Shown: piece after piece, positions 1-44,363 of the stretch | How the letters are laid out: every line of letters starts with the position of its first letter | Position numbering within the stretch: the stretch's first letter is position 1 | IMG/VR virus record: IMGVR_UViG_2534681673_000008 | Location: 1 to 44,363 of that record | DNA from: a virus | Taxonomy: Duplodnaviria > Heunggongvirae > Uroviricota > Caudoviricetes | Length of the DNA stretch: 44,363 nucleotides | Direction: 5' to 3' (one strand) | Notes under the pieces: model-generated | Told to the model about the DNA's origin: nothing | The model's database searches: none | What the model saw: the letters and a program-made list of their open reading frames with translations, nothing else | Position numbers and translations under genes: made by a program

Positions 1-7
1 CATCCAA

Positions 8-40
8 CCGCAGCACGTTCTTGCTTAAGACGTGCTGCGG
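8..40 (-). terminator. Inverted repeat (10-bp stem CCGCAGCACG / CGTGCTGCGG) just downstream of tfa; possible terminator, T-tract cut off by window edge
   Basis: Perfect 10-bp inverted repeat at 8-17 and 31-40 seen in sequence; downstream context is outside the window. Confidence 0.3.
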
Positions 41-54
41 CATAATCCCAATGA

Positions 55-639
55 TTACTCCCTGACAGGGTTCGTAGGCCACTCAATATCAGGTGCAGTT
101 GATGTATCAACACGGTTCAGCAACACCCGATACTTTTTCCAGGCTTCCAGCAACAAGGTTTCTTTCTCCGTTGCAATTTCCAGATCTGCAGCATCCTGAA
201 GCGGCGCAATATGCTCACTGGCTACCTGCATCAAGTTGTTTTTTGTTTCTTCCGCCTCCCGGATCCGGAACAGTTTTTCTGCTTCCGTATCCTTCACCCA
301 GGCTGTGCCGTTCCACTTCTGAAACTCCCCTTCCGGCGATAACCAGGTAACATTTTCCGGTAACGGACCGAGTTCAGAAATAAATAACGCGTTGCCGGAA
401 GCCACGTCATAAACCGTTTTACCCCGATGATCTTCAACGAGATGCCACGATGACTCATCACTGTTGAAAACAGCCACGAAGCCAGCCGGAATATCTGGCG
501 GTGCAATATCGGTACTGTTTGCTGGCAGACCTGTATGAGGCGGAATATATGCATCACCTTCACCAATAAATTCATTAGTTCCGGCCAGCAGATTATAAAT
601 TTTTATGGTCCGTGGTTGTTCACTCATTCTGAATGCCAT
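55..639 (-). CDS. tfa: Tail fiber assembly protein (lambda Tfa-like, 194 aa)
   Basis: ORF length and sequence match remembered lambda Tfa; lies directly downstream of stf with overlapping stop/start. Confidence 0.9.
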
Positions 640-3600
640 TATGCAAGCCTCACAATATAGTTAAATGCGATGTTTTTGACGGTGTTTTCCGCGTTACCAG
701 CAGCGTTAACGGTGATGGTGTGTCCATGTGAACCAATCGCAACGGAGTGCGTATGAGCACCAATACCGACAGTATGCGCGTGTGCACCTGCAGATGCTGC
801 TGTGCCGGACAGTGAGTGGCTATGATTACCATCTGTACTGGTATTAGCTAACCACCCCGTAGACATACCTACTGAGCCTTGTACACCCCAGGTATTTTGA
901 CCTGAGCTTGTATAACCATATTGATAAGTATCTTTAAAAACACTGGGGTTAAATCGACGGCCATCTCTATGGCTGTGATTACCAGCTGCATTCGTGCTGC
1001 CACTTAAACTATGGGTATGCGCACCAGTGTTATTCGTGGATTTAGTGCCGTAATCAAACGACGATGTGGTTTTCGTCCCCAAATCCGTACTGGATGCGCT
1101 GGCGCTGTGGGTATGCGATTTAATGCCGTCCTGTTCCTGAGACAATACGGCCCGACCACTGGCAGGTTTGCCCTTAATCGTCCAGCCACGCATATCAGGG
1201 ATCACGCCTGACGGATAAGCGGCTGCAAGTTTCGGGTAAGCAGATTTGTCAAAAGCCTGCCCCTGCATCAGGGCATAACCAGACGGAACGGTATCTGATG
1301 GCCACGGGATTGGTGCGCCGACTGGGTAGCTTTCTGGTGGAAGATTTTTCGAGGTATAAACTTCTGCCCAGTCTTCCTCAAAACCATAACCGTCTCTTGA
1401 AGAACGGTAGAACAGACCACCATTTCTGTAATGCGCCTTCATCTGCAGGGTCCGGCAACTTCCGACTCCGGTATAGAAGTTAACCAGAATATAGCTGTCG
1501 CCAGAGCGGGTGACATTGTAAGCGCCTGATTCGGCATTCCATGGAACGCCACCATCCGCATCGGCATATGTATCCGTTGCCCTTCTGGCAAAAGCAGCCA
1601 CATGCGCGGCGGTTAAAGTAATATCTTTGGAACCATCAAACTCAACACCAGAAACCAGTCTTGGCGTTTGCAGCTTTGTTGCTGTTAATGCATTACCGTT
1701 CAGACTTGCGGACAGTTTGGTTCCAATAACCAGTTCGCCGGTTGCGTTATCAATAGCAAACGGTCTTAATGTATTCCAGCCACCATAAACATCACCTTGA
1801 TTGGTAAGCAGCAGGTAAGTTTTAGCGCCATCATTACGCCATAATGCCCCATACTCCCCACCTATCATTCGAATCTGATTACCACCACGCGCTACAATTT
1901 CGTCTGTGGCAAAAAGTTTTTTGCACGACAAGTTATCGTTAACGATTAACGAATGAGACTCATAAAAACCACGCCCACTCTTAAAATCAAGGATAACGTC
2001 CGCCGCGATACATTCAGTCGCCGGATTTGTTGCCCCAAACTTATAGGTCGTATCATTAACAACGAGATCAGCACCAGGTGCGGATATTGACAGGCCATCT
2101 TCAATAAACGCAAAAACAGGGAAAGCAGCGCCATCAACATAGAACACAGAGCGCAAATCATCGCCCTTATTACTCATCATTATTGAGTGAATGGCTCGTT
2201 CATTGTTTTGATATTGCCAGAACATGCCATAAGCATAACGCCCCCTGTCAGTCCAGCCACCAGGCATAACAAATCCGTTAAACTCGCAGTTATTCATCGG
2301 ATCGCCTGCGGTTCGCGTTGCCGTGGTGATAATGACTCTTGATGCCAGTTCGCTTACTGAGCCAGCAGAACGCATAACAACAACAGGGTAATATTTTCCA
2401 GATGTTGCACCTGCAGGAGCGTTAACCCGCACATAACGCATACCACGCTTATCAGCAAAGTCTGTTTTACTGACCGCGTTAATGTTGTTCAGGAAGCATC
2501 CCTTATCGGGTATATCAGCGCCGTTCTGGTCTTTCTGCAGACGTTTCTCTGCATTGTCATAGGCTGATTTTACTGCCTTTGGCGTTGCCGCCAGCGTTTC
2601 AGACGTACTGTTGGTCGCACTGCTGAGCTGTACTATCCCCTTTTTCGTCGTACTTGCATCCTCAAGCGCCACGGCGGATGCAATATCCTCTGCCCGTTTA
2701 GCTGCTGTCTCGGCGCGCGTTGCCGCGGATTCCGCCGTACTTTTGCTCTGAGCTGCCGCCGTCGCACTGCCAGCAGCCTCTGTCGCCTTCGTGGATGCCG
2801 TCGTGGCGCTGCTCTTCGCTGCTGACGCTTGTCTGGTCGCCTCATCTTTTGAAGCAGACGCCGATGATGCCGATGACGCCGCCGAACTGGCTGACGATGC
2901 GGCAGCCGTTTTTGAGGATTCTGCGCTTGTTTCCGACGCTTTCGCGTTCGTTTCGGATGTCTTCGCTGCGGAAGCAGACCTCGCTGCTGCGCTGGCCTGT
3001 TCAGTGGCTTCGCCAGCCTTCGTTGTGGCTGTTGAAGCAGACGATGCGGCGCTTTCTGCCGATTTTCCGGCGGCGGTGGCACTGGCTGAGGCCTGCCCGG
3101 CACTTGTTGACGCTGCACTGGCAGACGACGCAGCCGCTGTTTTTGAGCCTGCCGCAGCCGAGGCGCTCTGTCCCGCTGCCGTTTCAGAAGACCTGGCGTT
3201 CGTCTCGGACGTTTTTGCCGCCTTCGCGGAATTTCCTGCCGCCGTTGCCGAGGAAGCTGCACTACTGGCGCTTGATGATGCGTTCGTTTCTGATGATTTT
3301 GCCGCTTCTTTTGAGGCCGCCGCATCCCGGGCCGAGGTCGCAGCTTCTGATGCCTTCGTGGTCGCGGTGGATGCAGATGTGGCTGCTGATTGTTGTGACG
3401 CTGAAGCATTCGTTTCTGACGTTTTCGCCGCACCGGCACTGGTGGCCGCCGCGCTTTTTGAGGACTCTGCAGCGGCAGCACTTTTTGATGCTTCAGTGGC
3501 CTTTGTTGATGCCGTTCCTGCGCTGGAAGACGCTGACTGAGCCGACGACGCGGCCTGTCCGGCTGACGTGCTGGCTGCGCGTGCTGAGTCCGCAGCATCA

Positions 3601-4043
3601 GCCGCATGGGTTGCCGCCTCACGGGCTGATGTGCTGGCATCACTGGCTGACTTCTTCGCGGCTGCCGTGTTCTGTGCCACCGCGGACGCGTTACGCGCCA
3701 CCTCTTCCACCATCAGTTCAAAACGGCGCAGTGCCTCCGGACGGGCATCATCCTCCGTCATGGCACCGAGAAAATCATTCAGCGTACCGGGTTGAGAATC
3801 TTCATACACGGTAATGGTCCCGGCATGTGACGGCGGGAATCCTTCCACCAACAGAATAACGCTGTACTGACCGTACTCAACGTCCATGCTGTAACGCCCG
3901 GCTTCATCCGGATTTTCTGAGGCCAGCGTGTTCACCACCACCGTGGTGCTGTTACGTTTTGCTTTCAGCTGGATTGTGCAGTTCTGTACCGGTTTTCCTG
4001 TGCCGTCTTTCAGTACACCTGAAATCTTTACTGCCATATTCAC
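639..4043 (-). CDS. stf: Side tail fiber protein (lambda Stf-like, 1134 aa) with expanded Ala/Ser-rich repeats and C-terminal HxH motifs
   Basis: N-terminus [26 protein letters not shown] matches lambda Stf; C-terminal His-x-His repeats as in T4 gp37-type fiber tips. Confidence 0.9.
2650..3700 (-). repeat. In-frame low-complexity tandem repeat region inside stf (repeated AAKTSETNA / SSASSA units)
   Basis: Repeated Ala/Ser/Thr-rich peptide units in the stf translation; generates long spurious ORFs in other frames. Confidence 0.6.
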
Positions 4044-4044
4044 C

Positions 4045-4076
4045 CCACAAAAAAGCCCGCCTGAACCGGCGGGCTG
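4045..4076 (-). terminator. Rho-independent terminator between lom and stf
   Basis: GC hairpin AGCCCGCC-loop-GGCGGGCT followed on the minus strand by TTTTTTGTG. Confidence 0.5.
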
Positions 4077-4101
4077 TCATAACACTGTGTTACCTGGCTA
4101 A

Positions 4102-4701
4102 TCAGAACTTATAACCGACACCCACGATGAAACCGTCAGTGCGCCAGTCGCCACTGCCGGAGCCTTCATAAGCAATATCAATGGCCACGGATTCGGTCGG
4201 GTTAAACTGCACGCCAGCTCCCCACGCCAGAGACGTGTTGCTGTGGCGACCGTCATCACTTCCGGTCAGTACATCGTGCGTTTTCCCCTTGTTGTCAGTT
4301 ACGCGAAGATAATCCCCGGAGAAAGTCGACACACGGCTGTAAGCCACACCCGCCATCGCATACGCGCTGAACCATTCATTCACGCGCACAGACGGCCCCG
4401 CCATCACGCTGAACCAGCGGTTACGCACGGAATCTTCATGCCAGCGGGTATCGCTGTAATGGGTCAGCTGGCGATTCTTGTCTCCTGCATAGCTGAATGA
4501 CGTCACCATCCCCAGTGTGTCCGTAAACTCATAACGGTATTTCACGTTAATCCCGTTCAGATCATCGCTGCCGGGAACGTTCGTCGAGGCATGAAGATAC
4601 CCCGCGCTCAGCGTGGACTGATGTTCAGACGCCCATGCAGGCGCACCGGATACGGCCAGACAAATGGCTGCGGACAAAATGGCGGCATAAAGTTTACGCA
4701 T
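4102..4701 (-). CDS. lom: Outer membrane protein Lom (Ail/Lom family beta-barrel, 199 aa)
   Basis: Signal peptide MRKLYAAILSAAICLAVSGAPAWA and terminal aromatic residue; position between J and stf as in lambda. Confidence 0.9.
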   Translation of the reverse strand: MRKLYAAILSAAICLAVSGAPAWASEHQSTLSAGYLHASTNVPGSDDLNGINVKYRYEFTDTLGMVTSFSYAGDKNRQLTHYSDTRWHEDSVRNRWFSVMAGPSVRVNEWFSAYAMAGVAYSRVSTFSGDYLRVTDNKGKTHDVLTGSDDGRHSNTSLAWGAGVQFNPTESVAIDIAYEGSGSGDWRTDGFIVGVGYKF

Positions 4702-4723
4702 AATTACCTCTCGCTTTTCTGCA

Positions 4724-4749
4724 ATAAAAAAGGCGTCATTTCTGACGCC
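4724..4749 (-). terminator. Rho-independent terminator downstream of J
   Basis: Hairpin GGCGTCA-TTTC-TGACGCC followed on the minus strand by TTTTTTAT. Confidence 0.5.
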
Positions 4750-4767
4750 CGTTATGGGTTATAAAAT

Positions 4768-8169
<3,402 letters not shown>

Positions 8170-8226
8170 TCATGCTCCATAAACGATAAAACCGCCCGGA
8201 GGCGGTTTCACATAAAACATTTTGCA

Positions 8227-8898
8227 TCAGCGACCAATCACCACAACCTGACCACCGTCCCCTTCGTCTGCCGTGCTGATCTCCTGAGAAACCACCCGCG
8301 ACCCCACGCGCATTTCACCGTACAGAACCGGCAGAACATTGCCCTGGGCAACCATGTTATCCAGTGAGGAGAAATAGGTGTTCTGTTTGCCGTTATCCGT
8401 TGTCTGTGTACGGGGAGTTCTGGCTTTCGGTGCCAGCATCTGCGCCACACCACCGAGCACCATACTGGCACCGAGAGAAAACAGGATGCCGGTCATACCA
8501 CCGGCCCCAATGGCTGCCCCCCATGCTGCAAGGGTGGCTCCGGCGGTAAAGAATGATCCGGCAATGGCGGCAGCCCCCAGGACAATCTGGAATACGCCAC
8601 CTGACTTGGCCCCGGCGACTCTGGGAACAATATGAATCACAGCGCCATCAGGCAGAGTCTCATGTAACTGCGCCGTTAACCCGGACGTGCTGACGTCCCG
8701 CCCGGCAATCCGTACCTGATACCAGCCGTCGCTCAGTTTCTGACGAAACACCGGGAGCTGTGTGGCCAGTGCGCGGATGGCTTCAGCCCCCGTTTTCACA
8801 CGAAGGTCGATGCGGCGGCCAAATCGTTGCAAATCCCCGTAAAGGCAGATGCGCGCCATGCCCGGTGACGCCAGAGGGAGTGTGTGCGTCGCTGCCAT
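8227..8898 (-). CDS. I: Tail assembly protein I (223 aa)
   Basis: Length identical to lambda I; overlaps the 3-prime end of K as in lambda. Confidence 0.9.
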   Translation of the reverse strand: MAATHTLPLASPGMARICLYGDLQRFGRRIDLRVKTGAEAIRALATQLPVFRQKLSDGWYQVRIAGRDVSTSGLTAQLHETLPDGAVIHIVPRVAGAKSGGVFQIVLGAAAIAGSFFTAGATLAAWGAAIGAGGMTGILFSLGASMVLGGVAQMLAPKARTPRTQTTDNGKQNTYFSSLDNMVAQGNVLPVLYGEMRVGSRVVSQEISTADEGDGGQVVVIGR

Positions 8899-9539
8899 TT
8901 GTCGGTATACCTCTCTCGTTTGCTCAGTTGTTCAGGAATATGGTGCAGCAGCTCGCCATCACCACAGTAAATGGCGGCATGATTCGGCACCGATGAACCA
9001 AAACAGCACAGCAGCACATCGCCCGGTTGTGCTGATGACAACGGCACCTGATACAGCCCTGTGGCCTCCAGATTATCCAGATAGAGATTCTGACCGTGAC
9101 GCCACCAGTCATCCCCGCGATGAAAATCCGGCATCTCAATCCCCGCCAGATGATAAGCATCCCGGAACAGCGTGTAACAGTCCGTCACCCCGTGCTCAAA
9201 GCGCCGCCCGGTGAGATGCGGCACACAGCGGAACTTATGAATCGTCCCCCGGCAGACCAGCCACCACGGCAAATCACTCTGCACCTGCAGCCGCCGGTCG
9301 GCCTCACTCAGCCAGGGCAGACCACCGGGGTGGCTGTGGACCAGTGCCACAATCTCACCCTGCATTTCTGCCTGCAGCCAGTCCTCCGGCGACATACGGA
9401 AATACGCCTCCGGCTCACCGGAGATATTCACGCAGGGGAAATATCTTTCCCCCTCCGGCGTGCTTACCACGAAGCCGCACGACTCCGCTGGCGCACATCG
9501 CCGGGCGTGCGCCAGAATCGCTGATTCTGTCTGTGTCAT
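8796..9539 (-). CDS. K: Tail tip assembly protein K (MPN/JAMM plus NlpC/P60-like); full ORF 247 aa, classical lambda start corresponds to internal Met at 9395
   Basis: HSHP JAMM-type motif in translation; lambda K homolog; ATG at 9537-9539 five nt after L stop, alternative ATG at 9393-9395. Confidence 0.85.
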   Translation of the reverse strand: MTQTESAILAHARRCAPAESCGFVVSTPEGERYFPCVNISGEPEAYFRMSPEDWLQAEMQGEIVALVHSHPGGLPWLSEADRRLQVQSDLPWWLVCRGTIHKFRCVPHLTGRRFEHGVTDCYTLFRDAYHLAGIEMPDFHRGDDWWRHGQNLYLDNLEATGLYQVPLSSAQPGDVLLCCFGSSVPNHAAIYCGDGELLHHIPEQLSKRERYTDKWQRRTHSLWRHRAWRASAFTGICNDLAAASTFV

Positions 9540-9544
9540 GGGAT

Positions 9545-10243
9545 TTACTGCGAAAGTTTGTTAATGGAAAGGAAGCCGCCAAAGTTGCCGACGTTATTGC
9601 GAAACTTACAGCCACTCAGGCATTTGCTGCATTTATCCTTCGTGATATCGGACGTTGGCTGGTCATATTCATCCGCGACCGCCGGACCGTGATAACCGCA
9701 CTCATCGCCGCGATAGGTCCAGGTGCAGGTGTTGGCCAGCATGATACGTCCCGGAAAAACAGCGCCGTCCGTTTCCGTCGGCGTGGACAGTACAAAAGAG
9801 GCACTCACCGCGCTCAGTTCGCTGCACTGCTCAATGCGCCAGCGGCTGATCACCTCCTGCTCCGGATCGGCGTCACTGTTTCCGTTGACGAAGTTCACCG
9901 CATCCAGAAAACGGGCGTAAACCTTACGCCGGACCACCGTTCCGCCGACCAGACTCTGCAGATCTTCCGCCATCCCGGTGACCATACCGTACAGGTTAGA
10001 AACCGTCAGCGTGGGGCGCGTACTGGTGCCTTTGCCATTCAGTTCAAAACCACTCCCCTGAATGGGATACGGCTGATACTGTCGCCCCTGCCAGGTGACC
10101 GGCTCACCTTTTTCGTTCTGCTCATTACAGAAAAAATAACGTTCTCCACCGACCTCTGTCAGGTCGATTTCCCAGAGCACCACGCTGGCCGACTGCTCCG
10201 CACGGGTGCATTCATTCAGTGTTTCCTGCCGGATATCCTGCAT
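9545..10243 (-). CDS. L: Tail tip protein L (232 aa)
   Basis: Length and position identical to lambda L; start overlaps M stop. Confidence 0.9.
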   Translation of the reverse strand: MQDIRQETLNECTRAEQSASVVLWEIDLTEVGGERYFFCNEQNEKGEPVTWQGRQYQPYPIQGSGFELNGKGTSTRPTLTVSNLYGMVTGMAEDLQSLVGGTVVRRKVYARFLDAVNFVNGNSDADPEQEVISRWRIEQCSELSAVSASFVLSTPTETDGAVFPGRIMLANTCTWTYRGDECGYHGPAVADEYDQPTSDITKDKCSKCLSGCKFRNNVGNFGGFLSINKLSQ

Positions 10244-10572
10244 CAGTTCACCACCTGTTCAAACTCTGCGCTGAACTCAACACGCAGCATACTGACCCGC
10301 GACGACCATTTTGCGCAGGTCACCTTTATCTGCCGCCACTCATAAGGCGGCGTCCACAGAAAGGATTTCCAGCCCCCGTGCTCTTCCAGAAACGACTCCA
10401 GTACCGTGGCCTCCTCACGGGGGACAGAAAGCGTCACGCTGTACGTTTTCAGGTTGGCATTCAGCCCGGCAGGCGCTCGCTGAGAATAGCCATCACCAAA
10501 GCGCACCTTTCTTACAGAAGGGACCGAAGCCACATCCATACCGGGTTTCACTTTCCAGCGGAAGGTCTTCAT
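10243..10572 (-). CDS. M: Tail tip protein M (109 aa)
   Basis: Length and position identical to lambda M. Confidence 0.9.
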   Translation of the reverse strand: MKTFRWKVKPGMDVASVPSVRKVRFGDGYSQRAPAGLNANLKTYSVTLSVPREEATVLESFLEEHGGWKSFLWTPPYEWRQIKVTCAKWSSRVSMLRVEFSAEFEQVVN

Positions 10573-13130
10573 CGTCCACCTCCGGAGAACAGGCCACCAT
10601 CACGCATCTGTGTCTGAATTTCATCACGGGCACCCTTGCGGGCCATGTCATACACCGCCTTCAGAGCAGCCGGACCTATCTGCCCGTTCGTGCCGTCGTT
10701 GTTAATCACCACATGGTTATTCTGCTCAAACGTCCCGGACGCCTGCGACCGGCTGTCTGCCATGCTGCCCGGTGTACCGACATAACCGCCGGTGGCATAG
10801 CCGCGCATCAGCCGGTAAAGATTCCCCACGCCAATCCGGCTGGTTGCCTCCTTCGTGAAGACAAATTCACCACGGTGAACAATCCCCGCTGGCTCATATT
10901 TGCCGCCGGTTCCCGTAAATCCTCCGGTTGCAAAATGGAATTTCGCCGCAGCGGCCTGAATGGCTGTACCGCCTGACGCGGATGCGCCGCCACCAACAGC
11001 CCCGCCAATGGCGCTGCCGATACTCCCGACAATCCCCACCATTGCCTGCTTAAGCAGAATTTCTGTCATCATGGACAGCACGGAACGGGTGAAGCTGCGC
11101 CAGTTCTGCTCACTGCCGGTCAGCATCGCCGCCATATTCTGTGCAATACCATCAAAGGTCTGCGTGGCTGCACTTTTTACCTGCGACATACTGTCCGTGG
11201 CGCTCTCTTCCCACTCACTCCAGCCGGACTTCAGGCCTGCCATCCAGCTCCCGCGAAGCTGGTCTTCAGCCGCCCAGGTCTTTTTCTGCTCTGACATGAC
11301 GTTATTCAGCGCCAGCGGATTATCGCCATACTGTTCCTTCAGGCGCTGTTCCGTGGCTTCCCGTTCTGCCTGCCGGTCAGTCAGCCCCCGGCTTTTCGCA
11401 TCAATGGCGGCCCGTTTTGCCCGTTGCTGCTGTGCGAATTTATCCGCCTGCTGCGCCAGCGCGTTCAGGCGCTCCTGATACGTAACCTTGTCGCCAAGTG
11501 CAGCCAGCTGGCGTTTGTACTCCAGCGTCTCATCTTTATGCGCCAGCAGGGATTTCTCCTGTGCAGACAGCTGGCGACGTTGCGCCGCCTCCTCCAGTAC
11601 CGCGAACTGACTCTCCGCCTTCCACAAATCCCGGCGCTGCTGGCTGATTTTCTCATTTGCTCCGGCATGCTTCTCCAGCGTCCGGAGTTCTGCCTGAAGC
11701 GTCAGCAGGGCAGCATGAGCACTGTCTTCCTGACGATCGCCCGCAGACACCTTCACGCCGGACTGTTTCGGCTTTTTCAGCGTCGCTTCATAATCCTTTT
11801 TCGCCGCCGCCATCAGCGTGTTGTAATCCGCCTGCAGGATTTTCCCGTCTTTCAGTGCCTTGTTCAGTTCTTCCTGACGGGCGGTATATTTCTCCAGCGG
11901 CGTCTGCAGCCGTTCGTAAGCCTTCTGCGCCTCTTCGGTATATTTCAGCCGTGACGCTTCGGTATCGCTCTGCTGCTGCGCATTTTTGTCCTGTTGACTC
12001 TGCTGCTCAGCCTTCTTTCGGGCGACTTCAAGCGCAAGACGGGCCTTTTCACGATCATCCCAGTAACGCGCCCGCGCTTCATCGTTAACAAAATAATCAT
12101 CCTTGCGCAGATTCCAGATATCGTCCGCTTTCTTAAACGCGGCCTCTGCCTTAATCAGCATCTCCTGCGCGGTATCAGGACGACCAATATCCAGCACCGC
12201 ATCCCACATGGATTTGAATGCCCGTGCTGTCCTGTCTGCCCAGGTTTCCAGCGTGCCCATGTTCTCTTTCAAGCGTCGGGTCTGGTCATCAAACCCTTTC
12301 GTTGCGGCCTCGTTCGCCGCCTGCAATGCCCCGGCTTCATCGCCGGAACGCTGCAACTGAGCAACATACGCAATCTGCTCCGCCGTCACGTTATGGAACT
12401 GGCGTGCCATCGCCGTCAGCCCCGACGTCGGGTCTGTGGTCAGCTTCCCGAAGGCTTCAGCGACCTTGTCCACCTCCACGCCGGATGCAGAGGAGAAACG
12501 CGCCACACTCTGGCTGATGGACGCAATCTGAGCCTCACCGCTTACCCCCGCCTTAACCAGTGCGCTGAGTGACTCGCTGGTCTGGTTAAACGTCAGCCCT
12601 GCCGCCTGCCCGGCTCTGGACAGGACCAGCATACGATCTGCCGTCAGTCCCGCCTGATTGCCGGAAAGGACCAGCGTTTTGTTGAAATCGGACAGGGTTG
12701 AGTTGCCCTGATACCAGGCATACGCCAGCGCTCCGGTCGCCACCGCCAGCGAGGTAGCCCCCACCATCGGCAGGGTGATCGCACCGGCAAGCCCCCGGAA
12801 CATGGGGATCATCCCGCCGAAGGAGTCCTTCACCTGACCCCCCTGTTGCAGCAGGATCAGCCACGGACTTTGCCCGCCTGCAAGCTGCGTGGCCACGTCA
12901 GTGAACTGCGCAGGCAGCATACGCATGGCGGCTTTATACTGCCCGACGGAAATTCCCGCTTTCTGTGCAGCCAGCGCCTGCCGGTTCATCGACTGTTCAA
13001 CGACTGCCGCTGTTTTTTTCGCATCACTTTCCGTACCGGAAAAATGACGCCTGACTCTGGCCATCTGCTCGTCAAATCTGGCCGCATCCAGACTCAAATC
13101 AACGACCAGATCGCCTACCGGTTCAGCCAT
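10569..13130 (-). CDS. H: Tail tape measure protein H (853 aa)
   Basis: Same length as lambda H; Ala/Gln-rich coiled-coil character; follows G/T. Confidence 0.95.
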   Translation of the reverse strand: MAEPVGDLVVDLSLDAARFDEQMARVRRHFSGTESDAKKTAAVVEQSMNRQALAAQKAGISVGQYKAAMRMLPAQFTDVATQLAGGQSPWLILLQQGGQVKDSFGGMIPMFRGLAGAITLPMVGATSLAVATGALAYAWYQGNSTLSDFNKTLVLSGNQAGLTADRMLVLSRAGQAAGLTFNQTSESLSALVKAGVSGEAQIASISQSVARFSSASGVEVDKVAEAFGKLTTDPTSGLTAMARQFHNVTAEQIAYVAQLQRSGDEAGALQAANEAATKGFDDQTRRLKENMGTLETWADRTARAFKSMWDAVLDIGRPDTAQEMLIKAEAAFKKADDIWNLRKDDYFVNDEARARYWDDREKARLALEVARKKAEQQSQQDKNAQQQSDTEASRLKYTEEAQKAYERLQTPLEKYTARQEELNKALKDGKILQADYNTLMAAAKKDYEATLKKPKQSGVKVSAGDRQEDSAHAALLTLQAELRTLEKHAGANEKISQQRRDLWKAESQFAVLEEAAQRRQLSAQEKSLLAHKDETLEYKRQLAALGDKVTYQERLNALAQQADKFAQQQRAKRAAIDAKSRGLTDRQAEREATEQRLKEQYGDNPLALNNVMSEQKKTWAAEDQLRGSWMAGLKSGWSEWEESATDSMSQVKSAATQTFDGIAQNMAAMLTGSEQNWRSFTRSVLSMMTEILLKQAMVGIVGSIGSAIGGAVGGGASASGGTAIQAAAAKFHFATGGFTGTGGKYEPAGIVHRGEFVFTKEATSRIGVGNLYRLMRGYATGGYVGTPGSMADSRSQASGTFEQNNHVVINNDGTNGQIGPAALKAVYDMARKGARDEIQTQMRDGGLFSGGGR

Positions 13131-13557
13131 ACCGGACTCCTCCTGCGATCCCTTCTGATACTGTCATCAGCATTACGTCATCCTCCGTCATGTCCGCCAC
13201 ATCCGGGGAAGCGGGGATAACTTCATTCCCGTCCGGGCCAAAGCGGACGCCTCCGGCAAGCCCTGCCGCTTTCTGCATCAGCACATCATCTTCAGGCTCT
13301 TCGTCAGCCTCGCGCCGGTTCAGCAGACTGAAATCCAGCGGATGCATATCCGGATCGCTGAAAAACAGGCTGAGTACGGTGTACGTCAGCCCGGAAAAGT
13401 GCATATCCAGCAGAACATCATGAAAATAATGGGTACTGTAAAAGCGGTGCCAGTCGGCATACTCCGTGGATGACATCCCGGCAAGCATGGCGCGCCAGTC
13501 GGGTCGCCCCATCTCACGCGCCAGTTTCAGGGCAAAACTCAGCTCACCGTCGAACAC
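13123..13557 (-). CDS. T: T portion of the G-T tail assembly chaperone (made by -1 frameshift from G)
   Basis: ORF begins at the slippery site in the -1 frame relative to G; 144 aa as in lambda. Confidence 0.8.
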   Translation of the reverse strand: MFDGELSFALKLAREMGRPDWRAMLAGMSSTEYADWHRFYSTHYFHDVLLDMHFSGLTYTVLSLFFSDPDMHPLDFSLLNRREADEEPEDDVLMQKAAGLAGGVRFGPDGNEVIPASPDVADMTEDDVMLMTVSEGIAGGVRYG

Positions 13558-13961
13558 TTTCCCGCAGAAACAGGCTCTGCTGGCCCGGCGTCATCTGCCT
13601 GTTCAGGTGCATCATTCACAACAAACTCAGACATACCGGACAGACGCATTACCACATTTTCAGCCTGAGCAATTGCCTCTGTGGGCCAGGTGGTAAGCAC
13701 TTCCTGCTCAATTTGTTTAACGGCTTCATTCATGGACGGCATCTTTGTCTTCTGCGGATGGCTATGCCACAGGGACATCGCCACCAGAAAAGCACCGGTT
13801 CTGACGAGATCTTCCACGCTCACCTGTCGATTGAGACTGGATCCCGCCTGTTCTGCCTGTCGTTTCAGCAGGGCGAGATGCTCAATTCGCTGCAGGGCTG
13901 ACAGTTCAGAAAGCGTGACGGTCACACCGTTATGTTCAAATGATTCGGTTTTCAGGAACAT
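13539..13961 (-). CDS. G: Tail assembly chaperone G (140 aa)
   Basis: Length and position match lambda G; carries the slippery heptamer near its end. Confidence 0.9.
   Translation of the reverse strand: MFLKTESFEHNGVTVTLSELSALQRIEHLALLKRQAEQAGSSLNRQVSVEDLVRTGAFLVAMSLWHSHPQKTKMPSMNEAVKQIEQEVLTTWPTEAIAQAENVVMRLSGMSEFVVNDAPEQADDAGPAEPVSAGKCSTVS
13557..13563 (-). promoter_or_regulatory. Programmed -1 ribosomal frameshift slippery heptamer GGGAAAG (G to G-T)
   Basis: GGGAAAG on the minus strand at the 3-prime end of G, with the T frame open immediately downstream. Confidence 0.7.
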
Positions 13962-13976
13962 CGCTGACTCCCCGGA

Positions 13977-14717
13977 TTAACTGGCGGTGACGGTGATTTC
14001 TGCAACCGCAGCAAGTTCACCATTACCGGATACGACCGGAATGTTGACCTTGCCTGCAGCAACACCTTTCACGGTGATGGTCATACCACTGACCGACACG
14101 GTGGCTTTTGTTTTATCCGCAGACACCGCACGGAAGCTCTTGTCGGTTGCGCCTTCCGGCTGGAATGCCACGGTCAGCGTGGTGCTCTGCCCTTTCACCA
14201 CCGAGGTGCTGGCAGGCGTCACAGTCATGCCGGTTGTCGCCGTCACCGTGCTGCGATCTTCTGCCATCGACGGACGGCCCACGTTGGTGACTTTCACCGT
14301 GCGGGTGATCACTTCCTTCGCCGTCACCGCCTTACCGATACTGCTGACCCAGCCGCGGAACACATCGACCGTGCCGTTCGGGAAGCGGATTTTATAGGCT
14401 CGGGTATCCCCTTCATTAAACCACGCCAGCAGCGCCTGCTGCCCCTGCTCTCCGGGCATCCACGCCAGCGTGAAGCTGGTATCTCCGGCAGATTTCTGCC
14501 CCTGCCCGGTCGCAGTCCAGTCTGCATCTTCATCATCGAGATAGCTGTCGTCATAGGACTCAGCGGTCAGTTCGCCGGGCGTCAGGTCTTTAACTTTTGC
14601 CAGACGCGACCAGTCAACGTCTGAAAGCGGATTCGCATAAGGGTCACCGCTTCCCTTATAAACCCACAGCGTGGTCCCGGCACCTTTCACCGGCATTACA
14701 GGATTTGGTACAGGCAT
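13977..14717 (-). CDS. V: Major tail tube protein V (246 aa from ATG at 14715-14717)
   Basis: Translation from internal Met [16 protein letters not shown] matches lambda V; C-terminal Ig-like region present. Confidence 0.9.
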
Positions 14718-14724
14718 AGCGTCC

Positions 14725-15120
14725 TCACATTTCATAGGTAATGACATAAGTCAGATCGGCTGAACTCCACAGGCCCGCATCATCGTCGCGCCGGTAGTCA
14801 TAGCCGCTGGCCACCATACTGGTGATCAAATCTGACAGTGCCGGGATATCACTCATCACCGGATAAATCCGGGACTCCATCCACGCATCCAGCTCTGAAT
14901 CCGGCACCTGAGCAGGCAGGAAAACTTCAATATGCAGCTCCGCCTGCCATGTATCGCTGTCCAGCTCTTCGCCCGTGTATTCAGCGCCGGTGAGATAAAC
15001 GGCAACTGCCGGAAAATCCGCCTCATCAAAAACAGCGGGGCGACCATCAAAAAACGTCGCCCCGGTGTCATGCTTCTCCAGTGCATCCAGTACGGCTGCA
15101 CGGAGTTCAGTATGTTTCAT
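14725..15120 (-). CDS. U: Tail terminator protein U (131 aa)
   Basis: Length and sequence match lambda U. Confidence 0.9.
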
Positions 15121-15694
15121 CGCTTTATTACCATTCTCAGTTGATGCTGCAGCGCATAGCCCAGCTCTTTCGGAAGACGTTCACGCCGTATCCGTTCAAT
15201 ATTCTGTTTAAACGCCGTGGTCAGCGGCACCGCCATCGGGATTTTCACCACATCAATGGGGTAACGGTTTTTCCCGGCCACACGCTGCATGACATGCCAC
15301 CGGCCATTTTTCAGTTGCTGAATAAACGCGCCGGGAATACGACGGTTTCCCACCACAAGCACGCTGCCGCCACCTTTCAGGGATGAACGCTGCCCCTTTT
15401 TACGACGTCTGCGGCGGGAAAGGACAACCCGCGCGTTACCCAGCTTGATTACGGGCAAATCCCCCGGTTAACCCTGATTCTGGCCTGCGGATTTTTGACC
15501 GTGGCCCTTTTCAGCCTGGCCCTTTCCTTTACCAGTTTCCGGCGTACCTTTGTCTCACGGGCAACCTGTGACGCAGACTGCGATATCGCGGATGACGCAA
15601 CGCGGTTAATGGCCATTGCGGCGGCACCAGGCACCGCCGTTTTGCTGATACGGCTGAGGTTTTCAACGGCCTGCTCAAGACCTTTTATGGCCAT
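15117..15694 (-). pseudogene. Z: Tail completion protein Z, reading frame split by a 1-nt frameshift in a C5/G5 homopolymer (15461-15465)
   Basis: Two overlapping ORFs (81 aa and 113 aa) together cover the remembered 192-aa lambda Z; the junction falls at the homopolymer. Confidence 0.75.
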
Positions 15695-15705
15695 ACATCC
15701 CCCTT

Positions 15706-16059
15706 TCAGCGGCGACGGTTAACGGCAGGCGGCACGCCACGCCCAAGCCAGAGATGACAGCTTCCGCCATCATCCGGCGAAATCCGGTCCACCCAGAAGT
15801 TTTCCTCGCCGATGGTCAGTGTGTCTCCACGCCGCAGCTGCCGCACATCATCAGTCCGGACAAACAGGGACGGGCTGGAGCCTTCAACGCGCACCCCCTG
15901 TCCGGCATAGCTGATATTTTCAGGGTCATCAAAAACACCACGTATCACAGCACCGGACAGCTCACCGGATGTCATGGTGGCTGACGTTCCCATGTACCCG
16001 CGTATCGTTTCATCGGCGCGGGCAATGGCAGCATCGAACAGGTTATCGGAATCAGCCAC
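15706..16059 (-). CDS. FII: Head-tail joining protein FII (117 aa)
   Basis: Length and sequence match lambda FII. Confidence 0.9.
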   Translation of the reverse strand: MADSDNLFDAAIARADETIRGYMGTSATMTSGELSGAVIRGVFDDPENISYAGQGVRVEGSSPSLFVRTDDVRQLRRGDTLTIGEENFWVDRISPDDGGSCHLWLGRGVPPAVNRRR

Positions 16060-16070
16060 AGCGCCTCCCG

Positions 16071-16466
16071 TTATTGCATTCTGGCCAGGCCATGTTCTGT
16101 CATTTCGGCTGCCACACCGGCAGAGACACGAAACGCCGTTCCCGGCAGCACAAATGCCACAGGCTCATCCCGCGTGGCGTGAAGTGCATCAGTATGCAGC
16201 GTCACCAGTGCCACGACCGTGACCAGAGCAGCCGTATCAATCACGGTATCCGGCTGCGCTGATACCACCTCATTTTCATGTCCGGTCAGCGCATTTTCCG
16301 GGCTGACAGATGTGTCCTGACCGGCAGCGTCATCCGTGTCATCAAGCTCCTCTTCCAGCTCTGCCACACGGAGCACCAGTTCTTCTTTCGTCCCCGTCAG
16401 GCTGACATCACGGTTCAGTTGCTCACCCAGCACCTGAAGACGGGCAATCAGTTCATCTTTCGTCAT
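16071..16466 (-). CDS. FI: Head completion / DNA packaging protein FI
   Basis: Translation from MTKDELIARL matches lambda FI; GGAGGAG Shine-Dalgarno precedes ATG at 16464-16466. Confidence 0.85.
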   Translation of the reverse strand: MTKDELIARLQVLGEQLNRDVSLTGTKEELVLRVAELEEELDDTDDAAGQDTSVSPENALTGHENEVVSAQPDTVIDTAALVTVVALVTLHTDALHATRDEPVAFVLPGTAFRVSAGVAAEMTEHGLARMQ

Positions 16467-16507
16467 GGACTCCTCCACAGAGAGAAAATGGCCCCGAAGG
16501 GCCATGA

Positions 16508-17533
16508 TTACGCCAGTTGTACGGACACGAACGCATCAGGATCAGCCAGCAGCATCAGCGGTGCTGACTGAATCATGGTGAACTCACGCGCCGGATCGCC
16601 GGTGGTCACCCAGTTTTTCGGGTAGCGGGCAGAGGCGTTAATACCTTCGCGCTGTGCGTCCGCATCCTGAATGCAGCCATAGGTGCGCAGACCGCGTGCC
16701 TGAGTGTTCCCCAGCACCATCGTGTTGTCCGGCAGGAAGTTCTTTTTGACGTCGTTTTCCACGTACTGTCCGGAATACACGACGATCGCCGTATCGCCAT
16801 ACATCCCCTTATAGGACACCGCTTCGCCCAGGTCTTTTACCGCTGTCTCCAGCTCGGAATGAGAGCCGCGACGGGTATCCAGCTTCTCCTTGACGGCTTT
16901 GAAGGAACGGAACAGCGCCCAGCCTTTCGGATCAAACACGATGATATTCACCACGCCGCTGGCGTTCAGCGCATAGGCTTCGATATCGTCGGTCGGGTCA
17001 TACGTGGACTTGTCACGCTTGCTCCACTCCGTACCACCGGACTGTGTGATGTTGTTCGCCGCACTGCGGCCCATATCCACCTCAACCGGATCGAAGGCTT
17101 CACCGGTCATGGTGTATTTGCCCTTAAGCACAGCAGAAACTGCCTGCATCTCTTCGACCTGAGCAATGGCCAGCTCTTCGTCTCGCATGTTCTGCATGAT
17201 GATGCGACGGCGGCGGTAAGCCGGGTCCGCCAGATTCTGCGGATCTTCATCCGGCAGGCGACGCAGGGTCATCTGCGGATTCACCTCATGCTTGGGTTTG
17301 ACATATCCCGGCGTAAATTCAGAGGTGGAGCCGCCACGGGAACGGATAACCTCACCGGAAACAATCGGCGAAACGTACAGCGCCATGTTTACCAGTCCCG
17401 GAATTTGTGAGAGATAGACTTTCTCCGTGGTGAAGGGATAGCTCTCACGGAAAAAGAGACGCAGAAACAGCGGATCAAACTTAAATTTCTGCTCATTTGC
17501 CGCCAGCAGCTGGGCGGTTGTGTACATCGACAT
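16508..17533 (-). CDS. E: Major capsid protein E (341 aa)
   Basis: Translation from MSMYTTAQLLAANEQ matches lambda E. Confidence 0.9.
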   Translation of the reverse strand: MSMYTTAQLLAANEQKFKFDPLFLRLFFRESYPFTTEKVYLSQIPGLVNMALYVSPIVSGEVIRSRGGSTSEFTPGYVKPKHEVNPQMTLRRLPDEDPQNLADPAYRRRRIIMQNMRDEELAIAQVEEMQAVSAVLKGKYTMTGEAFDPVEVDMGRSAANNITQSGGTEWSKRDKSTYDPTDDIEAYALNASGVVNIIVFDPKGWALFRSFKAVKEKLDTRRGSHSELETAVKDLGEAVSYKGMYGDTAIVVYSGQYVENDVKKNFLPDNTMVLGNTQARGLRTYGCIQDADAQREGINASARYPKNWVTTGDPAREFTMIQSAPLMLLADPDAFVSVQLA

Positions 17534-17588
17534 AAAAAAATCCCGTAAAAAAAGCCGCACAGGCGGCCTTTAGTGATGAAGGGTAAGG

Positions 17589-17921
17589 TTAAACGATGCT
17601 GATTGCCGTTCCGGCAAACGCGGTCCGTTTTTTCGTCTCGTCGCTGGCAGCCTCCGGCCAGAGCACATCCTCATAACGGAACGTGCCGGACTTGTAGAAC
17701 GTCAGCGTGGTGCTGGTCTGGTCAGCATCAACCGCCAGAATGCCAACGGCAGTACCGTCGGTGGTGCCATCCCACGCAACCAGCTTACGGGTGGAGGTGT
17801 CCAGCATCAGCGGGGTCATTGCAGGCGCTTTCGCACTCAATCCGCCGGGCGCGGTTGCCGTATGTGCCGGGTCACTGTTGCCCAGCGGCTGGTAATGGGT
17901 AAAGGTTTCTTTGCTCGTCAT
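17589..17921 (-). CDS. D: Capsid decoration protein D (110 aa)
   Basis: Translation from [12 protein letters not shown] matches lambda D. Confidence 0.9.
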
Positions 17922-17930
17922 AAACATCCC

Positions 17931-18536
17931 TTACACTGGTGTGTTCAGCAAATCGTTAACGGCATCAGATGCCGGGTTACCTGCAGCCAGTGGTGCCGGT
18001 GCCCCCTGCATCAGACGATCCAGCGCAGTGTCACTGCGCGCCTGTGCACTCTGTGGTGCAGCTGCCAGAATGCGGCGGGCCGTTTCCACGGTCATACCGG
18101 GGGTTTCGGCCAGCACACGTGCCTGTTCTTCGCGTCCGTGAGCTTCCTCACAGTTGAGGATCCCCATAATGCGGCTGTTTTCTGCCGCAACCGCAGCGGT
18201 GATCTGCGCGTTCACGTCCGGCTGCGCCGCGCTGGCGTTTTCGCCCTCCGTCGCTTGCACCACGTCAGTAACGTCAGCCTGCGAAGCAGTGGCTGAAACA
18301 GTTGTTGATTGAGTCTCTTTGGTCATTCGCCCTCCTGAGAGACGGGATTTACGTGCATCCAGTGCATCACGCATAACGGTGATCGCATCGGTGCTGTTGA
18401 CAAGTTCATCAGCCAGTCCGGCATCAATGGCCTCCTGACCGCTGTACACTGCAGCCTCGGTATCCAGCACAGCCTGCACGGACAGGCCGGTATATGCCGA
18501 CACCTTCTGCGCAAACATCCGGCGGGTTGCATCCAT
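17931..18536 (-). CDS. nu3: Scaffolding protein Nu3 (in-frame internal start within C, 201 aa)
   Basis: In-frame ATG at 18534-18536 gives a 201-aa product, as for lambda Nu3 nested in C. Confidence 0.7.
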   Translation of the reverse strand: MDATRRMFAQKVSAYTGLSVQAVLDTEAAVYSGQEAIDAGLADELVNSTDAITVMRDALDARKSRLSGGRMTKETQSTTVSATASQADVTDVVQATEGENASAAQPDVNAQITAAVAAENSRIMGILNCEEAHGREEQARVLAETPGMTVETARRILAAAPQSAQARSDTALDRLMQGAPAPLAAGNPASDAVNDLLNTPV

Positions 18537-19230
18537 CCGGGACTGCAGTGTCTCCCGGACATCACCCGGTAGATGGCTGTAGGGGTTGCCATCCACCTTA
18601 TGGCTGCCGCTGTAAATCAGCGTGATTTCCACGCCCTGTTTCTCCAGCGCAGCGCCGTAATTACTGTGAGCCATCATGACGCCGATGGAGCCTGTCCGGG
18701 CGGTCTGCGTGACCAGACGCCGGGAGGCGGCGCTGGCAAGCAGCTGACCTGCACTGCAGTTCATGTCGTTGGCCAGCGCCCATACCGGCTTTATGTCACG
18801 CACACGGGCGATGATGTCAGCACAGTCAAATGCTCCCGCCACCATCCCGCCCGGTGTGTCCATATCGAGCAGAATGCCGTCCACCATCGGATCGCTGGCA
18901 GCCTGTTGCAGACGGGCGATAATGCCGTTGTAACCGGTCATTCCCGAATACGGCTGCAGCGCCCGCGTCCGGCTGACCAGCGTACCGGACACCGGCAGCA
19001 CGGCGATGCCGTTCATGACCTGATAACTGCGGGCCTGTCGTGGTCCGTCATCATCACCGGATAACGCCAGCGCCGCGGGTGCCTCTCCGGCAGTCAGGCT
19101 GTCGCCGGATACTGCATCCGTCAGGCGACTGATCCCAAGCTGGCCTGCAAGCGCACAAAAGAAAACCCGCGCATAGGCGGGTTCAAGCATCAGCGGCTCA
19201 TTAAAAGCCATGCTGGCAATATGCGGGAGA

Positions 19231-19250
<20 letters not shown>
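17931..19250 (-). CDS. C: Capsid assembly protease / scaffold C (ClpP-like, 439 aa, GTG start)
   Basis: Translation VTAELRNLPHIASMAFNEP matches lambda C; GTG at 19248-19250 lies inside the retained 3-prime end of B as in lambda. Confidence 0.9.
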
Positions 19251-22303
<3,053 letters not shown>

Positions 22304-22329
<26 letters not shown>

Positions 22330-22849
22330 TCAGCAACCCCGGTATCAGTTCATCCAGCGCGGCTGCTTTGTTCATGGCTTTGATGATATCCCGTTTCAGG
22401 AAATCAACATGTCGGTTTTCCAGTTCCGGAAAACGCCGCTGCACCGACAGGGGGATCCCGTCGAGAATACTGGCAATTTCACCTGCGATCCGCGACAGCA
22501 CGAAAGTACAGAATGCGGTTTCCACCACTTCAGCGGAGTCTCTGGCATTTTTCAGCTCCTGTGCGTCGGCCTGCGCACGCGTAAGTCGATGGCGTTCGTA
22601 CTCAATAGTCCCTGGCTGGAGATCTGTCTCGCTGGCCTGCCGCAGTTCTTCAACTTCCCGGCGCAGCTTTTCGTTCTCAATTTCAGCATCCCTTTCGGCA
22701 TACCATTTTATGACGGCGGCAGAGTCATAAAGCACCTCATTACCCTTGCCACCGCCTCGCAGAACGGGCATTCCCTGTTCCTGCCAGTTCTGAATGGTAC
22801 GGATACTCGCACCGAAAATGTCAGCCAGCTGCTTTTTGTTGACTTCCAT
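22304..22849 (-). CDS. nu1: Terminase small subunit Nu1 (181 aa)
   Basis: N-terminal HTH MEVNKKQLADIFGASIRTIQNWQEQGMPV matches lambda Nu1. Confidence 0.9.
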
Positions 22850-23100
22850 TGTTCATTCCACGGACAAAAACAGAGAAAGGAAACGACAGAGGCCAAAAAG
22901 CTCGCTTTCAGCACCTGTCGTTTCCTTTCTTTTCAGAGGGTATTTTAAATAAAAACATTAAGTTATGACGAAGAAGAACGGAAACGCCTTAAACCGGAAA
23001 ATTTTCATAAATAGCGAAAACCCGCGAGGTCGCCGCCCCGTAACCTGTCGGATCGCCGGAAAGGACCCGCAAAAATGATAATAATTATCATCTACATGTC
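22850..23100 (-). other. cos: cos region; cosN 12-nt cohesive end GGGCGGCGACCT at 23038-23049 (minus strand), cosB between cosN and nu1
   Basis: Exact lambda cohesive-end sequence and lambda-like left-end and right-end flanks. Confidence 0.8.
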
Positions 23101-23238
23101 ACAACGTGCATCTACGCCATCAAACCACGTCAAATAATCAATTATGACGCAGGTATCGTATTAATTGATCTGCATCAACTTAACGTAAAAACAACTTCAG
23201 ACAATACAAATCAGCGACACTGAATACGGGGCAACCTC

Positions 23239-23433
23239 ATGTCAACGAAGAACAGAACCCGCAGAACAACAACCCGCAACATCCGCTTTCCTAACCAAAT
23301 GATTGAACAAATTAACATCGCTCTTGAGCAAAAAGGGTCCGGGAATTTCTCAGCCTGGGTCATTGAAGCCTGCCGTCGGAGACTAACGTCAGAAAAGAGA
23401 GCATATACATCAATCCAAAGTGATGATGGATGA
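23239..23433 (+). CDS. Small ribbon-helix-helix-like protein (YlcI-like, 64 aa)
   Basis: 64-aa ORF with a plausible strand-helix-helix pattern; sits in lambda-like right-end DNA near cos. Confidence 0.5.
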   Translation: MSTKNRTRRTTTRNIRFPNQMIEQINIALEQKGSGNFSAWVIEACRRRLTSEKRAYTSIQSDDG

Positions 23434-23795
23434 ACATCCCGGTTTCTTCCACCATCGCACCGGAAAAGCGACTATGAGGGTAACCCTGCGTCTGTCAGCA
23501 CAGTAAAACCCGGTGTGCATCGTTTTTGATTATTCCCGCACACTCACGCAGAAGGAATTCCCCGTCGGGCTACGGTCATGGTTAATGCGGGAATACGGCG
23601 ACGATACAGCGCAGCTAAAAGGGTAATAGACGGATAGACCGGTTTATTTCATTCCACAGGATTCTGAGTGTCCCCAACTTCCTCCAATAGTCTGAGCGTA
23701 CACCTATATAGTTTTAATTTTCATCAATCCATTTAACTATCGTTTAATTGTTGTCACATAGGATTCTGCCGTTTTTAACAATGCAGGATAATAAG

Positions 23796-24089
23796 ATGAA
23801 AAAAATGTTGTTTTCTGCCGCTCTGGCAATGCTTATTACAGGATGTGCTCAACAGACGTTTACTGTTGGAAACAAACCGACAGCAGTAACACCAAAGGAA
23901 ACCATCACCCATCACTTCTTCGTTTCGGGAATTGGACAGGAGAAAACTGTTGATGCAGCCAAAATTTGTGGCGGCGCAGAAAATGTTGTTAAAACAGAAA
24001 CCCAGCAAACATTCGTAAATGGATTTCTCGGTTTTATTACTTTAGGCATTTATACTCCGCTGGAAGCGCGTGTGTATTGCTCACAATAA
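23796..24089 (+). CDS. bor: Bor lipoprotein (serum-resistance moron, 97 aa)
   Basis: MKKMLFSAALAMLITGC lipobox and close match to lambda Bor; ATG at 23796. Confidence 0.9.
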   Translation: MKKMLFSAALAMLITGCAQQTFTVGNKPTAVTPKETITHHFFVSGIGQEKTVDAAKICGGAENVVKTETQQTFVNGFLGFITLGIYTPLEARVYCSQ

Positions 24090-24120
24090 TTGCATGAGTT
24101 GCCCATCGATATGGGCAGCT

Positions 24121-24582
24121 CTATCTGCACTGCTCATTAATATACTTCTGGGTTCCTTCCAGTTGTTTTTGCATAGTGATCAGCCTCTCTCTGAGGGTGA
24201 AATAATCCCGTTCAGCGGTGTCTGCCAGTCGGGGGGAGGCTGCATTATCCACGCCGGAGGCGGTGGTGGCTTCACGCACTGACTGACAGACTGCTTTGAT
24301 GTGCAACCGACGACGACCAGCGGCAACATCATCACGCAGAGCATCATTTTCAGCTTTCGCATCAGCTAACTCCTTCGTGTATTTTGCATCGAGCGCAGCA
24401 ACATCACGCTGACGCATCTGCATGTCAGTAATTGCCGCGTTCGCCAGCTTCAGTTCTCTGGCATTTTTGTCGCGCTGGGCTTTGTAGGTAATGGCGTTAT
24501 CACGGTAATGATTAACAGCCCATGACAGGCAAACGATGATGCAGATAACCAGAGCGGAGATAATCGCGGTTACTCTGTTCAT
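24121..24582 (-). CDS. Rz: Spanin inner-membrane subunit Rz (153 aa)
   Basis: Translation from [21 protein letters not shown] matches lambda Rz; start overlaps R stop (ATGA). Confidence 0.9.
24180..24362 (-). CDS. Rz1: Spanin outer-membrane lipoprotein Rz1 (60 aa), nested in the +1 frame of Rz
   Basis: Lipobox LVVVGC and proline-rich stretch; embedded gene arrangement as in lambda. Confidence 0.85.
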
Positions 24583-25076
24583 TGCTGACCCCACAAACAG
24601 ATTTCACGCTCAATCTCACGACGAGTCATGAGACCTTTCCATTGCTTACCGCCAGCATATGTCCAGCGACGTAGCTGATCACATGCGCCTTTGATATCGC
24701 CCTGGTTTATTTTGCGAAGAAGCGTCGATGTTCTGAAATTGCCAGCGCCCACGTTGTAAACGAACGAGTAAAGAGCGCCGCGCGTTGTTTCCGGTATATC
24801 AACTTTTATGTACGGGTTAATTTGTCTGGCGACCGTGGCAAGGTCTTTATTCAGGAGGGCTTTGCATTCTGCTTTGGTATACGTTTTACCGAGCATGATG
24901 TCTTTTCCTGTATGCCCGTGACATACAGTCCATACACCAACAATATCTTTGTATGGTATGTAGCTGACACCTTCCAGACCATCGTTACCACTTGGGCCAG
25001 TAATTAACACTGATGCTATAGCAATTGCTCCGCCACCAATAGCAGCAGCAACGGCTTTTCGTAATGATGGAGGCAT
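24579..25076 (-). CDS. R: SAR endolysin, phage-21 type lysozyme (165 aa)
   Basis: N-terminal signal-anchor-release segment [21 protein letters not shown] and match to remembered phage 21 R / DLP12 RrrD. Confidence 0.9.
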
Positions 25077-25291
25077 TATTCACCTCTCGCAGCCTTGCGC
25101 TTATCTTCTTTAATCTTGAAATAAAGGTTTGTCAGGTACGTCAGCAGGCCAAATACCAGGCTACCCAGCACACCTATTGCTGCCCACTGTGAGGGCGTGA
25201 CTTTATCGAGCAGCTGTAAAAACCAGTAACCGGCACTACCTGCTGAGGTGCCATAGGCGACACCCGTTGTTAACTTATCCATGGATTTCAT
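25076..25291 (-). CDS. S: Pinholin, phage-21 S type (71 aa, dual-start MKSMDK motif)
   Basis: [26 protein letters not shown]... matches S21; ATG at 25289-25291 with GAGGTGGGG Shine-Dalgarno. Confidence 0.85.
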
Positions 25292-25879
25292 AACCCCACC
25301 TCGCAGACAAAGCGGGTGTAAATTGAGGGAATACAACGTATCGCAAAAAAGCAGAAACGTAACAGACTCGGAGTCAGTGAATAACTCAGGTATTGAGTTA
25401 TCAGCTAATATCGAGACTCAAAAAATGGAAAAACCAGCTCGACGGCGGGTTTAAGCTGTGTGACGAAGTAACCACTCTTAACAGCATAACCAATTTTTTA
25501 CGTACGTAAACCACTGAATGATATTTATGAGAATGCTACCGAGTGTTCAAAACACCACCACAAATACATAAGAAAACCTCAACAAATAACCAATAAATAA
25601 TTTCAGACGTTATTTTTAGTTGGTTTAAATTAAACTGCCGAATTATAGAACCTCCATAAATAACAACCATTAATATAAATTAGCTAATAGGTTTATTTTT
25701 GTTCAAATAAGAGCCATAAATAGGTTTCGATAGAAAAAGTTCAGATAAAAATAGAGATCTACTTCACAAATTAAATGAGAAACTAAAACTTACATCTTGA
25801 AATAATCACATTGATTAGATGAATATTTATCGCGCAGTGACATCATTTTTTAATAATAGTTCAAAAAAAAGGGCTCACG

Positions 25880-26977
25880 ATGAAAAAATTAACAGTGGCA
25901 ATTTCTGCTGTAGCTGCATCAGTACTGATGGCGATGTCTGCTCAGGCAGCTGAAATTTATAATAAAGACAGTAACAAGCTGGATCTGTACGGGAAAGTTA
26001 ATGCCAAGCACTACTTCTCCTCTAATGATGCAGATGATGGTGATACTACTTATGCCCGTCTTGGCTTCAAAGGTGAAACCCAAATCAACGATCAACTGAC
26101 TGGTTTCGGTCAGTGGGAATATGAATTCAAAGGCAACCGCGCTGAATCTCAAGGTTCCTCCAAAGACAAAACCCGTCTTGCATTTGCAGGCCTGAAATTC
26201 GGTGACTACGGCTCAATCGATTACGGCCGTAACTACGGTGTAGCATACGACATCGGTGCGTGGACTGACGTTCTGCCAGAATTCGGTGGCGATACCTGGA
26301 CCCAAACAGATGTGTTCATGACTGGTCGCACCACTGGTGTTGCAACCTATCGTAACAACGACTTCTTTGGTCTGGTTGATGGTCTGAACTTTGCTGCTCA
26401 GTACCAAGGCAAAAACGATCGTAGCGATTTCGATAACTACACTGAAGGTAACGGTGATGGCTTCGGTTTCTCTGCTACCTATGAATACGAAGGATTCGGT
26501 ATCGGTGCAACTTATGCGAAATCTGATCGTACCGACACTCAAGTTAATGCAGGGAAAGTTCTTCCTGAAGTATTTGCTTCCGGTAAAAATGCAGAAGTTT
26601 GGGCCGCAGGTCTGAAATATGACGCTAACAACATTTACCTGGCCACTACCTATTCTGAAACCCAGAATATGACTGTATTTGCTGATCACTTCGTTGCTAA
26701 TAAAGCCCAAAACTTCGAAGCTGTTGCACAATATCAGTTCGATTTCGGTCTGCGTCCGTCCGTTGCTTACCTGCAATCTAAAGGTAAAGATCTTGGAGTA
26801 TGGGGCGATCAGGACTTAGTCAAATATGTTGATGTAGGTGCAACCTATTACTTCAACAAAAATATGTCTACTTTCGTTGATTACAAAATCAACCTGCTTG
26901 ACAAAAATGACTTCACTAAAGCACTCGGTGTAAGCACTGATGACATCGTTGCTGTAGGTCTGGTTTACCAGTTCTAA
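25880..26977 (+). CDS. nmpC: Outer membrane porin, OmpC/NmpC/Lc family (365 aa), prophage moron between Q and S
   Basis: Signal peptide, porin beta-barrel composition and C-terminal F; AT-rich upstream region with OmpR-box-like sequence. Confidence 0.9.
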
Positions 26978-27114
26978 TCTGATTACGAAAAAGATATGTT
27001 GCGGGAGGCGTTGCCTCCCCAACATATAAGTGGCTCCCTCAAGCCACTTCCTTTAGAAGCACAACCTTGCTTCTAACTATATAAACCTTCTGTTATATAT
27101 TACCCTTGATTTTT

Positions 27115-27145
27115 GGGGGCGTCTCAACGCCCCATTTTTAATAAT
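27115..27145 (+). terminator. Rho-independent terminator downstream of the porin gene
   Basis: Hairpin GGGGCG-TCTCAA-CGCCCC followed by ATTTTTAATAATTTTT. Confidence 0.6.
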
Positions 27146-27166
27146 TTTTAGTAAACAATTGGCATA

Positions 27167-27550
27167 TTAATTAGAGTTATTAACAACGATATCCATCTCT
27201 AACCGGATATCTAATGCCATTAACATCCCTTCAATTATGCCCTCAGCCTTCTGTAACCTTTTCCCGATATAACCATCAGAGCAGCAATGCTTACCTGCCA
27301 GTGACATGAATGTCATACCGACTACATAATAATCTACTAATAAATCGTGCAAATCGCTGTTGTTCTTTTTCAGACGGGCCATGCACCCGCAAATAATCAT
27401 CGCGTCATCGTCACAACATTGCGGGCGAGATTTTACTTTTGAAGTAATTAATCCCTTAAAACCGGCGGCAATGGACGACCAGGTCACATCTTCATGATTA
27501 TTAGCCGCCCACGCTCCCCAACGCTCAAGAACCATCTGAATATCACGCAT
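27167..27550 (-). CDS. quuD: Late antiterminator Q (82/DLP12 QuuD type, 127 aa)
   Basis: Translation from [18 protein letters not shown] matches DLP12 QuuD; position upstream of the lysis cassette. Confidence 0.8.
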
Positions 27551-27635
27551 CAACTTACTCCACAAAAATCAGACCAGAACGCCAATTACAAGCAAAAATC
27601 AACAAAACAGTATTAGTTGATTGTTATCTCTGACT

Positions 27636-27758
27636 TCATACTCCTGCTCCTGTCAGGGTTTTGGCGTAATTCTTCAGTATTCGGTAATCGGTCAAAACAG
27701 AACCGGGGAAACGATATAAGCGCAGATGCCCCCAGCGGTGGCGAAGAAGTTCTGCCAT
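27636..27758 (-). CDS. ylcG: YlcG-like small protein (40 aa)
   Basis: Hand-translated ORF MAELLRHRWGHLRLYRFPGSVLTDYRILKNYAKTLTGAGV between rusA and Q, as in DLP12. Confidence 0.5.
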   Translation of the reverse strand: MAELLRHRWGHLRLYRFPGSVLTDYRILKNYAKTLTGAGV

Positions 27759-27772
27759 ATAAAACTCAAACA

Positions 27773-28135
27773 TCATTCATTCCCCATTTCGGTGATGGTC
27801 AGTTCCAGCCTCCCACCTTTGGTAACAGGCATCTTCACAACGCGGTAATCAACGACCTGAGCATCATCCAGCCAGAAACCTGCTTTGGTGAGTGCGTCAA
27901 AAGCGGCTTTTTGCAGATTATCCAGGTCACGGCGACGGCGATCCGGCATGTGGCACTCAATACGGATTTTCACTGGCATAGCCAGGCCGATATCCAGCAT
28001 TGCGTTTTTAATGATTCGGGTGACGTTATCGCGGTATGCCTGCCCTTCTGCGCTGATGTGCGTGCGCCCGCGATTATGGCGGTAATAGCGATTATTGCTC
28101 GGAGGCCAGGGTAATGTGATGCTGTAGGTATTCAC
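27773..28135 (-). CDS. rusA: Holliday junction resolvase RusA (120 aa)
   Basis: Length and sequence match DLP12 RusA. Confidence 0.9.
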
Positions 28136-28422
28136 GCCTTAATAACCCCCTCTTTCAGCCAGATAACCTGTGTTCTCGCCATACCTTCCAGCGCGCATTC
28201 TTTTGCATATGCAGCATCGACAAAATGTGTGCGGCGGTCGATTTCGTCGTGGCAGACAGAACATGCAATGGTGGCAATCAGGTCTGGCGGTTTGATACCG
28301 GTACCGCACAATCCAGCCAGCCGGATATGTGCCAGTACAGACGTTTCAGAATTGCCATTACATACGCCAGGGATTCTTACCTGGCATTCCCGACCACGCG
28401 CTGCTTTTCTCAAATCAGCCAT
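28132..28422 (-). CDS. ybcO: YbcO-like nin-region protein (96 aa from ATG at 28420-28422)
   Basis: Translation from [14 protein letters not shown] with cysteine-rich motif; overlaps ninE stop by 8 nt. Confidence 0.8.
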
Positions 28423-28585
28423 GATTCCTCCTTGCTGCCAGTCGCAACCATTTTTTATCAACCAGGCTAGCGGTATATCCGAGCAGTGTTGGTATTTCGG
28501 ATGGCTTCGGCTCAGGCTTACGCTTACGACGATTTGATACTCTGTAGATGTGTCCGTTCATGACACGAATAAGCGGTGTAGCCAT
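28415..28585 (-). CDS. ninE: NinE (56 aa)
   Basis: Hand-translated [35 protein letters not shown]...; ATG overlaps ybcN stop (TAATG). Confidence 0.7.
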   Translation of the reverse strand: MATPLIRVMNGHIYRVSNRRKRKPEPKPSEIPTLLGYTASLVDKKWLRLAARRNHG

Positions 28586-29040
28586 TACGCCTCCTGCTTG
28601 TCACGGAGCAGCTGGAACTCGCAGCTCTGCGGAATAGTCAGGTGGCAGCCAATATTCACCGCCCAGGCTTCAACCTTACACAGGAAGACATACATCTCTC
28701 CGGTATCAAGATCGGAGGTATGGCGTAACGACTGGATAGTGGTGATATCACCGGTTACGACATCAACCAGGTCTTTGGTTTCATAACCGAGATATGTGTG
28801 TTTGAGAGCATCTTTTACCCAAGCTGGAGTGGCGAACGTTTTACCCCTGTTGATGAGGTATTCACTGATTTCGCTGTACCACATGTGGCTGAGTGCATTC
28901 TGGGAAAGACTGCGTTTCTCACGCCACGGTTTAAGCACCATGCGAAAGCATTTGCCCTCCTCCAGATAAGGCTGGATCTGCCGACCGATAGCGGTGAAGT
29001 TACCGCGATGTAATTTGATGCCATCTTGTGGGAGATTCAC
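28585..29040 (-). CDS. ybcN: YbcN-like nin-region protein (151 aa)
   Basis: Length and sequence match DLP12 YbcN. Confidence 0.85.
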
Positions 29041-29236
29041 GCTTCACCTCCGCAGAGGTCAAACGCTGGATGCAAAAAATCGCAGGTGCATCTCTGCATC
29101 TGTGAAGGGAGAAGAGAGTTTGGATTGTATGTGCGCATAAACGTCCCCGTTTAGCGCAGAAGTCACCGGAGTTGTTCAGGCTCCGATGACATGATTATGG
29201 CAAAATGATTATGTAAAATCAAAAGCCAAAAAACAA

Positions 29237-30166
29237 TTATGGTTTATTTTCTAGCTCTGATTTTTTGAAAGCTTCTATCAGACGATTAGCATCTTCTGTA
29301 CCACCAGGAAGCACGTTTGATTTTTTAAGAATATACGGTGGGAACTTTGTGGTTAAATATTCATGCTTAAACCATCTACGAAACTCTGACAATGCAGAAT
29401 CAGGATAGGCATTAATGATCTGAGGATTGGAACTTGCCTGAAGAAAATCTTCAGGGTAATAATGCTCACAGTCTACTCTTTCTCCAAATTCTGTTGCTAA
29501 CCCCTTTGCTTTCCAGTGACGCGCCCAGCAAGAACCAACACTGCCATCAGGTACGGTATGCTGATTAATCGCTAATCCAGCATTGATGAGATCTACCATC
29601 ATACCTGCAATTTCATTAAATATAATGAAATACCCATCAGGTATGGTTCCCTTATCTTTTAATAAAGATACTCTGTCATGGTAATGCCTCCACGGGTCCT
29701 CCGGTTGATATTTTAGCGCCTCGTATATAAATGTCTTGAGGCCTTTTTTAGCAAGCTCTCTGTAAGATCTAATTGCAGTCTCACTTTCTGCTTGTTTTGC
29801 TTCAAAGGCATAGTATTCAAGTATAGCCATGCATACAACATCTGGATAAGCATGGTACTCAACACCATTTCGAATTATTGGTATATAAAGTTTTTCATCT
29901 GTAAAACCTTCATTAAGAAGATATGTACCAATAAAAGTCATTCTTCCTTTTTTGAAAATACCGTTCTCAACGGATTGAGCCCACTCATCGGTAATTTCCT
30001 TGATTCGCAAACGCTGAACACCACAAACATTTGCCAACCCATTCTGAGTAAGGTACGGAATTCCGTTATCGAGTACCCCCATTTCTATACCGTTAATGAC
30101 AGCCTCTTGCTTAACATCTAAGTCTAAAGGTATGGATCTGAGGGAGGTAGTTCTCTGTTGTGCCAT
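29237..30166 (-). CDS. Hypothetical protein with KilA-N/Bro-N-like N-terminal domain; candidate BstA-like abortive-infection protein (309 aa from ATG at 30164-30166)
   Basis: Pattern GVLDNGIPYLTQNGLANVCGV resembles KilA-N; AT-rich gene in the nin-region hotspot where K-12 DLP12 has ybcL/ybcM. Confidence 0.55.
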   Translation of the reverse strand: MAQQRTTSLRSIPLDLDVKQEAVINGIEMGVLDNGIPYLTQNGLANVCGVQRLRIKEITDEWAQSVENGIFKKGRMTFIGTYLLNEGFTDEKLYIPIIRNGVEYHAYPDVVCMAILEYYAFEAKQAESETAIRSYRELAKKGLKTFIYEALKYQPEDPWRHYHDRVSLLKDKGTIPDGYFIIFNEIAGMMVDLINAGLAINQHTVPDGSVGSCWARHWKAKGLATEFGERVDCEHYYPEDFLQASSNPQIINAYPDSALSEFRRWFKHEYLTTKFPPYILKKSNVLPGGTEDANRLIEAFKKSELENKP

Positions 30167-30370
30167 TTTTGATCCTATCAATTTGAATTCATTGAAAAAA
30201 TTAGGTGTTCCCTATGCATTAGAACACTCATCATAGTAACCCCACTCGTTTGTGAAAAAAACTAATTTCACAATCAGTTAACTCTCAAAATAACTGATAT
30301 TCATACTCTCGCTATCCCATATATAGACATCCTTGTTTTAATACAACACTCATGGCTGGCGGCTATACTC

Positions 30371-30688
30371 CTAACAGATTTGACGCAAATACGGCAATAC
30401 TCGACTCCACTTATCATCCTGCCACGGCTGAAGTTTTACATGTGCCGTTTCTCGGACGAGGATTGCTCGCGCTCTGTTGAGTATCTGGGGATATTCTTGC
30501 TCGATGGAAGTGAAGTGACCAGCTTCACCATGCTCCGCATCCTGAAGAAGATGAGTAACGTTCTGGTAGGCAATTAACATCACATTCCCTGCTCGCCATA
30601 ACCAGGCGAGTGTGCAAAGTTCGTTATCAGTGAATTGTTTTGTGATTGGGGATTGTTGAACTGCTAGAACGAGAACGCCAGCATCCAT
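30371..30688 (-). CDS. Hypothetical protein (105 aa) in a short GC-richer island; possibly a gene remnant
   Basis: ORF only; no recognisable motif. Confidence 0.3.
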   Translation of the reverse strand: MDAGVLVLAVQQSPITKQFTDNELCTLAWLWRAGNVMLIAYQNVTHLLQDAEHGEAGHFTSIEQEYPQILNRARAILVRETAHVKLQPWQDDKWSRVLPYLRQIC

Positions 30689-30799
30689 TGGCAGTCCCTA
30701 TAGTAAAACCATAGCTCAGGACGCTTCGTTCAGGATAGATAATTTTATTGTACTTACCTAACTTTCTTACTATAGCACGGTTGAAAAAGTGATTATTAC

Positions 30800-32326
30800 T
30801 CAAAAATAAACCTCACCATCAACCATATATTTGAGAGTACTTATCGCCTGCTGGGCGGATATTGTTTTCATTAAAGGATAGTGTTTAAAAACAATGCCAT
30901 TCATAAAATAGATATCACAGGTTTTATTATCTGTATTGATTATGATTTTTTCGAATGTTTTATAGGCAAGTGTACGACATAGCTCTCGCCCATTTTTACT
31001 GGTTAAGTCAATAGCATGAAAATCACCAAGTGAGCTCACCGCTTTACTCTTCAAAGTTTTTAATGATACAGAAGCCCTTCGTAATTCCTTATCTAATACT
31101 CTGATTTTTTCTGCTATAGCGGTAACTTCAGGCGCAACAGATAATGCAGCAATTAAATTATTAATTTTCATCTGGAGCTCAATAATTTTCAACTCTAAAG
31201 TTTCATTAGCATCTTTCTTGTTTTCAACTGGTTGGATTTTACTACAATTAAAAAGCAACTCATTAATGATATTATAATCAACCAAATCTCTCTTTATTGA
31301 TGGCCTGTCACATCGATGCAGTCTTCTCATCGGACAAACATAATAGCCATGCAAACTTCCAGATACCGCATGAACAATCATGGTATTACCACAAGCCTCG
31401 CACTTCATAACTGTTCGAAGTAGATTTATCAACATAGGGTTTTTGCTACTATTGCTAATACCAAAAGGTGCCAACCGAATTTCCTGCACAGCGTAAAACA
31501 AATCATCTGATATGACTCTGGGATAATAGCCAGCGATTTCACTTATTCCTTTACCTCTTGCACGATATGAAGGTACGCATATACCTATCAGAGCTTTATT
31601 CGCTAATAATTTTTCAATTACAGAAGGTCCCCATGCACTTTCTTTTCCTGAGAAATTCTTTACAGCATGATCATTTAAATACTTGGCTATTGCATTCAAT
31701 GAGCGCCTTTCCATCCTGAGTTTAAAAATTAGCTCAATAGTTTTCACCCTGTCGGGGTCTGGAACAAAAGCCGTTCTTTTGTCATCTAAGGAGAGCCATC
31801 TCGGACAAGACGCCGTCATAATCGTGCCTGACTCCAGTGCATCCTGCCGTTTTTTCTTCCATGATAATTTAACCCGACTTGACTTTATCTCGCTTTCTTC
31901 ATTTGCCCTTTGTGCTATAAGTATGGCTTTTATTAATGAATATGGATCATTCAAAGAGTCAATATTATAGACTGTATTATCGCAAAGAGTTATAACATCA
32001 ATACCGTGATTCAAAATCAATTTCAGACGCTCAATCGCTTCACCGACTTTTTCTCTTGAAAGTCTGTCCAGACTTTCAACTAACAATGTAGTTCCTGGCA
32101 ATATATAACCATGCTCTATAGCATCTAAAAATTCCGAAAAAGCTCCTGATTGTGCATGCTTTCCTTTGAATGCACTTAATCCTAAATCTTCATATGTTAT
32201 GGTATCAAGATAATAATCACTATTTACCTTTAACCATTCAGCAATAAGTCTTCTCTGTCGGTTTAATGAGTCGCCAGACATCTGACCTGGTGATGAAAAT
32301 CGCATATATGCTATGGCTTTTTTCAT
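30800..32326 (-). CDS. ybcK: Large serine recombinase (YbcK-like, 508 aa)
   Basis: N-terminal resolvase catalytic motif AIAYMRFSSPGQ, recombinase domain and Cys-rich zinc-ribbon region. Confidence 0.85.
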   Translation of the reverse strand: MKKAIAYMRFSSPGQMSGDSLNRQRRLIAEWLKVNSDYYLDTITYEDLGLSAFKGKHAQSGAFSEFLDAIEHGYILPGTTLLVESLDRLSREKVGEAIERLKLILNHGIDVITLCDNTVYNIDSLNDPYSLIKAILIAQRANEESEIKSSRVKLSWKKKRQDALESGTIMTASCPRWLSLDDKRTAFVPDPDRVKTIELIFKLRMERRSLNAIAKYLNDHAVKNFSGKESAWGPSVIEKLLANKALIGICVPSYRARGKGISEIAGYYPRVISDDLFYAVQEIRLAPFGISNSSKNPMLINLLRTVMKCEACGNTMIVHAVSGSLHGYYVCPMRRLHRCDRPSIKRDLVDYNIINELLFNCSKIQPVENKKDANETLELKIIELQMKINNLIAALSVAPEVTAIAEKIRVLDKELRRASVSLKTLKSKAVSSLGDFHAIDLTSKNGRELCRTLAYKTFEKIIINTDNKTCDIYFMNGIVFKHYPLMKTISAQQAISTLKYMVDGEVYF

Positions 32327-32583
32327 GGTGACACCTGCTAACGTATGCTTTTATAAACCTTAGTGGTGAGATATAATTTTTGTTTAATTTTTATTTAAAA
32401 AGACAATTAAGGTCACATTATCTTGAATATACAACAATAATCGTATTGCAATTTTCTTACGCCATAATCTTGAAAGCACAAAAGAATACATAAAAAAAAT
32501 AAAGACATTAACAAAAAGCATAAAACGAGGCTCATATAAATATAAGAGCCTCCATATTTTAGTCGTTTAGAAACAAATTATTT

Positions 32584-32916
32584 TTAATGTGGTGTGCTTC
32601 GTGACAATAAATTAATAACCAACACACCGGCACAAATCAACATCATGCCTATAATGGCTGGCAGGTCCAGCCGTTGGCCGAAAAATCCCCATGACAGTAA
32701 GCTAATCAGGACAATACCGACTCCTGACCAGATAGCATAAGCAATCCCTGTAGGAATATAAGCCAGCGTCTGAGCTAATAACCAGAATGATGCACAATAA
32801 CAAATAATTGTACCAACAGATGGCCATAACCGTGTAAAACCTTCTGAAAACTTCATTAAGGTTGTACCAATGACCTCTGCAAGTATTGCACCACCAAGAT
32901 AAATATAAGGGTTCAT
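32584..32916 (-). CDS. emrE: SMR-family multidrug efflux protein EmrE (110 aa)
   Basis: Translation from MNPYIYLGGAILAEVIGTTLMKFSEGF matches EmrE; four TM helices. Confidence 0.9.
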   Translation of the reverse strand: MNPYIYLGGAILAEVIGTTLMKFSEGFTRLWPSVGTIICYCASFWLLAQTLAYIPTGIAYAIWSGVGIVLISLLSWGFFGQRLDLPAIIGMMLICAGVLVINLLSRSTPH

Positions 32917-32983
32917 AGCATATTCTTTCCTGTTCAAACTGGAGAGAATTGTACTACAGTTTGAAATCAACTCACCTGTTTCA

Positions 32984-33286
32984 TCATTGTGTACCCATTG
33001 ATGTTCTTTTATATACCCTCAATACGCGTTTCATCGCGGCACTCTGGCGACACTCCTTAAAAATCAGATTCGTGCTCACCTTTCCTTCCCGTTCTTCTCT
33101 GGTAGCGAACCGGTAATACACCGTTCGCCAGACCTTACCATCAACGACCAGGATTCCTGCCCGCGCCATTTTAGCCGCAGCCTGATTTATGCTGGTTACG
33201 GTTGCGCCTGTTACCGCGGCAACGTCCTGTGCACAGAAGCTCTTATGCGTCCCCAGGTAATGAATAATTGCCTCTTTGCCCGTCAT
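32984..33286 (-). CDS. ren: Ren (Rex-exclusion resistance protein, 100 aa)
   Basis: MTGKEAIIHYLGTHKSFCAQDVAAVTGATVTSINQAAAKMARAG matches lambda Ren; downstream of P. Confidence 0.85.
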   Translation of the reverse strand: MTGKEAIIHYLGTHKSFCAQDVAAVTGATVTSINQAAAKMARAGILVVDGKVWRTVYYRFATREEREGKVSTNLIFKECRQSAAMKRVLRVYKRTSMGTQ

Positions 33287-33984
33287 ACACTTGCTCCTTT
33301 CAGTCCGAACTTAGCTTTAATTTCTGCGATCTTCGCCAGAGCCTGTGCACGATTTAGAGGTCTACCGCCCATAACAGGAAGTTGTTTTACTGGTTCAGGG
33401 ATCGCCTCACCACGGTTAATTCTCGCAGTCATATGGACAAGCTCATCTGCGGCCTTACGGCGTAATTCCGCATCAGTAAGCGCATTGGCCCGCATGTTCT
33501 GATACAGGTTGGTAACCAGCCAGTAGTGCGCGTTTGATTTCCACGGATAAGACTCCGCATCCGGATACAGGCCTCGCTTCCGGCAATACTCGTAAACCAT
33601 ATCAACCAGCTCGCTGACGTTTGGCAGTCCGGCGATAACGGATGCTTCTTCCCGGCACCATGCAACAAACTGCCCGGGTGATGGCAGAAATGGTCGATTC
33701 TGCCGACGGGCTACGCGCATTCCAGCGTTAACCTGTTCCATTGTGGTGATCCCGTTTTCCCGGAAAGCCAGAACCCACTGGCGGCGGATTTCGTTCAGTT
33801 CATTCTGGTCACGGTTAGCCAGGCTCGCCGGGAAAGTTGCCAGTAACTGGCTGAACACACCATTGATGATCTGCGCTACCTGCTGTACCTGAGGCTTTTC
33901 GTCGTACTGTTCCGGCATGTTGTTGGCGATCCGACGCATCTGCTCACGGTCAAAGTTAATCATCTGTGCGGCGATGTTTTTCAT
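33283..33984 (-). CDS. P: Replication protein P (DnaB helicase loader, 233 aa)
   Basis: Same length as lambda P and recognisable lambda P sequence. Confidence 0.9.
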   Translation of the reverse strand: MKNIAAQMINFDREQMRRIANNMPEQYDEKPQVQQVAQIINGVFSQLLATFPASLANRDQNELNEIRRQWVLAFRENGITTMEQVNAGMRVARRQNRPFLPSPGQFVAWCREEASVIAGLPNVSELVDMVYEYCRKRGLYPDAESYPWKSNAHYWLVTNLYQNMRANALTDAELRRKAADELVHMTARINRGEAIPEPVKQLPVMGGRPLNRAQALAKIAEIKAKFGLKGASV

Positions 33985-34910
33985 AGATCCACCCCGTAAA
34001 TCCAGTCTGTGTTTGTCAGGTCGAGTTTTGGTTTGCTAGCTGTCACGCCTGCCTGTTGCTTGTTACGGTTGATTTCGAGTTGGGTCCACTTGTCGCGGAG
34101 TTTGGCCGGACTTAGCACGTTACCGGACCAGAAGTTGTCCTGGCATGCCCAGCGGAACAGCACACACATGTCGCGGTGGTTACGTCCGTCACGTTCACGC
34201 ATCAGGCGGATATCGTTAGCCCACCCTGCAAAATTCGGTTTTCTGGCTGATGGCGCGATGGTCTTCACCATGTCAAACATCCACTCTGCGGCGGTCAGGT
34301 CTTCTGCTGTCCCCCACTTGCTGCCGCTCTGAATTGCAGCATCTGGTTTCACCACAGGAAGATCGTTTTCTGGTTGGTCAGAGGATTCGCCAGAATTCTC
34401 GGACGAAAAAGGTTTTATATTGTCTTTTGTTAGTTTGTCTTTTGTGTTTACCTGATTCGGGTAAACGCCTTTACCTGATTTGGGTAAACTTTTCTTACCT
34501 GATTCAGGTAAATTTACCTCTTTCAGGTAAACTTTATTTTTCTTACCTGATTCGGGTAATGTTGACCATTCACTGACCACATTATTAATACCGATATTCC
34601 GCCCGCTCTGAATCAAAATCCCACGCTTTACCAGAACACTTTTTGCAGCAGAACACTTGTGCGGCAATATCCCGGTCAATTCGGACAGTTGCTCGTTGCT
34701 CACCCAATCCAGTTTTTTATTAAAGCCATATGTTTTGCGCATGACAGCTAGGAAGACCAGAAGCTGGTGCTGTGTTAATCCGGCCAGCATCACAGCTTCC
34801 AGCAACTCATTTGCAATGCGCGTATAACCATCATCGAGATCTGCCACGCGCGGCTCCTTTTGTGCCGCATCCGGCACTGGAAAATTGAATATCTCAGCAG
34901 TGTTTGCCAT
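33981..34910 (-). CDS. O: Replication initiator O (lambda-like C-terminus, non-lambda N-terminal iteron-binding domain); ORF extends to an upstream ATG at 35000
   Basis: MANTAEIFNFPVPD resembles lambda O N-terminus and has a GGGAGGA Shine-Dalgarno; iterons lie inside the gene. Confidence 0.85.
   Translation of the reverse strand: MANTAEIFNFPVPDAAQKEPRVADLDDGYTRIANELLEAVMLAGLTQHQLLVFLAVMRKTYGFNKKLDWVSNEQLSELTGILPHKCSAAKSVLVKRGILIQSGRNIGINNVVSEWSTLPESGKKNKVYLKEVNLPESGKKSLPKSGKGVYPNQVNTKDKLTKDNIKPFSSENSGESSDQPENDLPVVKPDAAIQSGSKWGTAEDLTAAEWMFDMVKTIAPSARKPNFAGWANDIRLMRERDGRNHRDMCVLFRWACQDNFWSGNVLSPAKLRDKWTQLEINRNKQQAGVTASKPKLDLTNTDWIYGVDL
34447..34559. repeat. ori: Replication origin iterons: five copies of a 19-bp unit (TTTACCTGATTCGGGTAAA and variants) with adjacent AT-rich tract at 34405-34446
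   Basis: Direct repeats seen in sequence inside O, in the same arrangement as lambda ori. Confidence 0.7.
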
Positions 34911-34996
34911 AATTCCTCCCGCAATGAGTGTGTTACGATTTGCACCTGAAAGTCGGTTCTGTTCCAGCAGACCGGCTTTCGCCATTTCTGAACCTG

Positions 34997-35536
34997 TCAT
35001 ATCGCCCCCAGCATGGTAGTAACCATCGCCATCAATGGACCAGCCAGATCTGGGTCCACACGAAACATCGACACAATACCTTCACTAATTTCCTTCAGTT
35101 TCTGGTGGCGTGGTGCGTTGAGAATGACAGCCTGTTTTGCCTCACTGAGTTCCTTTTCCATTTCAGCCAGCCGAGCCATGAAGCTATCCTGCGCAACCAG
35201 GTGGCCGCGATATTTCAGCGGTAGTACTGCCAGAATTGCTGGAGTCAGTTCACGCACGTTATTTCGGTATTTTTCAGAATCGAATTTGTTATCGAGAAAG
35301 CGGAACAGCTTCTGGCGTGCACGACTGACATCATCAGAAAAATCGATAGTGCCGCCGCCCTGTGCTCGATACTCATTCACAATGAGTGCGGCAACGACAT
35401 CCTGATTATCTTCAGCCGACCAGGCGCGGACGGCATCACGGATTTTTTCGTGGCCTGGCACCTGTTTTGTTTGAGAACGATTTATCACCGCAGTCGGGCT
35501 AAATCCGCTAGTCTGTTGGTATGTAAGTGGTTGCAT
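34997..35536 (-). CDS. YdaT-like protein in the cII position (179 aa)
   Basis: Placed immediately after the YdaS-like cro analog; strong AAAGGAGT Shine-Dalgarno; family assignment from remembered Rac YdaT motifs, unverified. Confidence 0.55.
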   Translation of the reverse strand: MQPLTYQQTSGFSPTAVINRSQTKQVPGHEKIRDAVRAWSAEDNQDVVAALIVNEYRAQGGGTIDFSDDVSRARQKLFRFLDNKFDSEKYRNNVRELTPAILAVLPLKYRGHLVAQDSFMARLAEMEKELSEAKQAVILNAPRHQKLKEISEGIVSMFRVDPDLAGPLMAMVTTMLGAI

Positions 35537-35580
35537 AATTGACTCCTTTAGTTTGAATTGACTGTTAAGTTGATTGCTTA

Positions 35581-35593
35581 TTGTTAAAGAGCG
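35581..35593 (-). promoter_or_regulatory. boxA-like element CGCTCTTTAACAA just downstream of cro (nutR position)
   Basis: Minus-strand sequence matches boxA consensus; no obvious boxB hairpin follows. Confidence 0.4.
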
Positions 35594-35605
35594 TGAAATG
35601 GAAAT

Positions 35606-35836
35606 TTAAGCTGCGTTCTTTTCGGTGTGTGGAAACAACTTCGGAAGATCCGGGCGAATCTGGTATGCCTTCACTACTCCACCAGTAGCCGTAACAATGC
35701 TGCCGACATGTTCAGGGGATACCTTTGCTTTGTTGTGAAGCCACTTATAGACGGCCTGCTGTGAAACTTCGCAAGCAGCGCCCAGTTTCTTTTGTGAACC
35801 AACGATATTGATCGCTGTTTTGATAGCTGGGTTCAT
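35606..35836 (-). CDS. cro: Cro-analog HTH regulator, YdaS family (76 aa)
   Basis: AINIVGSQKKLGAACEVSQQAVYKW HTH; divergent from the repressor across the operator region. Confidence 0.8.
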   Translation of the reverse strand: MNPAIKTAINIVGSQKKLGAACEVSQQAVYKWLHNKAKVSPEHVGSIVTATGGVVKAYQIRPDLPKLFPHTEKNAA

Positions 35837-35939
35837 AACAACCTCCGTGGTTAATTTGAATCAAGATTAAAACTATGGTTGTTTTAGTCAACAACCATTT
35901 TCGTTTGATGAAATAAAACCTTGGTTGTACATTTGGACT
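35837..35939. promoter_or_regulatory. Right operator/promoter region (oR, PR/PRM) with pseudo-palindrome TAAAACTATGGTTGTTTTA at 35868-35886
   Basis: Divergent repressor/cro arrangement; operator core TAAAACAAC recurs here and in the oL region. Confidence 0.6.
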
Positions 35940-36629
35940 ATGAAAACAACACTCTCAGAAAGACTTAAAGAAGCCAGATTAGCGCGAGGCCTTACACAAA
36001 AGGCGCTTGGGGATTTGGTCGGGGTTAGCCAAGCTGCTATTCAGAAAATCGAAACAGGGAAAGCTAATCAAACAACTAAAATCGTGGAGATCGCGAACGC
36101 TTTGGGTGTGCGCGCAGAATGGTTATCTTCTGGCGTTGGAAATATGTCAGACAGTACAGTGCAACCAATACAATCAACTGTCAGCCATTCCAAATACTTC
36201 AAGATTGACGTTCTTGATATAGAAGTCAGTGCTGGGCCGGGAGTCATCAACCGTGAGTTTGTAGAAGTTCTACGCTCGGTTGAGTACTCGTTTGACGATG
36301 CTCGTCATATGTTCGATGGTAGGAAGGCGGAAAATATCCGCATCATTAACGTGCGTGGTGACAGCATGTCAGGAACGATCGAACCAGGTGATCTGCTGTT
36401 CGTTGATATCACAGTTAAATCTTTCGACGGTGATGGTATCTATGCGTTTCTGTACGACGACACAGCCCATGTAAAGCGCCTGCAAATGATGAAGGATAAG
36501 CTGCTGGTCATCTCTGATAACAAAAGCTACTCACCGTGGGACCCGATCGAGAAAGACGAGATGAACCGGGTGTTCATCTTCGGTAAGGTTATTGGGAGCA
36601 TGCCGCAGACATATAGGAAGCATGGGTAG
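35940..36629 (+). CDS. cI: CI-type repressor (N-terminal HTH, C-terminal S24 LexA-like autopeptidase), non-lambda immunity
   Basis: HTH LTQKALGDLVGVSQAAIQKIETGK; S24 motifs GDSM (Ser) and HVKRL (Lys); ORF track begins at an upstream TTG (35925). Confidence 0.85.
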   Translation: MKTTLSERLKEARLARGLTQKALGDLVGVSQAAIQKIETGKANQTTKIVEIANALGVRAEWLSSGVGNMSDSTVQPIQSTVSHSKYFKIDVLDIEVSAGPGVINREFVEVLRSVEYSFDDARHMFDGRKAENIRIINVRGDSMSGTIEPGDLLFVDITVKSFDGDGIYAFLYDDTAHVKRLQMMKDKLLVISDNKSYSPWDPIEKDEMNRVFIFGKVIGSMPQTYRKHG

Positions 36630-36750
36630 TACCAATTAAAAATTATCAACTGGGCATTGTGCTCATTCAGTAAAGAACTAATTCCTATCTTTGCTCTAGG
36701 TAGTAATATTAAGCCACCGCAATAATATCTTTACCTAACGGCGTAAGAAT

Positions 36751-36778
36751 CCCGGTCACCGTGCCGGGTTTTCTTTTG
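36751..36778 (+). terminator. Rho-independent terminator after the repressor gene
   Basis: CCCGG-TCACCGTG-CCGGG followed by TTTTCTTTT. Confidence 0.65.
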
Positions 36779-36889
36779 CCCTCCCCTCATCACACACACC
36801 GTTAAAAAAACCACCATAACCTCGCTTCAGTTATCGCTATGCGATTCAAGTCACAAAATAAATCCATCCTAAATACAACCAGTTATATC

Positions 36890-36947
36890 TAAAACAACCA
36901 ATAAAACAACTTTTGTTGTTGACGGTAAAACAACTATAGTTTTAAAT
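36890..36947 (+). promoter_or_regulatory. Left operator/promoter (oL/pL): three direct TAAAACAAC operator cores (36890, 36902, 36926) overlapping -35 TTGACG (36919-36924) and -10 TTAAAT (36942-36947)
   Basis: Sigma70-like hexamers with 17-bp spacer; operator core shared with oR. Confidence 0.55.
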
Positions 36948-37140
36948 AAGTTCATCGCAACAACACAACGATACGGCAACCACCTGATTCACCGTTGCGA
37001 TGACCGCTTAGATCCGCAGTTTGAATTTCAGCAGGCTTCGGGGAGTGCGAGGGGTGAAACGGACGCGTGAACGTCGGTGTGACCAGCTGAAATCAACTCA
37101 ACATTTCATACCTTAGTCGCTTCAACGAGGCGGCTTAGTT

Positions 37141-37431
37141 ATGACAACCGGCGGCCATCCACCGCCTGAATACGCGCAGAAGTCTCTATATGTTCAGCAG
37201 CCCAGCTTACGGGCAGGAGTTTTTATGGTTCATCAACATTACGGAACGCAGACCGTTAATCGCGGCGCGGTCATGCCAGGAATGCTGGTCAAACACAAAG
37301 ATGGTACCTGGACTGCATCAGCTAATTTACGCGGACGGCTTTATCTGCATCGCGGCATCGAGCGCACTTATACCCGTGATTTGCTCGTGGAAGTTTTTCT
37401 CGACGGACGCGGTAACGGCCTGAATCGCTAA
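37141..37431 (+). CDS. Hypothetical protein (96 aa), first ORF of the pL operon in the N/kil position; not N-like
   Basis: ORF with GAGG about 10 nt upstream; no arginine-rich motif; lambda homology resumes at its 3-prime end. Confidence 0.4.
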
Positions 37432-37506
37432 TCCCCTTTCCTGTTTTCCTAATCAGCCTGGCATTTCGCGGGCGATATTTTCACAGCCATTTTCAGGAGT
37501 TCAGCC

Positions 37507-37803
37507 ATGAACGCTTATTACATTCAGGATCGTCTTGAGGCTCAGAGCTGGGCGCGTCACTACCAGCAGATCGCCCGTGAAGAGAAAGAGGCAGAACTGG
37601 CAGACGACATGGAAAAAGGCCTGCCCCAGCATTTGTTTGAATCGCTCTGCATCGATCATTTACAACGCTGCGGGGCCAGCAAAAAAGCCATTACCCGTGC
37701 ATTTGATGACGATGTTGAGTTTCAGGAGCGCATGGCAGAACACATCCGGTACATGGTTGAAACCATTGCTCACCATCAGGTTGATATTGATTCAGAGGTA
37801 TAA
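37507..37803 (+). CDS. gam: Gam, RecBCD inhibitor (GamS form, 98 aa)
   Basis: [45 protein letters not shown] matches lambda Gam. Confidence 0.9.
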
Positions 37804-37808
37804 AACGG

Positions 37809-38594
37809 ATGAGTACAGCACTCGCAACGCTGGCTGGGAAGCTGGCTGAACGTGTCGGCATGGATTCTGTCGACCCACAGGAACTGATCACCACTCTTCG
37901 CCAGACGGCATTTAAAGGCGATGCCAGCGATGCGCAGTTCATCGCATTGCTGATCGTCGCCAACCAGTACGGCCTTAATCCGTGGACGAAAGAAATTTAC
38001 GCCTTCCCTGATAAGCAGAACGGCATCGTTCCGGTGGTGGGCGTTGATGGCTGGTCCCGCATCATCAATGAAAACCAGCAGTTTGATGGCATGGACTTTG
38101 AGCAGGACAACGAATCCTGTACATGCCGGATTTACCGCAAGGACCGTAATCATCCGATCTGCGTTACCGAATGGATGGATGAATGCCGCCGCGAACCATT
38201 CAAAACCCGCGAAGGCAGAGAAATCACGGGGCCGTGGCAGTCGCATCCCAAACGGATGTTACGGCATAAAGCCATGATTCAGTGTGCCCGTCTGGCCTTC
38301 GGATTTGCTGGTATCTATGACAAGGATGAAGCCGAGCGCATTGTCGAAAATACCGCATACACTGCAGAACGCCAGCCGGAACGCGACATCACTCCGGTTA
38401 ACGATGAAACCATGCAGGAGATTAACACTCTGCTGATTGCCCTGGACAAAACATGGGATGACGACTTATTGCCGCTCTGTTCCCAGATATTTCGCCGCGA
38501 CATTCGCGCATCGTCAGAACTGACACAGGCCGAAGCAGTAAAAGCTCTTGGATTCCTGAAACAGAAAGCCACTGAGCAGAAGGTGGCAGCATGA
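37809..38594 (+). CDS. bet: Bet single-strand annealing recombinase (261 aa)
   Basis: Same length as lambda Bet; recognisable lambda Bet sequence. Confidence 0.95.
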
Positions 38595-39271
38595 CACCGG
38601 ACATTATCCTGCAGCGTACCGGGATCGACGTGAGAGCTGTCGAACAGGGGGATGATGCATGGCACAAATTACGGCTCGGCGTCATCACCGCTTCAGAAGT
38701 TCACAACGTGATAGCAAAGCCCCGCTCAGGAAAGAAGTGGCCTGACATGAAAATGTCCTACTTCCACACCCTGCTGGCTGAGGTTTGCACCGGTGTGGCT
38801 CCGGAAGTTAATGCTAAGGCGCTGGCCTGGGGAAAACAGTACGAGAATGACGCCAGAGCCCTGTTTGAGTTTACTTCCGGCGTGAATGTTACTGAATCCC
38901 CGATCATCTATCGCGACGAAAGTATGCGCACCGCCTGCTCTCCCGATGGTTTATGCAGTGACGGCAACGGCCTTGAGCTGAAATGCCCGTTTACCTCCCG
39001 GGATTTCATGAAGTTCCGGCTCGGTGGTTTCGAGGCCATAAAATCGGCTTACATGGCCCAGGTGCAGTACAGCATGTGGGTGACGCGAAAAGATGCCTGG
39101 TACTTTGCCAACTATGACCCGCGTATGAAGCGTGAAGGCCTGCATTATGTCGTGATTGAGCGGAATGAAAAGTACATGGCGAATTTTGACGAGATGGTGC
39201 CGGAGTTCATCGAAAAAATGGACGTGGCACTGGCTGAAATTGGTTTTGTATTTGGGGAGCAATGGCGATGA
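38591..39271 (+). CDS. exo: Exo, lambda exonuclease (226 aa)
   Basis: Same length as lambda Exo; recognisable lambda Exo sequence. Confidence 0.95.
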
Positions 39272-39426
39272 AGCATCCTCACGATAATATCCGGGTAGGC
39301 GCGATCACTTTCATCTACTCCATTACAAAGCGAGGCTGGGTATTTCCCGGCCTTTCTGTTATCAGAAATCCACTGAAAGCACAGCGGCTGGCTGAGAAGA
39401 TAAATAATAAACAGGAGGATATATGA
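39268..39426 (+). CDS. Orf60a-like small protein (52 aa); start overlaps exo stop and stop overlaps the next start
   Basis: Hand-translated [52 protein letters not shown] resembles lambda orf60a. Confidence 0.6.
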
Positions 39427-40487
39427 GTCAGGTTGGTAATCATTCATTCGAATTTCCGGCATCGCAAGGTGTACAGGGTGGTACTGTTACACTCTTCCTT
39501 ACCATACCAGGAAGATCGCTGGCTCGTTTCCTCGCTTCAGATAATTACGGCCATACACTGGCACGCTCTCAGCGAGAAATTAATCCAAATCGAGTACGAA
39601 AATTTTTAAATTATCTCACTAACGCAGACTCAAGAAATGAGCCTTTTATCATTCCCCCTCTCGTAGGTAACTGTGATTCGAATATAGAATTTGTACCGTT
39701 TGGCAACACAAATGTTGGTATAGCCAGAATTCCCCTCGACGCCGAAATAAAACTTTTTGATGGTCAACATCGTGCAGCTGGCATTGAGATATTTTGCCGA
39801 AGTTCCCCATCAACGCTCATGGTTCCCATGATGCTTACAATGAATCTGCCGCTAAAAACCCGGCAGCAGTTCTTTTCGGACATAAATAACAACGTTTCTA
39901 AGCCATCAGCGACCATCAATATGGCGTATAACGGCCGGGATGATATTGCTCAGGGAATGATATCCTTCCTGACCCAACATACTGTATTTGCCGATATAAC
40001 CGATTTTGAACACAACGTAGTGCCATTAAAAAGTAATATGTGGGTGAGTTTCAAGGCACTCACTGATGCAACGTCAAAGTTCGCCAGGAACGGCAATCAA
40101 CAACTTGAAATGGGATATATAGAATCTGTCTGGGAGGCATGGATTACACTAACTCAGATTGACTCAATCCGACATGGTGTACACCACGCTACGTACAAGC
40201 GCGATTATATTCAGTTCCATGGAGTAATGATTAACGCTTTCGGTTTTGCGGTTCAACAGATGATGGTTAATCATTCCATCGCAGAAATAACTTCTATGAT
40301 CGAAAAACTATGTGCAACTACCAGCTCTGCAGAAAGAGAGGATTTTTTTCTGATGGATAACTGGGCGGGGATCTGCACGAAAGCCAGCCAGGAAAAACTA
40401 TCTGTTATTGCCAATGTGGCAGCGCAGAAAGCAGCAGCAAACAGACTGATACAAGCTTTTACCAAAGGAAGTCTGGAATCAACTTAA
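39423..40487 (+). CDS. DGQHR-domain protein (DndB-like / ParB-Srx fold, 354 aa) in the accessory slot downstream of exo
   Basis: Hallmark motif FDGQHRAAGIE at about residue 104; size typical of DndB family; AGGAGG Shine-Dalgarno and ATGA overlap with orf60a. Confidence 0.7.
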   Translation: MSQVGNHSFEFPASQGVQGGTVTLFLTIPGRSLARFLASDNYGHTLARSQREINPNRVRKFLNYLTNADSRNEPFIIPPLVGNCDSNIEFVPFGNTNVGIARIPLDAEIKLFDGQHRAAGIEIFCRSSPSTLMVPMMLTMNLPLKTRQQFFSDINNNVSKPSATINMAYNGRDDIAQGMISFLTQHTVFADITDFEHNVVPLKSNMWVSFKALTDATSKFARNGNQQLEMGYIESVWEAWITLTQIDSIRHGVHHATYKRDYIQFHGVMINAFGFAVQQMMVNHSIAEITSMIEKLCATTSSAEREDFFLMDNWAGICTKASQEKLSVIANVAAQKAAANRLIQAFTKGSLEST

Positions 40488-40640
40488 TGAATCAACATTG
40501 TCTCATATCAGCATGCTGTACGGCGTCTTTAAGGAACGGTGAGCATGAAAAACAAAATCATCATGGAGCTACAGGCTCCTTTTTTATTATTCGCATTCAC
40601 CCTCAAGCGTATTAACCAACAATTCAGGGATTAATGAAAG

Positions 40641-40862
40641 ATGGCAGACATCATTGATTCAGCATCAGAAATTGAAGAATTACAGCGCAACACAGCAATA
40701 AAAATGCGCCGCCTGAACCACCAGGCTATATCTGCCACTCATTGTTGTGAGTGTGGCGATCCGATAGATGAACGAAGACGCCTGGCCGTTCAGGGTTGTC
40801 GGACTTGTGCAAGTTGCCAGGAGGATCTGGAACTTATCAGTAAACAGAGAGGTTCGAAGTGA
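40641..40862 (+). CDS. TraR/DksA-family C4 zinc-finger protein (lambda Orf73-like, 73 aa)
   Basis: CxxC...CxxC motif (CCECGDPIDERRRLAVQGCRTCASCQ); 73 aa. Confidence 0.8.
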   Translation: MADIIDSASEIEELQRNTAIKMRRLNHQAISATHCCECGDPIDERRRLAVQGCRTCASCQEDLELISKQRGSK

Positions 40863-41014
40863 GCGAAATTAACTAGAAGCCAAAGATAAAATCATCGCTG
40901 AGCAGGAGAAAATCGCTAACGGAGAAAAGACAGTAAGTCAGTATATGAAAACCGCATGATATCATCAGATAAAAATCGATCGTAAAGCGAAATATTAATA
41001 CCAGAGTAAACGAG

Positions 41015-41038
41015 TCGAGGTAAATTATATTACCTCGA
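41015..41038. other. Stem-loop (9-bp stem TCGAGGTAA / TTACCTCGA) between convergent genes; no clear U-tract
   Basis: Perfect inverted repeat seen in sequence. Confidence 0.35.
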
Positions 41039-41072
41039 TAAATTAACTAAAACTTGCCCGCTATATACTATC

Positions 41073-41675
41073 TCATTCAGTATCATCACGCGCGGTCTGT
41101 GCATATGTCACTACCGCACCTAATGTATTAATTTTCTTTTCAACATAGATAATATTATCGTACTCATAATTGCCATACGGATAGCAAATGCGAATATTCT
41201 CATGTAGATCGGGGTCATCCACCTCAGCTCCAGAACAACTTTTTGAACTACCGGAAGTATACCGATACGGTGCAACATAAGACGATGTATCTCCAGGCAA
41301 AAAATAAGTTAGTGTTGTAAGAGGTATAATCAGAAAAAATCCAGCAAATATGCACATCCCTGCATAAACCTTAAGGTATGCTGACAGACTCTTCCAGCCG
41401 CTTTGTTTTACTATCCCCTTCTTAACCCAAAACAGAGATAACAGAAAAGCTATTCCCATGCTAAACAGAATGTAATAGTGGGATATACTCTGATTAAGAA
41501 ACGTGACCCTGTAAATATCTGCCCGCCACCAGAAGAAAAGGAAAATAAAGATCAGGCCTGAAACTGTCATGCAAATCAAATAAGGATACGAATCTTTTTT
41601 CATGTTTAGCGCCCATAAAATTTTTCCTGCCCCGGACAAATTTACCATCCATTTTTTGCGCAGAAAATAGCTCAT
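41073..41675 (-). CDS. Hypothetical polytopic membrane protein (200 aa; alternative ATG at 41601-41603), antisense to the early-left operon
   Basis: Three to four hydrophobic helices (e.g. YLICMTVSGLIFIFLFFWW); AT-rich; no Shine-Dalgarno evident at either start. Confidence 0.55.
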   Translation of the reverse strand: MSYFLRKKWMVNLSGAGKILWALNMKKDSYPYLICMTVSGLIFIFLFFWWRADIYRVTFLNQSISHYYILFSMGIAFLLSLFWVKKGIVKQSGWKSLSAYLKVYAGMCIFAGFFLIIPLTTLTYFLPGDTSSYVAPYRYTSGSSKSCSGAEVDDPDLHENIRICYPYGNYEYDNIIYVEKKINTLGAVVTYAQTARDDTE

Positions 41676-41917
41676 TACTTACTGCACAATAATACACAAA
41701 ATTGCGTAAATTTTTTGCATGGATTTTAGCTCTTTCAGCCGACGTTTAAGGGGTAAATAGCATTTCCTAAAAGCAACTGCACCAACCCAACAGAATGAGC
41801 TACCGCTTACGTTGAGAGCAAAAAAGTGTATAGCAGCAATGAACAGCATCCTCGCACTGACGGGGATTTCTTTTATCTGAGCTCGCTACGGCGAGTTTTG
41901 TTTTATGGAGACAAGAA

Positions 41918-42262
41918 ATGTCAGATTTGGCTATGAAGGTTTTGAAATGGCAATCAACTGGCGATGTCGGCATCAGTAGCGCAACTCTTGCCTCAATCGC
42001 ATGTGGCCTGAAAAAGAATATCTATGGTCATCACTTCGGCGCTCCCCATGACGCAGCAGACTTTCGGCGATGCGTTGCACTTGTTGAGCAGATTCCAGAA
42101 ATCAGAGATTCATTCGACAAGGTTGCAAAGCGCGTTCCGGCATTCAAAGGAATCCTCAACGAATGGGATTCACTCGTTGCTCTGTTGAAGTCTGAAATGA
42201 AGACGTACGGGAACAAAGCACCAGAGACTTACAGAAGAATCAGCGAGCTACGCAAGGACTAA
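41918..42262 (+). CDS. Hypothetical protein (114 aa)
   Basis: ORF followed directly by terminator hairpins; no recognisable motif. Confidence 0.5.
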   Translation: MSDLAMKVLKWQSTGDVGISSATLASIACGLKKNIYGHHFGAPHDAADFRRCVALVEQIPEIRDSFDKVAKRVPAFKGILNEWDSLVALLKSEMKTYGNKAPETYRRISELRKD

Positions 42263-42265
42263 CCC

Positions 42266-42294
42266 GCCTCACACTCGATGAGGCATTTTCATTT
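42266..42294 (+). terminator. Rho-independent terminator after the 114-aa ORF
   Basis: GCCTCA-CACTCGA-TGAGGC then ATTTTCATTT. Confidence 0.5.
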
Positions 42295-42319
42295 ATCAAG
42301 ATATCCAGACCTACCATCG

Positions 42320-42340
42320 CCGCATCAATGCGGTTTTTTT
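42320..42340 (+). terminator. Second terminator hairpin upstream of the excisionase gene
   Basis: CCGCA-TCAA-TGCGG followed by TTTTTTT. Confidence 0.5.
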
Positions 42341-42385
42341 ATTACCTGATTTGCAGGTTCGATTCCCTATTCGGAGATAGCACTC

Positions 42386-42586
42386 ATGCAACACGAACTA
42401 CAGCCTGATTCCCTGGTTGATTTGAAATTCATCATGGCTGATACTGGCTTTGGTAAAACCTTCATCTACGACCGGATTAAGTCCGGCGACCTGCCAAAAG
42501 CCAAAGTTATCCACGGGCGAGCAAGATGGTTATATCGTGACCATTGTGAATTCAAAAATAAGCTCTTAAGCCGCGCCAATGGGTAA
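42386..42586 (+). CDS. torI: Excisionase / recombination directionality factor, TorI(AlpA)-type (66 aa)
   Basis: Matches remembered KpLE1 TorI (MQHELQPDSLVDLKFIMADTGFGKTFIYDRI...); last prophage gene before the att core. Confidence 0.8.
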   Translation: MQHELQPDSLVDLKFIMADTGFGKTFIYDRIKSGDLPKAKVIHGRARWLYRDHCEFKNKLLSRANG

Positions 42587-42659
42587 AATAGCGGGTAAAA
42601 TATTTCTCACACCTAAAAAACACCATTCCAATCAATCCCCTGCCGCTTCAAGTAGATGT

Positions 42660-42674
42660 CTGCAGGGGACACCA
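42660..42674 (+). other. att core: 15-nt copy of the 3-prime end of tRNA-Arg (argW type), CTGCAGGGGACACCA; not a complete tRNA
   Basis: Matches remembered argW 3-prime end only; upstream sequence does not form the rest of a tRNA. Confidence 0.5.
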
Positions 42675-43115
42675 GATACCCTTCAAACGAAATCTACCTT
42701 CACCCCGTAAAAGATGGGTTTGGCAGCACACTTGCCTTATATCTACTCATTTTTACTGCAACAGGTTGAAATCTCAGCACTGTCAGAAAGCGCTGATGAC
42801 TAAACAGCCCTGGGCCGGGCGATGTAACCATCACACAGAATCCTGATAGCGAAATATGGCGTGACTCGATACTTCACTCCGCAATGCATTCCTTGATGAA
42901 TTCGCAGGACCGTGATACACGGGACAGGTCACTGAATGACGACAATGTCCTGGAAATCAGCGAACCGCGCATCTGAAGTACATTTGAGCGACTGTACCAG
43001 AACATGAATGAGGCGTTTGGATTAGGCGATTATTAGCAGGGCTAAGCATTTTACTATTATTATTTTCCGGTTGAGGGATATAGAGCTATCGACAACAACC
43101 GGAAAAAGTTTACGT

Positions 43116-44363
43116 CTATATTGCTGAAGGTACAGGCGTTTCCATAACTATTTGCTCGCGTTTTTTACTCAAGAAGAAAATGCCAAATAGCAACATCAGG
43201 CAGACAATACCCGAAATTGCGAAGAAAACTGTCTGGTAGCCTGCGTGGTCAAAGAGTATCCCAGTCGGCGTTGAAAGCAGCACAATCCCAAGCGAACTGG
43301 CAATTTGAAAACCAATCAGAAAGATCGTCGACGACAGGCGCTTATCAAAGTTTGCCACGCTGTATTTGAAGACGGATATGACACAAAGTGGAACCTCAAT
43401 GGCATGTAACAACTTCACTAATGAAATAATCCAGGGGTTAACGAACAGCGCGCAGGAAAGGATACGCAACGCCATAATCACAACTCCGATAAGTAATGCA
43501 TTTTTTGGCCCTACCCGATTCACAAAGAAAGGAATAATCGCCATGCACAGCGCTTCGAGTACCACCTGGAATGAGTTGAGATAACCATACAGGCGCGTTC
43601 CTACATCGTGTGATTCGAATAAACCTGCATAAAAGACAGGAAAAAGTTGTTGATCAAAAATGTTATAGAAAGACCACGTCCCCACAATAAATATGACGAA
43701 AACCCAGAAGTTTCGATCCTTGAAAACTGCGATAAAATCCTCTTTTTTTACCCCTCCCGCATCTGCCGCTACGCACTGGTGATCCTTATCTTTAAAACGC
43801 ATGTTGATCATCATAAATACAGCGCCAAATAGCGAGACCAACCAGAAGTTGATATGGGGACTGATACTAAAAAATATGCCGGCAAAGAACGCGCCAATAG
43901 CATAGCCAAAAGATCCCCAGGCGCGCGCTGTTCCATATTCGAAATGAAAATTTCGCGCCATTTTTTCGGTGAAGCTATCAAGCAAACCGCATCCCGCCAG
44001 ATACCCCAAGCCAAAAAATAGCGCCCCCAGAATTAGACCTACAGAAAAATTGCTTTGCAGTAACGGTTCATAAACGTAAATCATAAACGGTCCGGTCAAG
44101 ACCAGGATGAAACTCATACACCAGATGAGCGGTTTCTTCAGACCGAGTTTATCCTGAACGATGCCGTAGAACATCATAAATAGAATGCTGGTAAACTGGT
44201 TGACCGAATAAAGTGTACCTAATTCCGTCCCTGTCAACCCTAGATGTCCTTTCAGCCAAATAGCGTATAACGACCACCACAGCGACCAGGAAATAAAAAA
44301 GAGAAATGAGTAACTGGATGCAAAACGATAGTACGCATTTCTGAATGGAATATTCAGTGCCAT
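43116..44363 (-). CDS. cscB: Sucrose permease CscB (LacY-family oligosaccharide:H+ symporter, 415 aa); host gene flanking the prophage
   Basis: Matches remembered CscB (MALNIPFRNAYYRFASSYSFLFF...); 12-TM MFS protein; start codon is the last three bases of the window. Confidence 0.9.
   Translation of the reverse strand: MALNIPFRNAYYRFASSYSFLFFISWSLWWSLYAIWLKGHLGLTGTELGTLYSVNQFTSILFMMFYGIVQDKLGLKKPLIWCMSFILVLTGPFMIYVYEPLLQSNFSVGLILGALFFGLGYLAGCGLLDSFTEKMARNFHFEYGTARAWGSFGYAIGAFFAGIFFSISPHINFWLVSLFGAVFMMINMRFKDKDHQCVAADAGGVKKEDFIAVFKDRNFWVFVIFIVGTWSFYNIFDQQLFPVFYAGLFESHDVGTRLYGYLNSFQVVLEALCMAIIPFFVNRVGPKNALLIGVVIMALRILSCALFVNPWIISLVKLLHAIEVPLCVISVFKYSVANFDKRLSSTIFLIGFQIASSLGIVLLSTPTGILFDHAGYQTVFFAISGIVCLMLLFGIFFLSKKREQIVMETPVPSAI

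Follow-up and report, generated by a model that had tools for sequence, protein, structure and literature searches.

The bstA locus and its cargo module

The window analysed here is the whole 44,363-nucleotide stretch of virus record IMGVR_UViG_2534681673_000008. It contains a near-complete lambdoid prophage with an S24-domain repressor gene, cro, a YdaT-like gene, O, P, Q and the lysis, terminase, head and tail genes. Encoded within this prophage, at 29237..30166 on the minus strand, is an intact, AT-rich open reading frame (ORF) of 309 codons, exactly as the first-pass annotation had claimed, which is called bstA below. The gene is flanked by ybcN (28585..29040) and by ybcK (30800..32326), which encodes a 508-aa serine recombinase. 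Annotation and BLAST both bear out the earlier assignment of this position to the slot that holds ybcL and ybcM in K-12 DLP12. The features of the locus are as follows (positions are those of the window).

29237..30166, minus strand: bstA coding sequence (ORF listing; ATG start, 309 aa plus stop)
30173..30176, minus strand: ribosome-binding site AGGA, 7-10 nt 5' of the ATG (sequence reading)
29225..30372, minus strand: bstA cargo module, comprising 205 bp of upstream DNA, the gene and 12 bp downstream (BLAST breakpoints)
30371..30688, minus strand: 105-aa ORF with a P22AR_C domain (Pfam P22_AR_C, E 7.7e-14; PHROG 7640 over the full length)

The ATG is taken as the start of bstA because the same 930-bp coding sequence is annotated by RefSeq in identical copies, because the AGGA is suitably positioned and because the BLASTP alignment of the window protein with BstA of Salmonella prophage BTP1 begins at residues 3/4. 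An AAGGA stands at the equivalent place in the BTP1 locus and in the Ec-type locus of E. coli 2012C-4431, which is taken as BstA-Ec type by having the same 897-bp match length and genomic layout as NCTC10963. An alternative in-frame TTG at 30181 in the ORF listing would add five residues (314 aa). The peptide quoted in the first-pass annotation, GVLDNGIPYLTQNGLANVCGV, corresponds to residues 30-50 of the 309-aa protein.

Every gene from cro to Q is encoded on the minus strand of the window, and bstA is therefore co-directional with the early-right operon. In the identical region of E. coli GE3, the gene order is O, P, ren, emrE, ylcJ, ybcK, the 105-aa P22AR_C ORF, the 309-aa gene, a ylcH-like ORF, ybcN, ninE, ybcO, rusA, ylcG and quuD, followed by a porin gene on the opposite strand and then by the lysis, terminase, head and tail genes. 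The porin gene of the window (nmpC type, 365 aa, 25880..26977, plus strand) is intact; its K-12 DLP12 homologue is interrupted by IS5. No intrinsic terminator was found directly after bstA, and the nearest terminator-like site (29098..29081) lies in DNA shared with K-12.

The limits of the cargo module were read from homology breakpoints. Relative to K-12, BLAST places these at 29224 and 30761. Other E. coli prophages carry a P22AR_C gene that is 98.7% identical to that of the window, with identity ending at ~30373. Since identity with K-12 resumes at 29224 and identity with the other prophages stops at ~30373, the mobile unit corresponds to 29225..30372. In SCU-102 (locus L093, 2537..3319, minus strand), the slot between the P22AR_C gene and the ylcH-like ORF is filled by a different gene of 260 aa. 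The product of this gene has no Pfam or PADLOC match and, judged by its slot, is a candidate uncharacterised defence or cargo protein.

The P22AR_C ORF itself, which lies between bstA and the recombinase gene and had been omitted from the first-pass annotation, was considered as an obligatory partner of bstA and rejected. In E. coli NCTC8623, an internal stop makes it a pseudogene next to an intact bstA; the BTP1, Ec-type and Morganella bstA loci lack it, and in different prophages it adjoins different, unrelated cargo genes.

The base composition of bstA (39.0% GC, 30.6% GC3) is low relative to the whole window (50.4%) and to the ybcN..rusA segment (50.9%). The first-pass annotation had taken this as a sign of recent acquisition of the gene. 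The low GC content stands, but the upstream neighbours ybcK (36.2% GC) and emrE (41.4% GC) are equally AT-rich, so the signal marks the whole emrE-ybcK-bstA cargo stretch and is not specific to bstA.

Within the nin region, bstA occupies the interval between ybcK and ybcN, ~5.8 kb from the S24-type cI-like repressor gene (35925..36629) and not directly downstream of it. A position directly downstream of the repressor gene is common but not universal in bstA prophages (Owen et al., 2021, PMC8585504). In E. coli GE3 (locus L001, 16474..18075), this usual bstA slot directly after the cI-like repressor gene holds a 1.6-kb SIR2-family gene. The GE3 SIR2 gene is absent from the window, where the corresponding interval (36630..37140) contains no ORF of at least 60 aa. 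Elsewhere in the window, a gene at 39423..40487 (plus strand) encodes a 354-aa DndB/DGQHR-domain protein (Pfam DndB, E 5.1e-46; PADLOC DndB, E 4.7e-37); its neighbours are exo-side genes on one flank and a TraR-like gene on the other, and the vicinity contains no further dnd genes.

At the right end of the prophage (42386..44363), a torI-like excisionase gene adjoins a LacY/CscB-type permease gene of the sucrose (csc) locus; the window itself contains no integrase or tRNA gene. In E. coli GE3, the same bstA module is found in a prophage at tRNA-Arg (argU). The module is thus common to prophages at different sites, being located beside csc here and at argU in GE3. The presence of bstA in lambda-like prophages at the tRNA-Arg hotspot of E. 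coli has been described previously (Hochhauser et al., 2023).

Family membership and domain layout

Every sequence criterion applied places the 309-aa gene in the BstA family. The PADLOC BstA model PDLC02356 matches residues 10-304 over profile positions 5-291 of 292 (E 3.6e-121), and PHROG 6287 ('BstA abortive infection system, replication inhibitor') matches residues 5-308 over positions 2-303 of 304 (E 1.8e-136). BLASTP aligns the window protein end to end with BstA-BTP1 (40% identity, E 5e-77) and with the BstA-Ec-type protein (38% identity). It is also identical at all 309 residues to WP_000068668.1 of E. coli NCTC8623, whose locus (LR134234, 4557005..4557922) appears among the 72 homologues tabulated in the founding study (Table S1; Owen et al., 2021, PMC8585504). 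The proposal of a BstA-type abortive-infection gene made in the first-pass annotation, for which an HMM comparison with BstA had been suggested, is therefore supported by full-length profile matches as well as by these identities. Membership was already established, since the founding dataset includes the identical protein and the gene is recognised by current defence-finder models. Scans of the 309-aa protein with Pfam and NCBIfam returned no significant family because the model sets used predate or lack BstA_C. The Pfam BstA_C domain (PF26567) is precomputed for the identical protein cluster P0001 and for the full-length homologues among those listed.

A search of a large protein database yields 1,250 homologues at E <=1e-5. 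The allele itself is present at an identity of at least 99% in about 104-110 of 5,426 complete E. coli genomes (~2%) and is always chromosomal. Disrupted copies occur in H1 (NZ_CM146014.1) and H63 (NZ_AP038225.1), one of them interrupted by IS3 and the other partial, and a truncated form of 187 aa constitutes protein cluster P0039, with 54 member sequences. Comparison with relatives gives a pN of 0.10-0.20 against a saturated pS of 0.79-0.89, and the resulting pN/pS of 0.12-0.23 indicates purifying selection. All 63 residues that are invariant in the clade (38-sequence alignment) are present in the window protein.

The protein has two parts, which map to the window as follows.

29717..30118, minus strand: putative N-terminal DNA-binding domain, ~residues 17-150 (KilA-N-like per the literature)
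29240..29701, minus strand: C-terminal BstA_C domain, ~residues 156-309 (Pfam PF26567 via cluster P0001)

The BstA_C domain contains many invariant residues, among them P206, D207, S209, V210, G211, W214, W218, H235, P238, S246, N247, P248 and Q249. An AlphaFold2 model built on the 38-sequence alignment has a mean pLDDT of 80.6. In this model, residues 18-122 of the N-terminal part (pLDDT ~85-94) form three strands, three helices, a hairpin and a helix, and the C-terminal part is mostly helical. A Foldseek search of the model against the PDB returned nothing significant, and no solved structure there resembles the C-terminal domain.

The N-terminal domain of the window protein likely binds DNA. 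A match to a PADLOC 'HTH' model (E 2e-8) agrees with this, and the BFVD viral fold library returns matches of marginal E-value to Bro, KilA-N and antirepressor proteins. The similarity to KilA-N that the first-pass annotation had proposed could not be reproduced at the level of sequence profiles. None of the 38 clade members has a Pfam match to KilA-N (PF04383), the only matches being marginal ones to Phage_CII, HTH_Crp_2 and HTH_3. Comparison of the BstA clade profile by hhalign is not significant either against the single P1 KilA sequence or against a 26-sequence profile of P1-type KilA-N domains (probability 0.15%); the non-significant alignment pairs the same strand-strand-helix stretch that had been noticed in the first-pass annotation. 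A KilA-N-like N-terminus of BstA is a published statement of remote homology (Owen et al., 2021, PMC8585504). The KilA-N label for this domain is tentative and derives from this statement and from weak structural matches of the model.

Predicted aba half-sites and their spacing across the family

The aba element of BTP1 is a DNA element of 63 bp that runs from 29 bp upstream of bstA through the first 34 bp of the gene. Both of its terminal CCCGCC direct repeats are required, single-base changes in a repeat abolishing function, and it acts as DNA, in trans and at high copy number (Owen et al., 2021, PMC8585504). BstA-Ec and BstA-Kp have cognate aba elements of their own, that of BstA-Ec being somewhere in its locus (PMC8585504). 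In the window, a pair of direct-repeat half-sites straddling the bstA start codon is predicted to be the cognate aba of this gene.

30145..30213, minus strand: predicted aba element, 69 bp, with two direct-repeat half-sites 57 bp apart start to start
30202..30213, minus strand: predicted upstream aba half-site AGGGAACACCTA (matrix rank 4 of 88,704 window positions)
30145..30156, minus strand: predicted downstream aba half-site AGAGAACTACCT, in codons 4-8 of bstA (matrix rank 1 of 88,704)

The ranks were obtained with a weight matrix built from ten half-sites of relatives only, with the window sites left out, and scored on 88,704 window positions. The pattern AGRGAAC(N)ACCT occurs only twice in the window, at the two half-sites, a count that is circular because the pattern was derived from them. 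The half-sites are imperfect copies of each other, matching at 7 of 12 positions ungapped or at 10 of 11 positions when a 1-nt shift in their 3' parts is allowed. A search for exact or ungapped repeats in the window alone finds no convincing aba-like pair, and an offset of 56/57 does not rise above background there, which is why the prediction depends on the relatives. The repeats AAGGTACGGA/AAGGTATGGA (spacing 77) and TGAAAAAA (spacing 60), which are also present in the window, were judged to be chance matches. The anti-BstA-like repeat that the first-pass annotation had envisaged inside the gene is thus present as a predicted element, though one that spans the start codon and lies only partly within the gene.

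The corresponding half-sites of five relatives, ordered by protein identity to the window protein, are listed below.

L086, 86% identity: upstream AGAGAACACCCT, downstream AGAGAACGGGCT
L087, 76% identity: upstream AGGGAACACCCT, downstream AGAGATCACCCT
L007 (Xenorhabdus), 75% identity: upstream AGGGAACACCCT, downstream AGAGATCACCCT
L006 (Lonsdalea), 74% identity: upstream GGGGAACCCCCT, downstream AGAGATCGCCCT
L088 (Morganella), 69% identity: upstream GGGGAACAACCA, downstream AGAGATCCACCA

In all six clade members (the window and these relatives), the half-sites are exactly 57 bp apart, and the ATG shifts within the AT-rich spacer (-29 to -50). The half-sites accompany bstA in three prophage contexts: the nin region, next to the repressor gene and near baseplate genes. 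Retention of the pair despite saturated synonymous sites and differing prophage contexts points to function. An Rfam scan and single-strand folding of the aba region gave no match and no unusual structure, which fits a site in duplex DNA. Two of the relatives additionally have a degenerate third half-site, TAGGGAACAGTT directly 5' of AGGGAACACCCT in L087 (~1055-1090) and AGGGAATATGAG directly 5' of GGGGAACCCCCT in L006 (~3920-3955).

Spacing was then analysed across the family, using 80 bstA loci taken from genomes and three taken from assemblies of close relatives, in addition to the BTP1 and Ec-type loci. Among exact repeats on either side of the start codon, start-to-start spacings of 56 bp (19 cases) and 57 bp (27 cases) predominate; other spacings are mostly represented by one or two cases, with a maximum of four. 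A second test used a mismatch-tolerant score that is independent of the position of the repeat relative to the start codon and covered offsets from 30 to 90. By this score, the offset of 56/57 beats all others in 43 of 85 loci, as against 1.8% of shuffled controls. The repeats at these 43 loci are 6-16 nt long and comprise 42 different sequences. CACC or CCGGCCACC is present in many repeats of the family. The clade with at least 47% identity to the window protein typically has a spacing of 57 bp, and the BTP1-like clade one of 56 bp. In BTP1, CCCGCCA is found at -28/+28 (56 bp). In the Ec-type locus (L003, E. coli 2012C-4431, minus strand, ~6700-6775), ATCCCT is found at -34/+23, 57 bp apart, and these repeats are predicted to be the aba of the BstA-Ec type.

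These data lead us to propose, with confidence only slightly better than even, that paired half-sites 56-57 bp apart across the start codon constitute aba throughout the BstA family, with a locus-specific sequence and a fixed spacing. Neither the founding paper nor later papers in the searchable literature were found to state this 56/57-bp rule. If the rule holds, the half-sites would form a readable specificity code for cognate self-immunity, BstA would recognise two sites ~5.4 helical turns apart, and the cognate aba of further homologues, including BstA-Ec, could be read from sequence as 56/57-bp repeats around the start codon. The half-sites also provide defined oligonucleotides for binding and rescue assays, by which silencing of BstA by aba becomes directly testable. 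The predicted aba of this allele and the family-wide rule are what the present analysis adds.

Proposed mode of action and comparison with known systems

The best explanation of the locus is that a near-complete lambdoid prophage very probably carries, as cargo, the gene for a BstA-family abortive-infection protein, together with a predicted aba element for self-immunity. Tested BstA proteins occur in lysogens, move to phage DNA that is being replicated and keep phage DNA from accumulating; they protect at the level of the population and leave lysogenisation unaffected (Owen et al., 2021, PMC8585504). Homologues only ~40% identical to one another defend against phages among P22, 9NA, lambda, phi80, P1 and T7 (PMC8585504), and BstA-BTP1 blocks lambda, phi80, P1 and T7 in E. 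coli (Owen et al., 2021, PMC8585504).

If the window BstA behaves like the homologues that have been tested, it would be produced in the lysogen. Once lytic replication of a foreign phage begins, the protein would gather at the replicating phage DNA and block replication, so that the infected cell would yield no progeny and the population would be protected. The prophage replicates via lambda-type O/P and lambda is sensitive to BstA, and the prophage should therefore need self-immunity. On induction, its own replication would amplify the 69-bp element at 30145..30213, and this would neutralise the cognate BstA, probably through direct binding of aba by the N-terminal DNA-binding domain. Direct binding between BstA and aba was not established in the founding study (Owen et al., 2021, PMC8585504).

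Because bstA lies away from the repressor gene, its expression in the lysogen cannot come from the repressor promoter and is not assured. A consensus scan of the upstream DNA gives one candidate for a promoter of its own.

30230..30258, minus strand: candidate own promoter TTTTCA-17 nt-TATGAT (9/12 matches)

This candidate lies 64 nt 5' of the ATG, in a region where promoter-like sites are no more frequent in the scan than expected by chance. A transcript from it would start ~10 nt 5' of the upstream half-site, which would then occupy ~+10 to +21. Such an arrangement, if the promoter is real, would speculatively allow bstA to be autoregulated. Under the family-wide rule, with the upstream half-site just 3' of the candidate promoter, the contacts that mediate self-immunity could be the same ones that autoregulate bstA in the nin region.

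The uncertainty over expression gives room for a first rival explanation, namely that the protein is an intact but functionally retired BstA, either silent in the nin region, where PR is repressed in the lysogen, or left with a decayed aba. A retired copy would give no defence or would poison the induction of its own prophage. The non-canonical location, away from the highly transcribed repressor operon, and a promoter-like site that does not rise above chance are both consistent with silence, although the module brings its own 205-bp upstream DNA with a ribosome-binding site and half-sites. Decay of aba is suggested by the imperfect half-sites, and since single-base changes in the repeats abolish the BTP1 aba, the degenerate window pair could be inactive; the same two sites nevertheless rank first and fourth among matches to the motif of the relatives in 44 kb. 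Disrupted copies are on record in some E. coli (the 187-aa truncated form, P0039, and IS3-interrupted ones), but the window ORF is full length, keeps all clade-invariant residues, shows strong purifying selection and belongs to an allele that is nearly unchanged in more than 100 genomes. Retirement of this copy is accordingly regarded as improbable. Still less credible is an antirepressor or regulator of KilA-N/Bro-N plus KilAC/P22AR type, acting on prophage repression and perhaps split with the P22AR_C ORF: that ORF immediately precedes the gene on the same strand, the N-terminal domain resembles a DNA-binding one and the marginal BFVD matches include antirepressor, Bro and KilA-N folds, but by Pfam the 309-aa protein has no ANT, KilAC or P22AR_C domain and its C-terminal half is BstA_C, and the P22AR_C ORF belongs to a small-protein PHROG of its own, sits beside unrelated cargo in other prophages, can be a pseudogene next to an intact bstA and is missing from other bstA loci. 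The Ant/KilAC identity, which the first-pass annotation had named as a finding that would overturn its proposal, is rejected, as the P22AR_C domain at the locus belongs to the adjacent 105-aa ORF.

The reading as a prophage-borne BstA abortive-infection gene with a predicted cognate aba places the locus among several known systems. Most of the records listed carry the RefSeq label 'hypothetical protein'; the gene can safely be called bstA, a prophage defence gene. Lambda RexAB and the SIR2-type cargo defences are likewise prophage-encoded abortive-infection systems in mosaic cargo slots, whereas their proteins and mechanism are unrelated to BstA. To our knowledge, no DNA-based self-immunity element is known for lambda RexAB or for other prophage cargo defences of this kind.

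Within the family, BstA-Ec of E. coli NCTC10963 resembles the window protein (38% identity) and also comes from an E. coli lambdoid prophage, but it belongs to another clade and its gene is located just after a LexA-family repressor gene. Both defence and a cognate aba have been demonstrated for it (Owen et al., 2021, PMC8585504). BstA of Salmonella prophage BTP1 (STMMW_03531) shares with the window protein its two-domain layout, its prophage location and its length (307 vs 309 aa), as well as direct repeats that straddle the start codon, spaced by 56 bp (CCCGCCA) in BTP1 and by 57 bp in the window. The two loci differ in that BTP1 bstA is directly downstream of cI, whereas the window gene lies in the nin region with upstream DNA of its own, and in that the window repeats (AGRGAAC..CCT) are imperfect. 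Their sequence differs from that of BTP1, as expected for cognate specificity. The closest counterpart is E. coli NCTC8623, which encodes the identical protein among the same neighbours (ybcK, P22AR_C, bstA, the ylcH-like ORF and ybcN) and differs in the internal stop of its P22AR_C ORF and in its late region, the window prophage being the one that lies beside the csc sucrose locus.

Follow-up and report, generated by a model that had tools for sequence, protein, structure and literature searches.

An N-less, Kil-first early-left operon and its leader in a common lineage of Escherichia coli lambdoid prophages

Organization of the early-left region

The stretch of phage DNA analysed here (44,363 nt, hereafter the window) resembles lambda in the order cI, terminator, oL/pL, early genes and then gam, bet and exo. 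The slot between cI and pL is a variable cargo ('moron') slot, and in the window it is occupied by a gene remnant at 36671-36746 (plus strand) which matches the 3' end of the GevA/ASCH-domain gene of phages PhiR47_2 and 4A7; homology with loci L001 and L002 begins at window 36671, a point inside GevA (L001 2199-2576). From about 36745 onward the sequence is kept in all relatives, including the terminator-like hairpin that closes the cI/cargo unit (36751-36778, plus strand), in which CCCGGTCACCGTGCCGGG at 36751-36768 is followed by the T-rich tail TTTTCTTTTG. The initial annotation, made from the letters of this DNA, had placed a cI terminator at this point and downstream of it a pL-like promoter overlapped by three operator cores, and both are there: within oL/pL (36890-36947, plus strand) the core TAAAACAAC occurs three times without mismatch, at 36890, 36902 and 36926. 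oR holds a fourth copy (35878, minus strand), and the oL and oR operator copies are identical at 19 of 20 nt. As read from the sequence, pL combines a -35 element TTGACG (36919-36924), a 17-nt spacer and a -10 element TTAAAT (36942-36947), from which transcription would start near A36954. The promoter was not listed by a consensus promoter scan because the second base of its -10 element is a T. Relatives of immunity type B have TATTAT equally far from the shared leader.

The immunity genes are like those of the Rac prophage (RacR/YdaS/YdaT), with cro matching Pfam YdaS_toxin and the following 179-aa gene matching YdaT_toxin, but the recombination genes are lambda-type gam/bet/exo, whereas Rac carries recET. 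No tRNA gene was found in the window by ARAGORN.

Between the pL leader and gam lies an ORF of 96 aa (37141-37431), previously regarded as a gene of no known family, with N, cIII, kil, ral and sieB all listed as absent. N, cIII, ral and sieB are indeed missing before gam, but the ORF is kil preceded by a 28-codon in-frame extension that starts at the AUG of a conserved leader cassette. The kil gene proper (37225-37431, plus strand) encodes a 68-aa protein, by annotation a phi80/KilR-type FtsZ inhibitor, which matches phrog_294 (E 1.6e-38) and is 40% identical to phi80 Kil (E 5e-15), with no similarity to lambda Kil. Its match to the NCBIfam model NF008465 ('FtsZ inhibitor protein'), which we take to represent Rac KilR, has an E of 3.6e-17 and 62 bits, under the 92-bit cutoff, which makes Kil a relative, not an equivalog. 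ATG 37225 is the selected start of kil: residue 1 of the 68-aa form is where the match to NF008465 begins, homology across genera starts exactly at MVHQHYG, and the coding sequence called by PGAP is exactly 37225-37431, with nothing annotated under the leader in RefSeq genomes. Synonymous and nonsynonymous changes within kil stand at 19:2. The relatives of Kil from other genera (L087-L094) have unrelated leaders, unusable for leader covariation.

The suggestion that lambda-like sequence resumes only at the end of this ORF agrees with pairwise alignment to lambda, in which homology runs from about 37428 and spans a kil-gam junction at 37428-37506 (plus strand). Compared with lambda, the window has an additional T near 37490, which puts the N-terminal extension of GamL out of frame, as had been suspected, and gam is intact in its 98-aa GamS form (37507-37803, plus strand; Pfam Gam E 4.9e-64).

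An operon running from pL through a leader to gam with no N gene, as first described for this one sequence, is found across a whole phage lineage. The layout is common to the plaque-forming phages 4A7, 4C10, PhiR5_1, PhiR34_1, Turner and Perceval, and the lineage is a very common one of E. coli lambdoid prophages (Bievrevirus-like phages 4A7, PhiR5_1, PhiR34_1, Turner), the module being found in 2,238 of 5,426 complete E. coli genomes (41%). Profile searches of the leader frames and window ORFs against Pfam, PHROGs and NCBIfam gave no match to N, and the best E was about 1 when lambda N, phi80 N and HK022 Nun were used as tblastn queries against the window. N is not listed in a PHROG-style annotation of the related phage 4A7 either. 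Nothing on antitermination in the 4A7-type lineage was found in the literature on put, mEp021, N-independent lambdoids, HK639 and phi80 nutL, and for another N-less lambdoid phage, LLS, the use of put is only speculated (PMC12315714).

The leader and the kil-leader cassette

The predicted pL transcript starts inside a stem-loop, and the 10-bp-stem hairpin that had been described at 36952-37003 (plus strand) is confirmed at this 5' end, with arms TCATCGCAAC (36952-36961) and GTTGCGATGA (36994-37003). The stem has 10 bp in DNA, about 8 bp when counted from the inferred +1, and a 32-nt C-rich loop, and folded alone it reaches -13.4 kcal/mol (z = -2.5). In the fold-energy tests this hairpin alone stands out, the whole leader and the lineage-specific segment that follows do not, and the description of a structured leader does not hold for the leader as a whole (281 nt, z = -0.09). 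Immunity types A and B retain the stem; in type C only 5 bp are left, with homology from 36988.

Downstream of the stem-loop lies a lineage-specific segment (37004-37103, plus strand), which blastn and tblastn found only in a 16-phage family. Within it, a long-range helix joins about 37025-37033 to 37086-37094, and a small hairpin, GACG-CGTGAA-CGTC, occupies 37062-37075. Its fold is no better than that of shuffled sequences (z = 0.02 and -1.7); against shuffles, fold energy gave z = 0.02 for 37004-37104 and z = 0.19 for 36955-37104. Variable sites per nt amount to 0.06 in 37141-37224, about 0.16-0.24 across 36988-37103 and 0.28 at kil third codon positions. Common polymorphisms in the segment are about 3 times rarer than at kil third positions, and so the segment is not free of constraint. 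RNAalifold on 39 distinct family sequences found single-sided changes only and no double-sided compensatory ones, the family being too shallow: a covariation test would require copies of the segment less than about 85% identical, and the analysis found none. Rfam searches of the whole window at gathering thresholds and of 35400-37600 at E<=10 returned only chance matches near the leader. Neither in the window nor in phage 4A7 does any leader segment have a second copy downstream of pR. An apparent duplication of a leader motif on the pR transcript, AATCAACT(C/T)AACA at 37091 and 35575, was set aside: it is absent in type-B phages and blastn-short did not recover it.

The remainder of the leader is a cassette (37104-37224, plus strand) with homologous blocks in phi80, HK225, HK639, KO-TP1, CobraSix and S9-5. 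Its 5' part consists of CATACCT, a hairpin termed HP2 (37115-37120 with 37130-37135, loop UUCAACGAG) and UUAGUUAUGAC with the AUG at 37141, and its 3' part of a second hairpin, HP3 (GGCGG-CCAUCCA-CCGCC, 37150-37166), GCGCAGAAGUCU at 37174-37185, a small hairpin at 37200-37214 and the Shine-Dalgarno sequence AGGAG at 37215-37219. Judged by covariation, the cassette is a selected RNA structure: all six HP2 pairs show compensatory changes among 34 distinct sequences, 96.6% of cells are paired, slid controls reach 35-63% where HP2 reaches 98%, and the covariation score of 0.59 compares with 0.17 in shuffles, none of 500 of which reached it. A covariance model of the cassette (R2) matches 37108-37169 with 85.7 bits and gives one match per phage. 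The HP2-AUG-HP3 unit is a widespread RNA element which no Rfam entry matches and of which we found no published description.

Two other readings of parts of this cassette were rejected. HP3 is not a terminator in the window, where it is followed by TGAATACG with no T-run; in HK639 (ATATTTTT) and CobraSix (CACATTTTTTT) a T-run lies several bases past HP3. A conserved peptide 'MTTGGHPPP' is not supported either, as the spacing between the AUG and HP3 differs from one relative to another, changing the frame.

What precedes the cassette differs between phages. Among 78 distinct contexts upstream of it, 61 show a T-run of at least 4 directly ahead of the cassette, accompanied in 16 cases by a hairpin scored at -8 kcal/mol or below, and no such T-run is present in the window-type contexts (10 binned and 2 variants grouped under 'other'). 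The early-left order of phi80 and HK225 is pL, nutL, N or other genes, tL1A, leader cassette and kil. These phages have the same cassette as the window (over 37104-37166 the identity is 95% for HK225 and about 84-85% for phi80), a Kil of the same family and, by inspection, a pL transcript that starts near a short hairpin with a CATCG motif. However, phi80 has an annotated N, a putative nutL with boxA and core, and tL1A directly upstream of the cassette, whereas the window has only about 150 nt of unrelated leader. In both phi80 and HK225 the cassette directly follows tL1, in two viral contigs (L121 and L124) it directly follows putL, and in the window about 150 nt with no terminator-like hairpin lie ahead of it.

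The lambdoid phages HK022 and HK639 use put RNA antitermination (PMC9378689). They are like the window in having no N and a cis element just downstream of pL, and a window-type cassette is found downstream of putL in HK639, CobraSix, S9-5 and the two contigs. The window differs from HK022 and HK639 in that it has no put sequence or structure, no second site past cro and no Nun-like gene. In the record of HK639, only a putL-like site is annotated. Our put profile, defined by two stem-loops and the invariant blocks GAACGGC, GUCGG, GGCGGG and GGCAAU, was applied as a covariance model (R1) built from 8 put RNAs, which recovered HK022 putL with 94.8 bits, HK639 putL with 92 bits and HK022 putR with 66.9 bits. 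In 36950-37225 it found nothing at E<=10 with filters off, and on the pR side of the window and of 4A7 it gave no putR-like match.

Terminators and the reading of the operon

No intrinsic terminator of the tL1 kind (a G+C-rich hairpin with a T-run) was found in our scan of 36950-37224, and the tL1A hairpin and T-run of phi80 and HK225 are missing in the window. From pL to the end of exo the scan for intrinsic terminators, to which Rho-dependent sites are invisible, listed on the plus strand only two weak 5-6-bp candidates with poor tails, at 37374 and 37456. The simplest alternative, which the initial annotation had missed, is that with no hairpin and T-run from pL to exo the proximal genes may need no antitermination. 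On the right operon, a crude consensus scan found no convincing intrinsic terminator in the window between pR and Q (Q at 27167-27565), which is weak evidence that N would be little needed there.

Strong terminator-like sites do occur farther along the early-left operon. One at 40565-40589 (plus strand), GGAGCTACAGGCTCC then TTTTTTATTA, lies upstream of DksA-like and excisionase-like genes, and the same hairpin occupies the same relative place in 4A7 (L005 30867-30853). Further strong hairpins of this kind are found at 41848, 41879, 42266 and 42319, upstream of the excisionase-like gene, and 4A7 has good terminator candidates between P and Q at 39589 and 41663. Given these internal terminators, in the left operon of the window and between P and Q in 4A7, some read-through mechanism or extra promoters must exist somewhere.

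The reading that we favour, with modest confidence, is that the interval holds the operators, the promoter and the 5' leader of an early-left operon that lacks N and begins with kil, and that kil, gam, bet and exo need no antitermination, the leader being terminator-free. pL is overlapped by repressor operators, and its transcript would run through about 100 nt of lineage-specific sequence with no hairpin and T-run and then the cassette of about 120 nt to the kil ATG at 37225 and on to gam, bet and exo. The block that precedes the cassette elsewhere, which is nutL-N-tL1 in phi80, other genes and tL1 in HK225, and putL with genes and a terminator in HK639, would have been swapped in the window lineage for the terminator-free leader. 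With such a leader, RNA polymerase would after derepression reach kil-gam-bet-exo with no dedicated antiterminator. Stem-loops at the 5' end have a general mRNA-protecting effect in E. coli, and the one at the start of the pL transcript most likely shields the 5' end of the mRNA. The cassette is most likely a structured translation-start region that loads ribosomes ahead of the toxic kil and would limit access of Rho as well, the 96-aa ORF arising as its AUG happens to be in frame with kil. It is from sequence that we infer the transcription start and the roles in mRNA stability and ribosome loading. This reading supplies no passage of the terminators at 40565, 42266 and 42319.

N is dispensable in N-independent lambda derivatives such as nin5 and byp when terminators are absent, a principle that can be extended to the window. 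The window differs from these in that its N-less state is natural in a widespread lineage and not that of a laboratory mutant, and in that strong terminators persist in its left operon.

Candidate antiterminators

An alternative to the terminator-free leader is that the segment at about 36954-37103, comprising the 5' stem-loop and a G-rich helix, is a new cis-acting antiterminator RNA that does the job of put without the put sequence, so that a polymerase-bound leader would carry pL transcripts past the terminators from 40565 on. We consider this unlikely, although several features are compatible with it. The lineage-specific segment lies directly downstream of pL, as putL does, and in contigs L121 and L124 putL fills the same slot, immediately ahead of the same cassette; N and put are both missing from the lineage, which yet retains a strong internal terminator. 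The segment is also common to three immunity types, its deficit of common polymorphisms relative to kil third positions points the same way, and by eye there is a loose likeness, with no statistical support, between GAAACGGACGCG...ACGUCGG and put stem I (GAACGGCGCG...GCGUCGG). However, the put model has no match here, fold energy over both 37004-37104 and 36955-37104 is at shuffle level, and the changes among the 39 distinct sequences are single-sided, with none compensatory. In type C the 5' hairpin is largely missing, the segment tolerates 1-nt and 5-nt indels, and the pR transcript has no counterpart. In a wider form, with the same small probability, the leader of about 150 nt, alone or together with the HP2-HP3 cassette, would be a new class of cis-acting RNA that makes polymerase terminator-resistant or exerts some other early-left control.

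It had also been proposed that the operon may rely on boxA and host factors. Such a mechanism would be like the boxA/Nus-factor antitermination of rRNA operons and boxA-protected CRISPR arrays. A good boxA had been reported downstream of cro with no boxB, and both observations stand: the rrn-type boxA CGCTCTTTAACAA (35581-35593, minus strand) lies between cro (YdaS-like) and the YdaT/CII-like gene, which are 69 nt apart, its core GCTCTTTAACAA is exact at 35581-35592 and occurs once in the window, and no adjacent hairpin was seen on reading the sequence. The site is on the pR transcript, 13 nt past the cro stop codon, and the 12-mer is kept at the equivalent position in every immunity-type-A relative; PhiR5_1 and PhiR34_1 are phages of this type. 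The window shares with rrn-type boxA/Nus systems this exact 12-nt core, which presumably matches the rrn consensus more closely than lambda's own boxA does, and CRISPR arrays with antitermination reportedly use boxA. To our knowledge, boxA complexes do not suppress intrinsic terminators. Published work describes the binding of boxA by NusB-NusE and targets of the Nus complex beyond rRNA (PMC3177189, PMC5725501), the action of boxA complexes against Rho-dependent termination (PMC4807359, PMC5725501) and antitermination in CRISPR arrays (PMC7665894). In lambda-type N/nut systems boxA and boxB are present in both early transcripts, whereas the window has boxA on the pR transcript only. Even when 2 mismatches were allowed, none was found on the pL leader, another difference from rrn-type systems, so this element cannot act on the interval 36890-37506. 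Sister immunity types lack it as well: in type-B relatives, among them the viable phage 4A7, boxA is missing and cro and ydaT are separated by only 30 nt. It therefore cannot be the general solution of the lineage. The part of the proposal that survives is thus an exact, type-A-conserved site, and antitermination through boxA is quite improbable as an account of this operon.

It is very improbable that the leader encodes an N-like antiterminator in a frame starting at TTG 37021 or GTG 37045. The initial annotation had seen no arginine-rich motif, which is right for the 96-aa ORF but not for the sequence upstream in the same frame, which reads RLRGVRGVKRTRERRCDQLK and includes the motif KRTRERRCDQLK (cf. 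lambda N TRRRERRAEKQ), its RERR core resembling known arginine-rich RNA-binding motifs. This frame runs from TTG 37021 to TAG 37114-37116 (plus strand) and overlaps the lineage-specific segment. Of 60 distinct sequences 57 keep it open, the TAG of the window at 37114 being a minority allele; in most relatives it continues into kil as a protein of 128-136 aa, and in PhiR47_2 a 128-aa 'Kil' beginning in it is annotated. Against coding stand its synonymous to nonsynonymous ratio of 8:14, as in the other two frames and vs 19:2 in kil, and four independent frameshifting indels (3 in the lineage-specific segment, the fourth at 37215), with none in kil. The nonsense allele occurs in three distinct sequences, kil having none, and the TAG is carried by PhiR5_1, a phage with a complete genome on deposit and E. 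coli C as its host, since its sequence matches that of the window at 100% over 36950-37224. An open frame of 68 codons arises by chance in 9% of dinucleotide shuffles, this one has no ATG and a weak Shine-Dalgarno sequence, and its arginine codons fall on CG-rich hairpin arms. The peptide had no match in Pfam, PHROGs or NCBIfam, tblastn against 50,697 phage genomes returned the same family only, and no boxB partner was seen by inspection in either operon. We rejected this N-like ORF on the strength of its codon statistics and indels, the outcome of the shuffle test and the absence of homologs, and the frame is unselected.

The suggestion that the leader belongs to the HK022 put family as a divergent member, which its place just past pL, the absence of N and the 5' stem-loop would fit, has next to no chance of being right, since sequence and structure already refute it. 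R1 detects all the true put sites on which it was tried (67-95 bits) and none in the leader, which also lacks the invariant put blocks (GGCGGG..., GGCAAUG), and no putR-like copy lies past pR.

The textbook switch of lambdoid early development is processive antitermination, for which the known solutions are N with its nut sites and put RNA, and the module described here has neither. If the lineage simply dispenses with early antitermination, it would represent a natural 'N-independent' design, arisen by replacement of the nut/N/tL1 block. If, instead, polymerase is modified by the leader, lambdoid phages would have a third kind of early antiterminator.

The early-left promoter and its surroundings

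The window is a lambdoid prophage, with its plus strand in the "leftward" direction. Its immunity region is built around a cI-like repressor gene (35940-36629; Peptidase_S24 plus HTH), with a YdaS-type cro (35606-35836), a YdaT/CII-like gene (34997-35536) followed by O, P and ren, and the Q antiterminator gene (27167-27565) on the minus strand; on the plus strand, cI is followed downstream by kil, gam, bet and exo. The nearest relatives are the sequenced phages PhiR5_1, PhiR34_1, Turner, IdasGreatGrand, PhiR47_2, 4A7, 4C10 (genus Bievrevirus) and Perceval; the module is carried by 2,238 of 5,426 complete E. coli genomes, and its frequency is ordinary. Within the pR operon, a gene for a large serine recombinase (30800-32326, minus strand; Resolvase, Recombinase and zinc-ribbon domains) separates ren from the nin-like genes, an arrangement shared with 4A7. 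Between cI and the terminator on the pL side there is a cargo ('moron') site (window 36630-36750; PhiR47_2 1148-2576; L006, a type-C immunity locus, 782-2413; comparison sequence L227 1-1067). PhiR47_2 has GevT/GevA there, L006 a 543-aa ORF, and one RefSeq genome a HipA-family kinase with a DUF3037 protein; in the window only ~75 nt are left, the 3' end of a GevA/ASCH gene.

The cI-side terminator described in the initial annotation is present at 36751-36768, as are three exact copies of the operator core TAAAACAAC at pL, and the oL operator copy matches oR at 19 of 20 nt. The promoter itself was read off the sequence as TTGACG-17-TTAAAT. Relatives of immunity type B (that of 4A7) have a better -10, TATTAT, at an equal distance from the common leader, which would place the start of transcription near A36954, with the stem right at the 5' terminus of the transcript. 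The stem, of 10 bp, is real (36952-36961 pairs with 36994-37003) and, folded alone, the hairpin exceeds shuffles in stability (z = -2.5), whereas the whole 281-nt leader does not (z = -0.09). Types A (the window) and B have the leader in common from the transcription start onward; in type C homology begins only at 36988, and 5 bp of the 5' stem are kept. Stem-loops at the 5' end can stabilise mRNA, and the one considered here is probably an end structure of that kind.

The kil gene and the absence of N

The initial annotation listed kil as absent and left the 96-aa ORF before gam without a known kind. Judged by its matches, this ORF is Kil of the phi80/KilR type: it matches phrog_294 (E 1.6e-38), an NCBIfam FtsZ-inhibitor model (E 3.6e-17, the alignment opening at residue 1 of a 68-aa form) and phi80 Kil (40% identity). 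It is not similar to the 47-aa Kil of lambda itself. Its identity as Kil rules it out as a candidate antiterminator. Four lines of evidence point to ATG 37225 as the true start, which would give the 68-aa protein. AGGAG is read 5 nt upstream of this ATG; similarity to Kil relatives of Citrobacter, Kluyvera, Enterobacter, Silvania and Pseudocitrobacter begins exactly at MVHQHYG/MIHQHYG, with unrelated sequence 5' of it; 37225-37431 contains 19 synonymous against 2 nonsynonymous changes and no indels among 60 distinct sequences; and PGAP calls exactly the 68-aa CDS, with no annotation under 36950-37224. Lambda homology resumes at ~37428, near the ORF end as first described, and the GamL extension is indeed frameshifted, by an extra T near 37490 relative to lambda, with GamS intact; the extra T is absent from 3 of 60 relatives.

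The absence of an N gene was confirmed, since relatives of N, Nun and phi80 N are undetectable in any frame. PHROG-style annotation of 4A7 includes a Q-like protein and no N, and the same style labels lambda N correctly. An arginine-rich frame, opened by TTG 37021 and reading MNFSRLRGVRGVKRTRERRCDQLKSTQHFIP, lies upstream of kil in the same frame, and its RERR core is reminiscent of lambda N. It was rejected as an N-like gene on codon statistics, indels, shuffles and the lack of homologs: the synonymous:nonsynonymous ratio over 37021-37140 is 8:14, against 10:12 and 6:16 in the other frames; it has four independent frameshifting indels and a nonsense allele, whereas kil has none; an open 68-codon frame occurs in 9% of dinucleotide shuffles; no family model matches it; and tblastn against 50,697 phage genomes returned only the same 16 phages. 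A small hairpin, GACG-CGTGAA-CGTC, has CG-rich arms that coincide with the arginine codons of this frame. The nonsense allele that ends the frame in the window, TAG 37114-37116, is a minority one (3 of 60 distinct sequences) and is carried by PhiR5_1 (listed host E. coli C), whose leader is 100% identical to that of the window. Most relatives have CAG, and the frame then reads on into kil as a 128-136-aa ORF, annotated "Kil" in PhiR47_2, which accounts for the varying Kil lengths reported by gene callers (68, 93-96, 128 or 136 aa).

A conserved RNA cassette upstream of kil

The 3' part of the leader (37104-37224) forms a cassette common to phi80, HK225 (95% identity), HK639, KO-TP1, BHUENT6, CobraSix, S9-5 and more than 100 viral contigs. 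It consists of CATACCT; a hairpin, HP2 (37115-37120 with 37130-37135), with the conserved loop UU..GAG; UUAGUUAUGA, whose AUG (37141) is the start of the 96-aa ORF; a nearly invariant hairpin, HP3 (37150-37166, GGCGG-CCAUCCA-CCGCC); GCGCAGAAGUCU; and a small hairpin adjoining the SD of the next gene. In many lambdoid phages of enterobacteria the order HP2, UUAUGA, HP3 recurs ahead of kil or of early-left genes next to it (window 37108-37169; comparison sequences L101 2005-2065, L102 2005-2066 and L098 2648-2708; more than 100 IMG/VR contigs), usually just 3' of a terminator.

Comparative evidence supports the cassette well as a conserved RNA. Among 34 distinct sequences, HP2 has compensatory changes in 6 of 6 pairs, 96.6% of its cells are paired (slid controls, 35-63%), and its covariation score of 0.59, against 0.17 in shuffles, was reached by none of 500 shuffles. 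Because relatives differ in the spacing of AUG and HP3, HP3 is read in different frames; an RNA or DNA sequence is thus conserved, and not a peptide. Variation within the phage family is lowest in 37141-37224, at 0.06 variable sites per nt against 0.28 at kil third positions. The cassette model finds one match per phage, always in the left operon. Weak matches in the ea10-cIII interval of lambda (L103 777-821, minus strand; 14 bits, E 0.03) and, similarly, in HK022 (L004 2442-2487) may be due to chance. The sole Rfam match above the gathering threshold in the window is IS009 (98-296, minus strand; 218 bits).

In phi80 the cassette lies directly 3' of tL1A, the intrinsic terminator after N, with nutL annotated upstream; the HK225 cassette similarly comes after a hairpin plus T-run, and that of HK639 after a terminator and genes downstream of putL. 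A T-run of at least 4 precedes it immediately in 61 of 78 distinct upstream contexts, 16 of these with a hairpin of -8 kcal/mol or better, and the window-type contexts (10 assigned to that class, plus 2 variants sorted under "other") lack a terminator. In viral contigs L121 (about 6130-6300) and L124 (about 450-660, reverse strand), putL abuts the cassette with no gene or terminator between. HK639 and CobraSix have a T-run a few bases after HP3, unlike the window. Other genera (Citrobacter, Silvania, Enterobacter, Kluyvera; L087-L093) have N-less pL-to-kil leaders that contain conserved blocks of their own, about 100-200 nt before kil, and whose sequence is unrelated to that of the window leader. 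By eye, the blocks include GUUCCGCCAGCCUGGCGACAAGGGCAA, a candidate hairpin CGACAAC...GUUGUC close to the probable start of the transcript and, in some leaders, a candidate long helix CUUCGCGGUGGUG...CACCACCAGCGAAG.

Transcription of the left operon

The remaining part of the leader, 36954-37103, is confined to the window's phage family. The most likely mechanism is a terminator-free leader whose proximal genes need no antiterminator: in this lineage the nut/N/tL1 block (or a put-containing block) would have been replaced by ~150 nt without a terminator, so that no dedicated antiterminator would be required for RNA polymerase from pL to reach kil, gam, bet and exo, and the cassette would be a structured translation-start region loading ribosomes ahead of kil. 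The terminator scan of the plus strand from pL to the end of exo gives just two weak candidates, 37374 and 37456. A nin-type N-independent condition exists in lambda, and the pR operon of the window, with no convincing intrinsic terminator before Q, resembles it; 4A7 has good terminator candidates between P and Q.

That the lineage-specific segment is itself a new cis-acting RNA seems unlikely to us. It occupies exactly the slot of putL in L121 and L124 and has fewer common polymorphisms than kil third positions, but its fold is no better than shuffles, covariation is absent, indels are tolerated, type C has lost part of the 5' hairpin, and the segment has no partner on the pR transcript.

The boxA proposed in the initial annotation is an exact core, GCTCTTTAACAA, which we take to be the rrn boxA consensus. 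It lies on the minus strand at 35581-35592 (to 35593 as first noted), 13 nt after the cro stop, without boxB; no other exact copy occurs in the window, and the core is conserved at the equivalent position in type-A loci. It probably recruits NusB-NusE on the pR transcript and shields the 69-nt untranslated gap there from Rho. Type-B phages lack it, with a gap of only 30 nt, and there is none in the pL leader, so it does not explain the pL leader interval.

The suggestion of a put RNA, the cis-acting antiterminator of HK022, fails in turn. A covariance model built from HK022 putL and putR, phiEt88, CobraSix, S9-5 (L and R), HK639 and PdC23 scored HK022 putL at 94.8 bits, HK639 at 92 bits and HK022 putR at 66.9 bits, yet with filters off and E<=10 it found nothing in 36950-37225, its best match in the window (13 bits) lying inside a late gene. 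No second copy of any leader part occurs on the pR transcript in the window or 4A7. By these comparisons the leader is not a put RNA. HK022 and HK639 are N-less lambdoid phages that use put (PMC9378689), and for another N-less phage the authors of a recent paper merely guess at put (PMC12315714). The specific ideas of the initial annotation mostly fail.

Farther along, the left operon has strong terminator-like hairpins at 40565, 41848, 41879, 42266 and 42319, and its distal genes either are served by extra promoters or depend on a read-through device. The first hairpin (40565-40589) lies 3' of an inserted DndB-family gene (39423-40487; Pfam E 5e-46; DGQHR motif) and is conserved at this position in 4A7, which lacks that gene; the other four precede an excisionase-like ORF (42386-42586), after which comes a LacY-family permease gene (43116-44363, minus strand). 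The closest phages are similar to the window only up to about 40837. The window ORF list contains no integrase, and ARAGORN finds no tRNA in the window; attachment at 'argW' is therefore only putative, and the prophage may be unable to excise.

Our literature search on early transcription in this phage lineage found nothing. The left operon is of interest as a natural design with neither N nor put that still contains strong distal terminators, and the cassette as a conserved, widespread RNA upstream of kil to which no Rfam family corresponds.

Follow-up and report, generated by a model that had tools for sequence, protein, structure and literature searches.

A solitary DndB-family gene in the early-left operon of a lambda-like phage, a possible establishment or counter-defence factor with relatives in conjugative plasmids

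Introduction

DndB (also called DptB), the first gene product of the dndBCDE operons, is an ATP-modulated DNA-binding regulator of its modification operon and acts as a sequence-specific transcriptional repressor (PMC4507180). A DndB-like protein has been shown to bind ATP and GTP (10.1101/2025.10.10.680097). In the 7-deazaguanine (dpd) system, DpdB is a DNA-stimulated ATPase dimer that is required for DpdA to modify DNA (PMC10164549). Among mobile elements, HerB (YfjB), a ParB-like protein of plasmid leading regions, can reprogram host transcription (PMC13370423), and anti-defence genes and orphan methyltransferases are over-represented in leading regions in general (PMC11541004). Our literature search found no study on solitary phage or plasmid DndB-like proteins; the Nat Commun paper on dnd distribution and the O157 island paper deal only with true dnd operons.

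Here we describe a gene of the DndB/DGQHR family (the DGQHR gene) in a lambda-like prophage. The window is the whole stretch of phage DNA analysed, 44,363 nucleotides in length; coordinates refer to it and + denotes its plus strand.

The DGQHR gene and its position

The DGQHR gene (39423-40487, +) encodes a protein of 354 aa and is located on the early-left strand between exo and a xis/TorI-like gene (42386-42586), which places it among the accessory genes of the exo-xis position. The gam, bet and exo (Red) genes (37507-39271, +) are directly upstream in the same operon and are followed by orf60a (39268-39426, +), which shows ATGA overlaps at both ends: its start with the stop of exo, and its stop with the start of the DGQHR gene. 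The orf60a product is assigned by profile search to DUF1317 (PF07026, E 1e-30), and an in-frame ATG at 39262 is an alternative start. An AGGAGG Shine-Dalgarno sequence (39413-39418, +) is found within the 3' end of orf60a, 4 nt before the ATG of the DGQHR gene. The original prediction had described a 354-aa open reading frame with the motif FDGQHR, preceded by AGGAGG and an ATGA overlap, standing alone in the exo-xis slot and translationally coupled to orf60a. All of this agrees with the sequence and the annotation, and DGQHR occurs nowhere else in the window in any of the six reading frames. The coordinates proposed at that time, 39268-40487, do contain the gene, but they take in orf60a as well and so cover two genes. 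The next gene downstream, an orf73-type TraR/DksA zinc-finger gene (40641-40862, +), is separated by a gap of 153 nt and is not coupled to the DGQHR gene. We rejected orf60a as an obligate partner, since it is found upstream in many loci but not in all of them, and lambda has orf60a without the DGQHR gene.

Alignment with lambda delimits an imported cassette of 1,097 bp (39413-40509, +), whose GC content is 43% versus 52% for gam-exo. This cassette stands in for 462 bp of lambda, comprising orf63, orf61 and 94 bp beyond, and its flanks are 96.7% and 96.9% identical to those of lambda. It joins these flanks at the ribosome-binding site on the left and 22 bp past the stop codon on the right. The cassette contains no non-coding DNA; therefore, no cis site travels along with the gene, which points to a target elsewhere. 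The view that this is not a lambda function is correct, the gene being absent from lambda, whose slot holds orf63 and orf61. These two lambda genes, precisely replaced by the cassette, share their genomic slot and expression context with the DGQHR gene; however, they code for proteins of about 60 aa with no sequence or fold kinship to the DGQHR protein.

Expression signals

Since its start overlaps orf60a, the DGQHR gene lacks its own promoter region. A candidate early-left promoter (TTGACG-17-TTAAAT; 36907-36950, +) was recognised by eye and is overlapped by ACAAC-type palindromes that are also present in the cI/cro intergenic region; a consensus promoter scan did not flag this candidate. Inside orf60a, a terminator-like hairpin (39332-39354, +) that is conserved in lambda, and that bears a terminator annotation in phage O276, might reduce transcription of the DGQHR gene if polymerase does not read through it. 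Another terminator-like hairpin with a T-tract (40565-40589, +), common to lambda, is located downstream of the cassette. Neither an N-like open reading frame nor a lambda boxA is recognisable in the phage, and for this reason the idea of an N-antiterminated pL transcript was dropped. The absence of both elements, together with the hairpin just upstream, makes the expression level of the DGQHR gene uncertain. Thus, of the earlier proposal that the gene is co-expressed with the Red genes from pL, the coupling to orf60a stands, while expression from pL is presumed.

Family, fold and conserved motifs

The protein matches the Pfam DndB family (PF14072; E 5.1e-46, 157.7 bits against a cutoff of 29.1), the NCBIfam DGQHR model TIGR03187 (187.1 bits against a cutoff of 58.85), the PADLOC DndB model (4.7e-37) and PHROG 7901, a family of unknown function (714 bits). 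The profile search against DndB/DGQHR models, suggested as a check of the family assignment, therefore gave matches far beyond chance. The score against TIGR03233, the equivalog of true DndB, is 106.2 bits and falls below the threshold of 328 bits, and the identity is 23% to E. coli DndB and 22-29% to true DndB overall, over about 290 aa. Judged by these scores, the protein is a member of the DndB/DGQHR family and not a true DndB. As anticipated, its N-terminal domain (about aa 8-140) adopts the ParB/sulfiredoxin (Srx) fold. The canonical ParB models PF02195 and PF17762 give no match at E<=1, the similarity to ParB being at the level of the fold only. The C-terminal domain (about aa 175-350) is all-helical. 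A PDB sequence search with the protein returned no relative and, because no solved structure is related to the C-terminal domain, DNA binding is suggested solely by the homology to DndB. Pfam finds only DndB in this protein, with no HTH, canonical ParB or effector domain, and in ten longer relatives (430-661 aa) it found no fused domain hinting at function.

Three motifs belong to the predicted NTP site. Motif I (RSQREINPNR, aa 48-57; 39564-39593, +) contains R48, Q50, R51 and R57, which are invariant in the alignments even against true DndB, and we read it as the counterpart of ParB box I and of the DUF262 'QR' motif. Motif II (FDGQHR, aa 112-117; 39756-39773, +) corresponds to the phosphate-binding GxxR loop of ParB and to the DGQQR of DpdB and SspE, an equivalence that follows PMC10164549. 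Motif III (RQQFFSDINNNVSKP, aa 147-161; 39861-39905, +), in which F151, D153, N155 and P161 are invariant, has low confidence in the AF2 model, as expected for a ligand-ordered loop. The NTP-site motifs R-x-QR, DGQHR and F-x-D-x-N are invariant in the phage proteins, the plasmid proteins and true DndB.

Search for dnd and dpd genes

When E. coli DndC, DndD and DndE, as well as DptF, DptG and DptH, were used as tblastn queries against the window and 120 loci, no match was obtained in the window or at any locus of at least 55% identity; the sole true dnd operon among the 120 loci accompanies a homologue of 25% identity (locus L027). The PGAP annotation of an identical prophage contains no dnd gene and no TGT-like or dpd gene, and the motif of the protein is DGQHR, not the DGQQR of the dpd system. 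Regarding the complete Dnd defence set as defined by PADLOC, only the DndB model was matched and the neighbouring genes have no PADLOC match. It had been considered that homologues might always sit inside complete dnd or dpd operons, which would speak for an operon remnant; among about 95 close homologues, none is in a dnd or dpd operon.

Distribution and relatives in phages and prophages

The DGQHR gene is present at an identity of at least 99% in 284 of 5,426 complete E. coli genomes (5%), and 282 of these 284 hold at least 80% of the gene. Its polymorphic sites (17 synonymous versus 5 nonsynonymous) indicate purifying selection; the gene is intact and constrained.

The protein belongs to a clade specific to mobile elements. 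This clade is large and includes many prophages and many conjugative plasmids, so that the implication that a solitary DndB-like gene is unusual was mistaken. Orthologues of 55-73% identity are found across Enterobacterales in early operons of prophages, often followed by orphan DNA methyltransferases. The roughly 95 close homologues lie on the early-left strand, 3' of recombination modules and 5' of int, and most commonly they overlap the gene before them by 4 nt (56 loci). Many different phage backbones have acquired the gene independently.

Orphan methyltransferases (MT-A70, phage Dam, N6_N4 and C5) are located up to three genes downstream in 26 out of 79 distinct contexts, an association that could be hitch-hiking in a generally variable accessory region. 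An independent Vibrio phage carries a DGQHR gene followed by a methyltransferase and then int, and in the Pseudoalteromonas phage KB12-38 a DndB-like gene is found amid PAPS reductases and a C5 methyltransferase. The DGQHR gene has no linked modification enzyme in the window or in any of the 30 loci with this allele. Methyltransferases were therefore rejected as obligate partners of this allele, for which a modification role would use host enzymes or be dispensable.

Relatives in conjugative plasmids

A tblastn search with the DGQHR protein gave matches in 1,071 plasmid records, mostly of the IncL/M type. The nearest non-phage relatives (36-47% identity) are encoded in plasmid leading regions beside ArdA, KlcA, PsiA and ssb. 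For instance, the genes after P0121 (45% identity) encode ArdA, Hha and KlcA, and NikA and the relaxase are also downstream of it. In IncL/M plasmids the DGQHR-type gene has the same orientation as klcA and ssb and lies 8-9 kb ahead of mobA/traI. In a 438-aa subfamily, the next genes code for PsiA and a KlcA/ArdB-type protein. The position of oriT and the orientation of the T-strand are presumed from the position of the relaxase. If the leading-region class is taken to comprise genes within the first ~30 ORFs counted from oriT that adjoin known anti-defence genes and share their orientation, the plasmid homologues of 36-47% identity would, with oriT so placed, answer to this description, and the phage gene is linked to the class by homology only. 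One plasmid subclade pairs the DGQHR-type gene with a DndC-like PAPS reductase, a partner absent from the phage copies. In the very successful pOXA-48-like plasmids the homologue is disrupted by IS1B, and it is therefore dispensable for transfer under many conditions.

Possible functions

The reading that we tentatively put first is that this is a functional gene for a DndB-family, ParB/Srx-fold nucleotide-binding DNA protein that may help the DNA of an incoming element to become established or to evade restriction. Transcription would start, for this gene as for the Red genes, at the repressor-controlled early-left promoter, with translation coupled to that of orf60a; because of these two features, the protein would appear within the first minutes of infection or induction and be absent from the lysogen. 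By analogy with DndB and DpdB, an ATP/GTP-gated dimer would load onto DNA and influence whether the DNA of the incoming element is modified or restricted, either by helping or regulating modification enzymes or by masking the DNA. The protein could in this way promote establishment or counter host defence, sharing the functional niche of ArdA, KlcA, PsiA and the orphan methyltransferases that neighbour its relatives. The analysis establishes the gene with its family and fold, the conserved NTP-site motifs, the origin of the cassette, the purifying selection and the pattern of contexts, and from there we infer the timing of expression, the NTP dependence, the DNA binding and the counter-defence role. 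A bolder version, which we consider decidedly unlikely, would see in the solitary DndB-like proteins, common to conjugative plasmids and temperate phages, a new class of factors with broad anti-restriction activity. Such proteins might form NTP-dependent heterodimers with, or compete against, the homologous ParB/DUF262 sensor domains of host nucleases that sense modification (SspE, DndI and GmrSD/BrxU) or, alternatively, boost the modification of incoming DNA in a Ral-like manner. If true, phages and plasmids would share a tool against DNA-modification-based immunity.

A somewhat unlikely alternative is that the protein reprograms host or phage transcription, acting as an NTP-gated ParB-like clamp on chromosomal sites early after entry and shifting physiology or the lysis-lysogeny decision, in the manner of HerB or of orf63/orf61. 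The gene occupies exactly the slot of orf63-orf61, which modulate the development of lambda and Stx phages (PMC5575149, PMC6213356); true DndB is itself a repressor, HerB offers a precedent for transcriptional reprogramming, and the cassette brings no cis site. However, Pfam detects no HTH or canonical ParB domain, the 22-29% identity to DndB does not allow operator specificity to be deduced, and it would be left unexplained why methyltransferases and DndC-like enzymes are repeatedly found next to such genes.

Prophage defence or superinfection exclusion, in which a ParB/DUF262-like NTPase sensor would block incoming or modified foreign DNA, is improbable. The protein has no effector domain, the gene is coupled inside a repressor-controlled early operon with no promoter of its own, and PADLOC sees just an orphan DndB component. 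Furthermore, the plasmid relatives are found amid leading-region anti-defence genes and not in defence islands. The genomic context thus favours anti-defence or establishment over prophage defence, and nothing ties the protein specifically to Dnd, Ssp or Dpd.

Another proposal, very unlikely, is that the protein is a DndB mimic directed against host phosphorothioation, which would bind the dnd promoter or DndCDE/DndFGH and disarm PT-based immunity. The homology to DndB extends over about 290 aa, a plasmid subclade has the DndC-like partner, and dndBCDE-dptFGH islands do occur in E. coli (PMC6408774). Nevertheless, the protein and E. coli DndB share only 23% identity, and restriction by DndFGH would not be stopped by repressing modification, as reasoned from the roles described in PMC4507180 and PMC11662687. 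In addition, dnd clusters are uncommon, occurring in 1.8% of bacterial genomes (PMC8569181), while 5% of E. coli genomes and many plasmids have the gene.

Finally, a non-functional remnant of a dnd-like or DndB-DndC-like module, passively carried, might be suspected from the DndC-like partner kept by some plasmid relatives and missing from the phage copies, and from the dispensability of the gene in pOXA-48-like plasmids, but this is scarcely credible and was rejected as largely refuted by the frame intact in 282 of 284 genomes and the 17:5 ratio indicating constraint, to which the invariant active-site motifs, the optimised ribosome-binding site and translational coupling, and the independent placement into many phage backbones are added. 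Defence, dnd-repressor mimicry and operon remnant are all less likely than establishment or evasion of restriction.

Significance and comparison with known systems

If the establishment or counter-defence role is true, a single family would link the delayed-early operons of temperate phages with the zygotically expressed leading regions of conjugative plasmids, which had been unconnected for this family, and the plasmids concerned include clinically important IncL/M carbapenemase plasmids. A ParB/Srx NTPase would then join the anti-defence and establishment toolkit, and DndB-type proteins would have a role outside dnd operons. The system is tractable, since the cassette is clean and bordered by isogenic lambda sequence in a lambda-like phage, and a natural IS1B knock-out is available in pOXA-48-like plasmids.

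DndB and the DGQHR protein share PF14072, an alignment of about 290 aa that includes the helical C-terminal domain, and the motifs R-x-QR, DGQHR and F-x-D-x-N. However, DndB heads its own autoregulated operon and adjoins dndC, dndD and dndE, whereas the DGQHR gene sits in a phage early operon and none of these genes is present in the window or beside any close homologue. DpdB, with its DGQQR motif, is DUF262-like and needs DpdA, while the DGQHR gene has no TGT-like or dpd neighbour. IbrA/IbrB-type prophage pairs, formed by a PAPS reductase and a ParB-like protein, combine a ParB/Srx protein with a DNA-modifying enzyme. The same theme of a ParB/Srx NTPase and a DNA-modifying enzyme in a mobile element is common to this clade and to ParB-methyltransferase fusions (10.1101/2025.10.10.680097). 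Fusions and pairs alike differ from the protein described here, which is neither fused to a modification enzyme nor adjoining one.

HerB, encoded in the leading region of F-type plasmids, is like the DGQHR protein in having a ParB fold, a mobile element as carrier and no ParA partner (PMC13370423). HerB, a canonical ParB CTPase, contains an HTH and a special dimerisation module, whereas the DGQHR protein is of the DndB branch and matches neither PF02195 nor HTH_ParB. HerB is expressed right after entry, as the DGQHR protein would also be, and both are encoded in establishment/anti-defence neighbourhoods; the likeness between them is an analogy of niche and not of family.

Gene organization and expression

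The DGQHR gene of the window (39423-40487, + strand) belongs to an early-left operon in which it follows lambda-type gam (37507-37803), bet (37809-38594) and exo (38591-39271) and the DUF1317 gene orf60a (39268-39426), and precedes an orf73-type TraR/DksA zinc-finger gene (40641-40862) and a TorI/Xis-like gene (42386-42586), all on the + strand. Every feature described in the original prediction was found: the 354-aa ORF, the FDGQHR motif (residues 112-117, the sole DGQHR in a six-frame translation of the window), an AGGAGG 4 nt 5' of the ATG, and an ATGA common to the orf60a stop and the DGQHR gene start. The exo stop and orf60a start also overlap in an ATGA.

Co-expression with the Red genes (gam-bet-exo) from pL had been proposed as well. 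A repressor gene (35925-36629, +) lies upstream of the early-left genes on the same strand and is followed by a terminator. Upstream of the Red genes, TTGACG-17-TTAAAT (about 36919-36947, +) makes a plausible promoter. ACAAC palindromes overlap it and recur between cI and cro, and no better candidate was predicted between about 36947 and the DGQHR gene. Early expression under repressor control, along with the Red genes, is therefore probable. Two caveats qualify this: no N-like ORF or lambda boxA was recognisable between the repressor gene and gam (36630-37510), although the lambda-type terminator hairpins downstream of that interval are retained, and the terminator-like hairpin kept from lambda inside orf60a could attenuate transcription into the DGQHR gene.

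Antisense inside this operon, and flanked by terminator-like hairpins, is a gene for a 200-aa predicted membrane protein (41073-41675, -). The C-terminal part of the protein has a match to PHROG 1416 (unknown function), and the gene has the look of a moron expressed in the lysogen. Elsewhere, the nin/replication-proximal region carries the abortive-infection defence gene bstA (29237-30181, -; PADLOC BstA, 402 bits, E 3.7e-121). Genes for a large serine recombinase (Resolvase, Recombinase and Zn_ribbon_recom domains; 30800-32326, -) and an SMR-family small multidrug-resistance transporter (32584-32970, -) lie between the replication genes and the nin region, and may constitute an element inserted within the prophage.

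The DGQHR gene is a clean replacement of lambda DNA. Window positions 39413-40509 (1,097 bp) take the place of 462 bp of lambda (orf63, orf61 and 94 bp beyond), between flanks that are 96.7% (exo-orf60a) and 96.9% (terminator-like hairpin and orf73) identical to lambda. The left junction is at the ribosome-binding site and the right one lies 22 bp past the stop codon. The cassette has a GC content of 43%, versus 52% in the Red genes. It contains no promoter and almost no non-coding sequence, so a DNA target of the protein, if there is one, is not carried along with the cassette.

Family assignment and conserved residues

Profile searches bore out the proposed DndB/DGQHR relationship: the protein matches Pfam DndB (PF14072, E 5e-46) and the NCBIfam "DGQHR domain" (TIGR03187, 187 bits versus a cutoff of 58.85). 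However, it reaches just 106 bits against the DndB equivalog model TIGR03233 (cutoff 328), and its identity to the true DndB used as reference, encoded in the E. coli NADC 6564 dndBCDE-dptFGH island, is 23% over 292 residues. PADLOC calls it an orphan DndB component and PHROGs places it in phrog_7901, of "unknown function". A PDB sequence search gave no relative among solved structures. The AlphaFold2 model (31 homologues, mean pLDDT 79) predicts a beta-rich N-domain and an all-helical C-domain, and its matches in a viral structure library are DndB-like, GmrSD-N/DUF262 and ParB-like proteins.

When the phage and plasmid proteins are aligned with true DndB, residues R48, Q50, R51, R57, D113-G-Q-H-R117, F151, D153, N155, P161, Y169 and E196 are invariant. 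They correspond to the nucleotide-site motifs of ParB and DUF262 NTPases, as described for DpdB and SspE (PMC10164549), and binding of both ATP and GTP has been described for a bacterial DndB-like protein (10.1101/2025.10.10.680097). The protein is concluded to belong to the DGQHR/DndB domain family and to have what appears to be an intact NTP site, but not to be a DndB orthologue.

The E. coli dndBCDE-dptFGH island has a second DGQHR-domain gene between dndE and dptH (homologue locus L005, 8108-9268, -), apparently split into two ORFs. It scores only 27 bits against the window protein and is unrelated in detail.

Conservation

The gene is held at >=99% identity, always beside DUF1317, by 284 of 5,426 complete E. 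coli genomes, in 282 of which at least 80% of its length is present; 16 nucleotide alleles show 17 synonymous and 5 nonsynonymous polymorphic sites. Orthologues 55-73% identical occur across Escherichia, Salmonella, Klebsiella, Enterobacter, Citrobacter, Serratia, Cronobacter and others, and in isolated phages including SPN1S, SPN9TCW, SPC32H and Klebsiella phage ST101-KPC2phi6.3. Two records look like contamination or mis-binning: "Campylobacter phage CJLB-4" (MW057783.1, 48,361 bp), which matches the lambda-type flanks (exo/orf60a and downstream) like a lambda genome, and a 5.5-kb contig assigned to a Bacillota MAG (JAEWTL010000063.1, L006), 100% identical to the E. coli prophage gene.

Genomic context in phages and prophages

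Neighbouring genes were clustered for a sample of 120 loci. All close homologues lie on the early-left strand of prophages, 3' of a recombination module (Red exo/bet, RecE/RecT or others) and 5' of the integrase. In the commonest arrangement (56 loci) the gene overlaps its upstream neighbour by 4 nt. The backbones differ widely, so the gene has come to occupy this functional position repeatedly.

An orphan DNA methyltransferase (MT-A70, phage Dam PF05869, or N6_N4 plus C5) lies at most three genes downstream in 26 of 79 distinct contexts. In Salmonella phage SPN1S (L003, 6073-7658) the end of the DGQHR gene and the start of the methyltransferase gene share 4 nt, an overlap that suggests co-translation. 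Two independent lineages repeat the association: in the temperate Vibrio phage Va_PF430-3_p42 (L120, 5992-9187) DGQHR, a directly adjacent 3' DNA methyltransferase gene and int follow in series, and Pseudoalteromonas phage KB12-38 has a DndB-like gene amid PAPS reductases and a C5 methyltransferase. For the window allele, none of 30 loci has a linked modification enzyme, nor does the PGAP annotation of an identical prophage list one. The gene proved standalone, as predicted: tblastn with E. coli DndC, DndD, DndE, DptF, DptG and DptH gave no match in the window or beside close homologues, and the same dnd/dpt queries revealed a true dnd operon context only for a 25%-identical Halobacteriovorax gene.

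Plasmid relatives

By tblastn (E-value limit 1e-5, which takes in some true DndB genes, e.g. on Vibrio plasmids), 1,071 plasmid records contain relatives, and 885 of these records are typed as conjugative. Pairwise identities (phage-phage 62-74%, phage-plasmid 36-47%, versus true DndB 22-29%) show phage and plasmid alleles as one coherent mobile-element clade.

The closest non-phage representative, P0121 (45% identity), has the order DnaJ, DGQHR, ArdA, Hha, KlcA, with a NikA-relaxase further downstream; in a 438-aa subfamily (Buttiauxella, Dryocola, Pseudescherichia) the genes that come next encode PsiA and a KlcA/ArdB-type protein. In IncL/M plasmids the homologue (427 aa, 42% identity) is found 8-9 kb ahead of mobA/traI and has the same orientation as ssb and a KlcA-type antirestriction gene. 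An IS1B insertion splits the gene in the pOXA-48-like IncL plasmids (~63.5 kb), which have spread worldwide, and thereby supplies a natural knock-out. A further subclade (37-38% identity; L115, 8001-11538; L119, 6983-11660; L109, 9001-10653) continues with a 669-aa DndC-like PAPS reductase, 28-30% identical to E. coli DndC. DndD and DndE are missing from this subclade, and the pair may form a two-gene DNA-modification module.

The leading region of a conjugative plasmid is the first DNA to enter the recipient. From the relaxase position, the plasmid DGQHR genes seem to point to oriT and could be transcribed from the T-strand. Leading regions are statistically enriched in anti-restriction, anti-SOS and orphan methyltransferase genes (PMC11541004).

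Possible functions

The DGQHR gene encodes a constrained early-operon protein of ParB/Srx fold with conserved NTP-site motifs, and the genes of its mobile-element clade stand near anti-restriction genes and genes for DNA-modifying enzymes. DndB represses dndBCDE and is modulated by ATP (PMC4507180; Xia et al. 2019, cited in PMC10164549). DpdB forms a dimer with DNA-stimulated ATPase activity, and DpdA depends on it to modify DNA (PMC10164549). Both of these characterised relatives act on DNA in an ATP-dependent manner and serve DNA-modification modules. By analogy, the most economical reading, held tentatively and at rather less than even probability, is an NTP-gated DNA-loading dimer, made once the element enters or is induced, that would improve survival of element DNA against restriction, either by helping or regulating modification enzymes or by masking DNA.

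A HerB-like factor that reprogrammes the host or the choice between lysis and lysogeny, which fits the orf63/orf61 slot and the DndB repressor precedent (PMC13370423, PMC5575149, PMC6213356), is unlikely, though it is the first rival to consider. A prophage defence or exclusion factor is improbable, given a protein with no effector domain, a gene with no promoter of its own and a neighbourhood of anti-defence character; a specific anti-Dnd mimic is more doubtful still. A non-functional remnant is scarcely credible, since the near-complete gene in 282 of 284 genomes, the 17:5 ratio of synonymous to nonsynonymous sites and the widespread orthologues exclude decay.

Relation to known systems

The domain assignment is already public ("DGQHR domain-containing protein", phrog_7901) and the gene as such is not new. 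No publication on solitary DndB-like proteins of phages or plasmids came up in a literature search. Apparently undescribed are the separation of the clade from true DndB, its presence in both phage early operons and plasmid leading regions, and the repeated pairing of its genes with those for methyltransferases or DndC-like enzymes. The gene is a clean, testable candidate, for which a protective DNA-loading mechanism is put forward as a proposal only. The occurrence of ParB-like proteins on mobile elements is itself familiar. With true DndB, the regulator of dndBCDE phosphorothioation operons, this protein has the DGQHR-family motifs in common but differs in its low identity and in its TIGR03233 score below the cutoff.

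Follow-up and report, generated by a model that had tools for sequence, protein, structure and literature searches.

In a lambdoid E. coli prophage, the exo-xis end was found to hold, next to the excisionase gene, two unrelated units without a common role: a low-GC module carrying a single membrane-protein gene antisense to the pL operon, and a 114-aa gene (ORF114) that is part of the operon itself. The membrane gene has the structure of a moron as defined by Hendrix and Juhala (PMC3594210), namely an extra gene added to a phage genome as a transcription unit of its own, and our best guess is that its product would protect the envelope or exclude superinfecting phages. The cargo label does not apply to ORF114, which is one of the ordinary early genes of phages and widespread among them. 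The account as a whole, a moron for envelope protection placed beside an ordinary conserved pL gene, is offered tentatively, its probability falling somewhat short of even.

The window, i.e. the whole stretch of 44,363 nt that was analysed, contains in this region exo, DUF1317, a DndB-like (DGQHR) gene, TraR/Orf73, the antisense membrane gene module, ORF114, torI and cscB, in this order. From exo to torI all genes are on the plus strand, the only exception being the membrane gene module (minus strand). The last conserved pL gene before the module (40641-40862, plus strand) encodes a TraR/DksA-type zinc-finger protein, the equivalent of lambda orf73 (Pfam zf-dskA_traR, 7.7e-09; phrog_54, 2e-25), and the RefSeq annotation agrees; Orf73 has been described as TraR-like (PMC8614690). 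At the prophage end lies torI (42386-42586, plus strand), the excisionase or recombination directionality factor of KplE1-type prophages, which is labeled 'response regulator inhibitor TorI' in RefSeq and has weak matches to HTH_17 and AlpA of Pfam. The first-pass annotation had reported two ORFs beside an excisionase gene. TorI is that excisionase, and both ORFs are present, at 41073-41675 (minus strand, 200 aa) and at 41918-42262 (plus strand, 114 aa); in RefSeq they are WP_000120059.1 and WP_001281193.1, each named hypothetical protein. An Rfam search of 40400-43200 gave no match. Phage Phi24B has neither the membrane gene nor ORF114.

The module extends from about 40875 to about 41847 (0.97 kb) between TraR/orf73 and ORF114, and stands in place of other exo-xis genes. 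Its flanks are common to Stx phage 1717, g341c and mEp213, which have other genes or none at this site. The left boundary is marked by a scar (40859-40876, plus strand) that was recognized in the alignment with Stx2 phage 1717: identity runs through 'GTGAGCGAAATTAA', the sequences diverge about there, and of the pL ORF located downstream of TraR in other phages the scar retains the five initial codons (GTGAGCGAAATTAAC), followed by a TAG stop. The window's version of the scar was also found in phage 434 and in the O157 Sp3-like prophage. The right boundary is marked by two tandem intrinsic-terminator-like hairpins (41848-41867 and 41879-41898, plus strand) on the 5' side of ORF114. The GC content of the module is 38.0% and that of the membrane CDS 38.6%, compared with 47.5% for ORF114, 52.8% for bet-exo and 50.4% for the window, which bears out the earlier description of an AT-rich gene on the opposite strand. 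Presence or absence between collinear relatives and a deviant base composition, both of which characterize morons, were found for the module.

The membrane gene converges on the TraR gene across a perfect hairpin (41015-41038; arms 41015-41023 and 41030-41038) with a 9-bp stem and a 6-nt loop, as had been noticed before. The hairpin folds with about -14 kcal/mol (z about -4 to -4.5) and is conserved in phage 434 and in the O157 prophage. The terminator scan does not list it, and since a U-tract is missing from both strands it does not qualify as a canonical intrinsic terminator; it may be a transcript-end or stabilizer element. At the other end of the gene, comparison of lambdoid and P2-like copies defined a conserved 5' leader with a putative promoter (41604-41701, minus strand), consisting of two ATTGTGC-like direct repeats (41683-41691 and 41693-41701), a TTTTCT...A-tract (41652-41667) and an extended -10-like TGgTAAATT (41639-41647). 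These elements are common to the lambdoid copies (window, 434, Sakai Sp3) and to the P2-like copies of Salmonella and Klebsiella, and the gene has the conserved leader wherever it is found in phages. A consensus promoter scan called no promoter at the leader, and the -35 region is poor; from the sequence elements we infer that the leader acts as the promoter of the membrane gene.

The annotated form of the membrane protein (200 aa) is too long. Homologue alignments (A1 and A4) place the true CDS at 41073-41603 (minus strand), encoding an inner-membrane protein of 176 aa that starts at Met25 of the annotated form; this start follows from the homologues of other genera and from a frame-breaking 10-nt indel and a stop codon located upstream in Salmonella. 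The 24-codon N-terminal extension (41604-41675) looks spurious and belongs to the leader: the lambdoid and P2-like copies compared above keep the leader elements but not the frame of the extension. A 56-aa ORF further upstream (41679-41849, minus strand), which is a membrane protein in the phage 434 annotation, was rejected, because its frame is not kept in the Salmonella copies and PGAP makes no call. The C-terminal 88 residues of the annotated protein (residues 113-200) match phrog_1416 (E 4.4e-50), a family with unlabelled function. The profile of this family is 90 aa long and spans only the third transmembrane helix and the C-terminal domain; evidently, the first two helices were missed in most phage annotations.

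In the AF2 model of the membrane protein (pLDDT 93.6) transmembrane helices occupy residues 6-29, 38-61 and 71-101, and they are followed by a confidently modelled beta domain of about 75 aa (about residues 102-176). A short strand in loop 1 adjoins the strands of this domain. The charges follow the positive-inside pattern (+2 at the N-terminus, +4 in loop 2, net -6 in the C-domain). An inner-membrane location is predicted from the three hydrophobic helices, the charge pattern and the model, and the predicted topology is N-in/C-out, with the N-terminus and the lysine-rich second loop in the cytoplasm and the beta domain in the periplasm. Alignment of 39 diverse homologues showed that the periplasmic domain is the most conserved part of the protein and that Cys123 and Cys140 alone are invariant among them; the two cysteines are probably joined by a disulfide bond. 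Of the three to four transmembrane helices proposed originally, the AF2 model and hydropathy uphold three and speak against a fourth, and the topology prediction that had been proposed as a check gave three helices in N-in/C-out orientation. Similarly, the 'Cys-containing C-terminal tail' does contain the cysteines, but it is modelled confidently as a folded domain rather than a tail.

Searches for a known family were negative. Pfam and NCBIfam contained no family above the curated cut-off for the membrane protein or for ORF114, no Pfam family passed consistently across 39 and 40 homologues, and PADLOC-DB v2 gave no match for either protein at E <= 1. Sequence-profile searches of the PDB returned nothing significant; matches to CHMP3, GGA1 and a bromodomain (E >= 0.018) were taken as noise. 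The membrane protein, including its beta domain, found no counterpart in the PDB. No PHROG or Pfam exclusion family was matched by the membrane protein, and hhalign comparison of alignment A4 with P22 SieA gave a probability of 0.15% (E 0.4). The earlier statement that neither protein falls into a recognizable family agrees with the Pfam, PHROG, NCBIfam and PADLOC scans, in which the only families found were the unknown-function phrog_1416 and phrog_1229.

The membrane gene is common: 915 of 5426 complete E. coli genomes (17%) have it, and among its carriers are O157:H7 Sakai (ECs_0804), O104:H4 and phage 434. The cassette consisting of TraR, the antisense membrane gene and, further on, xis was found in phage 434 and also in the prophages located at ybhC in O157:H7 and O104:H4; in Sakai Sp3 the membrane gene is intact despite int and bet being pseudogenes. 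Homologues cross genera, down to 16-40% identity, and a scan of the genome collection with alignment A1 returned 10 loci. Three homologues from Salmonella and Klebsiella (P0044, P0048 and P0055; 55-70% identity) lie between gpA and the portal gene Q of P2-like prophages, as a single gene with varying neighbours. According to the searched text of Rousset et al. 2022 (PMC9122126), this locus is an experimentally defined defence hotspot of P2-like phages, with old/tin. In six Enterobacter species a copy occupies a syntenic, non-prophage chromosomal locus, in each case next to GGDEF and AI-2E transporter genes, and further, unrelated non-phage chromosomal loci were found in Klebsiella, Citrobacter (near a histidine-kinase gene and tus) and Pseudescherichia. 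A 3074-aa repeat protein (P0261) with ten profile matches was rejected as a relative; the matches reflect a weak 'ITITYPAG'-type resemblance in a Thr/Val-rich adhesin. The suggestion made in the first-pass annotation, that the membrane gene is a superinfection-exclusion or lysogenic-conversion moron, holds structurally (module, low GC, leader, hotspot), whereas the exclusion or conversion role is something that we infer.

We envisage that the module was inserted antisense in the exo-xis part of the pL operon, bringing along its leader and the putative extended -10 promoter. The membrane protein would be made from the repressed prophage, with its transcript ending near the strong hairpin, and during lytic growth convergent pL transcription would oppose the gene. 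In the lysogen the protein would shield the envelope, its periplasmic domain binding something that arrives from outside. The likeliest target would be the DNA-delivery apparatus of a superinfecting phage, so that exclusion would take place at DNA entry. Expression in the lysogen, the protective function and the target are all parts of this proposal and should be read conditionally.

The parallel that comes closest is P22 SieA, a small inner-membrane exclusion protein of a temperate phage that acts at the DNA-entry step (PMC10883804). As with SieA, the membrane protein is of the class of about 160-180 aa with several transmembrane segments, it is encoded by a single gene with its own (here putative) promoter oriented against the flanking operon, and a role at DNA entry is plausible. 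SieA differs in that it has no comparable C-terminal periplasmic beta domain bearing conserved cysteines, and in position: sieA is on the imm I side of P22, whereas the membrane gene is in the exo-xis region or in the P2 gpA-Q hotspot. HK97 gp15 and T4 Imm and Sp are, like SieA, proposed as functional parallels without homology. Compared with cargo of the P2 gpA-gpQ hotspot, the homologues occupy exactly that locus, but the copy in the window is in a lambdoid prophage, and the family is neither in PADLOC nor among the systems tested in the searched text of PMC9122126.

The chromosomal copies in Enterobacter, Klebsiella, Citrobacter and Pseudescherichia imply that a general envelope function fits as well as phage defence. 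The membrane protein could guard the envelope against an agent other than a phage or have a housekeeping role there, the phages having captured a cellular gene; variants include an orphan immunity protein (against a bacteriocin or a T6SS effector) and an inhibitor of a lysozyme or hydrolase. The non-prophage copies point in this direction, both those at the syntenic locus of the six Enterobacter species and those at unrelated loci of the other three genera, as do the peak of conservation in the periplasmic domain with its two invariant cysteines and the absence of a PADLOC match. The colicin M immunity protein Cmi, which combines a membrane anchor with a disulfide-bonded periplasmic domain, has a similar build. 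Also counted against the defence reading was the share of P2 proteins of unknown function predicted as antiviral, 15% by machine learning and 32% with the genomic-context method (PMC13586616). Nevertheless, comparison with Pfam and the PDB linked the protein to no family of immunity proteins or inhibitors, genes for toxins or effectors were absent next to all copies examined, and the phage copies recur in loci rich in anti-phage genes. We consider non-phage protection rather unlikely, and keep phage exclusion as the preferred reading for the membrane gene.

ORF114 has to be viewed differently. It is a 114-aa cytoplasmic protein encoded at 41918-42262 (plus strand), with the Shine-Dalgarno sequence GGAGAC at 41907-41912. 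Over its whole length (residues 1-114) it belongs to phrog_1229 ('434 ORF114' / HK022 gp30; E 1.8e-51), a family with unlabelled function that was found in 277 records of phages (lambdoid, P22-like, Stx, Vibrio, Mannheimia, Mu-like). It is 94.7-98.2% identical to proteins of mEp213, Stx2 phage 1717 and g341c; the GenBank notes on these relatives cite HK022p30, and the note for phage 1717 also cites 434 ORF114. At E <= 0.01 it has 152 homologues across Enterobacterales (best 120 of 152 listed), and identities go down to 27-43%. The gene is the last one of the pL operon before xis/int, and it keeps this place beside five different integrase modules; in the Vibrio and Mu-like phages an integrase gene does not adjoin the homologues. 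Fusions of ORF114 to Kil, Erf, Ea22 and DUF550 domains are rare, and they turned out to be single-contig deletion fusions with adjacent upstream genes of the same strand, not domain fusions. AF2 modelled the protein confidently as a seven-helix fold (pLDDT 95.1) that has no match in the PDB.

The surroundings of ORF114 indicate how the gene is expressed. On its 5' side, the second of the two hairpins that bound the membrane module lies close to the Shine-Dalgarno sequence; both had been overlooked in the first-pass annotation. A terminator is located immediately 5' of the Shine-Dalgarno sequence in all five phages compared, where it is of two unrelated sequence types, and the annotations of phage g341c and of the Mannheimia phage show a terminator upstream of ORF114. 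On the 3' side there are two terminator-like hairpins (42266-42284 and 42319-42334, plus strand), which are the two tandem terminators described earlier. The first, GCCTCACACTCGATGAGGC, is unchanged in all five phages compared, and the second, GCCGCATCAATGCGGT with a run of seven T, is a canonical terminator that is present also in phage 434. Since the upstream intrinsic terminator is so close to the Shine-Dalgarno sequence, there is no room for a promoter of ORF114's own, and enclosure by intrinsic terminators implies that the gene is expressed probably only with antitermination. The claim of independent transcription thus finds no support for this gene, which is on the pL strand, and its description as cargo is contradicted by the conservation of the family and by its position.

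ORF114 would be expressed under N-type antitermination only, after infection or induction, and would bind a host protein, tuning early development or countering a host function. Binding of a host protein is the most likely role in view of the position of the gene and of analogy with other exo-xis proteins, those studied having been found to affect lysogenization and induction (PMC3824215, PMC8614690). Like the lambda exo-xis genes ea8.5 and orf55, ORF114 occupies the xis-proximal end on the pL strand, and it resembles them in being small and early, in looking non-essential and in its mosaic distribution. In contrast, it has no homology to orf60a, orf63, orf61, orf73/TraR, ea22, ea8.5 or orf55, is absent from lambda, and is far more widespread, extending to P22-like, Vibrio, Mannheimia and Mu-like phages. 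Instead of regulating the choice between lysis and lysogeny, ORF114 could be an anti-defence or host-takeover protein that inhibits a host factor of immunity or DNA metabolism. This would agree with its place in the early operon alongside Gam, Bet, Exo, Kil and TraR, with its retention in temperate phages as well as in Vibrio phages of unestablished lifestyle, with the Lar-like restriction-alleviation gene in the early cluster of Vibrio phage D79, with the early-region location of the copy in the Mu-like phage SuMu together with Gam, and with the compact helical fold that has no known relative. However, ORF114 matched no annotated PHROG family, and the other exo-xis proteins act on lysogenization and induction as cited above. 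By direct count the basic residues slightly outnumber the acidic ones, which makes ORF114 unlike a DNA mimic. We regard the anti-defence role as unlikely, and binding of a host protein, to tune early development or to counter a host function, remains the favoured role for ORF114.

For the membrane protein, an effector of abortive infection in the manner of RexB or SieB, which would depolarize or permeabilize the membrane on sensing a superinfecting phage, is a very improbable explanation. A lone small multi-TM protein in defence-rich loci would suit such a role, and according to the searched text of PMC9122126 the transmembrane proteins of known systems are often suicide effectors. But the gene stands alone among variable neighbours without a conserved sensor partner, its conservation is in the periplasmic domain and not in cytoplasmic loops or pore-lining helices, and it is stably maintained in 17% of E. 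coli genomes and core-like in Enterobacter, with no antitoxin-like partner. As to one or both ORFs being spurious non-coding frames, for which the bare 'hypothetical protein' names and the missing Pfam family might speak, the chance is negligible, because both families are conserved across several genera, the membrane gene is under purifying selection (synonymous sites saturated, dN 0.2-0.3, dN/dS about 0.10-0.15) and AF2 models both proteins at pLDDT 94-95; the lack of conservation that had been named as grounds for refutation was therefore not encountered.

[quoted passage not shown] We consider this combination possible but doubtful. ORF114 is in any case a further gene to be explained in the exo-xis region, whose influence on the induction of Stx prophages is known, and as a new-fold host-targeting protein it would be one whose conservation extends from enterobacterial phages to those of Vibrio and Pasteurellaceae and to Mu-like phages. 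That the membrane gene occurs in two prophage hotspots unrelated to each other, as well as at a stable chromosomal locus of Enterobacter, is a clean example of a cellular gene shuttled as phage cargo. If its product excludes phages, it would be a very common and so far unrecognized resistance determinant in pathogenic E. coli (O157:H7, O104:H4) and Shigella, with a bearing on phage therapy and on the spread of Stx phages.

The two open reading frames that the first-pass annotation had described beside the excisionase gene, a membrane-protein gene on the minus strand (41073-41603) and a 114-aa ORF on the plus strand (41918-42262, ORF114), are both present, and the observation was confirmed. In RefSeq both are labeled 'hypothetical protein' (WP_000120059.1 and WP_001281193.1, respectively), and an identical 2.1-kb stretch is carried by several E. 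coli chromosomes. As had been noted, neither protein belongs to a named family; the only families found were PHROGs of no assigned function (phrog_1416 and phrog_1229).

The window comprises most of a lambdoid E. coli prophage adjoining the csc sucrose locus. Its right end, read along the plus strand, starts with bet and exo (up to 39271) and a DUF1317 gene, and continues with the DGQHR/DndB-like gene (39423-40487), the TraR/DksA zinc-finger gene (40641-40862), whose lambda counterpart is orf73 (PMC8614690), the two ORFs and torI (42386-42586). The last is the final prophage gene before host cscB (sucrose permease), which lies on the minus strand (42587-43115 and 43116-44363). Neither an integrase gene nor, by ARAGORN, a tRNA gene was found within the window; in the KplE1-type layout int and the excisionase gene are at opposite prophage ends, which the torI end without integrase or tRNA fits. 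The 354-aa DGQHR/DndB-like gene stands alone in the exo-xis part of the leftward early (pL) operon, flanked by the DUF1317 and TraR genes. Its product matches Pfam DndB (5e-46), TIGR03187 (5e-55), PADLOC DndB (5e-37) and phrog_7901; no further dnd genes were seen near it, and a DndB-like protein is unusual as a phage early gene.

ORF114 had been taken for cargo, and this part of the reading did not hold: it is a conserved early phage protein, neither cargo nor moron. Its whole length is covered by phrog_1229 (E 1.8e-51). A profile search returned 152 relatives at E <= 0.01, and the best 120 of these come from Escherichia, Salmonella, Citrobacter, Enterobacter and Klebsiella as well as Cronobacter, Pantoea, Yersinia, Serratia and Plesiomonas. 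By tblastn the gene occurs in 277 phage records (lambdoid, P22-like, Stx, Vibrio, Mannheimia, Aeromonas, Arthrobacter and the Mu-like phage SuMu); HK022 gp30 and '434 ORF114' are the same gene according to GenBank notes. Among lambdoid, P22-like and Mannheimia phages it lies on the operon strand and without exception closes the early-left genes ahead of xis/int, regardless of the type of integrase. The highly confident AlphaFold2 model (pLDDT 95.1) consists of seven short helices. Seven single-contig chimeras in public assemblies (proteins P0089, P0091, P0107, P0108, P0123, P0125 and P0137) have a C-terminal portion of ORF114 joined to Kil, Erf, Ea22, DUF550 or another exo-xis protein. They were rejected as domain fusions, being rare deletion fusions of upstream same-strand genes, and seem to reflect in-frame deletions within the early-left operon of prophages in decay.

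The two terminators reported after ORF114 were recovered as terminator-like hairpins at 42266-42284 and 42319-42334, and the terminator scan added two more directly 5' of the gene (41848-41867 and 41879-41898). This plus-strand bracket (41848-41898 and 42266-42334) recurs at the compared loci L019, L020, L021, L002 and L024. An intrinsic terminator directly precedes the ORF114 Shine-Dalgarno sequence in all five phages compared, where two sequence types that are not related to each other take up the same place, and the hairpin GCCTCACACTCGATGAGGC 3' of the stop codon is invariant in five of five enterobacterial phages; the Mannheimia annotation has the same terminator-ORF-terminator-xis-int order. 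Because there is no room for a promoter of its own, ORF114 would be reached only by antiterminated pL transcripts. The bracketing may insulate xis from read-through or mark a module boundary at which recombination occurs. By analogy with the exo-xis genes that have been studied (PMC3824215, PMC8614690), our default guess is that ORF114 would bind a host component and so modulate early development; the chief alternative would be a role against host defences.

The membrane gene is AT-rich, as stated (38.6% GC against 50.4% for the window). The perfect 9-bp-stem hairpin on its TraR-proximal side was found at 41015-41038 (about -14 kcal/mol, z about -4); a U-tract is absent there on both strands and the terminator scan made no call. 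RefSeq/PGAP gives the protein as 200 aa (extension 41604-41675, minus strand) and the phage 434 annotation as 188 aa. The comparisons show a true length of 176 aa rather than 200. Outside the E. coli/Shigella/E. marmotae cluster, all homologues begin where Met25 aligns, and the Salmonella copy has a 10-nt deletion and a stop in the region matching the 24 extra codons. The homologues and the lack of conservation of the upstream frame thus establish Met25 as the real start.

Searches of collections of 5.8 billion and 1.84 billion proteins gave 74 and 61 matches, respectively, all unnamed; the family they make up is small and coherent, its members being about 170-180 aa long. Pfam, NCBIfam and PADLOC scans gave no match, no PDB relative was found by sequence, and profile comparison with P22 SieA was negative (0.15% probability). 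The sole PHROG match, phrog_1416 (no function label), is a 90-aa profile covering only the third transmembrane segment and the C-domain, the last 88 residues, which implies that many phage annotations are too short. Of the three to four transmembrane helices proposed, three stood by hydropathy and in the AlphaFold2 model built from a 39-member alignment (pLDDT 93.6; helices 6-29, 38-61 and 71-101), and the fourth did not. The cysteines of the supposed C-terminal tail are real, but the tail is a folded domain in the model, with five beta strands spanning 105-171. Cys123 and Cys140 (176-aa numbering), within the motif CSGAxVxDPxL...IRICYPxG, are the sole residues invariant among the 39 diverse members. 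The charges (N-terminus +2, loop 2 +4, C-domain net -6) predict an N-in/C-out topology with the cysteine pair in the oxidising periplasm, where a Cys123-Cys140 disulfide would form. Synonymous change is saturated and dN is 0.2-0.3 (pairwise Nei-Gojobori); with dN/dS about 0.10-0.15, the gene is therefore real and constrained.

The gene lies in a mobile low-GC module. For this gene the cargo reading was right in kind, and putative as to function. As far as TraR and the initial codons of the following pL ORF (GTGAGCGAAATTAA...), the window and Stx2 phage 1717 are identical; they diverge at about 40875, after a five-codon scar and a stop. This scar (GTGAGCGAAATTAAC then TAG, 40859-40876, plus strand) is what is left of an ORF that in phage 1717 runs over the stop codon of TraR, and it marks the point where the module replaced the ea22-side genes. 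On the right, the match to phages without the membrane gene restarts at the terminator 5' of ORF114, about 41848, leaving a 0.97-kb interval of 38% GC. The cassette is also in phage 434, phage 2B8 and mEp332, and in O157:H7 and O104:H4 prophages at the lambda attachment site (ybhC), there with lambda-type xis/int and without ORF114. The O157:H7 Sakai copy (ECs_0804, prophage Sp3) is intact while int and bet are pseudogenes. Altogether, 915 of 5426 complete E. coli genomes carry the gene. A copy 98% identical to that of E. coli, on a 3.5-kb contig binned as 'Candidatus Nanosynbacter sp.' (L029, JARKOR010000073.1), is almost certainly mis-binned E. coli prophage DNA.

Homologues 55-70% identical, with varying neighbours, lie in P2-like prophages of Salmonella and Klebsiella between the portal gene and replication gene A, an experimentally defined P2 defence hotspot holding old and tin (PMC9122126). 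In the Klebsiella P2-like prophage (L012-L014), the hotspot also encodes, at positions 1281-4623 next to the homologue, an AAA_16-type ATPase of 790 aa and, on the opposite strand, a protein of 279 aa; these probably make up a defence system of their own. Lambdoid and P2-like copies have in common about 100 nt of non-coding sequence on their upstream side, which suggests that the gene travels with its own putative promoter. In this leader, ATTGTGC(A) is repeated directly two or three times in tandem, at a spacing of about 10-11 nt, and there are also a TTTTCT/A-tract and, about 35 nt 5' of the start codon, an extended -10-like TGnTAAATT. The repeats and -10-like element (41639-41701, minus strand) also precede the copies at L003, L004, L012 and L015-L017 (upstream of position 5001), and are absent upstream of the Enterobacter and Klebsiella copies on the chromosome. 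A regulator may bind at this site, which would travel with the gene. The leader also suggests that transcription would start downstream of the annotated 200-aa start; we infer the promoter activity. A 56-aa ORF at 41679-41849 (minus strand), the 'putative membrane protein' CPT_434B_35 of phage 434, was rejected as probably not a gene, because the Salmonella copies do not keep its frame open and it is missing from the PGAP calls.

As to function, the family is not phage-specific, and for P2 the proteins without known role that machine-learning methods predict to be antiviral amount to 15%, or to 32% when the method draws on genomic context (PMC13586616). We therefore commit only to an inner-membrane protein that would be made by the prophage and would use its conserved periplasmic domain to intercept something from outside. 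In the likeliest version, put forward tentatively, it would block DNA entry by superinfecting phages. A serious rival, rated somewhat lower, is a function in the envelope or in immunity that has nothing to do with phages: six species of the Enterobacter cloacae complex carry the gene (36-44% identical) at a single syntenic locus of the chromosome, where its neighbours in all six are the GGDEF and AI-2E transporter genes, and it occurs at unrelated non-phage loci in Klebsiella (beside a PTS operon of the bgl type), Citrobacter (close to tus and a histidine-kinase gene) and Pseudescherichia. An abortive-infection effector is less likely, as there is no conserved partner gene and conservation is concentrated in the periplasmic domain.

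Both proteins fall in catalogued families lacking characterisation and do not depart from known kinds of prophage features. Being common, present in phage 434 and major pathogens, and found repeatedly in two prophage hotspots independent of each other, the membrane module is a good and cheap experimental target.

Follow-up and report, generated by a model that had tools for sequence, protein, structure and literature searches.

Like that of lambda, the recombination module of KplE1 and HK620 depends on IHF and combines a small winged-helix excisionase with a tyrosine integrase that has arm-type and core-type sites. The lambda int and xis genes are both found on the same side of attP, remain adjacent in the prophage, and are transcribed from pL, whereas in the KplE1/HK620 module the two genes are separated by attP. 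Panis and colleagues described this as an "unusual organisation of the recombination module", with intS as the first and torI as the last gene of the prophage (PMC2951348, PMC3509656). The position of attP between xis and int has been stated in print for Kapi1, Sf6, HK620, and KplE1 (PMC8787464). The module also differs from that of lambda in having TorI sites in the int-proximal arm and the intS promoter inside attL (PMC2951348). This promoter overlaps attL, and intS is autoregulated, being repressed by IntS and TorI; excision in vitro requires IntS, IHF, and TorI, and TorI- and IntS-dependent excision has been shown experimentally for the identical module of K-12 and HK620 (PMC2951348, PMC3509656).

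The DNA analyzed here is one stretch of 44,363 nucleotides, referred to below as the window. A first-pass annotation, made from the letters of the window, had pointed out that the excisionase gene at the right end of the prophage has no integrase gene next to it, and had offered two explanations: either attP lies between int and xis, which would place int at the far end of the prophage beyond position 1, or int has been lost. Our results make it highly probable that a lambda-like prophage was inserted in E. coli argW by the IntS/TorI (KplE1/HK620) module, with attP between xis and int, and that the window contains its right-hand junction. How the genes are split, how they are regulated, and how widely the arrangement occurs have all been published before, and the locus is a textbook copy of a well-characterized module. 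The features on which the analysis was based are listed in Table 1.

Table 1. Positions of features of the prophage, its right-hand junction, and the adjoining host DNA in the window
Feature	Position	Strand	Remarks
Lambdoid DLP12-like prophage body	1–42659		ORF list and annotation of the 99.6–99.9% identical P393-F10 region
ybcK homologue, 508-aa large serine recombinase (Resolvase, Recombinase, and Zn_ribbon_recom domains)	30800–32326	−	Pfam, annotation
emrE, multidrug efflux gene	32583–32915	−	With ybcK between the replication and nin regions
Two intrinsic-terminator-like hairpins, each followed by a T run	42266–42284 and 42319–42334 (within 42266–42345)	+	Terminator scan; mark the end of the early-left gene before them; the recombination module follows
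16-mer TTGCAGGTTCGATTCC	42351–42366	+	Identical to argW nt 46–61 (T-arm); 19 nt separate its end from the torI ATG
torI, recombination directionality factor (excisionase) of the KplE1/HK620 module	42386–42586	+	66 aa; last real prophage gene
Two direct copies of GGGTAAAATA	42581–42590 and 42593–42602	+	Direct repeat family D3; overlap the torI stop codon
P arm of attR, phage DNA from the torI stop to the core	42587–42659	+	73 nt; nearly identical to K-12 CPS-53 attR
att core (crossover region) CTGCAGGGGACACCA	42660–42674	+	Displaced argW 3' end; equivalent to K-12 pseudogene pawZ; right prophage boundary
Host spacer between argW and cscB	42675–43115		Unchanged in prophage-free strains; empty-site matches at 100%
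cscB terminator hairpin	43063–43106		In the host spacer; inverted repeat I6
cscB, sucrose permease, first gene of the csc sucrose island	43116–44363	−	415-aa ORF running to the window end; RefSeq annotation

The right prophage junction in argW

The 15-mer CTGCAGGGGACACCA occurred once in the window. It is identical to nucleotides 61–75 of argW, the 75-nt argW sequence having been taken from near-identical genomes, and 73 nt separate it from the torI stop codon. The first-pass annotation had described a 15-nt copy of the 3' end of tRNA-Arg within about 75 bp of the excisionase gene; both the identity and the distance were borne out. In K-12 the spacing between torI and pawZ, the 15-nt "pseudo-argW" annotated in that strain, is identical.

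For KplE1, the core has been published as the 16-mer CTGCAGGGGACACCAT (PMC2951348). Fifteen of its 16 bases were present in the window, and base 16 was G because the host base following argW in csc-type strains is G. At this 16th position, the outermost of the core as published, attL has T and attR has G. The repeat is 15 nt here, not 16 nt as in K-12, because the host side is the csc island and not dsdC.

A 15-nt match is short, and it could be a chance likeness to the tRNA 3' end with the true prophage end lying elsewhere. We find this scarcely credible. The 15-mer had no match in 100 shuffles, even when one mismatch was allowed. In addition, the window and the K-12 CPS-53 attR were nearly identical base for base over a stretch that starts some 80 nt upstream of torI and stops directly after the CACCA that ends the core; beyond it they were unrelated, so that the homology stops exactly where the core does. 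The explanation was refuted by an empty-site test, in which the last 300 nt ending with argW were joined to window positions 42675–42974, and the synthetic junction was searched against 5426 complete E. coli genomes. The junction was contiguous in 1415 of them, many at 100% identity. In the prophage-free genomes the order was argW, the same 441-nt spacer, and then cscB. Because the argW-42675 junction is contiguous in empty-site genomes, positions 42675–43115 are host DNA and the prophage ends at 42674/42675. Thus the empty site in other strains showed that the insertion is precise at the argW 3' end, and the right prophage boundary is fixed to the base. The earlier reading of the DNA from att to cscB as non-phage was correct.

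The reading frame assigned to cscB was labelled "oligosaccharide MFS transporter" or cscB in RefSeq genomes. Beyond it, the matching genomes contain the csc kinase gene, cscA, a gene for a LacI-type regulator, and then a truncated dsdX. The csc genes replace dsdCX at the argW recombination hotspot (PMC4366372); the host side is the csc sucrose island here, versus dsdC in K-12. Within the host spacer there was also a 30-codon remnant of a DUF4942 gene (42884–42973, + strand), annotated as a pseudogene in strain ECO3183, which was probably left behind by an older island at this hotspot.

TorI and the P arm of attR

The protein encoded by the last prophage gene was identical at 66 of 66 residues to the "Tor inhibition protein" of PDB 1Z4H, which is the solved K-12 TorI excisionase, and was also identical to HkaC of HK620 and gp18 of Sf6. 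It gave a weak HTH_17 Pfam match, and the same CDS is called torI in the RefSeq annotation of matching genomes. The identification of this gene as a TorI-type excisionase in the first-pass annotation was therefore well founded. A second reading frame, the hkaB-like ORF annotated in HK620 (window 42579–42710), spans the core and has its C-terminus altered by integration; it is probably not a gene.

HK620 and Sf6 DNA was 97–98% identical to the window from 42330 to the core, with the homology starting at about 42330 (query position 71 of the phage matches). The homologous stretch of HK97 carries the annotation "terminator".

The functional 135-bp attR substrate of Panis and colleagues starts with primer CTCTTAAGCCGCGCCAATGG (PMC2951348, PMC3509656), and this primer matched window positions 42563–42582. 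The motif GGGTAAAA had seven occurrences in the window versus 1.3 expected, and was also found in both orientations in the attL arm beside intS. Because a TAAA motif has been published in all IntS arm-type P' sites (PMC2951348), we read the two direct copies of GGGTAAAATA as putative IntS arm-type sites of the attR P arm.

Location of the integrase gene

Searches were made for an integrase or a tRNA gene. ARAGORN found no tRNA in the whole 44-kb window, and there was no Rfam match at E ≤ 1 in positions 42200–43200. Seven small ORFs between torI and cscB (42579–43049) had no Pfam match, and when IntS was compared with the window by tblastn, no hit was better than E = 1.3. No tyrosine integrase is annotated in the near-identical P393-F10 region; the sole recombinase there is the serine recombinase ybcK. 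These results upheld the earlier statement that no integrase lies between xis and att, and neither a complete tRNA nor an integrase, either of which the first-pass annotation had named as evidence against its reading, was detected in 42587–43115. A 13-nt match to argW nucleotides 8–20 (23727–23739, − strand) was dropped as being at about the chance level, 0.08 matches being expected by our own estimate.

By megablast, some genomes were 100% identical to the window in parts, but no genome in the collection was so over its whole length, the best (P393-F10 and STEC719) being 99.6–99.9% identical; the left end of the prophage was therefore inferred from relatives. Four genomes were examined (P393-F10, STEC719, 2014C-3307, and ZYS9073), in which the junction was 100% identical and the rest of the window 98.3–99.9% identical. 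In all four, the opposite end of the prophage contained intS (385 aa) and, 161 nt away, an intact argW, and the order at the left end was the tail-fibre assembly gene, methyltransferase, tail-fibre remnant, alpha/beta hydrolase, ompT, intS, the 161 nt, argW, and yfdC. Window position 1 corresponds to P393-F10 position 2,694,002, with intS at 2,688,633–2,689,790 and argW at 2,688,397–2,688,471; thus, in the near-identical genomes, intS and argW lie about 4.2–5.6 kb to the left of position 1. The IntS protein contains Arm-DNA-bind_3, Phage_int_M, and Phage_integrase domains; its identity is 98.7% with K-12 IntS and 97.9% with HK620 Int. The attL sequences of P393-F10 and STEC719 differ from that of K-12 at three positions only, and all five published TorI sites (GTTCG, GTCCG, GTTCG, GTTCG, and GATCG, in two blocks) are present in the P393-F10 attL.

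By proxy of these four genomes, intS in the source genome should likewise adjoin an intact argW, at an attL that contains PintS as well as the five TorI sites. The prophage's left end, with its cargo genes, intS, attL, and argW, would then lie beyond position 1, the window stopping about 5.5 kb short of attL, and the prophage is predicted to be bounded on the left by intS and argW. The first-pass annotation had proposed that the DNA upstream of position 1 be inspected for a tyrosine integrase, a complete argW, and the duplicated core. All were found in the four near-identical genomes; for the source genome the same left end is inferred from them.

Loss of the integrase, the second of the two explanations offered earlier, would have stranded the prophage, the excisionase being an orphan and the att site a scar. 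It would account for there being no tyrosine integrase in the 44-kb window, and the window stops before the left end, but a full-length intS with all three domains is present beside argW in each of the four near-identical genomes. Moreover, because int is normally at the far end in this module, the absence of int next to torI is expected and is no sign of loss. We consider integrase loss very unlikely.

Since the prophage encodes a large serine recombinase, the ybcK homologue with its three recombinase-type domains (Table 1), we also weighed integration through this protein, with the argW-like 15-mer being incidental. However, the boundary lies exactly at the KplE1 core and is accompanied by KplE1-type P-arm repeats and TorI; ybcK is located in the middle of the genome beside emrE, far from either junction; and, judging from the empty site, the prophage was inserted precisely at the 3' end of argW. 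The chance that ybcK mediated the integration is therefore exceedingly small.

The first explanation, with attP between int and xis and int at the far end, was supported by the position of intS beside argW in all four relatives, by the order of genes in free phages, and by the literature cited above. In the free phage records of HK620 and Sf6, hkaC or gene 18 (the torI equivalents), the attP core 73 nt further on, and int 160 nt beyond the core are all on one strand. The order xis, core, int was also found in the Erwinia phages Midgardsormr38 and vB_EhrS_49, the Klebsiella phage RCIP0114, and the Salmonella phage Emek, whose recombination modules are 72–81% identical in DNA sequence.

Insertion by the IntS/TorI module would proceed as follows. 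The circular phage would carry, on one strand, torI, the P arm, the 15–16-nt core, the P' arm, and intS. IntS, a P4-like tyrosine integrase, would recombine the core of the phage with the last 15 nt of argW, which are identical to it. At attL, directly beside intS, an intact argW would be regenerated by the phage copy of the core, and the displaced host copy would remain at attR, 73 nt after torI. Because attP lies between xis and int, integration would put the two genes at opposite ends of the prophage, about 49 kb apart, which explains the absence of an integrase beside the excisionase. Excision is predicted to produce the joints ...GATGTCTGCAGGGGACACCATTTATCAG... for attP and ...ATTCCTGCAGGGGACACCAGATACCC... 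for attB. Judging from the module as described in print, this copy of the prophage is expected to be excision-competent. Since excision needs TorI, and intS is expressed from its own autoregulated promoter in attL, torI expression would be the excision switch; the prediction is that torI expression alone should trigger excision.

The first-pass annotation had also contrasted this locus with lambda, where int and xis are adjacent. The contrast holds for the prophage: there is no tyrosine integrase in the window, and int is at the opposite end in the relatives. It does not hold for the phage form, in which the two genes are neighbours about 250 bp apart across attP.

The closest described relative at this site is K-12 CPS-53/KplE1, arranged as argW-intS ... 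torI-pawZ, which has the same argW 3'-end site, an identical TorI, and the same 73-nt spacing, and whose attL and intS are nearly identical to those of the near-identical genomes. CPS-53/KplE1 is a 10.2-kb remnant without lysis or repressor genes, whereas here the module flanks a lambdoid genome of full length (about 49 kb) that includes cI/cro as well as replication, lysis, head, and tail genes. HK620, Sf6, and Kapi1 have the same module on a different backbone, being short-tailed P22-like phages, whereas this prophage is of the long-tailed lambda/DLP12-like kind. The combination of the KplE1/HK620 module with a full-length DLP12-like backbone beside the csc island is a further module exchange at the argW hotspot; beyond correct annotation it has little significance.

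The argW-like block upstream of torI, and the prophage body

The 16-mer TTGCAGGTTCGATTCC upstream of torI (Table 1) had a single match in the window and none in shuffles. In tRNA numbering it abuts the core (nucleotides 46–61 and 61–75, respectively), so that torI is flanked on its two sides by segments of the argW 3' half that adjoin each other in the tRNA. Our first reading was that the block is a relic of a longer tRNA identity block. The 75-nt argW was searched against the phage collection for an attP with uninterrupted argW 46–75, and the matches were mostly prophage records with the host tRNA and unrelated phage tRNA genes. The arrangement GTTCGATTCCC..CGGAGATA..ATG was invariant in HK620, Erwinia phage Midgardsormr38, and Salmonella phage Emek, in which the surrounding DNA is only about 72–76% identical; given this invariant core, the block may not be a relic. 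In Midgardsormr38, CAGGTTCGATTCCC occurs twice in tandem.

The 16-mer contains GTTCG, which is the TorI-site motif (PMC2951348). The torI promoter has been called uncharacterised (PMC2951348), and a cII-activated promoter predicted by the depositors of HK620 overlaps the position of the block. A role as operator or promoter is plausible because the GTTCGATTCCC core is invariant in diverged modules, GTTCG is present, and the predicted promoter overlaps. We therefore tentatively put the block forward as a candidate functional element, for example a TorI operator or a PtorI control site, that shares GTTCG with the argW T-arm in attL and attB, although we hold this to be a possibility and not the probable case. 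If true, the element would add a missing control point to the excision switch of a widespread module. A second GTTCG, in torI codons 3–5 (42394–42398, − strand), was dropped because it is not conserved in the Erwinia phage.

Other phages also use this tRNA gene. For Stx2a-converting phages at argW (LC6454xx records), the annotated duplications cover 63–69 nt of argW, and therefore a second, different type of integrase uses argW with a much longer identity block.

On the basis of P393-F10, the gene order of the prophage body from left to right is tail fibre, tail, head, terminase, lysis, Q antiterminator, nin region, and the ybcK/emrE insert, followed by replication, cI/cro-type regulators, gam/bet/exo (red/gam), a few early-left genes, and torI. 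The placement of ybcK next to emrE is the same as in the defective prophage DLP12 of K-12. In P393-F10, the cargo between the tail-fibre genes and intS, to the left of position 1 and in window positions 1–54, comprises ompT, an alpha/beta hydrolase gene, a SAM methyltransferase gene, and a tail-fibre-assembly remnant. Because this ompT-hydrolase-methyltransferase cargo mirrors the ompT-side end of K-12 DLP12, it suggests a DLP12-like phage carrying a different integration module.

The prophage body also contains outer-membrane and serum-resistance morons, namely genes for an nmpC-like porin (25880–26977, + strand), iss/bor (23796–24089, + strand), and an Ail/Lom family protein (4102–4701, − strand). 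A gene for a 354-aa DGQHR domain protein, DndB/DpdB-like by family name, was found in the early-left region beside exo (39423–40487, + strand), where phages typically carry defence or anti-defence genes.
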